In this document: positions 1 to 64,000 of the stretch, piece after piece
Numbering within the stretch: the first letter of the stretch is position 1
Layout: every line of letters begins with the position of its first letter
From: an uncultured delta proteobacterium
GTDB taxonomy: Bacteria > Myxococcota_A > Polyangia > Haliangiales > Haliangiaceae
Direction of reading: 5' to 3'
Assembly: GCA_963848295.1 (NCBI GenBank)
Contig: CAWKDB010000010.1
Span: 4,768,001 to 4,832,000, forward strand
DNA: 64,000 nt
Program-made: the position numbers and the translations under genes
Notes under the pieces: generated by a model
What the model saw: the letters and a program-made list of their open reading frames with translations, nothing else
What the model was told of the DNA's origin: nothing
Database searches by the model: none

Positions 1-278
1 AGCTCGGCAGCATCTGGTACGGCCCGATCGCGCAGCGCACCGGGGCATCGCGCGAAGCGACCGCGCTCTTGCTCGCGCACGTGTTCGGCCTCGGCTATCG
101 CCGCGCCGAATGGAAGTGCGATGCCCTCAACGAGCCGTCACGCCGCGCCGCGCTGAGCTACGGGTTCACGTTCGAAGGCATCCACGACGCGCACTACATC
201 ATCAAGGACCGGAACCGCGACACCGCGTGGTTCCGCATGCTCGATCATGAATGGCGCGCGGTCCGGCCCACGATGTAG
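1..278 (+). CDS. GNAT family (RimJ/RimL-like) N-acetyltransferase, 5'-partial
   Basis: Frame open from the window start: LGSIWYGPIAQRT...LGYRRAEWKCDALNEPSRRAA..GFTFEG...KDRNRDTAWF, typical of this GNAT subfamily. Confidence 0.85.
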   Translation, partial: LGSIWYGPIAQRTGASREATALLLAHVFGLGYRRAEWKCDALNEPSRRAALSYGFTFEGIHDAHYIIKDRNRDTAWFRMLDHEWRAVRPTM

Positions 279-823
279 CGCAGGTTGACGAAGTTGATCG
301 TGAAGTGCGCGACGATCGGGCCGCCGAGGTTGCCGGTCCACCTCGCCAGCGCGCCGAACGCGACGCCGAGCACGAGCGCCGACGCGGTCCACGGCAGAAA
401 CCGTCGGCCCGGCCCGACGTGGAGCAGGGCGAACACGATCGCCTGCACCCAGAGGCCGAGCCACGGCAACAACGCGCCGCGGAACATCAGCTCCTCGCCG
501 ATCGAGCTCGCGAGCGCGAGCACCGCGATCTCACCGCCGCCGAGTGGACCGAGCAGATCGCGAAAGCTCGAGTGGAGGTCTCGCGCCCACTCGAAGTGCT
601 TCGTCGCGATCCGGGTGAGCACGACGATCACGCCGCCGAGCGCAGCACCGAGCGCGGGACCGAGCAGCAACATCGTCGCCGCCGGCGAGCCACCGAGCCG
701 GTACAGATCGGGATCGCCGCGCCCGGCCGCGATCAGAAACGCGACGATCGCCATGCCTCCGTACAGTCCGATCACCAGCGTGCCGCGCGACAACGGCGGC
801 GGTGGACTCTCGGAGTACGACAT
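245..823 (-). CDS. CPBP family intramembrane glutamic endopeptidase (CAAX protease/Abi)
   Basis: Motifs EELMFRG, FALLH and AHFTIN in a hydrophobic protein. Confidence 0.9.
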   Translation of the reverse strand: MSYSESPPPPLSRGTLVIGLYGGMAIVAFLIAAGRGDPDLYRLGGSPAATMLLLGPALGAALGGVIVVLTRIATKHFEWARDLHSSFRDLLGPLGGGEIAVLALASSIGEELMFRGALLPWLGLWVQAIVFALLHVGPGRRFLPWTASALVLGVAFGALARWTGNLGGPIVAHFTINFVNLRYIVGRTARHS

Positions 824-833
824 CGCGCATATA

Positions 834-1472
834 CTACCGCCCGAACAGCATCGACAGGTCCCACATCACGCTGCGATCCCAACCCGATGCGGTCGTCGCG
901 GTGTCGCAAGGCCCGCCGCACGACACCGCCGTCCCGACGTTGTTCTTCGGGGCGAACGTCGCGCGCACCGCGAAGCTCATCCCGCGGTACGTGCGATCGG
1001 TGCGGAACCACGACGACGTGCCGATGCCGATCGCGAAGTCCGGCCGCGTCCACACCCCACCGCTGTCCCAGATGTAGTGCTCGAGTCCCGGTCCGCCTTC
1101 GGTCCAGAACGATAGCCCGCCATCGCGGTCGCCGACATGATCGAACGTGAACCGCGCATTCGCACCGAACCGATGCTGCAGGCCGGCACTGCCGGTCGGT
1201 GAGGTGATGCCGATGCGCGCTGCGGCATCGCGGTCGCCGGGCGCGGGATACCTCAGGCCGGTCAAGTCGTACTCGCCGTAGAGCAACAACCTCGGCAACA
1301 GCCGAACGCCGGCGTCGACGTGACCGCCGCGGAAATGACTGGCGTCGACGCCATCGACCTGCGCGCCGCCCGAGCGATAGCCAGCGGCGACCTCGAGGCT
1401 CGGATGCAACGGCCCTGCGCTAGCCGTGGCTGCAAACGCGCCGACCAACAACGGACTGAGCCAGTGCTTCAT
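834..1472 (-). CDS. Secreted hypothetical protein, possible outer-membrane beta-barrel
   Basis: ATG at 1472 preceded by GGAG; signal peptide MKHWLSPLLVGAFAATASA; alternating amphipathic strands. Confidence 0.6.
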   Translation of the reverse strand: MKHWLSPLLVGAFAATASAGPLHPSLEVAAGYRSGGAQVDGVDASHFRGGHVDAGVRLLPRLLLYGEYDLTGLRYPAPGDRDAAARIGITSPTGSAGLQHRFGANARFTFDHVGDRDGGLSFWTEGGPGLEHYIWDSGGVWTRPDFAIGIGTSSWFRTDRTYRGMSFAVRATFAPKNNVGTAVSCGGPCDTATTASGWDRSVMWDLSMLFGR

Positions 1473-1559
1473 ATCTCCATCGGACCCCAACCGGCCGAGC
1501 GAGGCGCACTAACCCTTCGGGCAATTGCCGGTAACGCCGCCAATGGTCATGATGTGCCC

Positions 1560-2579
<1,020 letters not shown>

Positions 2580-2589
2580 CGCGCGCGTT

Positions 2590-2717
2590 GGGGACGGTGT
2601 TCAACTTGTCAACCGCGACGGCGGGCCGGTTGACAAAGTGAACACCGTCCCCAGCTAACTTGGCGCCACGCCTACAGTCCGATCAGCGGACCGGTTGACA
2701 AAGTGAACACCGTCCCC
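2590..2717. repeat. REP/REPIN-like repeat: inverted pair plus a third copy
   Basis: GGGGACGGTGTTCAACTTGTCAACCG (2590-2615) is inverted with 2627-2652 (24/26 match); 2691-2717 is identical to 2626-2652; lies between convergent genes. Confidence 0.85.
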
Positions 2718-2721
2718 GGCG

Positions 2722-3384
2722 CTAGCGCGCGCGATCGAAGCGATGGAAGTGCAGCCCGACCGTGACCGCGACCGTGACGTTGTCGCGATCGGTCAGATCG
2801 ACACCTGCGAGCGCGCCGATCGTGACCCGCGGCGTCAGCCACAGATCGAGCCGCGCACGGCCTTCGACGACACCGTAGTCGCCGCTCGCGACGACGCCGG
2901 TGTACTCCGACGTCAATGCGGCCAGTCGCAAGCCGCCCGCGAGCTCGGCTGCGCCGGATAACAGGCCGGCGCTGGCGTGGATGCCCGCGAGTAGCTTGAC
3001 CGCGCCGAACGATCCGCCGAGGCCACCAGACGAGGGCGCCATCTCCCCATCGCCGGCGGCCGTGCGTCCGAACGCGCTGGCAGCCGAGCCATCGGTGTTG
3101 TTGACGCTCGACACGCGACCGAAGTCGGCTTCCGCGCCGAAGTAAAACAGCGGGCCGAACGCAACGCGCGGCCCGACCCGAAGCAGCTCGCCATCGGCGC
3201 GATAACCGCCGACGTCGAACCGAGTCCAACCGAGCGTCGTCTCGTACCACGCCGCCGCATGAGCGCGATGCGGGCGCTCGACGCCGCACACGAGGTACGT
3301 ACCCGGGCCGCGATAGCACTCGTCGGCTACGGCGACGCCAGCGGACGCTCCCAGGATCATCACGATCGTAGCGATCCGCCTCAT
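2722..3384 (-). CDS. Secreted hypothetical protein, probable outer-membrane beta-barrel
   Basis: ATG at 3384 with GGAG RBS; signal peptide MRRIATIVMILGASAGVAVA; beta-strand pattern ending VAVTVGLHF. Confidence 0.65.
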   Translation of the reverse strand: MRRIATIVMILGASAGVAVADECYRGPGTYLVCGVERPHRAHAAAWYETTLGWTRFDVGGYRADGELLRVGPRVAFGPLFYFGAEADFGRVSSVNNTDGSAASAFGRTAAGDGEMAPSSGGLGGSFGAVKLLAGIHASAGLLSGAAELAGGLRLAALTSEYTGVVASGDYGVVEGRARLDLWLTPRVTIGALAGVDLTDRDNVTVAVTVGLHFHRFDRAR

Positions 3385-3557
3385 TACTCCATGGTGAACT
3401 CGTTCGCCGCGCGGTGCAACGACTTCGAAAAGCGCCTTGAAGCTCGCTCCGCAGCGCAGACCAGGAATCGAGATCGTTCCGTCACCATTTCGACCCAAAA
3501 CGTTGAATCGCGGCAGGGATTGATGTTTGATTCGCCGCAGAAAGTGGAGGATTCCTG

Positions 3558-3758
3558 ATGAAACGACTGATGGGACTTTGTCTTGCTCTGAGCATGGGTG
3601 CTGGCGCGTGCGCGTACAGCGGTGTTGCCGTGACCGCCGACGGTAAGGCCGTCGTCGCTCGCAACGACTCACTTCTGTTCGGTCTGCTCCGCGCTGTCTA
3701 CGTCTGCAATGTCACCCCGACCGGCCTCGCGAACTGCGCTGCCGGCACGGCGCCGTAA
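3558..3758 (+). CDS. Small (66 aa) lipoprotein
   Basis: Strong RBS GGAGGA; signal peptide ending AGAC; two additional Cys. Confidence 0.7.
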   Translation: MKRLMGLCLALSMGAGACAYSGVAVTADGKAVVARNDSLLFGLLRAVYVCNVTPTGLANCAAGTAP

Positions 3759-3770
3759 GTCGCCGTTCGG

Positions 3771-4223
3771 TTGATGCGAGCTGCTCGTGCAGCCGCTGCG
3801 CCGGCCCGTCTCGGCGGTGCAGCTCTCTTGTTGTTGTCGGTGCTTGGCTGCACCAGCAGCTCGGATTCCAAGGAACCGCCGAAGCCGACGCCCCCCGATA
3901 ACTCGGTGGGCATCGTGATCAAGGCGGTGTCCGGGTCGCCGGAGCTGCAGATGAAGGCGACCTTCGATCCCGGCGTAGAACCGGGCTCTCACATCGCGCC
4001 GCTCGCGACGATCGTTGCGAGTGCGCGCGCTTCGTGCTTTTCGGCAGGTACGGGGCTCACCGGCGTCACCACCGCGGACATCGACGTCCAGGGCAAGCGC
4101 GTCCACGTCACCGCGCACAACAGCTGGGGCGAGTGTTTTGCCAAGGCGATCGAGGGTCACTCGATCGACGACCCCGCGAGCTACAGGGTCGCGCTGCAGC
4201 TGAGCCCCGGGTCGCGGGCGTGA
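3771..4223 (+). CDS. Hypothetical lipoprotein
   Basis: LLLLSVLG-C lipobox; follows 3558-3758 in an apparent operon. Confidence 0.6.
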   Translation: MMRAARAAAAPARLGGAALLLLSVLGCTSSSDSKEPPKPTPPDNSVGIVIKAVSGSPELQMKATFDPGVEPGSHIAPLATIVASARASCFSAGTGLTGVTTADIDVQGKRVHVTAHNSWGECFAKAIEGHSIDDPASYRVALQLSPGSRA

Positions 4224-4858
4224 ATCGCACCGCGCTCACCGCGCTGACGCTCGTGATCGCCACGACCGTCGCGGCCGCGGACACCGATCCGCCGCCCGTC
4301 CCGGTTTCAGCGACGCCGGCTCCGAGCGACTCGCCCGCGCCGACCGCGCCGACCGAACCTGCCGTGACGCCGACGCCGGCTCCTGCGCCAGTCAAGCAAG
4401 TCCTCGTCGAGGGCTTCGTGTCGCGCAGCGGCACGACGTTCGACCTCACCGTGTCCGGCGGCCTCAAGCTGTGGAGCGGCCACGGTGATCCGAACCGCTG
4501 GGGGTTCGCCCGGATCCGCGCCGGCGTCATGCGCTACTCCGAGCCCGCGTTCTTGATGGCCGGCATCGCGGCGCAGTACGGCGTGCTCGATTCATCTTCG
4601 CTCGGGATCGAAGTCGAAGCGGCGAGCACCGAGGTCGGCGCGTGGGCCCAGTTCGGTGTGTTTCCGATCGATACGGTGCACGGCACCAGCATCGAAGCCG
4701 TGCTCGGCTACACCTTGTTCGGTCTCGAGTACGAGCGCCGCGTCTCTGGTGATCGCGAGGGCGATCAAGCGCTCGTGCTCACGCTGCACGTTCCGCTCGG
4801 CCTGATCAACGTCATGCGCAAGCCGCCGCGTGGCGTGACGGTCTATCCGTCGCGCTGA
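4220..4858 (+). CDS. Secreted hypothetical protein (Pro-rich linker followed by a beta-rich domain)
   Basis: GTG start overlapping the upstream TGA; signal peptide MNRTALTALTLVIATTVAAA. Confidence 0.6.
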   Translation: MNRTALTALTLVIATTVAAADTDPPPVPVSATPAPSDSPAPTAPTEPAVTPTPAPAPVKQVLVEGFVSRSGTTFDLTVSGGLKLWSGHGDPNRWGFARIRAGVMRYSEPAFLMAGIAAQYGVLDSSSLGIEVEAASTEVGAWAQFGVFPIDTVHGTSIEAVLGYTLFGLEYERRVSGDREGDQALVLTLHVPLGLINVMRKPPRGVTVYPSR

Positions 4859-4889
4859 GCGTGCCGGTGTCCATCGGGTTCGGCGAGGG

Positions 4890-5456
4890 CTAACCGGAGC
4901 CCGACGAGCGCTGGCCCGGTAGATCGACGCCGATCGCGCCGTCGGGCCACGCGAGCGCGACCGCGGACGCGTCACGCGAGATCAGGTAGCGCGCGCCCGC
5001 ATCACCGGTGAGCGCGAGTAACGCCGCGAAGTGCGAGTGCCCGAACACCGCGGGGATGCCGAGCCTGCCCGCGTAGAGCGACGCGACGGTGACCCGCGAG
5101 GTGCGATGCGCCGACACGAGCGCGCGGACGTGCGTGGTCGTGAGTCGAGGCTGGTCGCAGACGAGCAGCGCGAGCGCATTGGCGCCGACCCCGTGAGCCC
5201 ACGATGCCGCGACGCGGATCGACGAGGCGATGCCTTCGCGCCAGGCGAAGTTCGCGATCAGCTCGAGGACGAGGCCGTCGAGCGCGGTCGCGACCTCGTC
5301 GGCATGTGCGCCGAGCACCACGGCGACCGGGGCACACGCGGCGAGCGCGCATCGTGCGGTCGCGCGGACCAGGGTGGACTCGGGCCGCGCCAGCCGGTTC
5401 GGACGACCGAGCCGGCTCGAGCTCCCGGCGGCGAGGACGGCGGCCGCGACCTTCAT
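4890..5456 (-). CDS. MocA/MobA-like nucleotidyltransferase family protein (degenerate motifs)
   Basis: VLAAGSSSRLG, N..WREGIASSI, LVCDQP, IPAVF and LTGDAGAR motifs. Confidence 0.8.
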   Translation of the reverse strand: MKVAAAVLAAGSSSRLGRPNRLARPESTLVRATARCALAACAPVAVVLGAHADEVATALDGLVLELIANFAWREGIASSIRVAASWAHGVGANALALLVCDQPRLTTTHVRALVSAHRTSRVTVASLYAGRLGIPAVFGHSHFAALLALTGDAGARYLISRDASAVALAWPDGAIGVDLPGQRSSGSG

Positions 5457-5621
5457 GCGCCGGCCGAGGTGCAAGCGATACGCATGAGCGCGCCATCGAG
5501 CAAGAACGAGGCCCGCGCTCGTTCGTGAATCGAGCGCACGGAGTCCCGGTCGGCGCGACCACCGCGCGCGCTTGTCACACCGTGCGCGAGCCGCAGCGCG
5601 CGCATCGGGCACGTGCTCGTG

Positions 5622-6050
5622 TCAGTGTATCGATGTCTCGCGTCGGCGTTGCGCGAGCTCGAGCAGCGCCTTCACCTTCGCGAGCGTCGCCGGCTTGAGC
5701 ACGTGCCGATCGAACCCGGCCTCCGCGGCGCGAGCGACGTCGGCGGGCTGGCCCCATCCCGTCAGAGCCGCGAGCACGAGCGGATGCTCCGTCTCGGTCT
5801 CGCGCAGCTGGCGCGCGATGTCGTAGCCGCTGACATCGGGGAGGCCGATGTCGAGCACGACGAGATCCGGATGGAGCTCGCGCGATCGTGCGAGCGCACC
5901 GGCGCCATCGAGCGCGAGCTCGCACGTGTGTCCGAGTGCTCGCACGAGCTCGCACGTCATCGCCGCCGCATCGGGATAATCATCGACGACGAGGACGCGA
6001 AGCGGCTGGTTCGGTACAACGACAGGCGAAGCGTTCAGGCTCATCGTCAC
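5622..6050 (-). CDS. Single-domain response regulator (REC)
   Basis: VLVVDD, LDIGLPD, ALTGWG and GFDRHVLKP motifs; 4-bp overlap with the kinase gene. Confidence 0.9.
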   Translation of the reverse strand: MTMSLNASPVVVPNQPLRVLVVDDYPDAAAMTCELVRALGHTCELALDGAGALARSRELHPDLVVLDIGLPDVSGYDIARQLRETETEHPLVLAALTGWGQPADVARAAEAGFDRHVLKPATLAKVKALLELAQRRRETSIH

Positions 6051-9000
6051 GACTCCATCGGGATCTCGACAACAAATTCGCTACCACATCCGAGCCCGGC
6101 GCTGCGAGCGGAAACCCGGCCACCGTGGAGCTCGACCATCCGGAGTACCAGGTTCAAGCCGATGCCGAGGCCGCCGCGAGTTCTCCCCCGGGCGTCGCGA
6201 CACTGCGTATAGAGATCGAACACGGTCGGAAGATCGTCCGCGGCGATCCCAACGCCGTTGTCGCGCACCGCGAACACGACGCGGCCCGCGGAGGCGCGGA
6301 CCTCGAGCGCGATCTCGCCGCCGTCCGGAGTGTACTTGGCGGCGTTGGTCAACAGATTGACGAGGATCTGGATCAGGCGCGTGCGGTCGCCGCGCACCTG
6401 CAGCGGCCCATCTGCGATCTGCAAGTCGAGGTGATGGCCGGCACTCTCGAACAACATCCGCGTGTCCTCGACCGCGGCGAGCGCGAGCGCGCTCGCGTCG
6501 AGCGATTCGACCGCGAGCTCGACCTTGCCCTGCGTGATCCTCGACAGGTCGAGCAAGTCGTCGACGAGCCTGATCAGATGATCGACCTGACGATCCATGA
6601 TCGCGCCGGTGCGCTGGACCTCCTCGGCATCGCTTGGATGGAGCTGCTGGAGATCGAGCGCGACCCGGAGCGGGTTGAGCGGGTTGCGGAGCTCGTGAGA
6701 CAGCGTCGCCAGGAACTCGTCCTTGCGCCGGTCACTCTCGCGGAGCGAGCGTTCGGCTCGTCGCCGATCCGTCACGTCGATCGCGATCCCCGCGAGAGTG
6801 CCTTCGACGTCGCGGTCGGCAGGGGCGCGGCCCAGGCTCCACAACCAGCGCGGACCCGCGGGATGGGTGAGCTGATACTCGACGCTGAGCTCGGCGCCGC
6901 CGGCCGCGGCATCGACCGCACCCCGGACGCGCTCGCGATCGGTCTCGGCGACGCGACCGAACCAGTCGTCGAGCGCGACCTCCGCGGATGGTTCGAAGCC
7001 GTGGAGGCGCGCACATTCATCGGACATCCGGATCCGGCGAGCGGCCGCATCGATCGTCCAGATCCCCATGTTCGCGGTGCGCTCCGCGAGGTGGAGCATG
7101 CCGTCGCTGGCCCGCAATGCGTCCTGAGCTCGCGTGAGCTCGGTGACATCGATGAACGTCAGGACGACGCCCTCGATGCGGTCCTCGAGCGAGCGGTACG
7201 GCAGGATCCGCGCGAGAAAGTGGCCGCCATCGCGCGTGCGCACCTCGCGCTCGACGTGGTGGAGGTGCTCGAGCACTTCGAGCGCGGACTCGGCGAGGTC
7301 GTGGCAGTCGAGCTTGTGGGTCAGGTGCGCGAACGGGCGCCCGATGTCGCTCGGGATGATGTTGAACAGATCGCGCGCGCGTGGCGTGAATCGCCCGACG
7401 TGCAACGTGCGATCGAGAAACACGACCGCGATATCGGTCGACGTCATGAGGTTCTGAAGATCGCCGTTCGCGCGGCCGAGCTCGTCGACCTTGAGCTTGA
7501 GCTCGTGATTGACCGTGGACAGCTCCTCGTTGACGGATTGCAGCTCCTCTTTGGAGGTCTCGAGCTCCTCGCTCGCCGAGCGCACTTCCTCGTTGATCGC
7601 GTGCAGTTCCTCGTTCGAGGCCTTGAGCTCCTCGACCGACGTCTCGTATTGCTCGATCGTCTGGCGCAGCTGGTCGCGAGTGCGTTGCAGCTCGGCCTCG
7701 AGCTCGTCGACGACCGGAGCGGCGACACGCTCGCCGCCGAGATCGTGGGCGTCGACGCGAGACAGCCCGTCGCGTTCGTCGAACATGACGAGCAGGAGCC
7801 GGGCGGCCACGTCGGGCTTGTCGACGGTTTGCACGCGGATCTCGATCTCGCGGGCGCGACCATCGTCGTCGAATCGCACGACCCGCGTGTCGCCGGCCCG
7901 GCCGACCTGACGCGCGCGGTAGATGGCGCTACGCAACTCGAGGCGCAGCCCGGGGTGAACGAGGCGCAGGATCTGTCGCGTGGGCTCGCCACCGGGTAAC
8001 GCGAGGAACCGGCTGGCGTGCTCGCTGACATGGACGACCTCGAGATCCTCGTTGAGCAACACGCTCGGTGGCGCGTAATGCTCGACGATGCGATGGTGGA
8101 GCTCGCCGAACGACGACGGCGAGCGGTCGCCGTTCATCACGCCTTCGATCGCAGCCGGGATCCCCATCGGCCAGCGCAGCCCGGAGAAGCCGAGATCGTA
8201 GCTGACCGGGCTCGGCGACGGGCGGCGGGTGAACAACCGCGCTTTCGCGTCGAGCGCCGTGAATAGGACGCCGCCGTTCTCCGCCGACTCCGATGCGCCC
8301 AGGAACAGGCAACCGTCTTTGCGCAGCCCGAAGTGGAACATCGATAGCGCCCGCTGCTGGGCTTCGCGATCGAAATAGATCAGCATATTTCGGCACGACA
8401 CCAGGTCGAGCCGCGAGAACGGCGGATCGCGCAGCACGTTGTGCGGCGAGAACAGCGCGAGCTCGCGCAGCTCCTTGCGCACGCGATAGAAGCTCGCCTC
8501 GCGCACGAAGAAGCGGTCGAGCCGCTCCGGTGACACGTCGACTGCGATCGCCTCGGAGTAGCGTCCGGTGCGCGCATTCGCGAGGGCGCCTTCATCGATG
8601 TCGGTCGCGAAGATCTGGATCCCCGGCGGCTCGCGAAGCTGACTCGCGTGCTCGAGTAGCAACATGCCGATCGAGTAGGCCTCCTCGCCGCTGGCGCAGC
8701 CCGACACCCAGACGCGGATGTGCTCGGAGCGGTCGCGACCTGCGAACAGTTTCGGGATGACCAGGCGTTCGAGCGCCTCGAACGTCTCGGGGTCGCGGAA
8801 GAAGTTGGTGACGCTGATCAGGAAGTCATGCACGAGGCTCATGAGCTCGTTCGGACGCTCGCGGACATGGCGATGGTAGTCGGCGATCGAGCTCACCTCA
8901 CAAACTTGCATACGTCGTGCGAGGCGCCGGTACAACGTGGCGCGCTTGTAGTACGTGAAGTCGTGGCCGGTGCGGATGCGGACGAGCGTGAGGATGTCGC

Positions 9001-9610
9001 GCAGCGTCTCGGCGAGCTCGTCGTGACTGTAGCGCGTGTCATCTAGCCCGTCGACCAGGTCGACGAGCGAGCCCAGCCGGATCGCGATCTCGGCGGCGGG
9101 CAGGATCAGATCGATCATGCCGGTGGCGATCGCGGCGAGCGGCATCGCCGGGTAGTCGGCATCGGTCGGCGCCTGTGCGATCGTCAGCCCGCCGACCTCC
9201 TTGATCCGTTTGATGCCGAGCGTGCCGTCGATGCCGTTGCCGGCGAGCACGATGCCGGTCGCGGCGCGACCTAGCTCGTCGGCGAGCGTGCGAAACAAGC
9301 GATCGAGCGGCGCGCGGCGCTCGACTGTCGGATCGGCGAACCCGAACGCGCCGCGCTCGAACACCACCTCGCGCTCGGGTGGCGCGACGTAGACATGATC
9401 CGGGCGGGGCAACTCGCCTGCCGCCACCTCGACGACCGGGAGCGGCGATGCGAGGCGCGCCGACGGCAAGAAATCATCGACGCCGGTGTACGCGATCACG
9501 TAGGCGCGACCGGTACTCGCGGGCAACGAGCGCACGACCTGCTCGAGCGCAAAGCGACTCTCGCCGCCGATCGCGACTACACCGCGCCGAAGATCGGGCG
9601 CCTCGCCCAT
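6047..9610 (-). CDS. CheB-like/CheR methyltransferase/PAS/histidine kinase fusion
   Basis: CheR motifs (VTNFFRDP, WVSGCASGEEAYS, DPPFSRLDLVSCRN); EEL.S.NEEL coiled coil; PAS domains; HisKA SHELRNPL; HATPase N, G1 and G2 boxes; start uncertain. Confidence 0.92.
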   Translation of the reverse strand: MGEAPDLRRGVVAIGGESRFALEQVVRSLPASTGRAYVIAYTGVDDFLPSARLASPLPVVEVAAGELPRPDHVYVAPPEREVVFERGAFGFADPTVERRAPLDRLFRTLADELGRAATGIVLAGNGIDGTLGIKRIKEVGGLTIAQAPTDADYPAMPLAAIATGMIDLILPAAEIAIRLGSLVDLVDGLDDTRYSHDELAETLRDILTLVRIRTGHDFTYYKRATLYRRLARRMQVCEVSSIADYHRHVRERPNELMSLVHDFLISVTNFFRDPETFEALERLVIPKLFAGRDRSEHIRVWVSGCASGEEAYSIGMLLLEHASQLREPPGIQIFATDIDEGALANARTGRYSEAIAVDVSPERLDRFFVREASFYRVRKELRELALFSPHNVLRDPPFSRLDLVSCRNMLIYFDREAQQRALSMFHFGLRKDGCLFLGASESAENGGVLFTALDAKARLFTRRPSPSPVSYDLGFSGLRWPMGIPAAIEGVMNGDRSPSSFGELHHRIVEHYAPPSVLLNEDLEVVHVSEHASRFLALPGGEPTRQILRLVHPGLRLELRSAIYRARQVGRAGDTRVVRFDDDGRAREIEIRVQTVDKPDVAARLLLVMFDERDGLSRVDAHDLGGERVAAPVVDELEAELQRTRDQLRQTIEQYETSVEELKASNEELHAINEEVRSASEELETSKEELQSVNEELSTVNHELKLKVDELGRANGDLQNLMTSTDIAVVFLDRTLHVGRFTPRARDLFNIIPSDIGRPFAHLTHKLDCHDLAESALEVLEHLHHVEREVRTRDGGHFLARILPYRSLEDRIEGVVLTFIDVTELTRAQDALRASDGMLHLAERTANMGIWTIDAAARRIRMSDECARLHGFEPSAEVALDDWFGRVAETDRERVRGAVDAAAGGAELSVEYQLTHPAGPRWLWSLGRAPADRDVEGTLAGIAIDVTDRRRAERSLRESDRRKDEFLATLSHELRNPLNPLRVALDLQQLHPSDAEEVQRTGAIMDRQVDHLIRLVDDLLDLSRITQGKVELAVESLDASALALAAVEDTRMLFESAGHHLDLQIADGPLQVRGDRTRLIQILVNLLTNAAKYTPDGGEIALEVRASAGRVVFAVRDNGVGIAADDLPTVFDLYTQCRDARGRTRGGLGIGLNLVLRMVELHGGRVSARSAGLGCGSEFVVEIPMES

Positions 9611-9767
9611 CGAATCACCAACGTCCGCCGTCACGACGAGCGGAACAAACCACGTCGGATCGAAGTCGGCAAGTCGGCGCTGGCAACCTTGTCGGATCTC
9701 ACGCTCGGGTCTGGGTGCGTATGCCCCGATACGCGCTCGTCCTGAGGAAAACGCGGAGGCGCGGGTG

Positions 9768-9783
9768 CGGCACATGGATTGCT
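9768..9783 (+). promoter_or_regulatory. Putative sigma54 (-24/-12) promoter
   Basis: CGGCACATGGATTGCT fits GG-N10-GC and ends 15 nt before ATG 9799. Confidence 0.65.
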
Positions 9784-9798
9784 GTTCAGACGATCATC

Positions 9799-10554
9799 AT
9801 GCGTGTCGAACAGGTCGTGCACGTCGAGCCCGCTCCGCCTGTTGCACTCGTACCGAGCCGAGGCAAACCGCACCAGCTGCGGCGCGTGTCGGCGTGCGCT
9901 TGTGCGGTTATTGCTCCGCTCTCGGTGTGCGTCGGCCTCGGCTCCATCGGGGTGGTCACCGCCGTGTTCGTCGCGTGCGGCCTGGTCGGCGGCTGTATCG
10001 GGATGTTGCGGTTTCGCTCGGTGCAGCGCTGCATCGACCACCAGGCCGCGCGCAGCGCCCGAGCGAGGCGCGAGGCCCGCCGGCAGCGCGCGATGGACCG
10101 CGCGAGTGGCGCGCGCCAGGAGCAATACGCCGCGTTATCCAAGCTCGTCGAAGACATCGAGCGATCCGATCCGCGCGAGGCACGGCGCTTCGAGCTCCAG
10201 GACTTGCTCGACTACTACGTGCGCCTCAGCGTGAATCACCAGCGCTGCGTGGAGTCCTTGCGCACGGTGGGCACGATGACGTTATCTCCGTCCCTCGACA
10301 TGAGCTCCGTGCGCGACCACGCACGAAGCCGGCGGTGTTCGGAGATCGCATCGCGTCGCGCTCGTCACCATCGCATGTGCACCGAGCAACTCGAGCACGC
10401 CGCCGAGGAGCTCGATGCGATCGACGAGCTCATCCGCCTGGTCGCGCAGCGCCTCACCTCCGCCAGGTTCGCGCTGTTCACCGACGGCACGATCGAGCGC
10501 AGGCTCGCCGAGATCGACGAGATCGATGCCGCGCTGGCGCAGCTGTCCGCGTGA
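9799..10554 (+). CDS. Hypothetical membrane-anchored coiled-coil protein
   Basis: N-terminal hydrophobic segment followed by a charged helical region; preceded by a sigma54 motif. Confidence 0.6.
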   Translation: MRVEQVVHVEPAPPVALVPSRGKPHQLRRVSACACAVIAPLSVCVGLGSIGVVTAVFVACGLVGGCIGMLRFRSVQRCIDHQAARSARARREARRQRAMDRASGARQEQYAALSKLVEDIERSDPREARRFELQDLLDYYVRLSVNHQRCVESLRTVGTMTLSPSLDMSSVRDHARSRRCSEIASRRARHHRMCTEQLEHAAEELDAIDELIRLVAQRLTSARFALFTDGTIERRLAEIDEIDAALAQLSA

Positions 10555-10570
10555 GCCATGATCGCGCGGG

Positions 10571-13063
10571 TCAGCGTAGCGGCGGGGTCCGCTCGCCACG
10601 CCGCAGCGCTCCGTTCCGAGACGCGGGTGGACCGAGCTCGCCGAACGGCAACGCGAGCGGGAGCCACGGCGAGCTCGGCGGGTAATCGTCGACCTGAATC
10701 GCGGCATCGCGAGCGGCGATGGCTTCGCGCAAGAGATCGCGCTCGTCGGGGGTGAGCACCCGGTGCGCGGCGGCCTCGTCGAGTAACTGCTCGGGCTCGC
10801 GATGACGAGGTAGCCGCCCGGCGCGCTGGGCATCGCGCAGCTTGGTGCGAAGCGGCGCGACCGCGACGGCGAGCTCGAGCGCATGTTCTAGCTGTCCGAG
10901 CCCGGGCTCGTCGGCCTCGGGCACGAAGATGTCGCTGGTCAGCCGTAGCCGCGCCGCAGTGCCGTCGAGCAACGTGCGGCCCGCCGCCGCCGTGACGCGA
11001 TCGCTCGGTGGCCGGAGGCGCGCGCCGAGCGGGAACATGCACACGCGCAGCACGGCGGCCGCGAAGCGATTCGGTAGATTCCGGATCACGCCGTCGAGCG
11101 CCTGTTGCGTTTGCCACAGCGCCTCGGTCGTCGCCCACTCGAACAACGCGTCGTCGTCGGGTTGGGCCGTGGCGACGTAGCGATTCACGGTCGCCGCCGC
11201 GATGTACAACCACGCGAGCGCGTCTGCCATCCGACCCGCGATGGCCTCCGCGCGCTTGAGCGATCCGCCGAGCGTGACCATCGCGACATCGGTCGTCAGC
11301 GCGAACGCCGCCGACAACCGGGCGAGCTTGCGGATCACCGACTTCGCTTCGCCCGCGACCGGAGCGTGCGCGAGCGCCCCGCCGGTGAGTGCGAGCACCC
11401 ACGACCGCGCGGCGTTCCGGATCATGAAGCTGGTGTGACCGGCCAGCGCGCGATCGAATGCGATCAGGTCGTGTGCCTCCGCCGCGCGCATCTCGGCGAG
11501 CGCCCACGGATGACAGCGGATCGCGCCCTGGCCGAACACGATCAGCGATCGGGTCAGGATGTTCGCCCCCTCCACCGTGATGCCGACCGGCGAGCCCTCG
11601 TAGATCGCGGCTAACGAGTTGTGCGGCCCCTTGCAGATGCCGACGCCGCCCGCGATATCCATCGCGTCGTTCGCGATGCGGCGCAGGGCTTCGGTCTCCC
11701 AGCACTTCGCGATCGCCGAGATCACACCGGGGTGCTCGCCGGCGTCGACCGCACCGGCGGTGACGACGCGTACCGCGTTCATCCAGTACATCGTGCCGGC
11801 GATCCGGCCGAGCGGTGCCGCGATGCCCTCGAACCGGCCGATCGGCAGCCCGAACTGTTCGCGAATGGTCGCGTATGCGCCGACGACGCGCGTCGCGAGC
11901 TGCGCGCTGCCGACCGCGTCGGCGGGAAGGCTGAGCGAACGCCCCGCGGACAGGCACTCCATCAGCATCTTCCAGCCGTGTCCGGCCATCTCGGGCCCGC
12001 CGATGATGTGGTCGAGGGGGACGAACACGTCGGTACCTCGCGTCGGGCCGTTCTGAAACGGCACCGACATCGGATCGTGACGATGGCCGATCCACACGCC
12101 GCGCGCGTGGACCGGGATCAGCGCACACGTGATGCCGACCTCGACGCTGTCGCCGATCAGGTGGTCAGGATCTCGCAGGCGAAACGCGAGGCCGAGCACG
12201 GTCGCGATCGGCGCGAGCGTGATGTAGCGCTTGTCCCAGGTCAGCCGAATGCCGATGACCTCGCGACCTTGCCAGGTGCCGGTGCAGACGATCCCGGTCG
12301 CGCGGATCCCGGCGGCATCCGAGCCCGCATGCGGCTCGGTGAGCGCAAAGCACGGCACCTCGTCGCCGACCGCGAGACGCGGGAGATAATGTCGCTTCTG
12401 CTCGTCGGTGCCGTAGCGCAGCAACAGCTCGGCCGGGCCAAGTGAGTTCGGCACCATGACGGTGACGCACGCGGCGGCGCTGCGCGACGCGAGCATCGCG
12501 ACGACGGAGCTGTGTGCGATCGCCGAGAACCCGAGCCCGCCGAAGTGACCCGGGATGATCATGCCCATGAAGCGCTCGCGCTTGATGAAGCTCCACACCG
12601 CGGGCGGAAGATCGCCGGCGGCGCGAACGGCGTGGTCGTCGATCATCCGGCACAGCTGGGCGCACGGACCTTCGAGAAATTCGGTCTCGCGCTCGGACAG
12701 CAGCGTCGGCGCGAACCGCACGATGCGGTCCCAGCGTGGCGCGCCCGAGAACAGCGCAGCGTCCCACCAGACCGTCCCGGCCTCGAGCGCGACCCGCTCG
12801 GTCTCGCTCATCGTGGGGAGCATCGGCGCCAACTTCGCGAATGCGGCGCGCGTGATCACGCGTCTGCGAACGATCGGGACACCGGTCGCGAGCCCGACCG
12901 CGGTCCACGCGACGAGCACGACGGCCAATCCCCAGCCGCCGCCGCGTGCCGCCCACGTCGCGAGGACGATCGCCGTCGCTGCGATCCACGCCCACCAGCT
13001 ACGGCCTACGTAGGCCAGCCCGATCGCGACGAGCAGCGCTACGACGATCGCCACCGCGATCAT
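10571..13063 (-). CDS. fadE: Acyl-CoA dehydrogenase, FadE type
   Basis: ALEAGTVWWD, VMVPNSLGPAELL, CFALTEP.AGSDA, KRYITLAP and ITVEGANILTR motifs; 830 aa. Confidence 0.95.
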   Translation of the reverse strand: MIAVAIVVALLVAIGLAYVGRSWWAWIAATAIVLATWAARGGGWGLAVVLVAWTAVGLATGVPIVRRRVITRAAFAKLAPMLPTMSETERVALEAGTVWWDAALFSGAPRWDRIVRFAPTLLSERETEFLEGPCAQLCRMIDDHAVRAAGDLPPAVWSFIKRERFMGMIIPGHFGGLGFSAIAHSSVVAMLASRSAAACVTVMVPNSLGPAELLLRYGTDEQKRHYLPRLAVGDEVPCFALTEPHAGSDAAGIRATGIVCTGTWQGREVIGIRLTWDKRYITLAPIATVLGLAFRLRDPDHLIGDSVEVGITCALIPVHARGVWIGHRHDPMSVPFQNGPTRGTDVFVPLDHIIGGPEMAGHGWKMLMECLSAGRSLSLPADAVGSAQLATRVVGAYATIREQFGLPIGRFEGIAAPLGRIAGTMYWMNAVRVVTAGAVDAGEHPGVISAIAKCWETEALRRIANDAMDIAGGVGICKGPHNSLAAIYEGSPVGITVEGANILTRSLIVFGQGAIRCHPWALAEMRAAEAHDLIAFDRALAGHTSFMIRNAARSWVLALTGGALAHAPVAGEAKSVIRKLARLSAAFALTTDVAMVTLGGSLKRAEAIAGRMADALAWLYIAAATVNRYVATAQPDDDALFEWATTEALWQTQQALDGVIRNLPNRFAAAVLRVCMFPLGARLRPPSDRVTAAAGRTLLDGTAARLRLTSDIFVPEADEPGLGQLEHALELAVAVAPLRTKLRDAQRAGRLPRHREPEQLLDEAAAHRVLTPDERDLLREAIAARDAAIQVDDYPPSSPWLPLALPFGELGPPASRNGALRRGERTPPLR

Positions 13064-15018
13064 GCGGCGTGTCCCAGCCGGCCGCGCATCACCGAGATGA
13101 GCCCGCCGGCGAGCACCATCTCGACCTCGCGCGGCGAGAGATCGTGCGCGACGCGAAGCGAGCTCGACCGCGTCTGATTGCGGACCTCGAACGGCTGCGC
13201 TTCGCGCAGAGCGCGGTGGAGCGCGGTGAGCTCGATCGTGTCTCCGAGATGGATCTGCTCGCGATCGGCGGCGGTCGCGAACGTCAACGGCACGACGCCG
13301 AAGTGGATCAGGTTGTCGCGGTGAATCCGCGCGAACTGCACCGCGATCACCACGCGCAAGCCGAGGTAGCGCGGTGCGAGCGCGGCGTGCTCGCGACTCG
13401 AGCCCTGACCGTAGTTGCGGCCGGCGATGATCACGTGCCCGCTCGCCTGCGCTTCGAGCGCTCGCGTCGGATACGTGTGATCGAGCGGCTCGAACGCGAA
13501 GCGGCTGATCTGTTCGATGTTGCTGCGGAACGGCAGCACGCGCGTGCCCGCCGGTAAGATCTCGTCGGTCGAGATGTCGTCGCCGAGCTCGAGCAGCACG
13601 GGCAGGACGAGCACGTCGGCGAGCGGCTCGAACGTCGGCAGCGCGCGGATGTTCGGACCCTTGTCGAGCGGGATGCGGCGCGCCGACTCGGCCGACATCG
13701 GCGGGACGAGCATCGCCAGGTCGAGCCGTGGCCGATCCGGATCGCGCACGTGCGGATAGCTCATGCCGAGCGTTCGCGGGTCGGTGATCACGCCGGTCAG
13801 CGCCGACGCGGCCGCGGTCTCCGGGCTGACGAGATAGACTTGGTCCTCGCGCGTCCCGGACCGGCCCGGGAAGTTTCGCGGCACGGTCCGCAAGCTGATC
13901 CGATCGGTCGCGGGTGCCTGGCCCATGCCGATGCAGCCGTTGCAGCCGGCTTGGTGGAGCCGCGCGCCGGCACGGAGCAGCGCGCTGGCGTGGCCACCGG
14001 CGACCAGCGTCTCGAGGATCTGACGCGACGTCGGGTTGATGTCGAACGACACGCGATCGTGGATGTGGCGGCGCTTCACGATCTCGGCGGCGATCGCGAA
14101 GTCGCGATAACCGGGGTTCGCGGACGAGCCGATATACGCCTGATAGATCTCGCGCCCAGCGACCTCGCGCACCGGCACCACGTTGCCCGGGCTCGACGGC
14201 AGCGCGATCATCGGCACGAGCGCGGACAGATCGATCGTCTCGGTGACGTCATAGGCCGCGTCGTCATCGGCGACGAGCTCGGTGAAGTCGGCCTCGCGAT
14301 CTTGCGCACGCAGGAACCGCCGCACCTCGTCGTCCGCGGGGAACACCGAGGTCGTCGCTCCGAGCTCGGCCCCCATGTTCGCGATCACGTGGCGGTCCAT
14401 CGCCGACAAGCAGCGCAGCCCCGGGCCGTGATACTCGATGATGCGGCCGAGCCCGCCACGCACACCGTGGCGGCGCAACATCTCGAGGATGACGTCCTTG
14501 GCGCTGACCCAATCCGGCAGCGCACCTTCGAGCCGAACGCCCCAGATCTTCGGCATCCGGATATGGAACGGCTCTCCGGCCATCGCGAGCGCGACCTCGA
14601 GCCCACCCGCACCGATCGCGAGCATACCGAGCGCGCCCGCTGCACACGTGTGGCTATCGGAGCCGAGCATCGTCTTGCCCGGCTTGGCGAACCGCTCCAT
14701 GTGCAGCGGGTGGCTGACGCCATTGCCCGGTGGGCTGTACCAGACTCCGAATCGGCGACACGCGCTGCGCAAGAACAGATGATCGTCGGCGTTCTTGAAG
14801 TCGGCCTGGAGCAAGTTGTGATCGACGTACTGCGCCGAGACCTCGGTGCGTACGCGGTCGAGCCCCATCGCCTCGAGCTCGAGCATCACGAGCGTCCCGG
14901 TCGCGTCCTGCGTCAACGTCTGATCGATCCGGATCGCGATCTCGCCGCCGCGATCCTCCCCGCCTGCTACGAGATGCGACTCGATCAGCTTGATCGCCAC
15001 GCTCTTCGGGTGGGCCAT
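13060..15018 (-). CDS. Aconitate hydratase (short ~650-aa type)
   Basis: DQTLTQDATG, GSDSHT, GCNGCIGMG, RNFPGR, DDISTD and NYGQGSSRE motifs. Confidence 0.93.
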   Translation of the reverse strand: MAHPKSVAIKLIESHLVAGGEDRGGEIAIRIDQTLTQDATGTLVMLELEAMGLDRVRTEVSAQYVDHNLLQADFKNADDHLFLRSACRRFGVWYSPPGNGVSHPLHMERFAKPGKTMLGSDSHTCAAGALGMLAIGAGGLEVALAMAGEPFHIRMPKIWGVRLEGALPDWVSAKDVILEMLRRHGVRGGLGRIIEYHGPGLRCLSAMDRHVIANMGAELGATTSVFPADDEVRRFLRAQDREADFTELVADDDAAYDVTETIDLSALVPMIALPSSPGNVVPVREVAGREIYQAYIGSSANPGYRDFAIAAEIVKRRHIHDRVSFDINPTSRQILETLVAGGHASALLRAGARLHQAGCNGCIGMGQAPATDRISLRTVPRNFPGRSGTREDQVYLVSPETAAASALTGVITDPRTLGMSYPHVRDPDRPRLDLAMLVPPMSAESARRIPLDKGPNIRALPTFEPLADVLVLPVLLELGDDISTDEILPAGTRVLPFRSNIEQISRFAFEPLDHTYPTRALEAQASGHVIIAGRNYGQGSSREHAALAPRYLGLRVVIAVQFARIHRDNLIHFGVVPLTFATAADREQIHLGDTIELTALHRALREAQPFEVRNQTRSSSLRVAHDLSPREVEMVLAGGLISVMRGRLGHAA

Positions 15019-15031
15019 GAGTTACGTCGGC

Positions 15032-15047
15032 TGCATCCGACGTGCCC
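15032..15047 (-). promoter_or_regulatory. Putative sigma54 promoter for the aconitase-fadE operon
   Basis: Minus strand reads GGGCACGTCGGATGCA (GG-N10-GC), ending 13 nt before the ATG. Confidence 0.55.
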
Positions 15048-15171
15048 GCAGGCCGCGCTCACCGGATCCTCGTCGGACGGCGGGAGCGTGCGCGTCGGCC
15101 CGTCGGCGCGCTCGTTGTGACGTCCGCGACCGCTCACAAGCGCTACAGCCTCGTTTGCACACGATTCGCGC

Positions 15172-15187
15172 TGGCACACAGATCGCT
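15172..15187 (+). promoter_or_regulatory. Putative sigma54 promoter for the Hsp20 gene
   Basis: TGGCACACAGATCGCT fits GG-N10-GC. Confidence 0.5.
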
Positions 15188-15311
15188 TTGCGGTTGCGAT
15201 GCAATGGCGACTATCGAACCGACCAGTGAACCAAAGAAGGCGACAGGGCTGATCCGCGGACTGCGTGATCGATGGCGGTCGAAGCGCACTCAACGAAAAG
15301 GAGATCGTGTC

Positions 15312-15782
15312 ATGGCAAATGAAATCGTGAAGCGCGGCGAGTATCCGATGACCGAATGGGATCCGTTCCGCATGATGCGCGAGATGATGCGCTGGGATCC
15401 GTTTCGCGGCGCGATGGCGATGCCGCAGCTCGACCGCGACGTCTGGATGCCGCACTTCGACGTGCGCGAGACCGACAACTCGATCCGGATCCTCGCGGAC
15501 GTTCCCGGCGTCAAGCGCGAGGACCTCGACATCAGCCTCAGCGGGAATCGCCTGATCGTGTCGGGCAAGCGCGAGGCCGAGCAGCGCAACAAGGATGACA
15601 ACGTCCACACCTGGGAACGGCAGTACGGCCAGTTCACGCGCACGTTCACGCTGCCCGAGAACGTCGATCTCGAGCACGTGACGAGCGGTCTGCAAGAGGG
15701 CGTGCTGACGATCGTGGCACCGCTCTCCGCTGCTTCGAAGGCGCGCAAGATCCTGATCGGCGGAGCGCAGTCGAAGTCGTAG
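15312..15782 (+). CDS. Hsp20/alpha-crystallin small heat shock protein
   Basis: RBS AAAGGAGA; WDPF repeats; DVRET, ADVPGV, ERQYGQFTRTFTLP and GVLTI motifs. Confidence 0.95.
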   Translation: MANEIVKRGEYPMTEWDPFRMMREMMRWDPFRGAMAMPQLDRDVWMPHFDVRETDNSIRILADVPGVKREDLDISLSGNRLIVSGKREAEQRNKDDNVHTWERQYGQFTRTFTLPENVDLEHVTSGLQEGVLTIVAPLSAASKARKILIGGAQSKS

Positions 15783-15802
15783 ACCGTCTGCGAGATCGCC
15801 CG

Positions 15803-15830
15803 AAAACGAAAAGGCCGCCAAACAGCGGCC
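15803..15830 (-). terminator. Rho-independent terminator downstream of tRNA-Leu
   Basis: Minus strand GGCCGC-TGTTTG-GCGGCC followed by TTTTCGTTTT. Confidence 0.7.
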
Positions 15831-15837
15831 CAGTTCG

Positions 15838-15919
15838 TGCGAACGGGGGGACTCGAACCCCCACGATTTTACTCACTAGCACCTCAAGCTAGCGCGTCTA
15901 CCAATTCCGCCACGTTCGC
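15838..15919 (-). tRNA. tRNA-Leu (anticodon GAG)
   Basis: Minus strand GCGAACGTGGCGGAATTGGTAGACGCGCTAGCTT-GAG-GTGCTAGTGAGTAAAATCGTGGGGGTTCGAGTCCCCCCGTTCGCA; long variable arm; CCA not encoded. Confidence 0.97.
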
Positions 15920-16273
15920 AAGCTCGGCGTCCCGAGGGGCTACGTAAGTAGCGCTTCGCGCGGTGCGGAGTCAATTGAGCCGGATCGATCAACAACGCGG
16001 CCGGCGAGGCAGCGACGCGTCGATCTTCGGCGACCGTCCCGGCGCGGTAATCGAGGCGCTTTGCCCCGACCTGTCGGCGCGCTGTACAACGTCGGTTCAG
16101 CGGCGCGCTGGTCGAACCGGCAAAAACCTGACGACCTGTGTTCAGAGTCGTCGTTAAAAACTCAACACGGCGATCTCACACCCGTTATTTGAGTAGGGAG
16201 AGGCTTTGGTCCGGGCGCACCGGTTCTTGCTTCTGTCACCCAATTGTCCTACTCCACAGCCGAGGTAGCCTGC

Positions 16274-17335
16274 ATGTCCCGCTCTCTTAAGGGTGCTCTG
16301 ATCGGATTCGGATTCATCGCCGAGAAAGGCCACGTCCCGGCTTACCTCGCCGCGCCCGAGGCATTCGAGATCGTTGCAGTTGCCGAGATCTGCTCCGCGC
16401 GCCGCGCGAAGGCTCGCGAGGTCTTGCCGAAAGCTCGGATCTACCCGGATACCAAAACGCTGCTCTCCGCCGAGGCCAAGAACCTCGACTTCGTGGACGT
16501 CGCGACACCGCCTTGCGACCACGCCGCCATCGCTCATGCGGCGTTCGAGCACGGTCTGCACGTGTTCTGCGAGAAGCCGATCGCGACCAGCGGCGCCGAT
16601 GCAAAGTCGTTGCTCGATCACGCCTCCGCGGTCAAGCGCGTGTTCTTCCCGTCGCACAATTACAAGCACGCGCCGGTGATCAAGGCGATCCGCGGCGTGC
16701 TCGAGTCGGGTGAGCTCGGCGCGATCCATCTGGTCACGCTGGACACGTTCCGCACGACCCACGCCAAGGGAGTCGGCGAGTGGCAGCCGGACTGGCGCCG
16801 TCACCGCACGACGTCGGGCGGCGGCATCGCGATGGACCACGGCAGCCATACGTTCTATCTCGCATTCGATTGGCTCGCCGCGCAGCCCACCGCGATCACC
16901 GCGAAGATGTCGAACCTGTCGGCGTTCGATACCGAAGACAACTTCGCCTGCACGGTCACGTTCCCGACCGGCATCGCGGTCGCTCAGTTGACGTGGAACT
17001 CGGGCTTCCGCAAGGTCATCTACACGATCCACGGCGCGAACGGCGCCATCAAGGTCGAGGACGACGATCTCGAGATTCACCGCAAGCGTCCGGGCGGCAA
17101 GGTCGAGGTCGAGAAGCGCTCGCTGTCGTCGAACTGGATGGACGCCGCGCACGCCGAATGGTTCAAGGCTCTGCAGGTCGAATTCGCGGCGGCGATCCAT
17201 ACCAAGACGTTCGTGGGTCGCGAAGCGCGCGACGCGGCGATGTGCGTGCAGCTGATCGAGACGGCGTACGCCTCGGCCCGCGCCGACGGTCGCCAGCTCG
17301 AGCTCGGCCCGTCGCGCACCGCGAAGGCCGGCTGA
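16274..17335 (+). CDS. Gfo/Idh/MocA family NAD(P)-dependent oxidoreductase
   Basis: LIGFGFIA Rossmann motif, VATPPCDH, HVFCEKP and GGGIAMDHGSH. Confidence 0.93.
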   Translation: MSRSLKGALIGFGFIAEKGHVPAYLAAPEAFEIVAVAEICSARRAKAREVLPKARIYPDTKTLLSAEAKNLDFVDVATPPCDHAAIAHAAFEHGLHVFCEKPIATSGADAKSLLDHASAVKRVFFPSHNYKHAPVIKAIRGVLESGELGAIHLVTLDTFRTTHAKGVGEWQPDWRRHRTTSGGGIAMDHGSHTFYLAFDWLAAQPTAITAKMSNLSAFDTEDNFACTVTFPTGIAVAQLTWNSGFRKVIYTIHGANGAIKVEDDDLEIHRKRPGGKVEVEKRSLSSNWMDAAHAEWFKALQVEFAAAIHTKTFVGREARDAAMCVQLIETAYASARADGRQLELGPSRTAKAG

Positions 17336-17356
17336 AGAAGATCGGGTCGCTGGCCC

Positions 17357-18109
17357 GTGCAGGACATCTACTTCTCGTACTTCATGGGCTCCCTGCTCGT
17401 GACGGTCGTGGTGTTGTACGGGATCCGGCTGGTGTCGCGTGGCGCCGCGCACAGCGACCGGGTCGGGCAGATCGGCGGCACCGCGCTGGTCGGCCAAGGC
17501 GCGATGGAGACGACCTACTGGGTGCTCGATCCGTTCGTGCGCGGGCTCGTGGCGATCGGCGCCACGCCGAACATGGTCACCTGGAGCGCGCTGGTTTTCG
17601 GGCTCGGCGCTGGTGTCGCGGTCGGGTTCGGTTGGTTTGGCCTGTGCTGCGTGCTCGCGACCGCGTCGACGTTCCTCGACATCCTCGACGGACAGGTCGC
17701 GCGGATGACGAAGAAGAGCTCGAATAGCGGCGAGTTGCTCGACGCGGCGATCGATCGCTATACCGAGTTCGCGATGCTCGCCGGCCTGATCGTGTTCCTG
17801 CGCGACTCGGTGCTACTGATGGGCCTCGCGCTGCTCGCGCTGCTCGCGTGCTTCATGGTCAGCTACGCGAGCGCGAAGGCCGAAGCGCTGCACGTCTCGC
17901 CGCCGCGCGGGTTGATGCGCCGCCACGAGCGCGCGACTTATATCATCACCGCCGCCGGGTTCACGCCGCTCGTCGGGCCATGGTTTCATGCGCAGTGGAG
18001 CGCGCTGCCTTGGTACAGTCTGGAGCTGGTCGCGCTCGGGGTGGTCGCGATGGTCGGCAACTTCGCGGCGATCCAGCGCTTCGTCCGAATCGCGCGCGCG
18101 TTGAGGTAA
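17357..18109 (+). CDS. CDP-alcohol phosphatidyltransferase (PgsA/PIP-synthase-like)
   Basis: TPNMVT; signature DILDGQVAR...GELLD...DR; MVSYASAKAE; GLMRRHER. Confidence 0.92.
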   Translation: MQDIYFSYFMGSLLVTVVVLYGIRLVSRGAAHSDRVGQIGGTALVGQGAMETTYWVLDPFVRGLVAIGATPNMVTWSALVFGLGAGVAVGFGWFGLCCVLATASTFLDILDGQVARMTKKSSNSGELLDAAIDRYTEFAMLAGLIVFLRDSVLLMGLALLALLACFMVSYASAKAEALHVSPPRGLMRRHERATYIITAAGFTPLVGPWFHAQWSALPWYSLELVALGVVAMVGNFAAIQRFVRIARALR

Positions 18110-18122
18110 AACCGCGCCTTCC

Positions 18123-19484
18123 ATGCCGCAGCCCGCAAACCAGAACCGCTCGCTCAAGACCGCGATCCCGGGCCCGACCAGCGCCGCGTTGCGCGCGCGA
18201 GAGGACGTTCACATCGCGCCGGGCGCGCAAGGTTACGCGTTGATGGCTGGAGTGGTCGTCGATAGCGCGCAGGGCACGACCGTCACCGACGTCGACGGCA
18301 ACACGTTCCTCGATTTCATCGGCGGCATCGCGGTCGGCGCACTCGGCCACTCGCATCCGACCTGGGTCGACGCGATCCAGAAGCAGGCCGCGCGTGCGGC
18401 GGTCGGTTCGTTGACGAGTGAAGCGCGGGTCGAGCTGTTCGAGCGATTCGCGAAGCACGCGCCGGCGAACGGCGTGCACCGGCTGCAGATGTACTCGGGC
18501 GGCGCCGAGGCGGTCGAGAGCGCGCTGCGCTTGGCGAAGTCGCACACCGGCAAGTACGAGTTCATCAGCTGCTGGGGCGGCTTTCACGGCAAGACGATGG
18601 GCGCGCTCGCGCTGATGGGCTCCACATTCAAGGACAAGCTCGGGCCCATGGTACCGGGCAGCCATCAAGTGCCCTACGCGGATTGCTATCGCTGTCCGCT
18701 CGGCCAGTCGTATCCATCGTGCGGCATCGCGTGCGCGGAGGTCGCGCGCAAGTACGTCAAGGTCGCAACCGCGGGCGCGGTCGCCGGCATGATCGTCGAG
18801 CCGATGCAAGGTACCGCCGGCAACATCGTCCCCCCGAAGGAATTCTTGCCGGCGATGAAGTCGATCGCCGATGAAGCGGGCGCGTTGTTCATCGCCGACG
18901 AGATGATCACCGGCCTCGGCCGCACCGGCAAATGGTGGGGTACGGACCACACCGGCGTGATCCCGCACATCGTGACGATCGGCAAGGCGGTCGGCGGCGG
19001 CTTCCCGCTGTCGGCGCTCGCCACGACCGACGAGATCAGCAAGGCCAAGCCGTGGTCGAACGCATCCGGTTCGTCGTCGAGCTACGGCGGCAATCCGCTC
19101 GCGGCCGCGGCCGGCGCGGCGTCGCTCAGGATCATCGAAGAAGAGCACCTGGTCGACAACTCGCGCGACGTCGGCGCCGCGATGCTGAAGGAGCTCGAGA
19201 CCTGGGTCGATCGCTATCCATTCGTCGGCTGCGCGCGCGGCTCCGGCATGTTCATGGCGCTCGAGCTGGTGAGCGACAAGCAGAGCAAGGCCGAGCTGCC
19301 GCGCAAAGTGACCGAGCGGATCTTCCTGGAGTGCGTCAAGCGCGGCCTGTTGACGATGAGCTACTCCGCGCACTTCCGCATCCAACCGCCGCTGACCACC
19401 GACGAGGCGACCGCGATGAACGGCCTCGCGATCCTGAGAGAAGTGTTCGATCTCGTCGCACGCGAAGGCTGGTGGTCGGCCTAG
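18123..19484 (+). CDS. Class III PLP-dependent aminotransferase
   Basis: DVDGNTFLDF, SGGAEAVE, GFHGKT, IVEPMQG, FIADEMITGLGRTG and TIGKAVGGG motifs. Confidence 0.93.
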   Translation: MPQPANQNRSLKTAIPGPTSAALRAREDVHIAPGAQGYALMAGVVVDSAQGTTVTDVDGNTFLDFIGGIAVGALGHSHPTWVDAIQKQAARAAVGSLTSEARVELFERFAKHAPANGVHRLQMYSGGAEAVESALRLAKSHTGKYEFISCWGGFHGKTMGALALMGSTFKDKLGPMVPGSHQVPYADCYRCPLGQSYPSCGIACAEVARKYVKVATAGAVAGMIVEPMQGTAGNIVPPKEFLPAMKSIADEAGALFIADEMITGLGRTGKWWGTDHTGVIPHIVTIGKAVGGGFPLSALATTDEISKAKPWSNASGSSSSYGGNPLAAAAGAASLRIIEEEHLVDNSRDVGAAMLKELETWVDRYPFVGCARGSGMFMALELVSDKQSKAELPRKVTERIFLECVKRGLLTMSYSAHFRIQPPLTTDEATAMNGLAILREVFDLVAREGWWSA

Positions 19485-19503
19485 CTGCGAGGCCACACCT
19501 TTG

Positions 19504-20535
19504 CTATGTCCGGCGCGCGGCGATCTCGCCAGACGGCGACGCGGTCGCGCGTGGCAGGTCTGCGCGGCGCTGATCGGCGCCGGTCTCGACCGGACACTCG
19601 GCCTTGACGTCGCCTTCGCGGCCCAGGACGAGGCGCATCTCGAGCGCGAGGCCCGCCGCGATCGTCGGGATGACTTGCATCACGTGATAGAGCAGCGCGA
19701 ACGCCAGCGCCGGCTCCTCGGCGATACCGATGATCTTGCAGCCGGCCAGCGCGCCGACCTCGAATGCGCCGACCTGCGCCGGCGTCGACGGCACCATGAT
19801 CGTCACGTTGAGCGTGAACAGCACGAGCAGTGCGGCCGCGATCGGCACGTGGATCCCGACCGCATACATCACGAGCATCACCGCGGCGAGATCGGCGAAC
19901 CACACGAGGAACAGCGGCACTAGTGCCCAGAGCAACCGCTTCGGATCGCGCAGCACGTGCATGCCGGCGATGAACCGGGTGAAGAACGAGCCGGTCCCCG
20001 CAGCCCGGTCGCTGACGCGACCGACCGCCATGTACAGCGCGATGAACAACACGACCGCGATCGCGGCGCACAGCAGCATGCCGATCTCGACCCACCTCGG
20101 GATGCCGGGCAACAGCCACGGCACCGGCGCGACGAGGATCAACATCGTCATCCCATCGAGCAGCTTCTCGGCGACCGCGACTGCCGCGGTGTCCGCGGCC
20201 GGGACGCCATCGCGACGCTTGAGCGACCACACGCGCAACACTTCACCGGCGCGCGCGGGCGTGATCGCCGAGGCCGCGAATGCCGCGACCGTGATCCGGA
20301 ACAGCCGCATCGTCTTCACGATGTGCTTCGGCGCGAGCATGACGTGCCAGCAAGCCGCTTTGCCCCACAAGCATACGAAGTTCAATCCGACCGCGATGGC
20401 GAGCGGCCAGACCTTCGCGTGGCCGAGGTCTTTGCCGAGCTTGTCCCAATCGAGCTTGCGGATGAACCACCACAGGCACGCGCTGATCACCGTGATCGCG
20501 GCAATCCGTAACGTGACAGCGAGTCGGCGGCTCAC
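19504..20535 (-). CDS. Lysylphosphatidylglycerol synthase TM-domain (UPF0104, flippase-like) protein
   Basis: Multiple TM helices; PARAGEVLR, EKLLD and PSTPAQVGAFE motifs; start uncertain (20535 or 20580). Confidence 0.85.
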   Translation of the reverse strand: MSRRLAVTLRIAAITVISACLWWFIRKLDWDKLGKDLGHAKVWPLAIAVGLNFVCLWGKAACWHVMLAPKHIVKTMRLFRITVAAFAASAITPARAGEVLRVWSLKRRDGVPAADTAAVAVAEKLLDGMTMLILVAPVPWLLPGIPRWVEIGMLLCAAIAVVLFIALYMAVGRVSDRAAGTGSFFTRFIAGMHVLRDPKRLLWALVPLFLVWFADLAAVMLVMYAVGIHVPIAAALLVLFTLNVTIMVPSTPAQVGAFEVGALAGCKIIGIAEEPALAFALLYHVMQVIPTIAAGLALEMRLVLGREGDVKAECPVETGADQRRADLPRATASPSGEIAARRT

Positions 20536-20597
20536 GCCTGGCACTCCATAAAGAATGACGTAGTCGCGTCTGATCGGCATGCGTTCGGGGCAGCCGC

Positions 20598-21632
20598 GTG
20601 ATAAGCGAGCGGTCGAACGTGACCTTGACTCCCGCGTCCGCCTCGGCCGCTCCGCGCAGTGCGTTGTGGCGCACGCTCGCGTGGATCGGGCCGGACTTCG
20701 GGCTGGTCCTCGCGTTCACCGCGGTGCTCGTGGTGCTCGTCGCCGCGTACGGCGGTTCGTACAAGTGGCGAGAAGGACCGATCGTGATCTCTGCCGGCAT
20801 CGCCGCGATCCTGGTCGCGGCCCGGTTCGTGTGGCGCGCGCCTTCGATCGTGCTCGGCATCGGCGATGCGCGCCGCGAGTTCCTGCGCGCCGCTCAGAAG
20901 ATCCTGCGCGACTGGGGGCCGCTGATCCTCATCATGTGGCTGTTCCAGAGCCTCGAGACGTATACCGGCGTGATCCGCAAGACGTCGATCGACACCTACC
21001 TGTACCGGGCGGACCTCTGGCTGTTCGGCGTCGAGCCGACCGTGTGGCTGTCGAAGCACGCCGTACCGCTGCTCACCGACTACATGTCGCTCGCGTACGG
21101 CTTGTACTTCATCACGCCGATGGTGCTCGCCACGATGCTGTCGATCCGCGGCCGGCGCGAAGACTTTCGCGAGATGTCGACCGCGGTCGTGCTCCAGCTC
21201 GGCATCGGCTTCTTGTTGTTCCTGATCTTCCCCGCCGGCCCACCGCGCTACTACGAGCCGCTGCTGCACGGCGGCCCGGGTGCCTTCGAGCCGCAGCACC
21301 TGCACTCGTACTTCGGCTTGTTCGAGCTCCAGCAAGGGGCGTTCGACAGCGCTGATCCCGCACGCACGAGGTCGGCCTTCCCTTCGCTGCATTGCAGCCT
21401 CGCGCTGCTCACGCTGATCTACTCGTACCGGTTCGGCGACGCCGTGTTTCCGCGCTTCCCGCGCCTGTGGTTCCGCATCGTCGTGCCCGCGGTGATCTCG
21501 CTGTGGATCTCGGTCGTGTACTTGCGCCACCACTGGGTGGTCGACATCTTCGCGGGCCTCGCCCTCGGCACGATCGCGAACTTGCTCGCACCCGTGCTGC
21601 GCCGCCGCTGGCCACGCGCCGTGCTGGAGTGA
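20598..21632 (+). CDS. PAP2-superfamily inositol phosphorylceramide synthase-like (AUR1/IPT1-like) membrane protein
   Basis: D.WLFG..P, FPAGPPRY, AFPSLH and YLRHHWVVD catalytic motifs. Confidence 0.8.
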   Translation: MISERSNVTLTPASASAAPRSALWRTLAWIGPDFGLVLAFTAVLVVLVAAYGGSYKWREGPIVISAGIAAILVAARFVWRAPSIVLGIGDARREFLRAAQKILRDWGPLILIMWLFQSLETYTGVIRKTSIDTYLYRADLWLFGVEPTVWLSKHAVPLLTDYMSLAYGLYFITPMVLATMLSIRGRREDFREMSTAVVLQLGIGFLLFLIFPAGPPRYYEPLLHGGPGAFEPQHLHSYFGLFELQQGAFDSADPARTRSAFPSLHCSLALLTLIYSYRFGDAVFPRFPRLWFRIVVPAVISLWISVVYLRHHWVVDIFAGLALGTIANLLAPVLRRRWPRAVLE

Positions 21633-21633
21633 G

Positions 21634-22824
21634 CTAACGATCACGCGCGCCTCCGTGCGCAGCGATCGCGGCAAAGTATTCAGCGCGGACCTGGCCGGCG
21701 AGGATGTCCCAGTCGTACGCCTCCGCGGCATGGCGGTTGAGCGCGCCGCGGTGATGGCGAGCGGCGGGACCCAGAGCAATGACATCGGTAAGCGCTTGCT
21801 CGAGGGCGCGCGCATCACCTGGCGGTACGAGCGAGCTGCCCTCGGGGATCGCGACCTGGCGATATCCGTCGATGTCGGAACACACGATCGGCTTGGCCGA
21901 CGCCATCGCCTCGAGCAACACGATGCCGAACGATTCCTGGCCGGTCGACGGCGCGACGAACACGTCGCACTCGCGGTACAGCTCGGTCAGGCGGTCGAAG
22001 CCGACGGCGCCGTGATAGTTGAGCCCGGGAAGCGCCGGCGGAGGTGCGGCCTGGCCGAGCTCGCCGATCACGTCGAGCGTCACCGGCAAGCCGCGCTCGA
22101 CCAGCCCGCGATAGGCATCGAACAGATAAGGTGCGCCCTTGCGGCGATCGCCGAGTCGGCCCACGAACAACAGCTTGACCGGCGCGTCGAACGCATGGCC
22201 GTTCGTCGTCGGCGGCGTGAAGATGTCGGTCGGTACGCCGTTCGGGATGATCGACATCGAGCGGTTCCACACGTAGCTCGCGTAACGCGCGGCCGGCTCG
22301 CTGACCGCGATCGCGCGCTGGAACCACGGAAACATCGTCGCGCTCCACGCTTTGCGCGCCCAGCCGAGCGCTCTGCTCTCCTCCTCGGAGAACGCGTGGA
22401 ACGTCGCGACGTGCGGCACGTGCGTCGTCATCCACACCGACCAATACGACAGCGACGGCTGGAGCGGCTCGTGGATATGGATGACGTCGAAGTCGTGCTC
22501 GCGAAAGAACCGCGCGATCGCGAAAGGCGACACGAAGATGCCGAGCATGTTGTCCGAGCCGTTCGCGGGGACGTTGATGATCCCGCCGAACGTCTTGGTG
22601 TCCGGATCCTTGATCGGCGCGGATGACGGCCCGACGACCGTGACCTCATCGCCGTTGCGGCGCAGCGCGGCCGCGAGCTGTTGCGCGTGGTGCTTCACGC
22701 CGCCGCCCGGCGACGCCATATCGTACGTCACCATCATGCAGACCCGCAGCTTGGCTTCCGCCGAGTCCGTGACGATCGGTGGCGGGGGCAGGGGTCTGCC
22801 CTGCGGGTCGATACGGAGAACCAT
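21634..22824 (-). CDS. GT4 glycosyltransferase, PimA (phosphatidylinositol mannosyltransferase)-like
   Basis: YDMASPGGGV, VPANGS, FDVIHIHEP..PSLS, VATFH, IPNGV and PSTGQESFGIVLLEAMA closely parallel recalled PimA motifs. Confidence 0.85.
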   Translation of the reverse strand: MVLRIDPQGRPLPPPPIVTDSAEAKLRVCMMVTYDMASPGGGVKHHAQQLAAALRRNGDEVTVVGPSSAPIKDPDTKTFGGIINVPANGSDNMLGIFVSPFAIARFFREHDFDVIHIHEPLQPSLSYWSVWMTTHVPHVATFHAFSEEESRALGWARKAWSATMFPWFQRAIAVSEPAARYASYVWNRSMSIIPNGVPTDIFTPPTTNGHAFDAPVKLLFVGRLGDRRKGAPYLFDAYRGLVERGLPVTLDVIGELGQAAPPPALPGLNYHGAVGFDRLTELYRECDVFVAPSTGQESFGIVLLEAMASAKPIVCSDIDGYRQVAIPEGSSLVPPGDARALEQALTDVIALGPAARHHRGALNRHAAEAYDWDILAGQVRAEYFAAIAAHGGARDR

Positions 22825-22925
22825 AGGCTAGGTGTCGCAACCTAGCGGATCGGTGGCCAGGGTCAAGGGGTCTCCAATCCCGGCAAATCCTGGACAACCA
22901 GGCACTTGGAAGGCATGGTCGGCCG

Positions 22926-25427
22926 GTGATCCCAGCCGCTGCGTTCGCCCATCGGTACGCCCGATGGATCGAGCGGAACCGGTGGTGGATCGTGCTCGGC
23001 TCGATCGCGTTCACCGTGGTCGCCGGGCTCGCGGCGGCGCGGCTTCAAGTGCGCGCCGACTTCTCGTACTTGCTACCGCAGTCGGTGCGCTCGGTGAAAG
23101 ATCTGCGCGCGATCGAACGGCGCGCGCGGGTGATCGGCAGCGCCGAGGTGGCGGTCGAGGATCTCGACGCGTCGGCGGTCTACATCGCGAGCGGCTTCGG
23201 CGCGACGCTCGTACCGCGTCACACCGCGGAGCGCCGGCGCGCGGCGCTGATGATGCGCGACAAGATCGCAGGGCTGTCGAAAGATCTGGTGTCCGGCGTC
23301 ACGTTCGATCACTCGATCGAGCACAAGTACGCTTGGGATCACCGCTGGCTGTTCGCGAAGCTCGGCGATCTGACGCGGGCCCGCGACGCGCTCGCCGACG
23401 AGATCCGCCGCGCGAAGCTCGACGCGAACCCGGCGTTCGTCGATCTGGCCCCGCCGACGAGTCAGCCAGACGCGGCGAGCGAGCTCCGCGGCAAGTTGCG
23501 CGAGGCCGACGCCGACAAGGACGATCCGGGCGAGTACGTCGGCAAGGACCAGACGCTGCAGGCGATGATCGTCCACACCGCGTTCTCGGGCGACATCGAC
23601 AAGGACAACGAGCTGCTCGCCGAGCTCGAGCGAGTCCGCGGCGAAGTGCTCGCTCGGGTTCACGGCGTCAACATCGGGATCGCCGGCGGCGTCGCGGTCG
23701 AGATCGCCGAGCACGACTCGATCTTGAACGGCATGGTGCTCGCGACCGCGGTCACCGTCACGCTCGTGCTCGCCGGCATGCTGTGGTTCTTCCGCTCGGT
23801 GCTCGCGGTCGGCGCGCTGTCGTGGGGGTTGTCGGTCGGCACCGCCGCGACCTTCGCGTTCACGTACCTCGCGCTCGGCTACTTGAACCTCGCGACCGCG
23901 TTCCTGTCGTCGATCGTGATCGGCAACGGCATCAACGTCGGGATCCTCGTGACCGCACGTTACCTCGAGGAGCTGCGCGCCGGCCGCGATGGCGCCGATG
24001 CCCTCGCCGGCGCGCTCGCGCATACCGCCGCCGGCACGCTCGCGGCCGCGCTCACGGCGGCCGTCGCGTACGCCTCGCTGATCATCACGGTGTTCCGCGG
24101 CTTCCGCCACTTCGGGATCATCGGCGGCGTCGGCATCTTGCTGTGCTGGATCGCGGCCTACACCGTGCTCCCGGCGGCGCTCTCGATCGCCCGCCGACTC
24201 GGAATGAAGCCCGGCAAACCGTCGCCGCTCGGCGGCTGGCTCGCGAGGCTCCTGCCGAGGAGCCTCGGGGCGGTCGCGATCGTGACGATCGGGCTCGTCG
24301 TGCTCGCGGGCGCGATCACCGCGCGCTACCTCGCCGAGGATCCGTTCGAGTCGAACTTCAAGAACCTGCGCTCGCACAGCCCCACGATCACCGCCGAGAA
24401 GGTGTGGATGCACTCGATCGATCGGGCGTTCGGCGAGGGCCTCGACTCGGCGTTCGTGATCGCGGTCGATCGGCGCGATGAAGTCGCGCCGCTGGTCGCG
24501 GAGCTGAAACGGACGGATCTGAAGCGCGCGACGCACGACAAGTTGTTCGCCCAGCTCTACACGATGGACGACGTGCTTCCGTCCGATCAGCCGAAGAAGC
24601 TCGCGGTGCTCGCCGAGATTCGCGAGTTGCTCTCGAACAAGGATCTCGATCTGCTCGACCCGAAGGATCGCGACGAGGCGCTACGTCTGCGTCCGCCCGC
24701 CGACCTCCACACGCTGACCGACGCCGACGTGCCGGAGGCGATCGCCGCCCCGTTCACCGAGAACGACAACTCGCGCGGCAAGCTGATCCTCGCGACCGCC
24801 GGGTCGGGCTACGAGATCTGGGACGCGCACGATGCGGTCCGGTTTTCGGACAACGTTCGCGCGTTGCACTTGCCGGCTGACGTTCATTTCGGCGGCGCAT
24901 CGTTCATCTTTGCAGATGTGATCGACGCGGTGCTCACCGATGGTCCTCGCGCCACGCTGGCCTCGCTCGCCGGCGCGATCCTCGTCGTGTTGCTCGTCGT
25001 CGGGCGCAACCGCCACGGGCTCGTCACGATCATCTGCGGGCTATCCGGGACGATCTTGATGCTGGGTACGTGCGCGTTACTCGGCCTCAAGATCAACTTC
25101 TTGGATTTCGTCGCGCTGCCGATCACGATCGGTATCGGCATCGAGTACTCGGTGAACATCGCGACCCGCGAGCGCCAAGAAGGGCCGGGCAAAGGGCGCG
25201 CCGCGCTCGCGACCACCGGTGGCGCCGTGTTCATCTGCTCCTATACGACGATCGTCGGCTGGGGCTCGCTGCTGTTGTCGCAGAACAAGGGGATCAACTC
25301 GTTCGGCCTCGCCGCGATGATCGGCGAGATCACGTGCCTCGGCGTCGCGCTCGTGCTCGCGCCCTCTCTGCTGTGGTTCACCGCGCGCAGGTTGCTCGCG
25401 CCGCGCGTCGATGAATCGTTGACGTGA
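22926..25427 (+). CDS. MMPL/RND family lipid transporter
   Basis: Two repeats of TM1 + periplasmic loop + 5 TM helices; IGNGINVG and IGIGIEYSV motifs; 833 aa. Confidence 0.88.
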   Translation: MIPAAAFAHRYARWIERNRWWIVLGSIAFTVVAGLAAARLQVRADFSYLLPQSVRSVKDLRAIERRARVIGSAEVAVEDLDASAVYIASGFGATLVPRHTAERRRAALMMRDKIAGLSKDLVSGVTFDHSIEHKYAWDHRWLFAKLGDLTRARDALADEIRRAKLDANPAFVDLAPPTSQPDAASELRGKLREADADKDDPGEYVGKDQTLQAMIVHTAFSGDIDKDNELLAELERVRGEVLARVHGVNIGIAGGVAVEIAEHDSILNGMVLATAVTVTLVLAGMLWFFRSVLAVGALSWGLSVGTAATFAFTYLALGYLNLATAFLSSIVIGNGINVGILVTARYLEELRAGRDGADALAGALAHTAAGTLAAALTAAVAYASLIITVFRGFRHFGIIGGVGILLCWIAAYTVLPAALSIARRLGMKPGKPSPLGGWLARLLPRSLGAVAIVTIGLVVLAGAITARYLAEDPFESNFKNLRSHSPTITAEKVWMHSIDRAFGEGLDSAFVIAVDRRDEVAPLVAELKRTDLKRATHDKLFAQLYTMDDVLPSDQPKKLAVLAEIRELLSNKDLDLLDPKDRDEALRLRPPADLHTLTDADVPEAIAAPFTENDNSRGKLILATAGSGYEIWDAHDAVRFSDNVRALHLPADVHFGGASFIFADVIDAVLTDGPRATLASLAGAILVVLLVVGRNRHGLVTIICGLSGTILMLGTCALLGLKINFLDFVALPITIGIGIEYSVNIATRERQEGPGKGRAALATTGGAVFICSYTTIVGWGSLLLSQNKGINSFGLAAMIGEITCLGVALVLAPSLLWFTARRLLAPRVDESLT

Positions 25428-25430
25428 GCG

Positions 25431-26444
25431 CTAGGTCTTCGCGAGGTAGGGCTGCATGAACACCAGCCCTTGGGCTTCGCGCGCCTCCCATGCCTTCATC
25501 CATGGCGTCGAGCGATAGCGATCCCACAGATCCGCGGCGATCGTGACGACCGGACCGGTGATGTCGGCCCGCGCGGCGACGCGCAACGCGGCGACGACGT
25601 TCGTCCCACTCGAGCCGCCGACCGGCAGACCCTCTTCGCGGCTCAAGCGCTCGACCATCGCGAACGAGTCGGCGTCGGAGATCTTCTCGGCCCAGTCGAC
25701 CGCATCGCGGTGCAGGTTCGACGGCACGGTCGCAGAGCCGATGCCCTCGACCGCAAACGGACCGTCGGGCCCGAGCTCGCCGGTGTTGACCCATTCGCCC
25801 AAGCCCGAGCCGATCGGATCCGCCATCACGACCTTCGCGCCGGGCAAGCGCTCCTTCAGGTAACGACCGACGCCACTGATCGTGCCGCCGGTGCCCGCGG
25901 CGCTGACGAAGGCGCCGATCGTGCCGCCCGTCTGCTCGAAGATCTCGGGGCCGGTCGCGGTGACGCCGGTACCCCCGTAGTGCGCGATCAGGTTTGCCGG
26001 GTTGTGGAATTGATTCGCGAGGAACCAGCCGTGCTCTTCGGCGAGCCGCGCCGCGACGTTGCGGAAGTTGTCCGGGCTCTTCATGCCGCCGGGCTTCGCG
26101 ATGTAGACCTCGGCGCCGAGCTGGCGCAGCGCGACGCGTTTGTCGGACGCGACCCGTTCGGGGATGACGCAGATGCAGCGATAGCCGCGTGAAGCGGCGA
26201 CGAGCGCGAGCCCCATCCCGGTGTTGCCGGCGGTGCCCTCGATGATCGTCATCGGCGGGTCCTGGTGCGGCTTCAACACGCCGCGAGCTTCGGCGTCGAG
26301 GATGATCGCGCGGGCCGTGCGGTCCTTCACGCTGCCACCCGGATTCATGTGCTCGCACTTGACGAACACGCGATTCGGCAGCCCGACGGCGATCCGCTTG
26401 AGCTCGATCAGTGGCGTGTGGCCAATGGCTTCGGTGATGTCCAT
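25431..26444 (-). CDS. PLP-dependent cysteine synthase family protein
   Basis: IGHTPL, KCEHMNPGGSVKDR, TAGNTG, GTGGTISG, EGIG and GGSSG motifs. Confidence 0.93.
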   Translation of the reverse strand: MDITEAIGHTPLIELKRIAVGLPNRVFVKCEHMNPGGSVKDRTARAIILDAEARGVLKPHQDPPMTIIEGTAGNTGMGLALVAASRGYRCICVIPERVASDKRVALRQLGAEVYIAKPGGMKSPDNFRNVAARLAEEHGWFLANQFHNPANLIAHYGGTGVTATGPEIFEQTGGTIGAFVSAAGTGGTISGVGRYLKERLPGAKVVMADPIGSGLGEWVNTGELGPDGPFAVEGIGSATVPSNLHRDAVDWAEKISDADSFAMVERLSREEGLPVGGSSGTNVVAALRVAARADITGPVVTIAADLWDRYRSTPWMKAWEAREAQGLVFMQPYLAKT

Positions 26445-26560
26445 GGGGACGCTGTCTCTATTGTCACTTTGCGCCGGCTGGCTGCCGAGCTAACGCTTCG
26501 TGATCGCTTAGGAAGTGTTGGTGGAAGTGTTGGTGACGCTGTCTCTTTTGTCAACTTGCG
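26445..26560. repeat. Two direct copies of the REP-like repeat plus a 12-bp tandem duplication
   Basis: GGGGACGCTGTCTCTATTGTCACTTTGCG (26445-26473) and GGTGACGCTGTCTCTTTTGTCAACTTGCG (26532-26560); GGAAGTGTTGGT x2 at 26511-26534. Confidence 0.7.
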
Positions 26561-26570
26561 GCGTCCGAAC

Positions 26571-26616
26571 TTGACATGTATCACGTCGTGATACACAACG
26601 TATCACATCGTGACAC
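26571..26616 (+). promoter_or_regulatory. Promoter (-35 TTGACA) overlapped by tandem palindromic operators
   Basis: TTGACA at 26571-76; TGTATCAC-GTC-GTGATACA at 26577-95; GTATCAC-ATC-GTGACAC at 26600-16 covers the GTG start. Confidence 0.7.
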
Positions 26617-27035
26617 GTCAGCCGCCGCCCGATCCAGAGGAGCCCGAGCTTAAAGAGCGCGTGATCCATACGCGGGTGCCGGAGAGTCTCGAGACCGAGC
26701 TGCGCAAGCGCGCCGGCGATCTTGGCATCTCGGTCTCGAACCTCGTCCGCAACGTGCTCGGCCACGCGTTTGGCCTGGTCGGCGACGTGGTCGCGGACAG
26801 TCACGCTATCGCGCGAGCGGCGCGCGGCGAGGTCGAGCGTGCCGCGGCCAGCCCGAAGTCAACCGACGAGGTGATCGGCTGGCAGGCGTTGTCGCTCGCG
26901 AAGAATGCGATCTGCGATCGCTGCAACGCCGTGCTGCCGAAAGGCGGCTCGGCGGCGATCGGAATCACGGCACGCGGCGCGACCGGACCGATCCGGTGCG
27001 CGACGTGCAGCTCCGAAGGAGACGCCCATGAATGA
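26610..27035 (+). CDS. Ribbon-helix-helix DNA-binding protein with C-terminal Cys4 zinc finger
   Basis: RVIHTRVPESLETELRKRAGDLGISVSNLVRNVL fits the RHH pattern; CDRC...CATC. Confidence 0.75.
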   Translation: MTRQPPPDPEEPELKERVIHTRVPESLETELRKRAGDLGISVSNLVRNVLGHAFGLVGDVVADSHAIARAARGEVERAAASPKSTDEVIGWQALSLAKNAICDRCNAVLPKGGSAAIGITARGATGPIRCATCSSEGDAHE

Positions 27036-28479
27036 GCCTGCAATCGCGACCGCACTCTCCGAGTTGTTCGCGCCCGTGCGCGCGACCGCCGCGTCGACCG
27101 CCCGCTTGCTCGCGCGGTTGGGAACGCGGATCGATGCCTTGTCGCTCGATCTCGCGCGCGATGCCGGTGCGATCGCGCGCAACGCTCAAGCGTTCGCCGG
27201 CGCCGCTCGCGAACAAGCGACCTCGTTGACCCGCGCGACGCCGCGGATCACGCGCCTCGCTCAGGTCGCGGCAGCATTGCTCGCGCGCCAGCGCTGGTTG
27301 CGGCTCGCGGCGGCGGCGCGCGGGCACGACCGGCTCGGCGAAGACGATCATCGCGATCTGGCGCAGCGGGCGACCGCGTACGCCGCGGAGCTGCGCGGTG
27401 GCATCGCGAAGCTCGGCCAGCTCGCGTCGTGCCGGCCGGATCTCGTCGGCGCGGTGTGGGCGAGCGAGCTCGCGCAGCTCCAGGACGAAGTGCCGGCCGT
27501 CGCGACCGAAGCGATCCGCCAGCGGATCGAGGCCGAGCTCGGCAAGCCGATCACCGATGTGTTCGCCGAGCTCTCCGATGAGCCACTCGCCGCCGCGTCG
27601 CTCGCGCAGGTTCACGCCGCGCGGCTAGCCGATGGAGCGCACGTCGTCGTCAAGGTTCAGGTCCCGGGCATCGAGGACGTCATCGCCGCCGACATCGCGG
27701 CGCTGCGCGCGGTCGCCGGCGTGGTCGGCGACGTCCCGGGCGTCGATCTGCCAACGCTGACCAAAGAGCTCGTGCGCGCGCTCGCGATCGAGCTCGACTA
27801 CACCGCCGAAGCCGACGCGATGCAGCGGTTCGCGACGAGCGCCGGCCCGAAGGTCGTCGTGCCCGAGCCGATCGCGCATGCATCGTCGCCGCGCATCCTC
27901 ACGATGACGAAGGTCACCGGCGAGCGGCTCGCGGCGTACCTCGAGCACGCCGCGTCCGCCGATCGCGACCGCATCCTCGGCGTCCTCGTCGCGGAGGTCG
28001 CGGAGCAAGTCCTCGTCCACGGTTTCGTCCACGCCGATCCGCATCCCGGCAACTTCCTCGTCACACCGGACGGCAAGCTCGCGATCCTCGACTTCGGTTG
28101 CATGCTCGAGCTCTCGACGGCAGAGCGCGGCGCGTACGCACGGCTCGTGCTCGCGATCGCGTCGGGCAATCGCGAAGGCGCGGGAGCCGAGCTCGCGACG
28201 CTCGGCTTCTCCGCCGACGATCCCGCACAGCTCGTCGAGCTCGCCGGCTCGTTGGTCGGCGCGATGCGCCCGGGCGCCGACGTCGCGACCCTCGATTGGC
28301 AAGCGGCGTTCTCCGATCAGATCGCGCGCGCGAAGCAGCTCGACGGTCTGACGATTCCCCCGTCGTTCGTGTTGCTCGGCCGCGTGCTCGTGACCGTCGC
28401 GGGCTTACTCGCCCGCTATCGCCCGGCGATCCAGCTCCACGCGTTGCTCGCGCGCCACCTCGCTGCCGCGGTCGGCTAG
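27028..28479 (+). CDS. AarF/UbiB/ABC1 family atypical kinase
   Basis: KLGQ, LQD, PLAAASLAQVH, VVVKVQ, ELDY..E, HADPHPGN and LDFG motifs; RBS AAGGAG. Confidence 0.93.
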   Translation: MNEPAIATALSELFAPVRATAASTARLLARLGTRIDALSLDLARDAGAIARNAQAFAGAAREQATSLTRATPRITRLAQVAAALLARQRWLRLAAAARGHDRLGEDDHRDLAQRATAYAAELRGGIAKLGQLASCRPDLVGAVWASELAQLQDEVPAVATEAIRQRIEAELGKPITDVFAELSDEPLAAASLAQVHAARLADGAHVVVKVQVPGIEDVIAADIAALRAVAGVVGDVPGVDLPTLTKELVRALAIELDYTAEADAMQRFATSAGPKVVVPEPIAHASSPRILTMTKVTGERLAAYLEHAASADRDRILGVLVAEVAEQVLVHGFVHADPHPGNFLVTPDGKLAILDFGCMLELSTAERGAYARLVLAIASGNREGAGAELATLGFSADDPAQLVELAGSLVGAMRPGADVATLDWQAAFSDQIARAKQLDGLTIPPSFVLLGRVLVTVAGLLARYRPAIQLHALLARHLAAAVG

Positions 28480-29159
28480 AACGTACCGGACGGCGGCTTC
28501 GTGATCGTCGCGACCGGCTTGCCGTTCGCGATCGAGCCGTCCGCGGTGAACGTCGCGATCGCACCGTCGCAATCGGTGTCGCCTGCCGCGGTTGCACGAT
28601 AGGTCTTGCCGTCGACGCTCTCGTAGCTGTACTGGTACCCTTGGTCGCCGTCGAGCTTGAAGCCGAGTGCGCTCCACACCGGATCGCTCGCCCACGCGGT
28701 CGTTCCCTGGCACACGTTCTTCGGACCACCACAGCAGCCGGTGTCGCTCGCGGCGCCGCCCGCCGCCGGCAGGAGCTTCGCCTTGCCGATCGGAAACGCA
28801 CCGTGCGCGGCGTAGTACGCCTCGGCGGCCGCGACCACCGCGTCGAGCTTCGCGCTGTACGGGCTGCGTCTCTCTCCTTCTCTGCGTCCTTCGATGATGC
28901 AGTGCTTGACGGCGTCGGCATCGCCATCTGCGGTCGCGAGCACGCACTTGGTGCCCGGATCCTTCTCGAACTTGTCGATGTTCTTGCGACACTTCGCGAC
29001 GTTGTCGGCTCTCTGGTCGACCAGGATCTTCGCGTCGTCCGGCTGATCCTTGCGCGCGGCGGCGACCAGCTTGTCGTAGAACCGTGCGCAATCGTCGGAC
29101 TTCGAACAGCCGGAGAGCGTCGCGGCGAGCGCGGCGAGCATAAATGCGCGTGACATCAT
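28476..29159 (-). CDS. Lipoprotein with a type IV pilin head-like C-terminal domain
   Basis: LAATLSG-C lipobox; C-terminal W.ALGF...YQYSY...ATA.GDTDCDG resembles myxobacterial pilin globular domains. Confidence 0.6.
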   Translation of the reverse strand: MMSRAFMLAALAATLSGCSKSDDCARFYDKLVAAARKDQPDDAKILVDQRADNVAKCRKNIDKFEKDPGTKCVLATADGDADAVKHCIIEGRREGERRSPYSAKLDAVVAAAEAYYAAHGAFPIGKAKLLPAAGGAASDTGCCGGPKNVCQGTTAWASDPVWSALGFKLDGDQGYQYSYESVDGKTYRATAAGDTDCDGAIATFTADGSIANGKPVATITKPPSGTF

Positions 29160-29241
29160 GACTAGCGATCCGGACGGCAGCTCGCGCAGAGAGTCGCACC
29201 GCAAGTAGCGAACGGGTGGGACTTCGCATCCAATAGCGGCA

Positions 29242-30087
29242 ATGCGTTCGCGCGGCGTGCTGTACATGGCGGCGAGCGCCTTCGGGTTCTCGGTGATGAG
29301 CTTGCAGGTCAAGCTCGCCGTGGTTGATCTACCGACCGGGGAGCTCGTCTTCGCGCGCGCGGTCGTCACGCTCGCGTTGTCGTACGCGATGGTGCGCCGC
29401 CTCGGGTTGTCGCCGTGGGGCCATGACCGAGCGCGACTCGCGCTGCGCGGCTTGCTCGGTTTCGGCGGGCTCGCCTGTTACTACGCTGCGATCGCGTTGC
29501 TGCCGCTCGCCGATGCGACGACGTTGCAGAACACGACGCCGCTGTTCACCGCCGTGCTCGCGTGGTGGTTGCTCGGCGAACGGGTCGGCGCGGGCGCGGC
29601 GGTGGCGATCGGCTTCGGGCTCGGAGGGGTCGTGCTCGTCGCGCATCCGGCGACCGGCGGCCTCGAGCCAACCGGCGTCGCGATCGCGCTGTCGGGCGCG
29701 GTGATCTCGGCGGTCGCGTACGTCACGGTGCGCCGGCTCGTTCGCACCGAGCATCCCTATGTGATCGTGTTCTACTTTCCACTCATCTCGACCCCGCTCG
29801 CGCTGCCATGGGCGCTCGCGCGCTGGGTGTGGCCAACCCCTACCGAGTGGCTGCTGATGGTCGGAATTGGCATCGCGACCCAGGTTGCCCAAGTCTTTCT
29901 GACGCTCGGGCTCGCCGAGCTGCCGGCGGGGCGAGCGACCGCCGTCGGCTACGTGCAGATCTGCTTCGCGATGATCTGGGAGCTCGCGGTGTTCTCGAGG
30001 TGGCCGACGTGGGGAACGGTAGCCGGAGCCGCCCTGATCATCGTCGGCACGCTCGCTGCGATGGCGCGCGCAGCGCCGGCTGAATAG
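29242..30087 (+). CDS. DMT/EamA family transporter
   Basis: About 10 TM helices in two EamA repeats; LRG..G, PLF.A.LA..LLGER. Confidence 0.9.
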   Translation: MRSRGVLYMAASAFGFSVMSLQVKLAVVDLPTGELVFARAVVTLALSYAMVRRLGLSPWGHDRARLALRGLLGFGGLACYYAAIALLPLADATTLQNTTPLFTAVLAWWLLGERVGAGAAVAIGFGLGGVVLVAHPATGGLEPTGVAIALSGAVISAVAYVTVRRLVRTEHPYVIVFYFPLISTPLALPWALARWVWPTPTEWLLMVGIGIATQVAQVFLTLGLAELPAGRATAVGYVQICFAMIWELAVFSRWPTWGTVAGAALIIVGTLAAMARAAPAE

Positions 30088-30114
30088 CCCGAACCGTTCA
30101 AGCGTTGCATCCAC

Positions 30115-30627
30115 ATGCGTGGCATCGCAGCGTTGGTCACCCTGGCAGCGGCCGCAGCGCCGGCGCGTGCCGAGCTGGCACCGCGCACCGAGCCGATGAT
30201 GATCGCCGACGAGCCGGTGTGCCACCTGCTCAACGCGGCGAAAGGCGATCACTGCAAGCGCGTCGCATCGGCTGGAGACGCGGCGCTCTATCGCTCGGGC
30301 TCGCCGAAGGGCATCCGGCGCTTCGTGGTCGCGATCCCGCATGGCAATGCAACGCTGGTCAGTCCGGCGCTGGATGTATCTGCCGACCTCAGCGATGCCG
30401 CGCCGACGATTCGCGCCATCCAGATCGATGGGCGCGCCGGCCTCGTGGTCGATGTCGTGACGACCCGCGACGACCAACGCGACGAGACGATCGTCGGCTG
30501 CGGCACGACCCCGGCCGGCACGTGGAAGTGCGAGACCGTCGATGTCGGCGAGTGCAGCGCGACGATCGACGACAGCGGAGCGCTGGCCACCTCGTGTGGT
30601 GGCCAGGTCACGCTATCGATTCGCTAG
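30115..30627 (+). CDS. Secreted Cys-containing hypothetical protein
   Basis: Signal peptide MRGIAALVTLAAAAAPARA; six Cys. Confidence 0.6.
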   Translation: MRGIAALVTLAAAAAPARAELAPRTEPMMIADEPVCHLLNAAKGDHCKRVASAGDAALYRSGSPKGIRRFVVAIPHGNATLVSPALDVSADLSDAAPTIRAIQIDGRAGLVVDVVTTRDDQRDETIVGCGTTPAGTWKCETVDVGECSATIDDSGALATSCGGQVTLSIR

Positions 30628-30634
30628 TCGGGCG

Positions 30635-32011
30635 CTATCGGCGGTGGCCGCCGCCGCCGCCACTGTGGCCGCCGCCGCCTCCGCCCCACGAGTGACCGCC
30701 GCCGCCGAACGAGTGACTGCTGCCGCCGCTCGAGTGCGACGGTGAGCTGTACGAGTGCATCGGAGCGCTGTAGTGCGTAGGCGCGTTGTAATGCGTAGGC
30801 GCGTTGTAGCGCTGCATCGGCGCGCGATACGTCTGCGCCGGGGCGCGATAGGTCTGACGATACGTCTGCGGCTGACGATACGTCTGCGGCTGGCGATACG
30901 TCTGCGGCTGACGATACGTCTGGACCGGCTGACGATAGGTCTGGACCGGCTGGCGATACGTCTGGACCGGCTGGCGAAAGCCCTGCTGGCGGCCGCCTTG
31001 GACCTGGCGCGGAATCACCCCGCCGCTCAGCGCCCCGTGGTTGTTGAAGCCGCTGTTGACGCGGCCGCCTGCCGCGAAGCGTGCGTGCATCAGCGAACCG
31101 GGTCGCACGGGATTCGTCCCGCGCACCGGCAGCGTGCCCACGGGTCGCGTCACGCGTAGCCCTTCGGCAGCGTCGCCGAACTCGTGCGCGCGAATGTGAC
31201 CGGCGCCGAGGTCGTGCTCGCCCGCGAATCGCCAGTGCGAGTCGTGCTCGGGCAGCACGTGGTGGCCATCGGTCGAGATCGGCGCTCGGGGCCTCCAGCC
31301 GACGACGCCACCGCCGTGCCGCCAGTCGACCCAGGCCGGGCCCCAATGGTAGCCGCGCTGCCAACCCCAACGATTGCCGAACCAACCCCAGCGACCGTAG
31401 TGGAACGGCAGCCAGCCCCAGTTGTAGTCGCAGTTGAACGTCCAGCCCCACGTGCTCCACACCCACGAACCGCACGATTCGTAAGGCGTGAAGCCGGTGC
31501 CGACCACCGAATCGTCCGGATACCAAACCTGGCCGTAGCCGTCTTCGTTGTCCCATTGGCCGTATCCGTCGAGCGTCGCGTCGATCTCGGCGTCGGTCAC
31601 CGGGTTCATCGCGCCTTGATCGTCTCCGCCCTGCGCCTGCGCGTTCGGGTCGTTCGGATCGCCGGACGCCCCGGCGTTCGGGTCGACGGCGTTCGGGTCG
31701 TAGGGATCGCCATTCGGGTCGCTCTCGCCCTGCACATTTCCCGGGTCCTGGGCCTGACCGTCACCCTGCGGGACATAACCCTGTGTCGGATCGTATCCAG
31801 GCGGCGGGCCGTTCTGCGGGTCGTAGACCCCGGGCGCGCCCTGCTGCGGATAGCCCGGCTGCGCCGGCGGCGCCTGGTCGTAGCCGCCAGGAGGTCCTGC
31901 AACCTCGACGGGTTGCGGCATCGTCCCCTGCGCGTACGTCGAGCCCGATGGGTAGCAGGCCGCGGCGAACGTCAGTGCGCTGAGGGTGATGGCTGCGCGG
32001 ATCGAGCTCAT
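30635..32011 (-). CDS. DUF6600-like Trp-rich lipoprotein with low-complexity repeats
   Basis: FAAA-C lipobox; L..YGQW, WGWLPFHYGRW, WGPAWVDW and VGWRP motifs; repetitive tail. Confidence 0.8.
   Translation of the reverse strand: MSSIRAAITLSALTFAAACYPSGSTYAQGTMPQPVEVAGPPGGYDQAPPAQPGYPQQGAPGVYDPQNGPPPGYDPTQGYVPQGDGQAQDPGNVQGESDPNGDPYDPNAVDPNAGASGDPNDPNAQAQGGDDQGAMNPVTDAEIDATLDGYGQWDNEDGYGQVWYPDDSVVGTGFTPYESCGSWVWSTWGWTFNCDYNWGWLPFHYGRWGWFGNRWGWQRGYHWGPAWVDWRHGGGVVGWRPRAPISTDGHHVLPEHDSHWRFAGEHDLGAGHIRAHEFGDAAEGLRVTRPVGTLPVRGTNPVRPGSLMHARFAAGGRVNSGFNNHGALSGGVIPRQVQGGRQQGFRQPVQTYRQPVQTYRQPVQTYRQPQTYRQPQTYRQPQTYRQTYRAPAQTYRAPMQRYNAPTHYNAPTHYSAPMHSYSSPSHSSGGSSHSFGGGGHSWGGGGGGHSGGGGGHRR
30760..30976 (-). 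repeat. Coding tandem repeats (RQPVQTY x3, RQPQTY x3, NAPTHY x2)
   Basis: 21-bp and 18-bp imperfect units visible in both DNA and protein. Confidence 0.9.
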
Positions 32012-32024
32012 GGCGCCATTAGTG

Positions 32025-32040
32025 TGCACCGATCGTGCCC
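32025..32040 (-). promoter_or_regulatory. Putative sigma54 promoter for the DUF6600-like gene
   Basis: Minus strand reads GGGCACGATCGGTGCA (GG-N10-GC), ending 13 nt before ATG 32011. Confidence 0.55.
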
Positions 32041-32230
32041 GTTGGAGGGGTATAGCGACCTTCATCATCACTTAAGACTCCGAGACTCCCCGGGTTTGGC
32101 CCCGGGAAGATCGCGCCAGGCCACGGCGGTTTTGCAGCCCCGCAGGGTGGCGTTGCAACTTGACAGTGCCGCCGCTGCCGAATTAACAGAACACGAGCGT
32201 TTTTGAGCCCCTAGTGGGCCGGGACAGCGA

Positions 32231-33170
<940 letters not shown>

Positions 33171-33184
<14 letters not shown>

Positions 33185-33896
33185 CATCATCTATCGCCGC
33201 GAAATCGGCGCGTATCTGCGCCAACCGATCGGCTGGATCATCGCGGCGGTGATCCTGCTCGCCGACGGCATCTTCTTCCAAGCGTGGGCGATGCAAGGCC
33301 AGCTGCTGTCCGCGCAGGTGCTCGAGCGGTTCTTCTTCTTGTCGAGCTTCCTGTTCGGGACCGCGGGCATCTTACTGTCGTTCCGGCTGATCGCCGAGGA
33401 GCGAGCGAATCACTCGCTGGTGCTGCTCAACACGTCGCCGGTGCGCGACAGCGAGATCGTGATCGGCAAGTTCCTCGCCGCGCTCACGTTCATCACGGTG
33501 ATGCTGGTGCTCTCGCTGTACATGCCGTTCGCGATCAAGTCGGCGGGCAAGGTCACCGCGGCCCAGATCTTCGTCGGCTACCTCGGGCTGTTCTTGTTCA
33601 GCGCGCTCGGCCTCGCGATCGGCATCTTCGCCTCGTCGCTGACCAAGTCGCTGCTGATCGCGCTGCTCGTCGCCGCGTTCATCATGGTCGTGCTCGGCAA
33701 CGTCTATCAGCTCGCGATGCGGCTCGACTCGCCGGTCAAAGAAGTCGCGGAGCAGATCGACACGTGGTGGCAACGGTTCCAGAACGGGTTCGAACGCGGC
33801 TTGTTGAACCTCAAGGACGTCGTCGCGTATGTCGCGATGATCTACTTCTTCCTCTTGCTCGCCGTTAAGACGTTGGAGGCGAAGCGATGGCAATGA
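33171..33896 (+). CDS. ABC-2 type permease (GldF-like)
   Basis: RLIAEER..SL.LL.TSPV..EIVIGKF motif; 6 TM helices. Confidence 0.9.
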
Positions 33897-36019
33897 GAAC
33901 TGCATCCCCGTGGTGGACCTCGCTCGTGTTCGGGCTGGGTCTGCTGTTCATCATGGTTGGCGAACGCCTGTTCGGTCATCTCGACGGCGTGCGCATGTTC
34001 TTCACCGGCCTCGGCCTCGCCGGCGTGCTCGGCGCCACCGCCTTGCGCGGTTGGACGATGTCCGCGAGCAAAGGCGCTCGCCGCAAGGTCGAAGCGACGC
34101 TGCTGCTGTTTCAGGCCGGCGGCATCCTCGCGCTCATCCTCTATGCGCTGACGACCCGCTGGGGCATCGAGCATCTCGGGCTGTCCGCCAAGGGTGCCGC
34201 GAAGTTCATCACCGTCGTCACGGTGCTGTGGTCGATCGAGCTGCTGTGCTCGCTCATCCCGCTGTTCATGATCGAGATGTCGCTCGGCATCGCGCGCCGC
34301 ACGGGCATCGACGTCGCGAAGGGCAACGACGACGAAGGCGTCGAGCTGCTGCGCGTTCGCGACATCGGCTGGTCGGGCCTCACGCTCGGCCTCGCCGCGT
34401 CGTTCTTGATGGTGACGTGCAACGTCGCGAACGAGCGCAACATCCAGAAGGACGTCAGCTACTTCAAGACGTCGTCCCCGGGTGAGTCGAGCATCAACAT
34501 CGCGAGCGCTTCGTCCGAGCCGCTCAAGGTCGTGTTGTTCTTCCCGGACCCGAACGAGGTCAAGGATCAGGTCAAGGCGTACTTCGAGGAGCTCGCCTCC
34601 GCGTCCGGCAAGATCACGATCGAGGAGCACGATCGTTACGTCGATGCCGAGCTGGCCGCGCACTACAAGATCCCGCAGAAGGATCCCGACAAGAACGGCG
34701 TGATCGTGATCGCGCGAGGCGAGGGTGCCGACGAGAAGTCGCAGACCCTCGAGCTCGACGCGAACTTCGAGACCGCGCGCCGCGCGACCAACACGAAGAA
34801 CCTGCGCACGCTCGACCGCGAGGTCAACACGATGCTGCTCAAGCTCGTGCGCGAGAGGCGCAAGGTCTACTTGACGGTCGGCCACGGCGAGCTCAACGAT
34901 CGCGAGTCGCTGCCCGCCGATCTCAAGGAGAAGGTGCTCGATCATCCGGCGACCCTGCTCAAGAAACGGCTCGGCGAGCTCAACTACGAGGTCAAAGACC
35001 TCGGCCTGATGGACATGTCGAAGGACGTGCCTGATGACGCCGCGGCCGTGCTGATGCTCGCCCCGGTGCTGCCGCTCGCCGATATCGAGTGGGCGGCGCT
35101 CTCGCGCTACATCGATCACGGCGGTCGCGTGCTGATCGCGCTCGACCCGCGCGCCGATCCGAACGGCATCGGCCCGCTCGAGGGCAAGCTCGGGGTCAAG
35201 TTCAACCCGGCCCCGCTCACCGACGATCACGCCTACCGGCCGACCCGCGGCAACCTCGCCGATCGCCGGCTCTTCGTGCTGACCAACCAGTTCTCGGCCC
35301 ACGCGTCGATGACTGGCCTGTCGCGCACCGCGGACAAGCGCGGTCTGTTGCTGATCGACGCCGGCACGCTCGAGGATGTGCCGTTCACCGACACCAAGAA
35401 CGCGCCGAAGAAGACCGTGATCTTGCGGTCCATGGACTCGAGCTGGATCGACGTCGAGGATGCCGACGACGAGCGTCGCTTCGGAGTGGAGACCCACTTC
35501 AAGTTCGATCCGAACAAGGAGAAGCGCCAGCGCTACACGCTCGGCGTCGCGATCGAGGGCCCGAAGGTGGCCAAGACGCCCGAAGAGATCGCGGCCGACA
35601 CCGAGAAAGCCGAGAAGGCCGCCGCGAAGGCGGTCGCCGCGGCGAAGACGGACAAGGAAAAAGAAAGGGCCGCCAAGCCCAAGCCAGTCGCGAAGGAGAA
35701 GGACGGGTTCCGCGTCCTCGTGTTCTCGGACGTCGACTTATTCGGCGACTTGATCATCTCGAACGCCGTCGGCATGCGTCAGATGCAGATCGTGTCTGAC
35801 CCGCTGCTCGACGATGCGATGAAGTGGCTGGTCGGTGACGAAGCGTTGACCGGCGATGTTCAGATCGAAGATGACGTCCCGATCGATCACACCAAGAACC
35901 AAGACGCGTTCTGGTTCGCGCTGACGATCTTCGGCGCGCCCCTCGCGATCGTGGCGTTCGGTTTGATCGGCACGTGGTTGCGCCGCCGGCGCACTCGCAA
36001 GCTCGAGGTGAAGTCATGA
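33887..36019 (+). CDS. GldG-family ABC transporter auxiliary component
   Basis: N-terminal TM helices; KVYLTVGHGE, VPDDA..L..LAP and YI..GGRVLIALDP motifs; C-terminal TM followed by RRRR. Confidence 0.85.
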   Translation: MAMRTASPWWTSLVFGLGLLFIMVGERLFGHLDGVRMFFTGLGLAGVLGATALRGWTMSASKGARRKVEATLLLFQAGGILALILYALTTRWGIEHLGLSAKGAAKFITVVTVLWSIELLCSLIPLFMIEMSLGIARRTGIDVAKGNDDEGVELLRVRDIGWSGLTLGLAASFLMVTCNVANERNIQKDVSYFKTSSPGESSINIASASSEPLKVVLFFPDPNEVKDQVKAYFEELASASGKITIEEHDRYVDAELAAHYKIPQKDPDKNGVIVIARGEGADEKSQTLELDANFETARRATNTKNLRTLDREVNTMLLKLVRERRKVYLTVGHGELNDRESLPADLKEKVLDHPATLLKKRLGELNYEVKDLGLMDMSKDVPDDAAAVLMLAPVLPLADIEWAALSRYIDHGGRVLIALDPRADPNGIGPLEGKLGVKFNPAPLTDDHAYRPTRGNLADRRLFVLTNQFSAHASMTGLSRTADKRGLLLIDAGTLEDVPFTDTKNAPKKTVILRSMDSSWIDVEDADDERRFGVETHFKFDPNKEKRQRYTLGVAIEGPKVAKTPEEIAADTEKAEKAAAKAVAAAKTDKEKERAAKPKPVAKEKDGFRVLVFSDVDLFGDLIISNAVGMRQMQIVSDPLLDDAMKWLVGDEALTGDVQIEDDVPIDHTKNQDAFWFALTIFGAPLAIVAFGLIGTWLRRRRTRKLEVKS

Positions 36020-37452
36020 GAGGCGCATTGATCCACGGCGTTCTGCTCGCCGTCATGTTGGTCTACGGCTACCGCACGTGGACGCGCGATACCTCGACGA
36101 AGCCGACGATCGGCACCGTCGTGTTGTGGGACCGTCCCGAGAGCGACATCCTGTCGATCGAGTACAAGACCGACAAGAGGGAAGTGAAGATCGAGCACAA
36201 GGGCACCGGTGCCGATGCGTACTGGTGGGGCACCGAGACCACGACGACGACCGAGAAGAAGAAGCCGTCCGATCCGCTGGCGGGCTCGGATGCCGCCGCC
36301 GAGACCGAGGTCAAGAAGGTGAGCGAGTTCCCGCTCGGGGACGCCGCGACCGAGCTGATCACGCGTTACACGGCGGCGCGCGCCCTGCGCGACCTCGGCG
36401 CGTCGAACGAGAAAGAGCTCAAGGAAGACAAGCTCGCCGATTCGAAGTCGAGCCTGACCGTGACGTTCAAGGATGGCGCGCGGACGTTTACCGTCGGCGG
36501 TCCGGTCTATGGTTCGTCCGACAAGTACGCGCTCGATACGAAGTCGAACAAGATCTACATCCTCGCGAAGGAGCTGCTCACCGGGCTCGAAGGTGGCGAG
36601 AGCACGCTGCATCTCGTCGATGCGCGCGGCTTCCCCGTCGATAAGATCGACGAGGTCACGATCACGGCCGGCGATCATTCGCGCGTCGCGCGGCGCGTGA
36701 CGAAGGCGGGCGAGGACGGCAAGCCGGTCAAGACCTGGGGCGACGCCGACACGAAGAAGGCGAACCAGACCATCGCGAACTACATCGAGGCGTCGAACAA
36801 CCTCAAGCCGACCGCGTACGAGTCGGACGTCAAGATGAGCGAGCTCACGCCGATCGTCGCGTTCAGCTATCGCGACGACAAAGGCGGCAAGCTCGGGACG
36901 ATGACGCTGTACCGCCACGAGAAGCCGGGCGTGTTGCCGGAGGGCGCCGAGCTCGATCCGGCGAACCCGCCGAAGGGCGAGCTCGAGTATTTCGTCGTGA
37001 CCGAGAAGTCGCGGGTACCGGGTCTCGTCCGGAAAGACGCGGCGCAGCGCACCGAACAAGATCTCGATGCGGTGTTCACCGCGAAGGCCGACGAGGAGAC
37101 CGGTGCGGGCTCTGGATCTGGCGCGGGCTCTGGCTCGGGCGTCAAGTCACTGGAGCCCAGGGGCAACCCGTTCACCGGGCCGGGTGCGAAGAACGCGCTG
37201 CCGCCGGCTCCACGCACGCCGATCCCGCCGGTCAAGCCGGCAGGGAGCGGCAGCGCGGCTCCCGGTGCGGGCAGCGGCGCTAAGCCGGCGAAGGCTCCGG
37301 CGCCAGGCGCGACACCGGCTGCGGCCCCGGTGAAGATGCAGACGGCTCCGAAGGCGCCGGCTGCGGCCCCGGCGAAGATGCCGGCCGCGGCCCCGGCGAA
37401 GATGCCGGCCGCGGCCCCACCGAAGGCGGCGGGCGCCGGCAGCGCGCACTGA
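36016..37452 (+). CDS. DUF4340-like periplasmic protein with Ala/Pro/Lys-rich tail
   Basis: N-terminal anchor; position downstream of GldG; 24-bp AAPAKMPA repeats near 37350-37425. Confidence 0.7.
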   Translation: MRGALIHGVLLAVMLVYGYRTWTRDTSTKPTIGTVVLWDRPESDILSIEYKTDKREVKIEHKGTGADAYWWGTETTTTTEKKKPSDPLAGSDAAAETEVKKVSEFPLGDAATELITRYTAARALRDLGASNEKELKEDKLADSKSSLTVTFKDGARTFTVGGPVYGSSDKYALDTKSNKIYILAKELLTGLEGGESTLHLVDARGFPVDKIDEVTITAGDHSRVARRVTKAGEDGKPVKTWGDADTKKANQTIANYIEASNNLKPTAYESDVKMSELTPIVAFSYRDDKGGKLGTMTLYRHEKPGVLPEGAELDPANPPKGELEYFVVTEKSRVPGLVRKDAAQRTEQDLDAVFTAKADEETGAGSGSGAGSGSGVKSLEPRGNPFTGPGAKNALPPAPRTPIPPVKPAGSGSAAPGAGSGAKPAKAPAPGATPAAAPVKMQTAPKAPAAAPAKMPAAAPAKMPAAAPPKAAGAGSAH

Positions 37453-37570
37453 TTGCCCTTCCCGGACCCCGGGTTAGGCTATCGGAATACAAGCAACCTC
37501 TTCGCCGGTCCAAGGTTCGTATATTGCGGACGAACGTGAAATGGGCCCTGCAAACGCCTGGAGGATCGAG

Positions 37571-38770
37571 ATGACTGCACCTTATCGCAACCTGCTCGTT
37601 GTCGTTGGCGCGTTCGGCTTGATCGGTGCAGGTGCCGCTTTGCGCGGCGGCGGCTCGAGCGCGTACGCCACGCCGGGGCTTCCGACTGATGGCTCGATCG
37701 CGGACGTCGCCGAGCGCGCGTTCGAGAGCGTCGTCGACGTCTCGATCACGATGCCCCAGACGTTCGAGACCAGCTTCGATCCGTTCATGGGCGGTCAGGA
37801 CGAGGCGCCGATGCACGAACGCGCCGAAGGCTCGGGCGTGATCATCACCGCGTCGGGGCGGATCCTCACGAACGCCCACGTCGTCAACAACGCGCAGACC
37901 ATCACGGTCACGCTCAACGACGGCACGAAGCTCGACGCCAAGGTCATCGGCAAAGATAGCCACGCCGATCTCGCGGTCCTCCAGCTCCAGGGCAATGTTC
38001 CGGTGCTCAAGCCGCTGCCGTTCGGCGACTCGTCGACGATGCGGCTCGGCGACATCGTGCTCGCGGTCGGCAATGGCCTCGGGGTCGGCAAATCGGTGTC
38101 GATGGGCATCATCTCGGCCAAGGGCCGGAACAACGTGCACATCGAGGACTACGAGAACTTCCTGCAGACCGATGCCGCGATCAACCAGGGCAACTCGGGT
38201 GGCGCGCTGGTCAACCTCAAGGGCGAGCTGATCGGCGTCAACACCGCGATCGCGTCGAAGAGCGGTGGCGCGAGCGGCATCGGCTTCGCGATCCCCTCGA
38301 ACATGGCGCGGCCGATCATGGAGGCGCTGATCAAGGACGGCAAGGTGACGCGCGGCTATCTCGGCGTCAACGTCATCACCGTGACGCCGGAGCTCGCGCG
38401 CGAAGCGAAGCTCGGCACGACCGTGGGTGTGGCGGTCGCCGCCGTGCAGCCGCGGGGTCCGGGCCAGCTCGCCGGTCTCGAACAGGGCGACGTCATCACG
38501 TCGATCGCGGGCATCGAGACCAAGGAGGGCAGCGTGCTGCGCGACACCGTCGCGAAGCAGAAGCCGGGGACCACGGTCGACGTCGCGCTGATCCATCAGA
38601 ATGGCGCCAAACAGACGATCAAAGTGCGGCTCGGCATCCTGCCGGACGAGACCTCGGCGGAGCAGCTGCAAAGGCAGCAGCAAGAGCAAATGCAGCAGCA
38701 GATGCAGCAGCACATGCAGCACCGGGTGTTGCCGAACGGTGTCCAGCAGTGGCAGTGGCAATCACCGTAG
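37571..38770 (+). CDS. HtrA/DegP-like serine protease with one PDZ domain
   Basis: GSGVI, TNAHVV, DLAVL and QTDAAINQGNSGG motifs; PDZ GYLGV; Gln-rich tail. Confidence 0.95.
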   Translation: MTAPYRNLLVVVGAFGLIGAGAALRGGGSSAYATPGLPTDGSIADVAERAFESVVDVSITMPQTFETSFDPFMGGQDEAPMHERAEGSGVIITASGRILTNAHVVNNAQTITVTLNDGTKLDAKVIGKDSHADLAVLQLQGNVPVLKPLPFGDSSTMRLGDIVLAVGNGLGVGKSVSMGIISAKGRNNVHIEDYENFLQTDAAINQGNSGGALVNLKGELIGVNTAIASKSGGASGIGFAIPSNMARPIMEALIKDGKVTRGYLGVNVITVTPELAREAKLGTTVGVAVAAVQPRGPGQLAGLEQGDVITSIAGIETKEGSVLRDTVAKQKPGTTVDVALIHQNGAKQTIKVRLGILPDETSAEQLQRQQQEQMQQQMQQHMQHRVLPNGVQQWQWQSP

Positions 38771-38807
38771 TTCGCGTTCGGCGCCAGCTGCGTTACAGTC
38801 GTAGGGG

Positions 38808-40052
38808 TTGAGGAGGCTGGTTTCGGCGCTGCTTGTCGTGTCTGCGTGCACCTCGCCGCGGACGAGTCGCGTGGTCCAGCCGCTGACCGCCGACGTCAAG
38901 CTCGCGCGCTACACGACGATCCGCGACGACGCGGCGGTGATGGGCGTACACAACGCGGCGCTGCTCGCGGGGATCGCGATCAGCGAGACTGGCCTGGCGC
39001 ATTGCTACTCCGAATCGGCGAGCTCGTGCCCGGGCCCGGCGTCGCCGTCCTGCAGCGGCGATCCGGTGATCGCCGGAGGCGCCGACGGGCCGTGCGCGGA
39101 CATGCAAGGCGGCCTCGGCATGTTCCAGTTCGACGCCGGGACGTACGCCGACACGGTCCAGACCTACGGCACCGCGATCCTGACGCTCGACGGCAACACC
39201 GAACAAGCGGTGTGGTTCGTGATCGACAAGGTCGAGATGGACATCTCCGGGGTCACCGACTGGCTCGGCGCCGCGGCGTGGATGGACGGCGTGCCGCTGA
39301 CCGCCGGCGATCCGGTGATGGAGCAATGGGCGAGCCTGCTCGCGTGTCGCTACAACGGATGCTGTTCGCAAACGCCGACGTGCATCACCCGCGGCGACAA
39401 CTACCGCGACAACGCGATCGCCGCGTACAACGAGATGGGCGCGGCGTTCTGGGCGACCGCGAATCGCTGCGCCGCGGTGCCCGACGACGGCGTGATCGAC
39501 GAGCGCAGCACGTGCTACCTCGCCGGCGGCGATCCTCGCTACTGGCGGCACGAGACGACCGGCTACGGCGGCACGCTCGACTGGACCCTGACGACCGACG
39601 ACGCCGCGCCCTCGAACTTCGCCGAATGGATCATCAAAGGCTCCGGTCGCTACCACCTCGAGGTCAACCTCGACGGCGGGACGTTCGGCCAGTCGAAGTC
39701 GGCGAGCTACGTCGTCCACCACGGCGGCATCGACGACGTGATCGTCATCGATCAATCGGCGAGCACGGGGTGGACCGCGCTCGGCGACTTCGCGTTCACC
39801 GGCAGCGGCGACGAGCACGTGCTGCTCGGCGACGACACCGGCGAGGCCGGCTCGACCAACACGAAGCTGATGTTCGATGCGTTGCGCGCGACCGCGCTCG
39901 ATTCCGGGGGCTCGGACGCGGGTCCTGGCTCGGGCGGCAAGGGCAACGGCTGTGGTTGCGGCGCGGCGGGCGGCGGTGGAGGGCTCGGGGGCGGCGTCGC
40001 GTTCGGCATCGTGATCGCCGGCTTGCGCCGCCGGCGTCAGACCCGCGGTTGA
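38808..40052 (+). CDS. Surface protein: lysozyme-like N-domain, golvesin/CBM-like domain, MYXO-CTERM-like tail
   Basis: LAGIAISETG and GLGMFQF motifs; ASYVV.H.G...IDQS...GW..LG.F.F; C-terminal GCGC..hydrophobic..LRRRR. Confidence 0.65.
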   Translation: MRRLVSALLVVSACTSPRTSRVVQPLTADVKLARYTTIRDDAAVMGVHNAALLAGIAISETGLAHCYSESASSCPGPASPSCSGDPVIAGGADGPCADMQGGLGMFQFDAGTYADTVQTYGTAILTLDGNTEQAVWFVIDKVEMDISGVTDWLGAAAWMDGVPLTAGDPVMEQWASLLACRYNGCCSQTPTCITRGDNYRDNAIAAYNEMGAAFWATANRCAAVPDDGVIDERSTCYLAGGDPRYWRHETTGYGGTLDWTLTTDDAAPSNFAEWIIKGSGRYHLEVNLDGGTFGQSKSASYVVHHGGIDDVIVIDQSASTGWTALGDFAFTGSGDEHVLLGDDTGEAGSTNTKLMFDALRATALDSGGSDAGPGSGGKGNGCGCGAAGGGGGLGGGVAFGIVIAGLRRRRQTRG

Positions 40053-40062
40053 AGCTGGTCGT

Positions 40063-40506
40063 ATGAGTCCCGATCCGATGTTGCTCGCGGTCGCGATCGC
40101 CGCGGCGATCGTCGCGCTCGTGATCGCGCGCTGGCTGCGCGGCGTGCGCGGTTCGTGGCGAGCCAAGCGCCGGGCCAAGCGCGCGCTCGCCGGCGAGGAT
40201 CGCGCGGCGGAGATGCTCGCCCGCGCCGGGTTTCGCGTCGTCGCGCGCCAGGCGCGGATCGCGTGGGTCCCGACGGTCGACGGCGAGCCGGTCGCGATGG
40301 AGCTGTGCGCGGACTATCTCGTCGAGCACGGCGACGAGCGCCTCGTCGCCGAGGTCAAGACCGGGGCCGCGGCACCGAGCGTCGAGACCGCCGCGACCCG
40401 GCGCCAGCTGCTCGAATATCGCGTCGCGTTCGCCGTCGACGGCGTACTGCTCGTGTGTCCCGAGCGCGGCACGATCCATCGGATCGAGTTCCCGGGCCTG
40501 CCATAA
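40063..40506 (+). CDS. Membrane-anchored PD-(D/E)XK-like protein
   Basis: N-terminal TM helix; GEDRAA..L...GF, ADYLV and VAEVKTG motifs. Confidence 0.6.
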   Translation: MSPDPMLLAVAIAAAIVALVIARWLRGVRGSWRAKRRAKRALAGEDRAAEMLARAGFRVVARQARIAWVPTVDGEPVAMELCADYLVEHGDERLVAEVKTGAAAPSVETAATRRQLLEYRVAFAVDGVLLVCPERGTIHRIEFPGLP

Positions 40507-40544
40507 AACTTGCCCGCGTCGCGCCGGCCACCGAGGCTGGGACG

Positions 40545-40982
40545 GTGAGCTATCTGCACTGCCCGACGTGCAAGCGCGCCTACAACCTGGCCGCGAGCCC
40601 CGCGTGCCCGAGCTGCGGCGCCGCCGCCGGCACGCCCGAGGATCCGACCGACGACATCGTCTCGGCCGCCGAACAACTGGCGCGTGCGCTCGCCCGCGCG
40701 AGTGACGACCAACGCGACGCCGCGGCCGCGCGCCTCGACCGCCGGCGCGACGCGCTGCCGCCCGGTGCCCCGAGCTCGATCGATCAATCGGACGGGCCCC
40801 GGTACGAGGAGCCCGCGGTGTGGCGGTCGGTCCGCTCGCTCGTCGCGCCGCTGCCGAGGCCGGCGCTGATCGCGCCGCCCGCGCTGATCGCACAAGCGGC
40901 GACCGCCGTGCTCGCGCGGATCGCTCCGTTCATCCGCACGGCTCGGCGCGTGCGCGCTCGCTTGATCGCGTTCGCGGCGTAG
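40545..40982 (+). CDS. Hypothetical zinc-ribbon protein
   Basis: GTG start; CPTC...CPSC. Confidence 0.55.
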   Translation: MSYLHCPTCKRAYNLAASPACPSCGAAAGTPEDPTDDIVSAAEQLARALARASDDQRDAAAARLDRRRDALPPGAPSSIDQSDGPRYEEPAVWRSVRSLVAPLPRPALIAPPALIAQAATAVLARIAPFIRTARRVRARLIAFAA

Positions 40983-41071
40983 CGACCCGCGCTCATCGGT
41001 CGTTGCGCTGCGGGCAAGAACGACGCGCTGTTTCGCCGCGTGGCCGCGGTCGCGCCGCCGCTGCACCTCGA

Positions 41072-41527
41072 CTAGCGTGGCTCGAGTGCCGCTAGATCGT
41101 TTGCGGTGAGCGGCGGTCCGCTGAGCTTCGGCATCGAGCGAGCGCCAACAAGGATCGCGATGCCGAGCACGGCGCAATAGATGACCGCGCTCCCGTGGAC
41201 CGCGAGCGCGTATGCCACACGCCCGCCGCGCCCACCGACGATCAGAGCATCTGTAAGCGGAATGACCGCGCTGGTCAGGACGAACAGACCGACTGCGCGG
41301 CGCTGTCGCGTCAACAGCAGCACGCACAGGATGATCGCGAGGCCTAGGTCACGTCCCCCTTTCACATAGACCCAAGGGACATCGACGTTCGACGATAACG
41401 GCGCTCCATAACCGCTCGCTGCGGCTACGGGCGCGGTCAGCGCGAACAAGGACAGGAATAGCAAGAACGCTACCAGCACTGCGGTCCCCACGGCGGTGGG
41501 CGACCAAAGTCTCCACGAGGTCATCAT
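41072..41527 (-). CDS. DUF4267-like membrane protein
   Basis: YG.P, KGGRDLGL, D..IV and HG motifs; 4 TM helices. Confidence 0.75.
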   Translation of the reverse strand: MMTSWRLWSPTAVGTAVLVAFLLFLSLFALTAPVAAASGYGAPLSSNVDVPWVYVKGGRDLGLAIILCVLLLTRQRRAVGLFVLTSAVIPLTDALIVGGRGGRVAYALAVHGSAVIYCAVLGIAILVGARSMPKLSGPPLTANDLAALEPR

Positions 41528-41564
41528 GGTTCGACGACATGCAGATCGAAGACCATAGTCGTCC

Positions 41565-42089
41565 ATGACCACAACAAGTCTCGTCGGAGTCGAGCTCGAG
41601 ACCGGCGGCGTGCTCCTTAAATTCACGGCGACCTCGGTCGAAACCAATGGCGCAGCTCATATCCAGGAGGCGCGCTATCCGCCGCACTCGAGCCCACCGC
41701 CGTTACATCGCCATCCTTCGCAAGACGAGCGCTTCATCGTGGTCGAAGGCGCGTTGAAGTTCCACCTCGGCGACGAAGACCGGATCATCGCGGCGGGCGA
41801 TACGATCGACGTCGCCAGAGGCGTGTTCCACTGCGCATACAACCCACTCGACGCCCAGGCGCTCGCGATCTGGGAGACGCGACCCGCGCTGCGCACCGCC
41901 GAGTTCTTCGTCGCGATGGATAGAGCGACGCGCGGTCGTGGTCGTACTCGCCCTCGGCTGACCGATGCCGCGGCGATCCTGTCCGAGTATCGCGCCGAGT
42001 TCGAGCTCTCGAAGCCGTCGCGCGTCGTGCAGCGGATCATGTTCACGTGTCTCGCGCCGTTCGGCCGCCACGCGCTCCACATCGGCTGA
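41565..42089 (+). CDS. Cupin domain protein
   Basis: PPLHRHPSQDERF.VVEG and GVFH motifs. Confidence 0.85.
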   Translation: MTTTSLVGVELETGGVLLKFTATSVETNGAAHIQEARYPPHSSPPPLHRHPSQDERFIVVEGALKFHLGDEDRIIAAGDTIDVARGVFHCAYNPLDAQALAIWETRPALRTAEFFVAMDRATRGRGRTRPRLTDAAAILSEYRAEFELSKPSRVVQRIMFTCLAPFGRHALHIG

Positions 42090-42179
42090 CCGCCGCCGAC
42101 CCTGCGCTCGAGCAGCCGCGATAAACGCCTACGTCTCCGACGTCCGGTGCTGGATTCGTCTACGCTCGACCGCACGCCC

Positions 42180-42707
42180 ATGACCGGAGACGACATCGCC
42201 GTGCTGCTGGGTTTCCTCGCGGCCTCCATTGCACTGGCCGGCTTCGCTGGGATCGTCACCTCCATCGACCGCAGCGCAGCGGTGGCCTCCAGCGAGGTCA
42301 TCTCGTTTCGGGTGCGCAACCTCGTCACGTCCGCCGTAATGTCGGTGTTGCTGTCGCTGCTGCCGATCGTGCTCGGGGCGCTGGAGCTCTTTCAGTCGAG
42401 CCTGTGGCGGCGATGTTGCGTCGTCTCGGCCGTCGCGATCGGCGCGCTCCTGGTGTCGCTCGTGTCGGCGCGGATCCGCTTGAAGAACGGCAAGGACGCC
42501 GGGCTATCGCGCTCGCTGTTTGCGACGAACATCACGGTCGGTGCGCTCGCGTTCGGCGTGCTGATCGCCGGCGCCTCCGGATCCGTTGCCGGCCGCGGTG
42601 GCTACTTCACCGGCCTGTTCTTCCTGCTGTACCTGATGTGCACGCTGTTCTACCGCATGGTCGCGATGGCCGACGCCGCCGCGAGCCGCGCGGCCAAAAA
42701 GCCATGA
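42180..42707 (+). CDS. Hypothetical membrane protein
   Basis: IALAGFAGIV motif; about 5 TM helices. Confidence 0.6.
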   Translation: MTGDDIAVLLGFLAASIALAGFAGIVTSIDRSAAVASSEVISFRVRNLVTSAVMSVLLSLLPIVLGALELFQSSLWRRCCVVSAVAIGALLVSLVSARIRLKNGKDAGLSRSLFATNITVGALAFGVLIAGASGSVAGRGGYFTGLFFLLYLMCTLFYRMVAMADAAASRAAKKP

Positions 42708-42738
42708 CGATCGCGTCCTCGGAGCGCCGACGCCGTGC

Positions 42739-43332
42739 CTAGCCGAAATTCTTGTTCGCGAAGCTCCAGTTCACGAGCTTCCAGAACTCCTCGATGTACT
42801 TCGGCCGCGCGTTGCGGAAGTCGATGTAATACGCGTGCTCCCAGACGTCGATCGTCAAGACACAGGTCTTGCCCGATGCGAACGGCGTCTCGGCGTTCGC
42901 CGTGGTCTCGATCGCGAGCGAGCCGTCGCCGCCCTTGACGAGCCAGGCCCAGCCCGAGCCGAACTGCGCCGCCGCGGCGTCGCTGAACTTCTTCTTGAAG
43001 TCGGCGAAGTTGCCGAACGACTTGTCGATCGCGGCCTTGATGTGGCCGGTCGGTTCGCCGCCGGCCTTCGGCGCGAGCGAGTGCCAGTAGAACGTGTGGT
43101 TCCACACCTGCGCCGCGTTGTTGAAGATCTTCTTCTCGCTCGCCTGACCGTTCGTCGCCTTGACGATGTCCTCGAGCGACATCTTCTCGTACTTCGTGCC
43201 GGGGACGAGGGTGTTCAGGTTGTTGACGTAGGCTTGGTGATGCTTGCCGTAGTGGTAGTCGATCGTCTCCGGCGAGATCGTGGGAGACAACGCGTCCTTC
43301 GCGTACGGGAGCTCGGGCAGGGTGAAAGCCAT
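42739..43332 (-). CDS. sodB: Fe superoxide dismutase
   Basis: HYGKHHQAY, FNNAAQVWNH (Fe-type), QFGSGWAWL and DVWEHAYY motifs. Confidence 0.96.
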   Translation of the reverse strand: MAFTLPELPYAKDALSPTISPETIDYHYGKHHQAYVNNLNTLVPGTKYEKMSLEDIVKATNGQASEKKIFNNAAQVWNHTFYWHSLAPKAGGEPTGHIKAAIDKSFGNFADFKKKFSDAAAAQFGSGWAWLVKGGDGSLAIETTANAETPFASGKTCVLTIDVWEHAYYIDFRNARPKYIEEFWKLVNWSFANKNFG

Positions 43333-43411
43333 GGTGGGATCCTTTCTTTGTTGCTGCGGTTGTACCGTCGCCGGGCTGCGCCGACGAGCCGGGAGCGGCG
43401 TAAAGTAGGGC

Positions 43412-44326
43412 GTGCTAGGCCCCCTGGATCACGTCGGCGCTGCGCTCGGCTACTTGGCGACCGCCCGCCGCCAACATGCGAGCGACTTGCTAACCGCCGA
43501 GCAGCTCGCGTGGCACGCCGCGCTGCCGGCCGGGCTGACGCTCGAGTGGATCGGCACCGCGGGGTTTCGGCTCGAATACCAGGGCGTCGTCGTGTGGATC
43601 GACCCGTACGTGACGCGCCTGGCGCTCGGCGACCTCGTGCGCCGGCGCGTCGTGCCGGCGTCGAGCAGCACGGTCGACCGCTGGATCGATCGCGCCGATG
43701 CCGTGCTCGTCGGCCACACGCACTTCGACCACGCGCTCGACGTGCCGGCGATCGCGCGCAAGTTCGGCTGCCCGGTCTACGGCTCGCGCTCGCTCGAGCA
43801 CTTGATGAGCCTGCATGGCTTGGCCGAGCGCGCGGTCGCGGTCGATCCGCATCGCGATTACGAGGTCGGGCCGTTTCGGTTTCACTTCGTGCCGAGCGTC
43901 CATTCGAAGCTGCAGCTCGGCTTGGGCATCCCGTATTCCGGCGAGCTGACGTGCGATCATGTCGACGAGCTCAACCCGCAGGCGTATCGCTGCGGCCAGG
44001 TCTGGGGCCTGCACGTCGCGGTCGCGGGCGTGACGTTCTACCACCAGGGCTCTGCCGACCTGCTCGAGGACGAGATTCGCGATCGCGGCATCGACTACTT
44101 CTTGTGCGGCATCTCGGGCCGGCGGTTCACTCACGACTACGTCGAACGGATCGTGCGCGCGCTCGAGCCGCGCGCGATCGTGCCCACCCACTACGACGAT
44201 TTCTTTCGCCCGCTCGGCGACGCGCCGAGGTTCTCGTTCAACGTCAACCTGACCGGGTTCTGCGACGACGTCCACCGCGCCTCGCGCGAGCCGCAGATCC
44301 ACGTGATGAGCATCGGGGCGAGATGA
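43412..44326 (+). CDS. MBL-fold metallo-hydrolase
   Basis: WIGTAGF, IDPY, GHTHFDH and PTHYDDF motifs. Confidence 0.9.
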   Translation: MLGPLDHVGAALGYLATARRQHASDLLTAEQLAWHAALPAGLTLEWIGTAGFRLEYQGVVVWIDPYVTRLALGDLVRRRVVPASSSTVDRWIDRADAVLVGHTHFDHALDVPAIARKFGCPVYGSRSLEHLMSLHGLAERAVAVDPHRDYEVGPFRFHFVPSVHSKLQLGLGIPYSGELTCDHVDELNPQAYRCGQVWGLHVAVAGVTFYHQGSADLLEDEIRDRGIDYFLCGISGRRFTHDYVERIVRALEPRAIVPTHYDDFFRPLGDAPRFSFNVNLTGFCDDVHRASREPQIHVMSIGAR

Positions 44327-44346
44327 GCGAGCTCGAGCGCTGAGCG

Positions 44347-45162
44347 CTAGCCGACACCGAGCCAGTCGGTGAGCGCCGCGGCGCGGTCGTCGGGAAAATC
44401 GACGCCGACTGCGCAGCTCGCCTCGGCCGGGCCGTGCCAGTCCGAGCCGCCGGTGCAGACCAGGCCGAGCTCGTCGGCGATCGCGGACCAGTGCGCTCGC
44501 TCGCGCGCGTCGTAGTTGCCGTAGAACGCCTCGACCCCGTCGAGCCCGTCGCCGCGATACTTGCGCAGCAACGCCTCGCCTCGGCGGTCGTAGAGATGCG
44601 GGTGTGCGAGCGATAATGCGGCTCCGGCGGCGTGGCCGAGCGCGAGCGCGTCGGGGAGCGACAAGGCGCGATGCGGAACGTCGACCGGCCCGCCGTCGTA
44701 CAGGTGGCGAGCGAACGCATCTTTTAGCGAGCTCGCCGCGCCCGCGGCGACCATCGCCTTGGCGAGATCCGGCCGGCCCACCGCGCGAGTTGCGGCGACC
44801 GCGAGCAGCGGCTCGACCTCGATCCGGATGCCGCGTTGCTCGAGCTTGGCGGCCATCACTCGGAGGCGGTTGCGCCGCGCTTCGAGCAGCTCGCCGAGCC
44901 GCGCCTCGAGCGCCCCCCAGTCGCCGCCGCGATCGTACGCGAGCACGTGGATCGTACGTCGGGTTTCGGGATCGTCACACGACAGCTCCACGGCACGCAG
45001 CGTGGGGCCGCCGGCTCGCGCGGCCAACGTCGAGCCGGCGCACGTGTCGTGATCGGTCAGGGCGAAGACTGCCACCCCGCGCGCATCGGCCCGGCCGGCG
45101 ACCGCAGCCGGCGGTTCGCTACCGTCCGAGCAGGTCGAGTGGCAATGCAGCTCGAATCGCAC
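44347..45162 (-). CDS. PHP domain phosphoesterase (TrpH/YciV-like)
   Basis: LHCHSTCSDG, ALTDHD, LAHP and GGSDWHG motifs. Confidence 0.9.
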   Translation of the reverse strand: MRFELHCHSTCSDGSEPPAAVAGRADARGVAVFALTDHDTCAGSTLAARAGGPTLRAVELSCDDPETRRTIHVLAYDRGGDWGALEARLGELLEARRNRLRVMAAKLEQRGIRIEVEPLLAVAATRAVGRPDLAKAMVAAGAASSLKDAFARHLYDGGPVDVPHRALSLPDALALGHAAGAALSLAHPHLYDRRGEALLRKYRGDGLDGVEAFYGNYDARERAHWSAIADELGLVCTGGSDWHGPAEASCAVGVDFPDDRAAALTDWLGVG

Positions 45163-45227
45163 GTCGCACCCTATCGCGATCGAGTTCCATGCGACAGTCC
45201 GGCCACATCGGCGTCCGAGGCCCATCC

Positions 45228-45848
45228 ATGAATCCAAGAACGATCGTCCTGCTCGCGATTGTGTTGTTCAGCTCTGCGGTTGCTGCCGCGGATCCCGTCG
45301 ATGAGCCCAAGGCCTGGATCGGCTTCCAGGCCGAGATCGATCCGCTCGGTACGATCAACTACTCTGGAACGCTGCTCGGGATCTCTGACGATCAGAGCTT
45401 CGGGACGCAGTTCGCGTACGGACTCGGTCTCGACTTCGAGTACCAGGTGATGCCGCTGCTCGCGATCGGGTTCGCGCCGCGCGTCGTGTTCAACGTGATC
45501 GAGAACGGTGGGGGCGAAGACGCCAAGCAGCTACTCGACCTCCGACTCCGCGCCGCATTCGGCAAGGAGGTCATTCCGAAGCTGCGGGTTTACGGCATCG
45601 GCACGATGGGTTGGGGCACGACGCTCGGCGGCGGGCAGGACTACTTTGGCAACTCGACGACGTTCGACGGCTTCACGATCGGGTTCGGCGGCGGCGCGAG
45701 CTACGCGATCTCGCCGAAGCTGCGGCTGTTCAGCGAGCTGACCTACGAGTTCGGGTTCGAGAATCACAACAGCGACAACGTCGACCTCGGCGAGCACATC
45801 CAGTTCCTCGATCTCGCGTTCGGCATCGCCGCCGGCCTCGGCGGCTGA
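45228..45848 (+). CDS. Outer-membrane beta-barrel protein
   Basis: Signal peptide MNPRTIVLLAIVLFSSAVAAA; about 8 amphipathic strands. Confidence 0.7.
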   Translation: MNPRTIVLLAIVLFSSAVAAADPVDEPKAWIGFQAEIDPLGTINYSGTLLGISDDQSFGTQFAYGLGLDFEYQVMPLLAIGFAPRVVFNVIENGGGEDAKQLLDLRLRAAFGKEVIPKLRVYGIGTMGWGTTLGGGQDYFGNSTTFDGFTIGFGGGASYAISPKLRLFSELTYEFGFENHNSDNVDLGEHIQFLDLAFGIAAGLGG

Positions 45849-45849
45849 C

Positions 45850-46557
45850 GTGGTGCTCGCCGCGCGTGCCCGTCGCTGGCTCGCGGGCAGCGATCGCACC
45901 GACCGCGGCGGCTTGCCGATCCACGAGCTGCTCGCGCCGCTACCGCTCGTCGCGATCGCGGTGCTCGTGCTCAATGATCGCGTGCTCAAGGGTTCGGCCG
46001 CGCCCGGCTGGTTGACCGGCAAGCTCAGCGACGTCGTCGGGCTGTTCGCGTTTCCGCTGATCGTGACCGCGGCCGTCGATCTCGCGCTCTATCTCGCCGC
46101 CAAGGTCGGCGCGCCAGTCGACTTCACGTTGCGGCGGTGGAAGCTCGGTGCGGCGTGCGTCGCGACTGCCTGCGTGTTCACCGCGATGAAGCTGTGGCCC
46201 GAGGCGGCGCGCGATGTCGCGCGCGCGTGGTCATCGATCGCCGGCGACAGCCACGTCGTCGCCGACCCGAGCGACCTCGTCGCGTTGGTCGCGCTCGCCG
46301 CCGCATGGGTCTACGGCCGCGCCGCGATCAGCCGCGGCTCGTATGGCCGACTCGAGCTCGCGGCGCGTCGCCATCGTGCGGGCGCGGCGGTCGTCGCGCC
46401 GTTTAGCGATGCCGCGGCGTGCGGGGCCGACCCGGCGATCGTGCGCGAGCTCGACACCGCGGTCGCGGCGTGGCTCGGTGGCGGGCCTGCGGCGCCGGTC
46501 GACGATGCGCTCGCGCGGTTACGGTGTATGGTCGATCCGTCATGGCCGACAGCTTGA
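45850..46557 (+). CDS. Conserved hypothetical membrane protein
   Basis: ND.VLK, W.TGKLSD..GL and DPSDLVAL pattern. Confidence 0.7.
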   Translation: MVLAARARRWLAGSDRTDRGGLPIHELLAPLPLVAIAVLVLNDRVLKGSAAPGWLTGKLSDVVGLFAFPLIVTAAVDLALYLAAKVGAPVDFTLRRWKLGAACVATACVFTAMKLWPEAARDVARAWSSIAGDSHVVADPSDLVALVALAAAWVYGRAAISRGSYGRLELAARRHRAGAAVVAPFSDAAACGADPAIVRELDTAVAAWLGGGPAAPVDDALARLRCMVDPSWPTA

Positions 46558-47258
46558 TCGCCGTTCGAGATCGCCGCGAGCAAGTGATCGCGCGGATCTC
46601 CGAGTGCTACGCGGCCGACGTGCTCGATGTCGACGAGCTCGAACGCCGAATCGATGCCGCTCATAACGCGAGCACGCTCGCCGACCTCGAGACGCTCGTC
46701 GCCGATCTCGCTGCGCCGACCTCGTCCACCGCGCTCGTGCCGGTCTCATCCAGCGCGCTCGCAGTCGACGATCCGAGCCGACCCGCGACCAAGAAGCTCA
46801 GCGTCATCATGAGCTCGGTCGAGCGCCGGGGTCGGTGGACCGTGCCGAAGGCGACGACGCTGCGCGTGTTCTGGGCCAGCGCCGAGCTCGATTTTCGCGA
46901 TGCCTCGATCGGCCCGGGCGTCACGACGATCGACATCAGCGTGACGATGGGCAACCTCGAGATCATCGTGCCGCCGCAGCTCGCGGTCGACGTCGATGTG
47001 TCTTCGTTCATGGGCTCGGTCGAGGAGAAGCATCGCGTCCCACCCGATCCCGATCCGGCGCGCCCGATCCTGCGGATCACCGGTGCGGTGCGGCTCGGCA
47101 ACCTGGAGATCGTCACCCGTCTGGCGGGCGAGACCGGGCGGGATGCGCACCGGCGCGAACGTCACGAGCGCCGCCAGCTGCGCAAAGCTCGTCGCAGAGA
47201 GCGCCGTGGGCTCCGAGCGGGGACTCCTTCGCTCCCGCCTGGACGTAGTGAGATGTAG
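46542..47258 (+). CDS. DUF1707 (SHOCT-like) + DUF2154/LiaF-like domain protein
   Basis: RREQVIARI..YA..L...E.ERR..A...L..LVADL; ELDFRDA and EIIVPP motifs. Confidence 0.8.
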   Translation: MADSLIAVRDRREQVIARISECYAADVLDVDELERRIDAAHNASTLADLETLVADLAAPTSSTALVPVSSSALAVDDPSRPATKKLSVIMSSVERRGRWTVPKATTLRVFWASAELDFRDASIGPGVTTIDISVTMGNLEIIVPPQLAVDVDVSSFMGSVEEKHRVPPDPDPARPILRITGAVRLGNLEIVTRLAGETGRDAHRRERHERRQLRKARRRERRGLRAGTPSLPPGRSEM

Positions 47259-47321
47259 GCGGCCTCGTGACCGGGCCAGAGTCGCGGTCACAGTGCAGCC
47301 TCTGCTAGACTTTCGTAACGG

Positions 47322-49172
47322 ATGGGAATACCGGGCGCCCTGCCTCAGCAGCGCCTCGGTCGCTACGAGCTCCTCGCTCGGCTCGCGACCGGTGGGATGG
47401 GTGAGATCTTCCTGGCGCGTCTCGAAGGCGCGGCCGGGTTCGAGAAGCTCTACGTCGTAAAGCGGATCCTGCCGCACCTCGCGGACGACGCGCGCTTCCG
47501 TCAGATGCTGATCGCGGAAGCGCGGATCGCGGCGAAGATGTCGCACGCGAATATCTGTCAGGTCTACGAGCTCGGCGAGACCGACGGCCAGCTCTACATC
47601 GTGATGGAGTACCTCGAAGGCATCACGATGCTGCCGCTGCTCCGCAAGGCATCGAAGGAAGCGACGCCACTCGATTTCGGATTCGTCGCGCGGCCTGTTG
47701 CAGCAGACGTGCGACGCGCTCCACTACGCGCACGAGCTCAAGGATCGCGATGGCGAAGGCTTGGGCTCGTTCACCGCGACGTGTCGCCGTCGAACATCTT
47801 TCTGACCGAATCGGGCATCGTGAAGATCCTCGACTTCGGCATCGCGAAGGCGCGCGGCGCGTCGACGAACACGCAAGAAGGCACGGTCAAGGGCAAGTAC
47901 GCGTACATGGCGCCCGAGCAGCTGCGCGGCGGGGCGATCGATCGCCGAGTCGACGTGTTCGCGCTCGGCGTCGTGATGTACGAGATGATCGCGCTGCGCC
48001 GGCTGTTCCAGCGCAAGACCGACTACCTGACGTTCCGCGCGGTGATGGAGCAGCCGATTCCGGATATTCGCCGGTATCGCGCCGACTGCCCGGATTCTTT
48101 GGCCGAGGCCTTGGCGCGCGCCCTCGATCGCGATCAGTCGCAGCGCTTCGAGAATGCGCGCCAGCTCGGCACGGCGATGCTCGACGCGTTCGGCACGGTC
48201 AAACGTCCGTGGGGCCAGGGCGAGATCAGCGACTTCGTGCGTGCGAATTTTGCCGATGACATCGGCAAGCGCAGCCAGCAAGTGCAGAGCGCGGTCCAGC
48301 GCACGAAGTCCGGCGCCGACGCGCGCGTGACGATGCCGTTGATCGCGCAGGCCGACGAGATCCAGCCAACCGAAGACACCGATGACGATGGGTTCCCATC
48401 GGTCGAGACCGACGTCGACAGCACGTTTTCGCGCGCGAGCCGGACGCCGTCGGGGACCGACTTCCAGGGCCAGACGCCGCCGCCGTTCTCTGGTGGAGCG
48501 GATTCGAGCCCGAGCAACTCCGGAATGATCCGACCGGTGCAGGGCACGCCGGTGCTCCAACCGGCGATGCACTCACAGCCGATCATGGTCGTGCCGCGGC
48601 GCAGCCTGGTGTGGCCGTTGCTCGCGGCCGCGATGGTGTTGATCGCGGGCGGCGCGCTGTTTCTGGTCTGGCACCAGATGCAGCAACAACCCCAGCCGAT
48701 GGGACCCGTGATCATTCGTCAGGGCCCCGATCCGAGGCCGATCCAGCCGGACAACGCGACGAAGGACGGAAGTGGCAGCAGCGGCGTGAACCTGGCCGAT
48801 GGCAGCGACGCGCTTCGCAGCGGCAGCGCGACGCCCGCGGTTCCGGACGACACGACACCGCATAACCCCCATCCGACGCCACAGCCCCCGCGCCACCCGA
48901 AGACGGTCAACGAGCTACTGCGGGCCGGGCTGTCCGGAACGACCGATTGCGTGACCGCGAACGGCGGCCCGACAGTCCTGCCGAACGGCACCGCGACGAT
49001 CTCGATCGACGTGGCCAAGACCGGCGTTCCGAGGGGCGTCAAGCTGATCCCGCCGGCGCTCGACGCCGGGCCGCTCGGCGCCTGTGTCCGCAAGGTCTAC
49101 ATGGCGATCAAGTTTCCCGCTGGCAAGGAAGGCACGATCACGTTCGACGTGAACTTGAAGGCGCCGACCTAG
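47322..49172 (+). CDS. Transmembrane Ser/Thr protein kinase (contains two compensating indels)
   Basis: GGMGEI, VVKR, HRDVSPSN, DFG, YMAPE and DVF motifs; TM helix; AgmX/TonB-C-like end; 47691-47765 reads correctly only in the +1 frame. Confidence 0.9.
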   Translation: MGIPGALPQQRLGRYELLARLATGGMGEIFLARLEGAAGFEKLYVVKRILPHLADDARFRQMLIAEARIAAKMSHANICQVYELGETDGQLYIVMEYLEGITMLPLLRKASKEATPLDFGFVARPVAADVRRAPLRARAQGSRWRRLGLVHRDVSPSNIFLTESGIVKILDFGIAKARGASTNTQEGTVKGKYAYMAPEQLRGGAIDRRVDVFALGVVMYEMIALRRLFQRKTDYLTFRAVMEQPIPDIRRYRADCPDSLAEALARALDRDQSQRFENARQLGTAMLDAFGTVKRPWGQGEISDFVRANFADDIGKRSQQVQSAVQRTKSGADARVTMPLIAQADEIQPTEDTDDDGFPSVETDVDSTFSRASRTPSGTDFQGQTPPPFSGGADSSPSNSGMIRPVQGTPVLQPAMHSQPIMVVPRRSLVWPLLAAAMVLIAGGALFLVWHQMQQQPQPMGPVIIRQGPDPRPIQPDNATKDGSGSSGVNLADGSDALRSGSATPAVPDDTTPHNPHPTPQPPRHPKTVNELLRAGLSGTTDCVTANGGPTVLPNGTATISIDVAKTGVPRGVKLIPPALDAGPLGACVRKVYMAIKFPAGKEGTITFDVNLKAPT

Positions 49173-49181
49173 GAGAGCTCG

Positions 49182-51794
49182 TCACTTCGCGAGGCTAACG
49201 CGCTCGACCGCGCTTGCCGGGACCCAGCCCAGCGCACCGCTCGCGATCCGGATCCTCGTCCACGACTCGCGGCTCTCGACCACGGTCACCTCGGCTCCGC
49301 GAGGCAACGGCTCGGTCAGCGCGGACGGAGCTCCATCGTTGTCGGCGACGCGCAACGCCACGCCATCCATCACGACCGCATCGTCGGCGTGATGATCCTC
49401 GACCACGATCGACACGAGCATCGCGATCCATACCGCTAGCGGCAGGACCGCGAGCCCGCGCAGCCCGCGGCGGCGTTTGACGGACCACGGCACGACGAGC
49501 AGTACCGCGATCGCGAAGGCGACGGCCCCGACGAGCCAGCGCCGCGAGCTAGGCCAGCGATGGAAGAAGAACAGCGTGTCGGCGGCCGAGCTGACGTGCG
49601 CGCGATGAAACACCCCCGGCACTTGCTCGCGCAGCCACGCGAGGTTCTGTTGCGCGCGGGCGTTGCCCGGATCGATCGCGAGGGCGCGCCGATACGCGAG
49701 GGTCGCGGTGGCGAGGTCGCCAGCGCCGAGCGCGGCGTTGCCCCAATCCGCCAGCAGCTCGGGACTGTCCGGTTGGTCAGCGGCGACCTGACCGAGCAGC
49801 GACGCGGCGCGAGCGAAGGCGGTCCGTCGCTCGCTCGCGGCGGTCTTGGTCATCGCGAGCTGATAGGCATCGCGCGCATCTTCGAGCGAATGATTTGCCG
49901 CCGGCGTCGCGCCCGCGACGCGCGCACTTCCGGCGAGCGCGACGACGATGCCGAGCACGGTCATCGATGACGGGGGCTTGCCCCCCGGCGGCAGGGTCGC
50001 CGAAGGGCGGCGCGGTTCGATCGACGGGAGCGCCGACTTCGCGGGTGGTTTGCGCCTCGCCGCGCTCGCCCACTTGCGGATCAGCGCCAACGCATCGCTT
50101 CGCAGCGCGTTCGAGATCGGCTGCGATCCGGCCGCGGGCGCGAAGCTCTCGGTCTCCAGCTTCGCGAGCAAGCCACCGTCGTCGAGAGGTTGTCCGGCGA
50201 CGCGCGCGAAGTTGCGCAGCGCCGCGGCGAGCGGTCCGGCGGCGTCCCTCGCGGGTGCCTGCTCGGCGCGAGCGAGCTCGTCGTCGGCGCGCCGCTGCGC
50301 CGCCTTGATCTCGGCGATATCCTCCCGCCGACCGGCGGTGCGACGCCGCCACGACTGGCCGGCGAACAGCGCGAGCGGCAGGGCATAGAGCAGTCCGACG
50401 AGCAGCCACAGCGTGCCGCCGGCGATCGGGCGATCGCCGGTGCGGCCCGGTTCCGACAAGGCGAGATCGGCGTTGCCGAGCGACACGACAGTCTCGGCTG
50501 AGACCGTCTTCTTCGACGGCGCGGCGGACACGACCTGGTCGGCACCGATCACCGTGCCGCCCTTGACCGATAACGCGATCGGGTCGCTGTGGATCGTCTG
50601 GTACGTCGCCTTCTGCGGGTCGAAGTACGAGAACGCGAGCGCCGGAATCTCGCCGGTCGTGGCGGTCAGCTGCGCGGTGACCTTGAACGTCTTGGTCTTC
50701 GCGTCATCGGACAGCTCCCCGGTCGGCGCGTCTTGCGGCACGGCGAACTTGTCCTTCGGGAGCTCGTCCGGGCCATCGAGCCGGGGCAGCGCCAGCGTGT
50801 CGAGCCGCTGATCGCTCTTGACCGTGATCGCGAGCTCGACCGGTTCGCCCAGCGAGACGACCGAGCGGCTCGTCGTGACCGCGATCGAGAACTGTTGGCC
50901 GACCGCGCCCGCGAAGCTCGCGGGCTTATCGGTCTCGGGCAACGGCTTGGCTTCGAGCGTGTGCGCGACGTCCGCGGTGCGAAACAGCGCGGTCCCGAAC
51001 TCGCCGAACGCGTCTTGCTGACCTGCGGGCAGGCTCGCGACGACGGTCGCCGGTGCGACCTCGATCTTGCCGACGCGGCGCGGTGCCGCATACAGCTCGA
51101 GCTGGAGCTGGTTGTACGCGACGCCGTCGAGCGTCGTGCGGTCGACCTTGTAGGGGACATCGAGCGTCTTGGTCCCGATCGTCAGCGACAGCGTGTGGTC
51201 GCCTTGCTGCGGCGGCGGCGTCGCGACCGTGAAGTCGTCGTCGCCGAGCGGCAGCGTGATCTCGGGCTTGCCTTGCGGGTCAGCACGGAACAGCCAGTGC
51301 ACGACCAGCTTGATGTTCTCGCCGACGTAGACCGGACGGTCGGGCAGGCCCAGCGACAGCTTCATCGCGTCGGTGGTCGGCACGCTGCGCGCTTCGACGT
51401 TGCCGGCGGAGGCGGTCGCCTTCTTGCTGCCTTGCTCGACCGCGGTGGTCGGTACCTTGAGGTCGCCTTCCTTGGTCGGCACGACCGACCACTGCATGAC
51501 CCAACGCACGTCCTTCCACAGCCGTTCCCTGCCGTTGATGCTCTCGAACCGCTGCGAGATCTTCGGGCGGACACCGAGTGCGGTCACGTTCGCACCGGTG
51601 ATCGCCAGCGTCGGCTGCGCCGGCTCGGGCGACTCGTCGAACCCCTGGACGACGAGCGACAGCGTGAACGGGACGCCGACGTAGATATCGCGCTCCGCCT
51701 GGAATTGCGCCTGAGGCGGATCGTCGGCGAGCGCGGGTGCGGCCCCGAGCGCGAGCATCGCCGCGACGACGAGCACGTTGCGGCGAGTCATCAC
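49182..51794 (-). CDS. batD: BatD family protein fused to a BatE-like TPR + SH3 module
   Basis: Signal peptide; F.GAVG.F.I and IPALAFSYFDP motifs; TPR GNAA...YRRAL..DP....NL; C-terminal SH3-like GWVP. Confidence 0.8.
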   Translation of the reverse strand: MMTRRNVLVVAAMLALGAAPALADDPPQAQFQAERDIYVGVPFTLSLVVQGFDESPEPAQPTLAITGANVTALGVRPKISQRFESINGRERLWKDVRWVMQWSVVPTKEGDLKVPTTAVEQGSKKATASAGNVEARSVPTTDAMKLSLGLPDRPVYVGENIKLVVHWLFRADPQGKPEITLPLGDDDFTVATPPPQQGDHTLSLTIGTKTLDVPYKVDRTTLDGVAYNQLQLELYAAPRRVGKIEVAPATVVASLPAGQQDAFGEFGTALFRTADVAHTLEAKPLPETDKPASFAGAVGQQFSIAVTTSRSVVSLGEPVELAITVKSDQRLDTLALPRLDGPDELPKDKFAVPQDAPTGELSDDAKTKTFKVTAQLTATTGEIPALAFSYFDPQKATYQTIHSDPIALSVKGGTVIGADQVVSAAPSKKTVSAETVVSLGNADLALSEPGRTGDRPIAGGTLWLLVGLLYALPLALFAGQSWRRRTAGRREDIAEIKAAQRRADDELARAEQAPARDAAGPLAAALRNFARVAGQPLDDGGLLAKLETESFAPAAGSQPISNALRSDALALIRKWASAARRKPPAKSALPSIEPRRPSATLPPGGKPPSSMTVLGIVVALAGSARVAGATPAANHSLEDARDAYQLAMTKTAASERRTAFARAASLLGQVAADQPDSPELLADWGNAALGAGDLATATLAYRRALAIDPGNARAQQNLAWLREQVPGVFHRAHVSSAADTLFFFHRWPSSRRWLVGAVAFAIAVLLVVPWSVKRRRGLRGLAVLPLAVWIAMLVSIVVEDHHADDAVVMDGVALRVADNDGAPSALTEPLPRGAEVTVVESRESWTRIRIASGALGWVPASAVERVSLAK

Positions 51795-54106
51795 CAGTCC
51801 TGCTCCACCGGATCTTTGTTCTTGCTGTCGTTTTTCTCGGCGTTGTCGCGCTGTCGGCGCGCATCCTCGTCGTTCGCGCGCTGGCCGGCGCCGCTCTTCG
51901 ATTGGTCCTGCTTATCGCCTTGCGCTTGTTGCTGCTTGTCCTGCTTCTTCTTGTTGTTCTTCGACGGCGGCTGCAGCAGCTTGAGCGCGGACTGGAGATG
52001 CTCGATCGCCTTGGCCTCGGCGTCGACCGCCGGCTTGAGGCTGACCGATTGGTTCGTCGCGGCTTGCGCTTTGCCGAGCCCGGTCTTCGCGTCGGCCATG
52101 CTGTTTTGCGCGAGCTGGACTTCATCGGCGGCGGCCGCGAGCGTCTTCGGATCCGGGCCTTGCTGTGCGTGCGGGCCGGGTGGTTGCGCGCCTGCTTTCT
52201 TGCCCGCGGCGTCGGCCTGCTTCGCGAGCACGTCGTGGATCGCCTTCGCCATCTGCGCGTGCTCGTCTTCGCTCGTGACCAGGCCGGGCAGCTTCGGCGC
52301 GCGCGTGAAGTCATCATCGCCGTTCGCGGTCGTCGTCTGATCGCGCGTCTCGCCCTGCTTGCGGATCAAGTCCTGGAGGTGCTCGATCAAGTTGAAGAAC
52401 AGCTCGCGCAGCTCGTCGAGCTTGGCCTCGGCGGTCTTCGCCGGCGCGAGCGGATCGGTGTTCTTCGCGATCGCGGTCTGGAGCTCGGCGATCGCCTTCT
52501 CGGCGTCGGCGCGCAGCGGCTCGGCATCGGCGAGCTGTTGGCGGAGGCCGTCGAACTGCTTCTTGATGTCGTCCGGCGACGGTGACGGCGGCGGTGGGGC
52601 GCCCGAGCCTTGGGCAGCTTGCGCCGGTGCGACGGCTTTCTGCTCCGCCTGCTTCTGCTCGGCGTCGATCTTGGCGGCCTGTTCGGCGAGCAGCGTCTTG
52701 ATCTTCGGTAGCCGCGCGAGGTTGCGCGCGAGGTCCTGCTTCGCCTGCTCCGCTCGCTCCTTCGGCTCGAGCTGCGTGGCCCCTGGCGTGACGAGGGCGG
52801 TCAGGTCCTTTTGCGTGTTCGCAGCGAGCTCGATCGTCTGCTTGAGGTCGGCGAACTCTTCGACTGCCTCGCCGATCGCGATGACCGAGTCGCGCTCGGT
52901 CTCGCCGGCGTCATCGAGCTTGCCGTCGGCGAGTTGATGCTGGGCGCGCTCCATCGCGGCGCTGGCCTCGGTGACGAACGGCGCGGCTCGGGTGTAGCGC
53001 TCGAGCTCCTTCGCTTGGTCCTCGGACATCTTCGGCGGCTCGCCATTAGCGCCCGGCTTGTCGGCGTGGTCGGTGATCGCGGACAGCCGCGCGCGGACCT
53101 CGTCGATGCGATCGCGCAGGCCGGTCTGGCGCTCCGCGAGCGCAGCGGGTTGCATCCAGACCGGGATCACCGGCTTGCGATCGCTGTTCGCGAGCAGCTT
53201 CGGCGCGGTTGCCTCGGCGACCGCGCGGGTCTCGCGGATCAAGTCGACCTCTTCGCTGCCCACCGCTTGCAAGATCGGGATCGGCTCGAGCAGCTGCTCT
53301 CTCGCTCGCTTGAGCGCGATCATCGCCGCTTCGCTGCGAGCGAGCCCATCGTCGGCGGCGAGATCCTGCAGCTTGCGGCGCGCCTCGGCGATCCGCGAGC
53401 GCCCCTGGGTCAGGTAGACGTCGAGGTTCTTGAGCTGGACGAGTCGGACCTTCTCTTTGTCGTCGCGCTTGTCCTCGGGCTTCTTGCCGATCTGGTCGAC
53501 CTCGTCGTCCGCGAGATCACCGATCACGCCCGCTTCGGCGCCGATGCCGCGCTCCGCGTCGGCGAGCGCGACGAGCGCCTTCTGCTGCGCGGCAGGATCG
53601 GCGCCGCCGCTCTGCTTGACTTGGACCCACGCGGAGCGCGCTCCGTCGACCACGTCGCGCTGCTCCTCGATCACCGCGTCGAGTTGGCCCTCGAGCGTAT
53701 GCTGATCGCGTGCGAGCTCGTCCTTCATCGCCTGCGCCCGCGTCCGAGCGATCGCGAGGTTCGCGATCGTATCTTGGTCGTCCTTGCGCTGGTGCGACGC
53801 GTCGGTGAACCACGACACCGCTTGCTCTTCGAGCTCGAGCGCTGCGGTCAGGTCGGCATCCTCGCCGGCTCGCGTCTTCGCGGCGTGAGCTGCGTACGTG
53901 CACCCGAGATCGTAGGCCGCGCGAAATCGAAGCTCGGGATCGACGCCGGCATTGCTCCTCGAGTCGAGGAATGCCTTTTCGGCACCTTCGAAGTCGCCTT
54001 TCGCGAGCAGCTCCGCTCCGTGGTTGTACGTGTCGCGCGCGGCGCGATGCTCCGACGGGGTGCAGCTCGTCGCGAACCACAGCGCGGCGATCAGCGCGCG
54101 CCTCAC
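51791..54106 (-). CDS. BatC-like TPR/coiled-coil lipoprotein
   Basis: GTG overlapping the batB stop; WFATS-C lipobox; TPR; long coiled coils; Q/K-rich tail ending PVEQDW. Confidence 0.75.
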   Translation of the reverse strand: MRRALIAALWFATSCTPSEHRAARDTYNHGAELLAKGDFEGAEKAFLDSRSNAGVDPELRFRAAYDLGCTYAAHAAKTRAGEDADLTAALELEEQAVSWFTDASHQRKDDQDTIANLAIARTRAQAMKDELARDQHTLEGQLDAVIEEQRDVVDGARSAWVQVKQSGGADPAAQQKALVALADAERGIGAEAGVIGDLADDEVDQIGKKPEDKRDDKEKVRLVQLKNLDVYLTQGRSRIAEARRKLQDLAADDGLARSEAAMIALKRAREQLLEPIPILQAVGSEEVDLIRETRAVAEATAPKLLANSDRKPVIPVWMQPAALAERQTGLRDRIDEVRARLSAITDHADKPGANGEPPKMSEDQAKELERYTRAAPFVTEASAAMERAQHQLADGKLDDAGETERDSVIAIGEAVEEFADLKQTIELAANTQKDLTALVTPGATQLEPKERAEQAKQDLARNLARLPKIKTLLAEQAAKIDAEQKQAEQKAVAPAQAAQGSGAPPPPSPSPDDIKKQFDGLRQQLADAEPLRADAEKAIAELQTAIAKNTDPLAPAKTAEAKLDELRELFFNLIEHLQDLIRKQGETRDQTTTANGDDDFTRAPKLPGLVTSEDEHAQMAKAIHDVLAKQADAAGKKAGAQPPGPHAQQGPDPKTLAAAADEVQLAQNSMADAKTGLGKAQAATNQSVSLKPAVDAEAKAIEHLQSALKLLQPPSKNNKKKQDKQQQAQGDKQDQSKSGAGQRANDEDARRQRDNAEKNDSKNKDPVEQDW

Positions 54107-55152
54107 GATCGCCCCCATCCGTGACCACCGGCGCCGGCGCCGACCGCGAGCGCCGACAGCAACAAGAACAGCGATGCGAGGACGAGCCAGGGATAGCGCT
54201 CGACCGGGACCTGGCGGGTCGCGGCATCGGCGGCGGCATTGAGGATCGGCTGGACGTGGCTCTGCATGATCGAGTCGAGATCGACCGCCGAGGTACCGGC
54301 CGGAATGTACGCGCCCTCGGTCGTCAGCGCGATCTTGCGGAGCGTGTCGCCATCGAGCTTCGAGATCACCGGTGGGCCATCGGGCTTGTTGTTCTTCGTC
54401 AGGATCGACTTCGCCCCGGTGGTGGGATCGGTGATCTCGATCTTGCTGCCTTGCTCGCTGCCGAGCCCGACCGCGACGATCTTGACGCCGGCGTCGCGCG
54501 CCTTCTTCGCCGCGTCGAGCGAGTACTTGTCCTGATCGTCGCCGTCGGTGATCAGCACCATCAGCTTCGCGCCCTGGCCGCTCGGGAAACCGCGCAGCGC
54601 GGTCTTGATAGCCTCGCCGATCTTCGTGCCGCCCCTGCCCGCGCTCTTGGTATCGACGATCGACAACACGGTGTTGAAGAACGAATGATCCGGGGTGAGC
54701 GGGCACATCGGTGCGGCGCGGCCCGCGAACACGACGAGCCCGACGTTCTGACCTTTGAGGCGCTTCACCAGATCCGAGATCTCCGCCTTCGCGCGGGCGA
54801 GGCGGTTCGGCGAGGCGTCCTCGGCGAGCATCGAGCGCGAGACGTCGAGGACGAACATGACGTCGGCCGAGGCTTTCGCAGCGGTGACCGTCTCGGTCTC
54901 GCCGCGAGCCTGCGGCTGCATCAGCGCGCCGATCGCGGCGAGCATCGAGGCGAGCACGAGCCCGAGCTTGAGCGCGATCCGACCGGGGCTCGCTTGCGCG
55001 GTCAGCCGCCGCTGCATCACCGGCGACAGGAACGTCGACAACGCTCCGCGGGCACGAAGCTCGAGGACGCCGAGTCCGATCACGACCGCGAGTGCAGCCC
55101 AGACGAGGTGGACGCGCTGGACCTCTTCGAACCGCCAATCGAACGGATTCAC
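54103..55152 (-). CDS. batB: VWA domain protein BatB
   Basis: MIDAS DVSRSM, RL..AK, VGLVVFAG.A...PLT.D and LITDG motifs. Confidence 0.85.
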   Translation of the reverse strand: MNPFDWRFEEVQRVHLVWAALAVVIGLGVLELRARGALSTFLSPVMQRRLTAQASPGRIALKLGLVLASMLAAIGALMQPQARGETETVTAAKASADVMFVLDVSRSMLAEDASPNRLARAKAEISDLVKRLKGQNVGLVVFAGRAAPMCPLTPDHSFFNTVLSIVDTKSAGRGGTKIGEAIKTALRGFPSGQGAKLMVLITDGDDQDKYSLDAAKKARDAGVKIVAVGLGSEQGSKIEITDPTTGAKSILTKNNKPDGPPVISKLDGDTLRKIALTTEGAYIPAGTSAVDLDSIMQSHVQPILNAAADAATRQVPVERYPWLVLASLFLLLSALAVGAGAGGHGWGRS

Positions 55153-56211
55153 GGCAGCCTCCGCAATACGGTGCCGCGCAGGCCGAATGCCGCTGTGATC
55201 AGGCCGAGCGCCGCGAGCACGAAGTACACGTAGTACTGCGCGTACCGGGTGAACCGCTCCTCCTCGAACGTGCTGCGCTCGAGCTTGTCGATCTGTTTGT
55301 AGATCTTCGCGAGGCTGTCGGCATCGGTCGCGCGGAAGTACTGGCCGCCGGTCTTGCTCGCGATCTTGCGCAACAAGGTCTCGTCGATCGAGACGCGGAA
55401 GTGACCGAGGGCTGGCCGGCCGTCGCCGCGGTCCATGCAGATCGGGGCGTCGCCGTTCGTGCCGGCGCCGATCGTATAGACCTTGACGCCGGCGGCGACC
55501 GCCTCGTCGATCGCCTTATCCTCGGCGATGTCGTGGACGTTCGATTCACCGTCGGTCAGCAACAGGACGACCTTGCTGCGCGCGGCTCGGAACGCCTTGA
55601 GCCGCTCGACCGCGAGCTCGAGGCCGGCGCCGATCGCGGTGCCATCGTCTTTCTGGTCCGCGAAGTCGAGGTGGCGCGCGGCGTTGATGAGGTTTCCGTG
55701 GTCGAGGGTCAGCGGGCTGCGCGTGTCGGCGTAGCGCGCGAACGCGACGAGGCCGATCGCGTCGTCCTCGCGGCCATCGAGGCCGTCGCCACCGAGCACG
55801 AACCGGGTCGAACACGCGCTTGACCGCGCCGAGTCGGGTCGGGTCCTCGGCGTTGGCGTCTTGGTCGCAACCGGCGCCTTGCTTGCCCGCGAGATCCTGC
55901 GCGCGCATCGAGCCCGAGACGTCGACCGCCATCATCACCGCGATGCCGTCGCGATGAACGCGCGAGCTCTTGTCGCCGGCGCGCGGCCCGGCGAACGCGA
56001 TCGCGAGCGCGACGACCGCGAGGGCGAGCATCGCGTCGGGGACCCACGCGAGTCGAGTGCGCCAGGTCTTGCCGCCGAACGGCAACGCGCGCAGCGACGA
56101 GAACACGACACGGCCGGCGCTCGCGCGGGCCCACACGTACGCCGGAATCGCGAGGATCGCGGTCGTCAGGAACCACGGTTCGGCGAGCTCGAGGTTGCCC
56201 CACAGCCTCAT
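55149..56211 (-). CDS. batA: VWA domain protein BatA, frameshifted at ~55805
   Basis: N-terminal half (EPWFL, DVSGSM, RLGAVK) and C-terminal half (IGLVAFA, PLTLD, GTAIG, LLTDGE, YFRA) are in different frames; one extra C. Confidence 0.85.
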
Positions 56212-57224
56212 GCCGCGGCCGCCTCGCGCATGCGCGTATCCTCGACGAACCCGCGCGCCGATTCGAGCGACGCCAGCGACTCCGAGCTCTCCGGCCGGTA
56301 GCCTGCGAACTTCACCTGATCGCAGCGCTCGAGGAACGCGGTGAGCATGCCGCGATGCTCGGAGGTGAGCTCGCCGGCGCGCGACATTTCTTGAAGAAAT
56401 TCCTCGGTCGTCAGCTCGGGCGCGCGGATGTCGTAGCGGCGCTCGAGGTATGCGCGGACGATTCCCGAGAGATCGACGAACCATGCGTCGGCCTCCGCCT
56501 CGCCCGGAGCGCCGCGATCGCCGAGCGCGCGCAGCCTCGCGACCGCTTCGTCGTAGGCCGAGCGTTGCGCCGCGATCTTGCGCCGCGCACGCCATGCGCG
56601 GAACGCGAGCACCGAGCCCGAGCCGATGACCGCGGCGATGCTCGCGATGCCGATGACGAGCGTCCACGGCACGCCGCCGATATCGGGATCGAGCGCGCCG
56701 CTCGCTGCGTGCATCTCGGCGCTGGTCGCCGCCGGCGGCACCGGGGCGATATCGATCGGAATCTCCTCGGTCAGCAGCTCCTGAGGCTTCGGCACTTCCT
56801 TGCCAGAGCCGGGCGCGGCTCGGCCATCGGTCATCTCGAACCGAAACGGCGGGATGCGCTGCTTGCCGCTCGAGGATGCCTCGAGCGTGTAGGTCTGCTC
56901 GAACCGTTGACCGCCGTCGGGCAAGCGCTTCACGTCATGCGTCCAGTCCGGAACATCGAACCGCCCGAGCTCGCGAGCGCCGGTCTCTTGAAACGGCGGA
57001 TCGATCGCGACACCCGCCGCGGCGTCGATCACGAGTCGCAGGTAGATCTCGTCGCCGAGTCGCGGCTTCGCCGGCCAGACCTTGATCGTCGCCTTGACCG
57101 GCCCGTTCTCGGTGACCTTGACGATCGCGTCTTTCGGCGGCTCGAGCGCGGACGCCGGCACTTGGTCGGGCGTCGAGCCGTGGCTGCACGCGGCAAGCGT
57201 GGCGACGACGAGCAGGCGCTTCAT
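56208..57224 (-). CDS. Bat-operon lipoprotein (DUF4381-like)
   Basis: ATLAA-C lipobox; TM helix; RAYLERRY.I.APELTTEEF and D.VKFA motifs. Confidence 0.75.
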   Translation of the reverse strand: MKRLLVVATLAACSHGSTPDQVPASALEPPKDAIVKVTENGPVKATIKVWPAKPRLGDEIYLRLVIDAAAGVAIDPPFQETGARELGRFDVPDWTHDVKRLPDGGQRFEQTYTLEASSSGKQRIPPFRFEMTDGRAAPGSGKEVPKPQELLTEEIPIDIAPVPPAATSAEMHAASGALDPDIGGVPWTLVIGIASIAAVIGSGSVLAFRAWRARRKIAAQRSAYDEAVARLRALGDRGAPGEAEADAWFVDLSGIVRAYLERRYDIRAPELTTEEFLQEMSRAGELTSEHRGMLTAFLERCDQVKFAGYRPESSESLASLESARGFVEDTRMREAAAA

Positions 57225-58201
57225 CGCCGCAGCCTCCTCTCGCGCTCGCGGAAGAAAGCGAGCAGCGGATCGACCATCGATTGCGACGCGTCGAACACGA
57301 CGAGATCCATCCCGGTCGCGCGCAGCTGATCGCGCAACCGACTCGCCCGTTCGTCGGCGCCGCGCGCGAGCTCGGTGCGAAACGCCGGCGACCGAGTATC
57401 GACGAGCCGCGAGCTCCCGGTCTCGGCGTCCTCGAGCGTGACGAGCCCGGCGGGCGGCATCTCGGCCTCGCGCGGATCCGTGATCAGCGCGGCGACGACG
57501 TCGTGCTTGCGATTCGCATGGCGCAGCACCTGGAGGTAGCCGTCATCGAAGAAGTCGCTGATCAAGAACAGCACGGCGCGGCGAGGTAGGACCTGCCGGC
57601 ACAGCTCGAGCGCCGCCGCGATCGACGTCGACCGCCTCGGCTCGCGCGTCACCTTCGCCTGGAGCTTTGCCCACCACGCGCGGATGGCGCGCGGCATCTC
57701 GAGCCAGCCACCGCGGGGGGACGGGCCGGCCGCGGCGCCCTGACCGCGAGCCAGCACCTCGCGCACGATGCGCAGTGCGTGCTTGCCGCCTTTGCGCGGC
57801 GGAATGTAGAGGTCGGCGGCGCCGTGGAACAGCAGCAGGCCGACCTTGTCGCCGTTCTCCACCGCGCTCATCGCGAGCAGCGCCGACAGCTCGGTCGCGG
57901 CTTCGAGCTTGCTGCGCCGGCCCGAGCCGAAATCCTGCGACGCCGAAACGTCGACGAGCAACATCACGGTCAGCTCGCGCTCCTCGACAAAGCGCTTGAT
58001 GTGCGGCTCGCCGGTGCGCGCGGTGACATTCCAATCGATCGCGCGAATATCGTCGCCCGGTACGTACGGCCGGACCTCGTCGAACTCCATGCCGCGGCCC
58101 TTGAACACCGACAGGTACGCGCCCGCCATCACGTCGGACACTTGGCGTCCGGTCACGAACTGGATGCGCTTGACGGCCTGCGCGATCTCGGCGGGCAACA
58201 T
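57221..58201 (-). CDS. DUF58 domain protein
   Basis: GMEFDEVRPY.PGDDIR.IDWNVTAR, DVSAS and ISDF motifs. Confidence 0.93.
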   Translation of the reverse strand: MLPAEIAQAVKRIQFVTGRQVSDVMAGAYLSVFKGRGMEFDEVRPYVPGDDIRAIDWNVTARTGEPHIKRFVEERELTVMLLVDVSASQDFGSGRRSKLEAATELSALLAMSAVENGDKVGLLLFHGAADLYIPPRKGGKHALRIVREVLARGQGAAAGPSPRGGWLEMPRAIRAWWAKLQAKVTREPRRSTSIAAALELCRQVLPRRAVLFLISDFFDDGYLQVLRHANRKHDVVAALITDPREAEMPPAGLVTLEDAETGSSRLVDTRSPAFRTELARGADERASRLRDQLRATGMDLVVFDASQSMVDPLLAFFRERERRLRR

Positions 58202-58209
58202 GGACGGGC

Positions 58210-59194
<985 letters not shown>

Positions 59195-59301
59195 AGGTTT
59201 TTTGGGCGAGGCGAAGGAAACCGCCGCCTGCGCGCCCTGTCAACCACGACGCGCAGTCGTTCATTCCCGAGTGAACACCAGAGACTCCGCGCACTTACCT
59301 C

Positions 59302-59376
59302 GGGACGGAGTAACCTTTGACACCTTGCGGTCGCGGACGAGCTCGGTCCGGAAGGTGTCAAAGGTGACTCCGTCCC
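59302..59376. repeat. REP/REPIN-like inverted repeat
   Basis: GGGACGGAGTAACCTTTGACACCTT (59302-26) is inverted with 59352-76 (24/25 match), 25-nt spacer. Confidence 0.85.
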
Positions 59377-59475
59377 CGGTCAGGACTCGTATGACTTTGT
59401 CTCGACGCGCTTACGTTGCTTGACCGATCGAGTGCCGCGCGCGAGAGTGAACCTAAGGAATCGGAGATCAGGACG

Positions 59476-59568
59476 ATGAGCTTCGGCATTACGCACACCA
59501 CCCCGGCGACGGCATGTCTCGCCGTCGATCGCGGCGTGGCCCGCGGTGGCCGAGGCTCGATGCGCTGA
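59476..59568 (+). CDS. Putative 30-aa attenuator leader peptide MSFGITHTTPATACLAVDRGVARGGRGSMR
   Basis: GGAG/AGGA RBS upstream; stop codon sits at the apex of a long hairpin directly before a terminator. Confidence 0.5.
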   Translation: MSFGITHTTPATACLAVDRGVARGGRGSMR

Positions 59569-59590
59569 TCGAGACCGACCTCACCGTCGC

Positions 59591-59625
59591 GGGCCCCTTG
59601 TTGACCAGGGGGCCCTTGTTCGTTT
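59591..59625 (+). terminator. Rho-independent terminator (attenuator) in the MATE 5' leader
   Basis: GGGCCCCTTG-TTGAC-CAGGGGGCCC forms a 10-bp stem (one G-U) followed by TTGTTCGTTT, 33 nt before the MATE ATG. Confidence 0.7.
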
Positions 59626-59658
59626 CGGCGAAACGATACGGGGCTCGGGAGATCCTCG

Positions 59659-61014
59659 ATGTCTGCGACTGCCTTACCCCTAGATTGGACCGATCGACCT
59701 GGCCGGACGCTGCTACGTCTAGCGTGGCCGATCACGGTCAGTACGTTGTCCTATTCGACGATGACGCTCGCGTCGACCGCGTTCGTCGCGCGGGTCGGGT
59801 CGGACGAGCTCGCGGGCGTCGGGCTCGGCGCGGTGATCGGTTTTGCGCTGATCTGTTTCGGCATCGGCGTGCTGCGCGGCGCCAAGACGCTCGTGTCGCA
59901 GGCGATCGGTGCGGGCCGGCGCGAGCAGATCCCTCAGCTGCTCGGCGCGGCGGTCGCGCTCGCGCTAGGGCTCGGTGCGCTCGCCGTGATCGTCGGCGAG
60001 TCCGTCGCGCCGCTCGTCGCGGCGTTGTCGGCATCGCGGCGCGCGGGACTGCTCGCCGCGCAGTATCTCGCGATTCGCTCGCTCGGCGCGCCGTTGGTGT
60101 TGCTCTACGCGGCGTTGCGCGAGGCGCGCTACGGCGAGGGCGATACGAAGCGGCCGATGCGCGCGTCGCTCGTCGCGAACGGCGTCAACATCGCGCTCGA
60201 TGCGACGTTGATCCTCGGCTTGGGCTGGGGCGTCGCCGGCGCGGCGGTCGCGACGATCGTCGCGAACGCGACGGAGCTGTCGTTGCTCGCATGGCCGATG
60301 CGGCACCAGCTGCGCGCGATGCGTTGGGCGCGCACCGCGCTCGGTGCGGTGTGGGAGCAAGGCTTGCCCAACGGCCTGCAGTTCGTCATGGAGGTCGGTG
60401 CGTTCTTGATCCTGACGGTGATCGTCGCGCGCTCGTCTGCGGTCGACGGCGCGGCGCATCAGCTCGTGCTGCACCTGATCAACGTGTCGTTCTTGCCGGC
60501 GCATTCGCTCGCCGAAGCGGCGGCGGTGCTGGTCGGACAGGCGGTCGGGGCGAATCGCGACGCGTTGGTGCCGAAGATCGCGCGCAAGGCGCTCGCGATC
60601 GGCGTCGGCTACTCGGCGACCTGCCTGCTCGGCTTCGTGCTGCTCGGCGGCGTGATCACGCGCGCGATGGCCGCAGGAGATCCCGCGCTCGCGGCGCGCG
60701 CCGAGACCCTGCTCCACGTCGGGCTCGCGTTCTTGATCGCCGACGCGGCGAGCGTGATCGCGCGCGGCGTCTTGCGCGGCGCGAGCGACGTGAAGTACGC
60801 CGCGATCGTCGGGATCATCACGTCATGGGTGACGACACCTCCGCTCGCGTGGCTGCTCGGCGTCGAGGCCGGGCTCGGCGCGGTCGGCGGCTGGATCGGG
60901 CTCGCGGTCGAGATCATCATCGGAGCCGCCTTGTTCTGGCTGCGGGTGTGGCGGGGCGGTTGGCGCCCGGCCGCAGCCAAGGCGAGGCGGGCGATGGCTG
61001 GCATCGCGGTGTAG
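59659..61014 (+). CDS. MATE family efflux transporter
   Basis: LLRLAWP, VSQAIGAG, GDTKRPM, NIALD..LI, GVAGAA.AT and VGQAVGA motifs; about 12 TM helices; GGGAG RBS. Confidence 0.92.
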   Translation: MSATALPLDWTDRPGRTLLRLAWPITVSTLSYSTMTLASTAFVARVGSDELAGVGLGAVIGFALICFGIGVLRGAKTLVSQAIGAGRREQIPQLLGAAVALALGLGALAVIVGESVAPLVAALSASRRAGLLAAQYLAIRSLGAPLVLLYAALREARYGEGDTKRPMRASLVANGVNIALDATLILGLGWGVAGAAVATIVANATELSLLAWPMRHQLRAMRWARTALGAVWEQGLPNGLQFVMEVGAFLILTVIVARSSAVDGAAHQLVLHLINVSFLPAHSLAEAAAVLVGQAVGANRDALVPKIARKALAIGVGYSATCLLGFVLLGGVITRAMAAGDPALAARAETLLHVGLAFLIADAASVIARGVLRGASDVKYAAIVGIITSWVTTPPLAWLLGVEAGLGAVGGWIGLAVEIIIGAALFWLRVWRGGWRPAAAKARRAMAGIAV

Positions 61015-61220
61015 GTCGTGTGAGCTAGCCCACGTCTGGCGCCCCGGGCCGCTCGCGCGGTCATCGATGCGACCCGATCGGCGTGGGCGACCGCGGCGTC
61101 GGCGTTGATCACGGCGACCATCGCGGGCGACCTCGGCTTCCTCGGCCCCGCGATCGATGCCGACGGCCGCTCGAAACGGCGGCAATGTTCGTCGTCTTGG
61201 TTGGCGCCGATCGGCATCGC

Positions 61221-64000
61221 TCAGTCGAGCGGCCAGGGCAAGGTGCGCAGATCCGGCGCGATCGCGGCGAAGCCGGCGCGCAGGCGCGCGGCGGTAGGCC
61301 GTTTGCGCGGATCGCGCGACACCGCGGCGCGCAGCAGCTGCGCGAGCGAGCCGAGGTGAGGCTTGCGCTCGAGCCGCGCGAGGACGTCGGCGCCTGGCTG
61401 AGCCGCGAAGTGTTGATCGAGGACTTGTTGCAGGGTATCGCCGCGGAGCAGCACGCGGTTCGTGAGTACCTCGAAGGCGACGCACGCGGCGGAATAGACG
61501 TCGGCGGCGAACGGCTCGTGCTGGTCGCCGTCCTCGCTCCACACCTCGGCGGCACCGTAGTGAATGCTGCCGCAGCCGGCGCGTATCCGGCGACCGGCGA
61601 GCCCGAAGTCGACGAGCACCGCGTCGCCGTTGCCGGCGCGCAGCACGACGTTCGCGGGTTTGACGTCGAGGTGCGCGATCTGGACGTGGTGCATCGCATC
61701 GAGGCCGGCGAGCAAGCCGTCGACGATCGCGAGCGCGCGCGGCATCTCGAGCTGGTCCGCTTCGAGCGTGCGCTCGAGATTGGTACCGCGCACGAACTCC
61801 ATGACGAGCACCGGCTTGGGTCGGGCGCTCGCATCGAACGTGATGAATCGCGCGAGGTTGCCGTGACGCGGGAGCGCGAGCAACGCCGAGGCCTCTTCGC
61901 GGAACAGCCGCTCGAACTCTTGCTCGGACAAGCTGCGCGCGGCTTCGCCCGCGTAGTCCGGAACCTTCAGCGCGACCTGCTCGCGATCGGCCCGCGCCCG
62001 ATCATCGGCGCGCACCGCGAGCAAGACCGATCCGCCGGCGCCGCGCCCGATCGGCCGTACAACGTAGAAGCCGCCGAGCAAGCGCGACAATGGAACCCAG
62101 CCCGGCAGCATCGCGTCCGCGGCCGCGGTCGGCGCTGGATCGGCGTCGCCGAGGGGCCGGCGCGCGAGCGCGACCAAGACGCGCTCGGTCGCCGCGGCGA
62201 GCGCCGGAGGCAACGCCATGCGCGCGGCATCGACGGTCGCGGCGACGTGCTCGTCGAGCGAGTCATCTCCACGCGCCGCCGACTGCGCGAGGTCGCGCGC
62301 ATGGGCTTCGAGCTCGTCGCTGCGATCGTCGGCCGCGAGTCCGAGGCGCTGGCGCGCGCCGAACACGCGGCGGGCGAGGGCGCCGAGCTCGAGCGCGACG
62401 CTCTCGACGACACCGGCCGCATCGCGCCGGCTGCTCGCGCAGATCCGAGCCAGCAGGTTGCCGAGTCGGGCGAGCGAGAGTCGGACCGATTCGACTCTCG
62501 GCGATTGCTCGGGCGGGAGAGCGTCGGCGAGCTCGCCGAGGCGTTCGACGACGGCGGACACCGCATCGCCATCGTCGGGATCGGCGGCGGCCCACGTCGC
62601 CTTCTCGAGGGCGGCGTGCGCGGCGAACACCGCCTCGACCTCGGGCACCATCGACGCCTCGCGGACGATCGCGAAGTCCTCGTCGGCAAAGCTCGTCGTC
62701 CACGCGAGCAACAGGTCGGTGACCTCGGCGTGACCGTCGCGCAGCAGGGCATCGCCGGCGCGAGTCATCGCCGCCCACACCGCGCGGCGTAGCGGCGAGC
62801 GATCTAGCTGCGCGCGCGCCATCAGTTGGCGAACCGCCGCGAGTCGAGCTCCGACATCGGCTTCGCCACTCGCTCGCATGCCGTCGAGCAGGCGGACCAG
62901 AGCGCGCAACCGCGCGATGCGCAGCCCGCCGTGGAGCACCGGTCCGGTCTCGGCTCGCGCTTCGCGGGCGAGCAACGCGGCCTCGATCGCCGCGAGGCCG
63001 CGCGCGAACTGAGCGCGCGCCGGATCGCCGTCGGGTGCGAGCGCGAGCACCGCCGGCAGGGCGTTGTCGGCGAGCAAGCCGCGATCGAGCTCCCGCAACA
63101 ACCGCACCGAGTGGCGGCGATCGATCGGGTCGTCGTCGTTCGCGCGCTCGAGCCAATCGGCCGCGGCGACGACCTCTTCGACCGCGGCGCGAGCGTCGTG
63201 CAACGCGCGCGGAATATCGCCGGCATCGAGCGCCGCTCGCGCGGCAGCGATCGGCAGCGCGAGGCCTTCGGGCCGCGCGCCATCGCCGAGCTCGGCGTCG
63301 AGCGCATGGAGCAGCGCCCAGCGGCCGTCGTCATCGGTGGCCGCGACCGCGAGCTTGGCGCGCGTCCAGTCGTGCGCGGCCGCCGCAGCACGTGGCAACA
63401 GCGCCGCCGCCTCTTCGCGGCGCAGCTCGGCGAGCGCTTCGGCCGCATCGAGCGGCGCTCGCGAGACGAGCTCGGTCGCGAGGTCATCCGCGGCATCTGG
63501 CGACGTGATCGCCAAGCCGGCGAGGCCGAGGATCGCACCGCGCGCGACGCCGGGCTCGGTCGCGGCGCGTTCGACGAGGATCGGCGTCCACCGCGCCGCC
63601 GCGCCGCCGTGCTCGAGGGCCGCCGCCGCCGACGCGGAGGCGCGGCGCAGCTCGGTCGGGTTCGCGTTCGGCCGGAGCTCGCGATCGATGTCATCGGCGA
63701 GCTCGGAGTCGACGTGCGCGAGCAGGCCGCGCGCGATGCCGGCGAACCGCCAGATCAGCTGCTCGCGATCGCCGAGCAGCCGCGTCAACGCCGCGCGCAC
63801 CCCCGCGCGCGCGAGCACCGCGACGCCGCCGCGATCGCCGCCGAGCTGGCGCCGCAGCGCCTCGCGCGCACCATGTGCCAAGATCCGCGCGGCGAGCCGC
63901 CGACCCGGCAACGATCCGGTCGCCGGCACTTCGACCCAACTGTGCGCGAGCGACGGCTGAGCGAGCAAGCCGATCGCGAGCTCGCCGGTCGCGCCGGGGG
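61221..64000 (-). CDS. Large helical-repeat protein with C-terminal Ser/Thr kinase domain, 5'-partial
   Basis: Frame open to the window edge; GRGAGG, VALK, HLDVKPAN, DFG, YGAAE and DVY motifs. Confidence 0.88.
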   Translation of the reverse strand, partial: PGATGELAIGLLAQPSLAHSWVEVPATGSLPGRRLAARILAHGAREALRRQLGGDRGGVAVLARAGVRAALTRLLGDREQLIWRFAGIARGLLAHVDSELADDIDRELRPNANPTELRRASASAAAALEHGGAAARWTPILVERAATEPGVARGAILGLAGLAITSPDAADDLATELVSRAPLDAAEALAELRREEAAALLPRAAAAAHDWTRAKLAVAATDDDGRWALLHALDAELGDGARPEGLALPIAAARAALDAGDIPRALHDARAAVEEVVAAADWLERANDDDPIDRRHSVRLLRELDRGLLADNALPAVLALAPDGDPARAQFARGLAAIEAALLAREARAETGPVLHGGLRIARLRALVRLLDGMRASGEADVGARLAAVRQLMARAQLDRSPLRRAVWAAMTRAGDALLRDGHAEVTDLLLAWTTSFADEDFAIVREASMVPEVEAVFAAHAALEKATWAAADPDDGDAVSAVVERLGELADALPPEQSPRVESVRLSLARLGNLLARICASSRRDAAGVVESVALELGALARRVFGARQRLGLAADDRSDELEAHARDLAQSAARGDDSLDEHVAATVDAARMALPPALAAATERVLVALARRPLGDADPAPTAAADAMLPGWVPLSRLLGGFYVVRPIGRGAGGSVLLAVRADDRARADREQVALKVPDYAGEAARSLSEQEFERLFREEASALLALPRHGNLARFITFDASARPKPVLVMEFVRGTNLERTLEADQLEMPRALAIVDGLLAGLDAMHHVQIAHLDVKPANVVLRAGNGDAVLVDFGLAGRRIRAGCGSIHYGAAEVWSEDGDQHEPFAADVYSAACVAFEVLTNRVLLRGDTLQQVLDQHFAAQPGADVLARLERKPHLGSLAQLLRAAVSRDPRKRPTAARLRAGFAAIAPDLRTLPWPLD

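Follow-up and report, generated by a model that had tools for sequence, protein, structure and literature searches.

A block of seven genes from an uncultured delta proteobacterium, a Kofleriaceae-like myxobacterium, is proposed, with what we judge to be about an even chance of being right, to make a glycosylated phosphatidyl-inosamine that its MMPL transporter exports; the product would be a PIM-like glycerophospholipid with an amino group and one sugar on its ring. The block lies in the window, by which the whole analysed stretch of 64,000 nucleotides is meant. Inositol phosphate would be supplied by ino1, a gene found elsewhere in the genome, after which the dehydrogenase would oxidize a single hydroxyl of the ring, the position that the class III enzyme would then aminate. 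The PIP-synthase-like enzyme, whose family is evident and whose acceptor is predicted, would couple the product to CDP-diacylglycerol. Phosphate would be removed by PgpA in most distant lineages and by another enzyme here, perhaps the PAP2_3 protein. The GT4 glycosyltransferase, for which linkage to these genes is observed, would act on the cytoplasmic side, adding a hexose or an N-acetylhexosamine (acceptor and donor are predicted). The UPF0104 protein would then flip the lipid and the MMPL would move it outward in an envelope apparently without lipid A.

If correct, the pathway would define a bacterial amino-inositol phospholipid head group and a PIM-like glycolipid outside Actinobacteria; the open-access literature searched yielded neither such a head group in bacteria nor such a glycolipid. 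Four to six genes would suffice to reconstruct all steps in E. coli.

Organization of the block

The seven ORFs of the earlier note were confirmed by ORF check and profile search, including their coordinates, their families, the co-orientation of the first three genes and the gaps of 21 and 13 nt between these. The features are as follows.

15837..15919, minus strand: tRNA-Leu(GAG), a neighbour bordering the block just upstream
16274-17335, plus strand: Gfo/Idh/MocA NAD-type dehydrogenase (Pfam PF01408/PF22725/PF02894)
17357-18109, plus strand: PIP-synthase-like CDP-alcohol phosphatidyltransferase (profile search)
18123-19484, plus strand: class III PLP aminotransferase forming a separate subfamily (PF00202, 5e-94)
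19504-20580, minus strand: LPG_synthase_TM/UPF0104 flippase-like protein of the BT_1521-like family (PF03706, 9e-45; TIGR00374 above cut-off)
20598-21632, plus strand: AUR1-superfamily PAP2_3 enzyme, accessory (PF14378, 1e-20)
21634-22824, minus strand: PimA-like GT4 glycosyltransferase (PimA 1e-41 vs 6e-12 for the next solved structure)
22926-25427, plus strand: MMPL/HpnN-like RND protein, predicted lipid exporter (PF03176; nearest solved relative HpnN, 8e-20)

The GC content is level throughout. The last four genes alternate between strands (-,+,-,+), so the block comprises at least four transcription units and is no single operon. Only 17 nt separate the listed start of the flippase-like gene from that of the PAP2 gene, and one or both true starts therefore probably lie further in. 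Six of the genes (all but PAP2) occur together in 7 of the 66 fetched loci, many of which are short contigs. The seven-gene block is thus no fixed unit. None of its enzymes is close to a characterised one.

The core run and the proposed amino-inositol head group

Of the 51 loci whose upstream sequence spans 2.7 kb or more, 48 have the dehydrogenase and transferase genes immediately upstream of the aminotransferase gene (46 by ORF calling, L026 and L046 by tblastn). The conservation of this core run exceeds chance. In distant relatives the run also carries ino1, PgpA, GtrA, an AUR1-like gene and an MMPL, and there amounts to the inositol-lipid cluster of Bacteroides with an amination pair added. 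In the seven distant genomes fetched, ino1 lies within the run in four (L071-L074), a set of nucleotidyltransferase, HAD and CDP-alcohol transferase genes is found in L075, and the remaining places are taken by GtrA, PgpA and BT_1522-like genes, matching BT_1522-1526 as given in PMC9246714. The run of L028 also holds ino1, and in L028, L071 and L072 this gene is directly upstream of the dehydrogenase. These neighbours support the earlier idea of an inositol-type lipid pathway extended by oxidation and amination. Compared with B. thetaiotaomicron BT_1521-BT_1526, as described in PMC9246714 and PMC8791184, the window shares the PIP-synthase-like transferase, the AUR1-family gene and the LPG-synthase-like neighbour, but it lacks ino1, PgpA and GtrA in the block and adds the dehydrogenase, the class III aminotransferase, the PimA-like GT4 and the MMPL. 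Its transferase and PAP2 protein fall far below the cut-offs of the BT_1523 and BT_1522 models.

The dehydrogenase scores below every NCBIfam cut-off (IolG model, 61 bits vs 355). Its structural model (pLDDT 92.6) is nearest to mixed sugar and cyclitol dehydrogenases at 18–24% identity, and the fold search, which is not discriminating here, gave no inositol-specific clade among these neighbours. The enzyme is predicted to oxidize myo-inositol (phosphate) to inosose (phosphate).

The aminotransferase, which is below all 25 listed NCBIfam cut-offs, has an orthologue in 18 of 36 same-genus genomes, and its FHGK and EPxQGT motifs are invariant in 66 orthologues. It is predicted to aminate the inosose, amination of inositol being what we infer from gene context. 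Pairs of Gfo and class III aminotransferase genes are far rarer than Gfo and DegT pairs (1,236 vs 15,139). Hyg8 of hygromycin A synthesis is, we assume, a class III aminotransferase. According to PMC10949010, the Hyg18/Hyg25/Hyg17/Hyg8 branch uses MIPS, a Gfo dehydrogenase and an aminotransferase, proposed to yield an inosamine, with Hyg17/Hyg8 as the precedent for the pair and only Hyg17 assayed. The likeness is one of gene kinds, and the product there is an antibiotic, unlike the lipid predicted here. It is highly improbable that the PLP enzyme is no net transaminase and that the pair epimerizes or eliminates, giving a scyllo-, chiro- or deoxy-inositol lipid without nitrogen. Amino-acid racemases/epimerases are among its top solved relatives, a phospho-lyase is also listed, and usual GabT residues are changed; however, PLP racemases and lyases require an amine substrate, the ketone-making partner suits transamination and the PLP lysine motif is kept.

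The best models of the transferase are archaetidylinositol-P synthase (8e-32), BT_1523 (7e-29) and PIP synthase (1e-27), all below cut-off, vs 4e-5 for PssA; its best solved relatives are PIP synthases. The profile placement suggested earlier thus gives a PIP-synthase-type enzyme, though one short of the family cut-off. The motif DxxDGxxAR...GxxxDxxxD is present, as are equivalents of R94, S132, Y133, R155 and R195, with Ser at the K135 position. In PMC6506517 and PMC4634129, residues of the R94/R155/R195 type bind the phosphate of inositol phosphate, K135 may touch the inositol ring, and K135A lowers activity only partly. Ser or Thr occupies the K135 position in 62 of 63 transferase copies of the run, the exception (L076) being a locus without the dehydrogenase, and the housekeeping paralogue keeps Arg. 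As K135A has only a partial effect, this replacement is weak evidence. For the transferase, the predicted reaction is coupling of the aminated head group with CDP-diacylglycerol.

A head group consisting of another amino-polyol phosphate (serinol- or aminopentitol-like), or one passed on to a hopanoid, is very unlikely. In core-negative relatives, related MMPLs do adjoin a class V aminotransferase, an RpiB-like isomerase, glycerol kinase and CDP-alcohol transferases of other kinds; for the hopanoid variant, HpnN is the nearest solved relative of the MMPL, and the source genome has shc, hpnH and hpnA/G-like genes. But the ino1, PgpA, GtrA and BT_1522-like neighbours, the PIP-synthase placement and the PimA-like GT4 all indicate a cyclitol. 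No hopanoid gene was recognised in core loci; the hopanoid genes sit elsewhere in the genome, with another MMPL.

The GT4 glycosyltransferase

The GT4, dehydrogenase and aminotransferase genes share one distribution within the genus: each was found in precisely the same 18 of 36 genomes, a match seen even though only 22 of the 36 yielded rpoB itself. The core-positive genomes are not one clade and require at least three gains or losses (4 changes; AU p 0.0005; 18 genus genomes). In L066, L091 and L092 the GT4 gene is inserted between those of the dehydrogenase and transferase. The co-conservation asked about previously is therefore found for these genes, and the assignment of GT4 and MMPL to the pathway gains support; of the 39 loci that extend 7 kb or more downstream, 27 include an MMPL. 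The link of GT4 to the amination core by co-occurrence and insertion is what this locus adds, together with the loss of pgpA and the weakness of the ceramide link.

The predicted acceptor of the enzyme is the lipid's cyclitol ring. It keeps equivalents of the PimA catalytic and sugar-binding residues H118, R196, K202 and E274-x7-E282, and also Y9. Asp253, which contacts guanine (residue roles from PMC9883506), is replaced by Phe276, and the 17 clade-A sequences listed all have one of Phe, Leu and Arg there. Mannose, which the earlier note named beside hexose, is thus no more than a candidate. The source genome has a ManC-like gene, below cut-off; WecB was not found there. The sister clade of GT4 enzymes is linked to UDP-GlcNAc 2-epimerase. 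As in the mycobacterial PI/PIM pathway (PgsA1 PIP synthase, PimA; PDB 6h53, 2gej/4n9w), the phosphate site of PIP synthase is kept, and no other solved GT4 comes nearly as close as PimA; unlike there, Phe stands for Asp253 and Ser for K135, the block has no PatA acyltransferase and the host is Gram-negative.

The source genome also holds a canonical (housekeeping) PIP synthase, so the GT4 could act on plain PI. It is unlikely, if still realistic, that the core yields phosphatidyl-inosamine while the GT4 uses this PI, or that the dehydrogenase and aminotransferase modify the assembled lipid, at the ring or the added sugar, as GenD2/KanD2 do with aminoglycosides. GT4 paralogues and window-type PAP2 genes also adjoin canonical PIP synthase (L099, L016), and the fold neighbours of the dehydrogenase include GenD2 and KanD2. 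Against this, no GT4 was found in the 18 genomes of the genus that are core-negative, though most have ino1, and a dedicated, altered transferase accompanies the dehydrogenase and aminotransferase. Outside the genus the core is present without window-type GT4 (G052-G054 and five more genomes, best 28–30% identity), which makes the sugar added by GT4 an unlikely place for the amino group.

The PAP2_3 enzyme and the ceramide question

The earlier note favoured a mannosyl/hexosyl (amino)inositol phosphoceramide as the product; in this version the PAP2_3 enzyme would move the head group from glycerolipid to ceramide like AUR1/BT_1522. The H-H-D triad of the protein is intact, its motifs are of the AUR1 type, the Ser-Arg motif of phosphatases is absent, and AUR1 is the best match of the protein by sequence and fold (E 8e-5, TM 0.49). 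BT_1522-like genes lie within the core run of L052 and L070-L072, and the source genome encodes a PKS fused to an SPT-like domain. We nevertheless consider phosphoceramide distinctly unlikely. Among the 18 core-positive relatives, 5 carry the window-type gene and 8 have no PAP2_3 match at all; the gene is accessory. Its product is 22–28% identical to the BT_1522-like type and reaches 2e-11 (44 bits vs a cut-off of 480) on the Bacteroides PI-ceramide (PI-DHC) synthase model, vs 2e-52 for the other PAP2_3 gene of the genome. The PKS-SPT domain occurs in 2 of 36 relatives and in none of the five carriers of window-type PAP2_3. No recognisable serine palmitoyltransferase was found in these five, whose SPT-family matches are Kbl, BioF or Kbl-like, with one fitting none of these. 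The genome check proposed before gave two ino1 copies, none in the window, and the PKS-fused SPT-like domain, with which a supply of ceramide is possible in the source genome. The ceramide version is the less likely one, and the protein is predicted to be a lipid phosphatase or phosphotransferase.

The GT4 of the window is presumably unrelated to the fungal MIPC synthase family. The triad and fold of the PAP2_3 protein resemble those of fungal Aur1 (PMC13133130), but the structural-alignment identity is 23% and no ceramide supply tracks with the gene.

Predicted phosphate removal and export, and the envelope

The phosphatidyl-inosamine reading calls for phosphate removal. PgpA follows the aminotransferase in 25 other loci; pgpA was not found in the source genome or in any of the 16 genomes with the window GT4 clade, and only 6 of these 16 have window-type PAP2. 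In the source genome the place that pgpA usually occupies, next to the housekeeping PIP synthase, is a gap of 176 bp that contains no N. The ino1 gene is found in 31 of 36 same-genus genomes, core-negative ones included.

No lpxC was found in any of 46 genomes of the order (the source genome, 36 of the genus and 9 others); 9 of 15 other genomes of the class have it. In the source genome lpxK was not found either. A Sorangium is reportedly devoid of LPS, which raises the question of envelope content. The proposed lipid is a candidate for what fills the envelope of this lineage; that it replaces lipid A does not follow, as 3 of 10 other core-positive genomes do have lpxC and core-negative relatives lack it as well. 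More tentatively, and with doubt prevailing, the outer surface of Kofleriaceae (abundant uncultured myxobacteria, lipid A pathway undetected) may consist partly of amino-inositol glycolipids, a Gram-negative counterpart of PIM/GPI. The core would make phosphatidyl-inosamine, two GT4 clades would cap it with different sugars (one ManNAc), a GT-C-like partner would extend it outside, dedicated MMPLs would deliver it, and the window clade would have swapped PgpA for an unrecognised phosphatase step.

The UPF0104 gene is less specific to the core, since DNA matches occur also in core-negative genomes (G022, G023, G032, G036). The MMPL belongs to the family of HpnN/MmpL lipid exporters but, at 190 vs 752 bits, is below the HpnN cut-offs. 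Its clade is sister to the MMPLs adjoining the dehydrogenase. The first helix motif, which usually has Asp in MMPLs, has Asn in nearly all members of this family.

Organization of the gene block

The seven ORFs that the earlier note had placed at 16274..25427 were all confirmed, with their families, by ORF and family searches:

Gfo/Idh/MocA dehydrogenase, PIP-synthase-like CDP-alcohol phosphatidyltransferase and class III aminotransferase, co-oriented, with measured gaps of 21 and 13 nt (13-21 nt in the earlier note)
UPF0104 flippase-like protein (-)
PAP2_3 protein (+)
PimA-like GT4 glycosyltransferase (-)
MMPL transporter (+)

Since the last four genes alternate in strand, the block is not one operon; a scan of the DNA for sigma-70 promoters and terminators gave no score above that of shuffled sequence. 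The block is a real, co-inherited pathway, and its product is most likely a glycosylated phosphatidyl-inosamine glycerolipid, an assignment that we hold with middling confidence. Such a lipid was not found in a literature search confined to papers accessible without subscription.

The first three genes (the core) form a recurrent run. The locus set comprised 66 loci with an aminotransferase orthologue, L067 being removed as an unrelated match. Synteny bears the proposed grouping out for the core: of the 51 loci whose upstream DNA is long enough, 48 have the dehydrogenase and transferase genes directly upstream of the aminotransferase gene, the exceptions being the rearranged L066 as well as L007 and L008, with neither gene nearby. 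The PgpA gene follows the aminotransferase gene in 25 loci. Among seven more distant genomes, ino1 belongs to the run of four, and the runs also hold GtrA, BT_1522-like PAP2_3, PgpA and MMPL in varying order; one distant genome has a nucleotidyltransferase/HAD set in the run, and another a radical SAM gene with the dehydrogenase absent. The closest relatives of the aminotransferase (83-95% identity) are mostly labelled Kofleriaceae and the next tier (66-79%) mostly Polyangia/Myxococcales; across the phylum its distribution is patchy (10/301 sampled genomes). Judged by these relatives, the assembly containing the window (G000), which amounts to 7.8 Mb and is 85% complete, very probably comes from a Kofleriaceae myxobacterium.

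In Bacteroides, the available text of the reports on BT_1522-1526 describes knock-outs that define MIPS, PIP synthase, PIP phosphatase and PI-ceramide synthase (PMC9246714, PMC8791184). This gene content is matched by the core run of the distant relatives, which adds to it a dehydrogenase, an aminotransferase and an exporter. In its mode of action the pathway resembles the Bacteroides PI cluster combined with PimA, yet it belongs to neither, since each comparison shows a tested feature to be lacking.

In Kofleriaceae, the surroundings of the core often hold genes for radical SAM proteins, MTA phosphorylase, apt, mtnA and class II aldolase (13-17 loci; L084 and, on the downstream side, L002-L021), alongside GtrA and MMPL, and a radical SAM-MMPL pair is present on contig C4 of G000. 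These genes were left out of the pathway because mtnA was not found in the search of G000.

Head-group enzymes

Structure-relative and profile searches place the transferase with PIP synthases and not with PssA or cardiolipin synthase. It retains R94, S132, R155 and R195, which bind the phosphate of inositol phosphate according to the text available in two reports (PMC6506517, PMC4634129); the same text indicates that K135 may contact the ring in PIP synthase and that K135A is only partly impaired. Ser or Thr occupies the K135 site in 62 of 63 run copies (60 by pattern; L030 and L035 by eye). The lone exception comes from a run without dehydrogenase, and the housekeeping PIP synthase of G000, a canonical paralogue encoded elsewhere, has Arg there. 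As judged from sequence, the loss of positive charge would suit an amine-bearing ring; the support is modest, because K135A is only partly impaired and the stand-alone transferase copies of two core-positive genomes carry the same signature. G000 has ten CDP-alcohol phosphatidyltransferase genes, which is unusually many, and no pgpA.

Neither the dehydrogenase nor the aminotransferase reaches any named family cut-off in the profile search. In the fold search, the dehydrogenase matched glucose-fructose, levoglucosan, inositol-like and aminoglycoside dehydrogenases about equally well (18-24% identity), which does not discriminate among candidate substrates. Unusual motifs of the aminotransferase are fixed across 66 orthologues. 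The predicted ketone-then-amine chemistry has a precedent in hygromycin A, as described in the available part of one report (PMC10949010). Only the neighbouring genes point to inositol as the putative substrate.

The plasmid search for characterised relatives gave best aminotransferase matches of 39% identity. The operon of Streptomyces sp. NBC_01601 plasmid NZ_CP109315.1 (L090:5850-14688) encodes the best dehydrogenase match (34%), but its class III aminotransferase is only 25% identical and therefore not an orthologue. This operon also holds genes for a methyltransferase and nucleotidyltransferases (one an aminoglycoside nucleotidyltransferase), is flanked by aminoglycoside-modifying-type genes and looks like an aminocyclitol cluster.

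Co-inheritance and glycosylation

Dehydrogenase, aminotransferase and GT4 occur in the identical 18 of 36 same-genus genomes, often on separate contigs; these denominators include the unpublished core-negative genome G010, the assemblies are patchy (rpoB found in 22/36, no match in 14) and kin are not independent. Inheritance of one block as the cause of this match is ruled out by the rpoB DNA tree (18 genus genomes plus outgroup; long-branch fragments G022 and G032 left out, as well as G010, G023 and G033). It requires 4 changes, at least 3 of them forced by well-supported branches, and rejects a single clade of core-positive genomes (AU p 0.0005); the rpoB protein tree did not resolve. The GT4 gene is inserted directly before the transferase gene within the run in L066, L091 and L092.

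The sole close solved relative of the GT4 is PimA (1e-41 vs 6e-12 for the next), and the automatic database name, PI mannosyltransferase, repeats this similarity only. The catalytic residues are retained, but the equivalent of PimA Asp253, which reads guanine according to the available text on PimA (PMC9883506), is Phe in the window copy. The GT4 tree has two supported clades, one holding the window's copy. In the other, a UDP-GlcNAc 2-epimerase gene precedes the GT4 in all 10 members sampled, and an SGNH hydrolase gene is present in most, which suggests UDP-ManNAc as donor in that clade. As window-type GT4 was not found in the core-positive genomes sampled outside the genus, glycosylation is a lineage add-on. 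L096, L097, L098 and L101 hold another GT4 module, SGNH-WecB-GT4-MMPL, with a GT-C/ArnT-like membrane protein (labelled by eye) after it; in L101 the GT4 is fused to the GT-C/ArnT-like domain (897 aa).

pgpA is found in 12/18 core-negative genus genomes (11/17 without G010) vs 2/18 core-positive ones, and was not found in any of the 16 genomes, G000 included, with the window's GT4 clade. It adjoins the housekeeping PIP synthase gene in 10 of 12 regions fetched; G000 keeps the same neighbourhood, but a 176-bp gap replaces pgpA. Window-type PAP2 could serve as the phosphatase in 6 of the 16 pgpA-less genomes.

The ceramide question

The PAP2_3 protein has the H-H-D triad described for AUR1 in the available text (PMC13133130) and the AUR1 fold, as found by sequence and fold comparison. 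In contrast to BT_1522-like genes, it represents a separate type (22-28% identity) with extra arginines beside the motifs. The phosphoceramide proposed earlier is not supported as the main product: window-type PAP2_3 occurs in only 5/18 core-positive (and 0/18 core-negative) relatives, and the PKS-SPT end domain was found in none of these five carriers. That domain is the only SPT-like candidate in G000 besides Kbl/BioF-type genes; it was found in 2/36 relatives, and the other SPT-family matches of the carriers are Kbl, BioF or Kbl-like, one having no assignment. Of the two PAP2_3 proteins of G000, the second, encoded next to hopanoid genes, is by far the better match to the ceramide synthase model. 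A ceramide product is thus possible in G000, but it does not account for the conservation of the gene set.

Two further regions of G000 are as follows. At C10:704000-715500 (L109), squalene synthase-like, shc, hpnA/G-like and hpnH genes adjoin a BT_1522-like PAP2_3 and an MMPL gene; two CDP-alcohol transferase genes and a class III aminotransferase gene lie just upstream (C10:699453-702047). At C11:371959-393400 (L081 and upstream; some names by eye), one run comprises genes for inositol-monophosphatase-like, reductase, FAAL-like, CMAS-like methyltransferase, ACP and diiron proteins, the PKS ending in the SPT-like domain, acyltransferase, GH3, a second ino1, DegT aminotransferase, UPF0104 protein and aldehyde dehydrogenase.

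Envelope context

lpxC was not found in G000, the 36 genus genomes or 9 other genomes of the order, by a search that found it in 9/15 other class genomes and 4 controls. A specific role of the product as a lipid A substitute is rejected, since lpxC is missing from core-negative relatives too and present in 3/10 other core-positive genomes.

The MMPL is HpnN-like, scoring below the HpnN cut-off, and its clade in the tree is tied to head-group modules; the lipid would presumably be exported to the outer membrane. In core-negative relatives, the partner of related MMPLs is a different module, built around a class V aminotransferase. Such loci (L113, L114 and L115) encode CDP-alcohol transferases and an AEP-transaminase-like enzyme of class V beside the MMPL, and L113/L114 also have genes for an RpiB-like isomerase and glycerol kinase as well as ino1; these relatives may have exchanged the head group of the core for another amino head group.

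Elsewhere in the window, the ORF at 30635-32071 (-) has short, QP-rich tandem repeats at its end, as is typical of secreted low-complexity proteins, AT skew falls to -0.36 at 52001-54000, and GC content reaches 0.75 over the final 2 kb (62001-64000), a rise from the preceding sequence.
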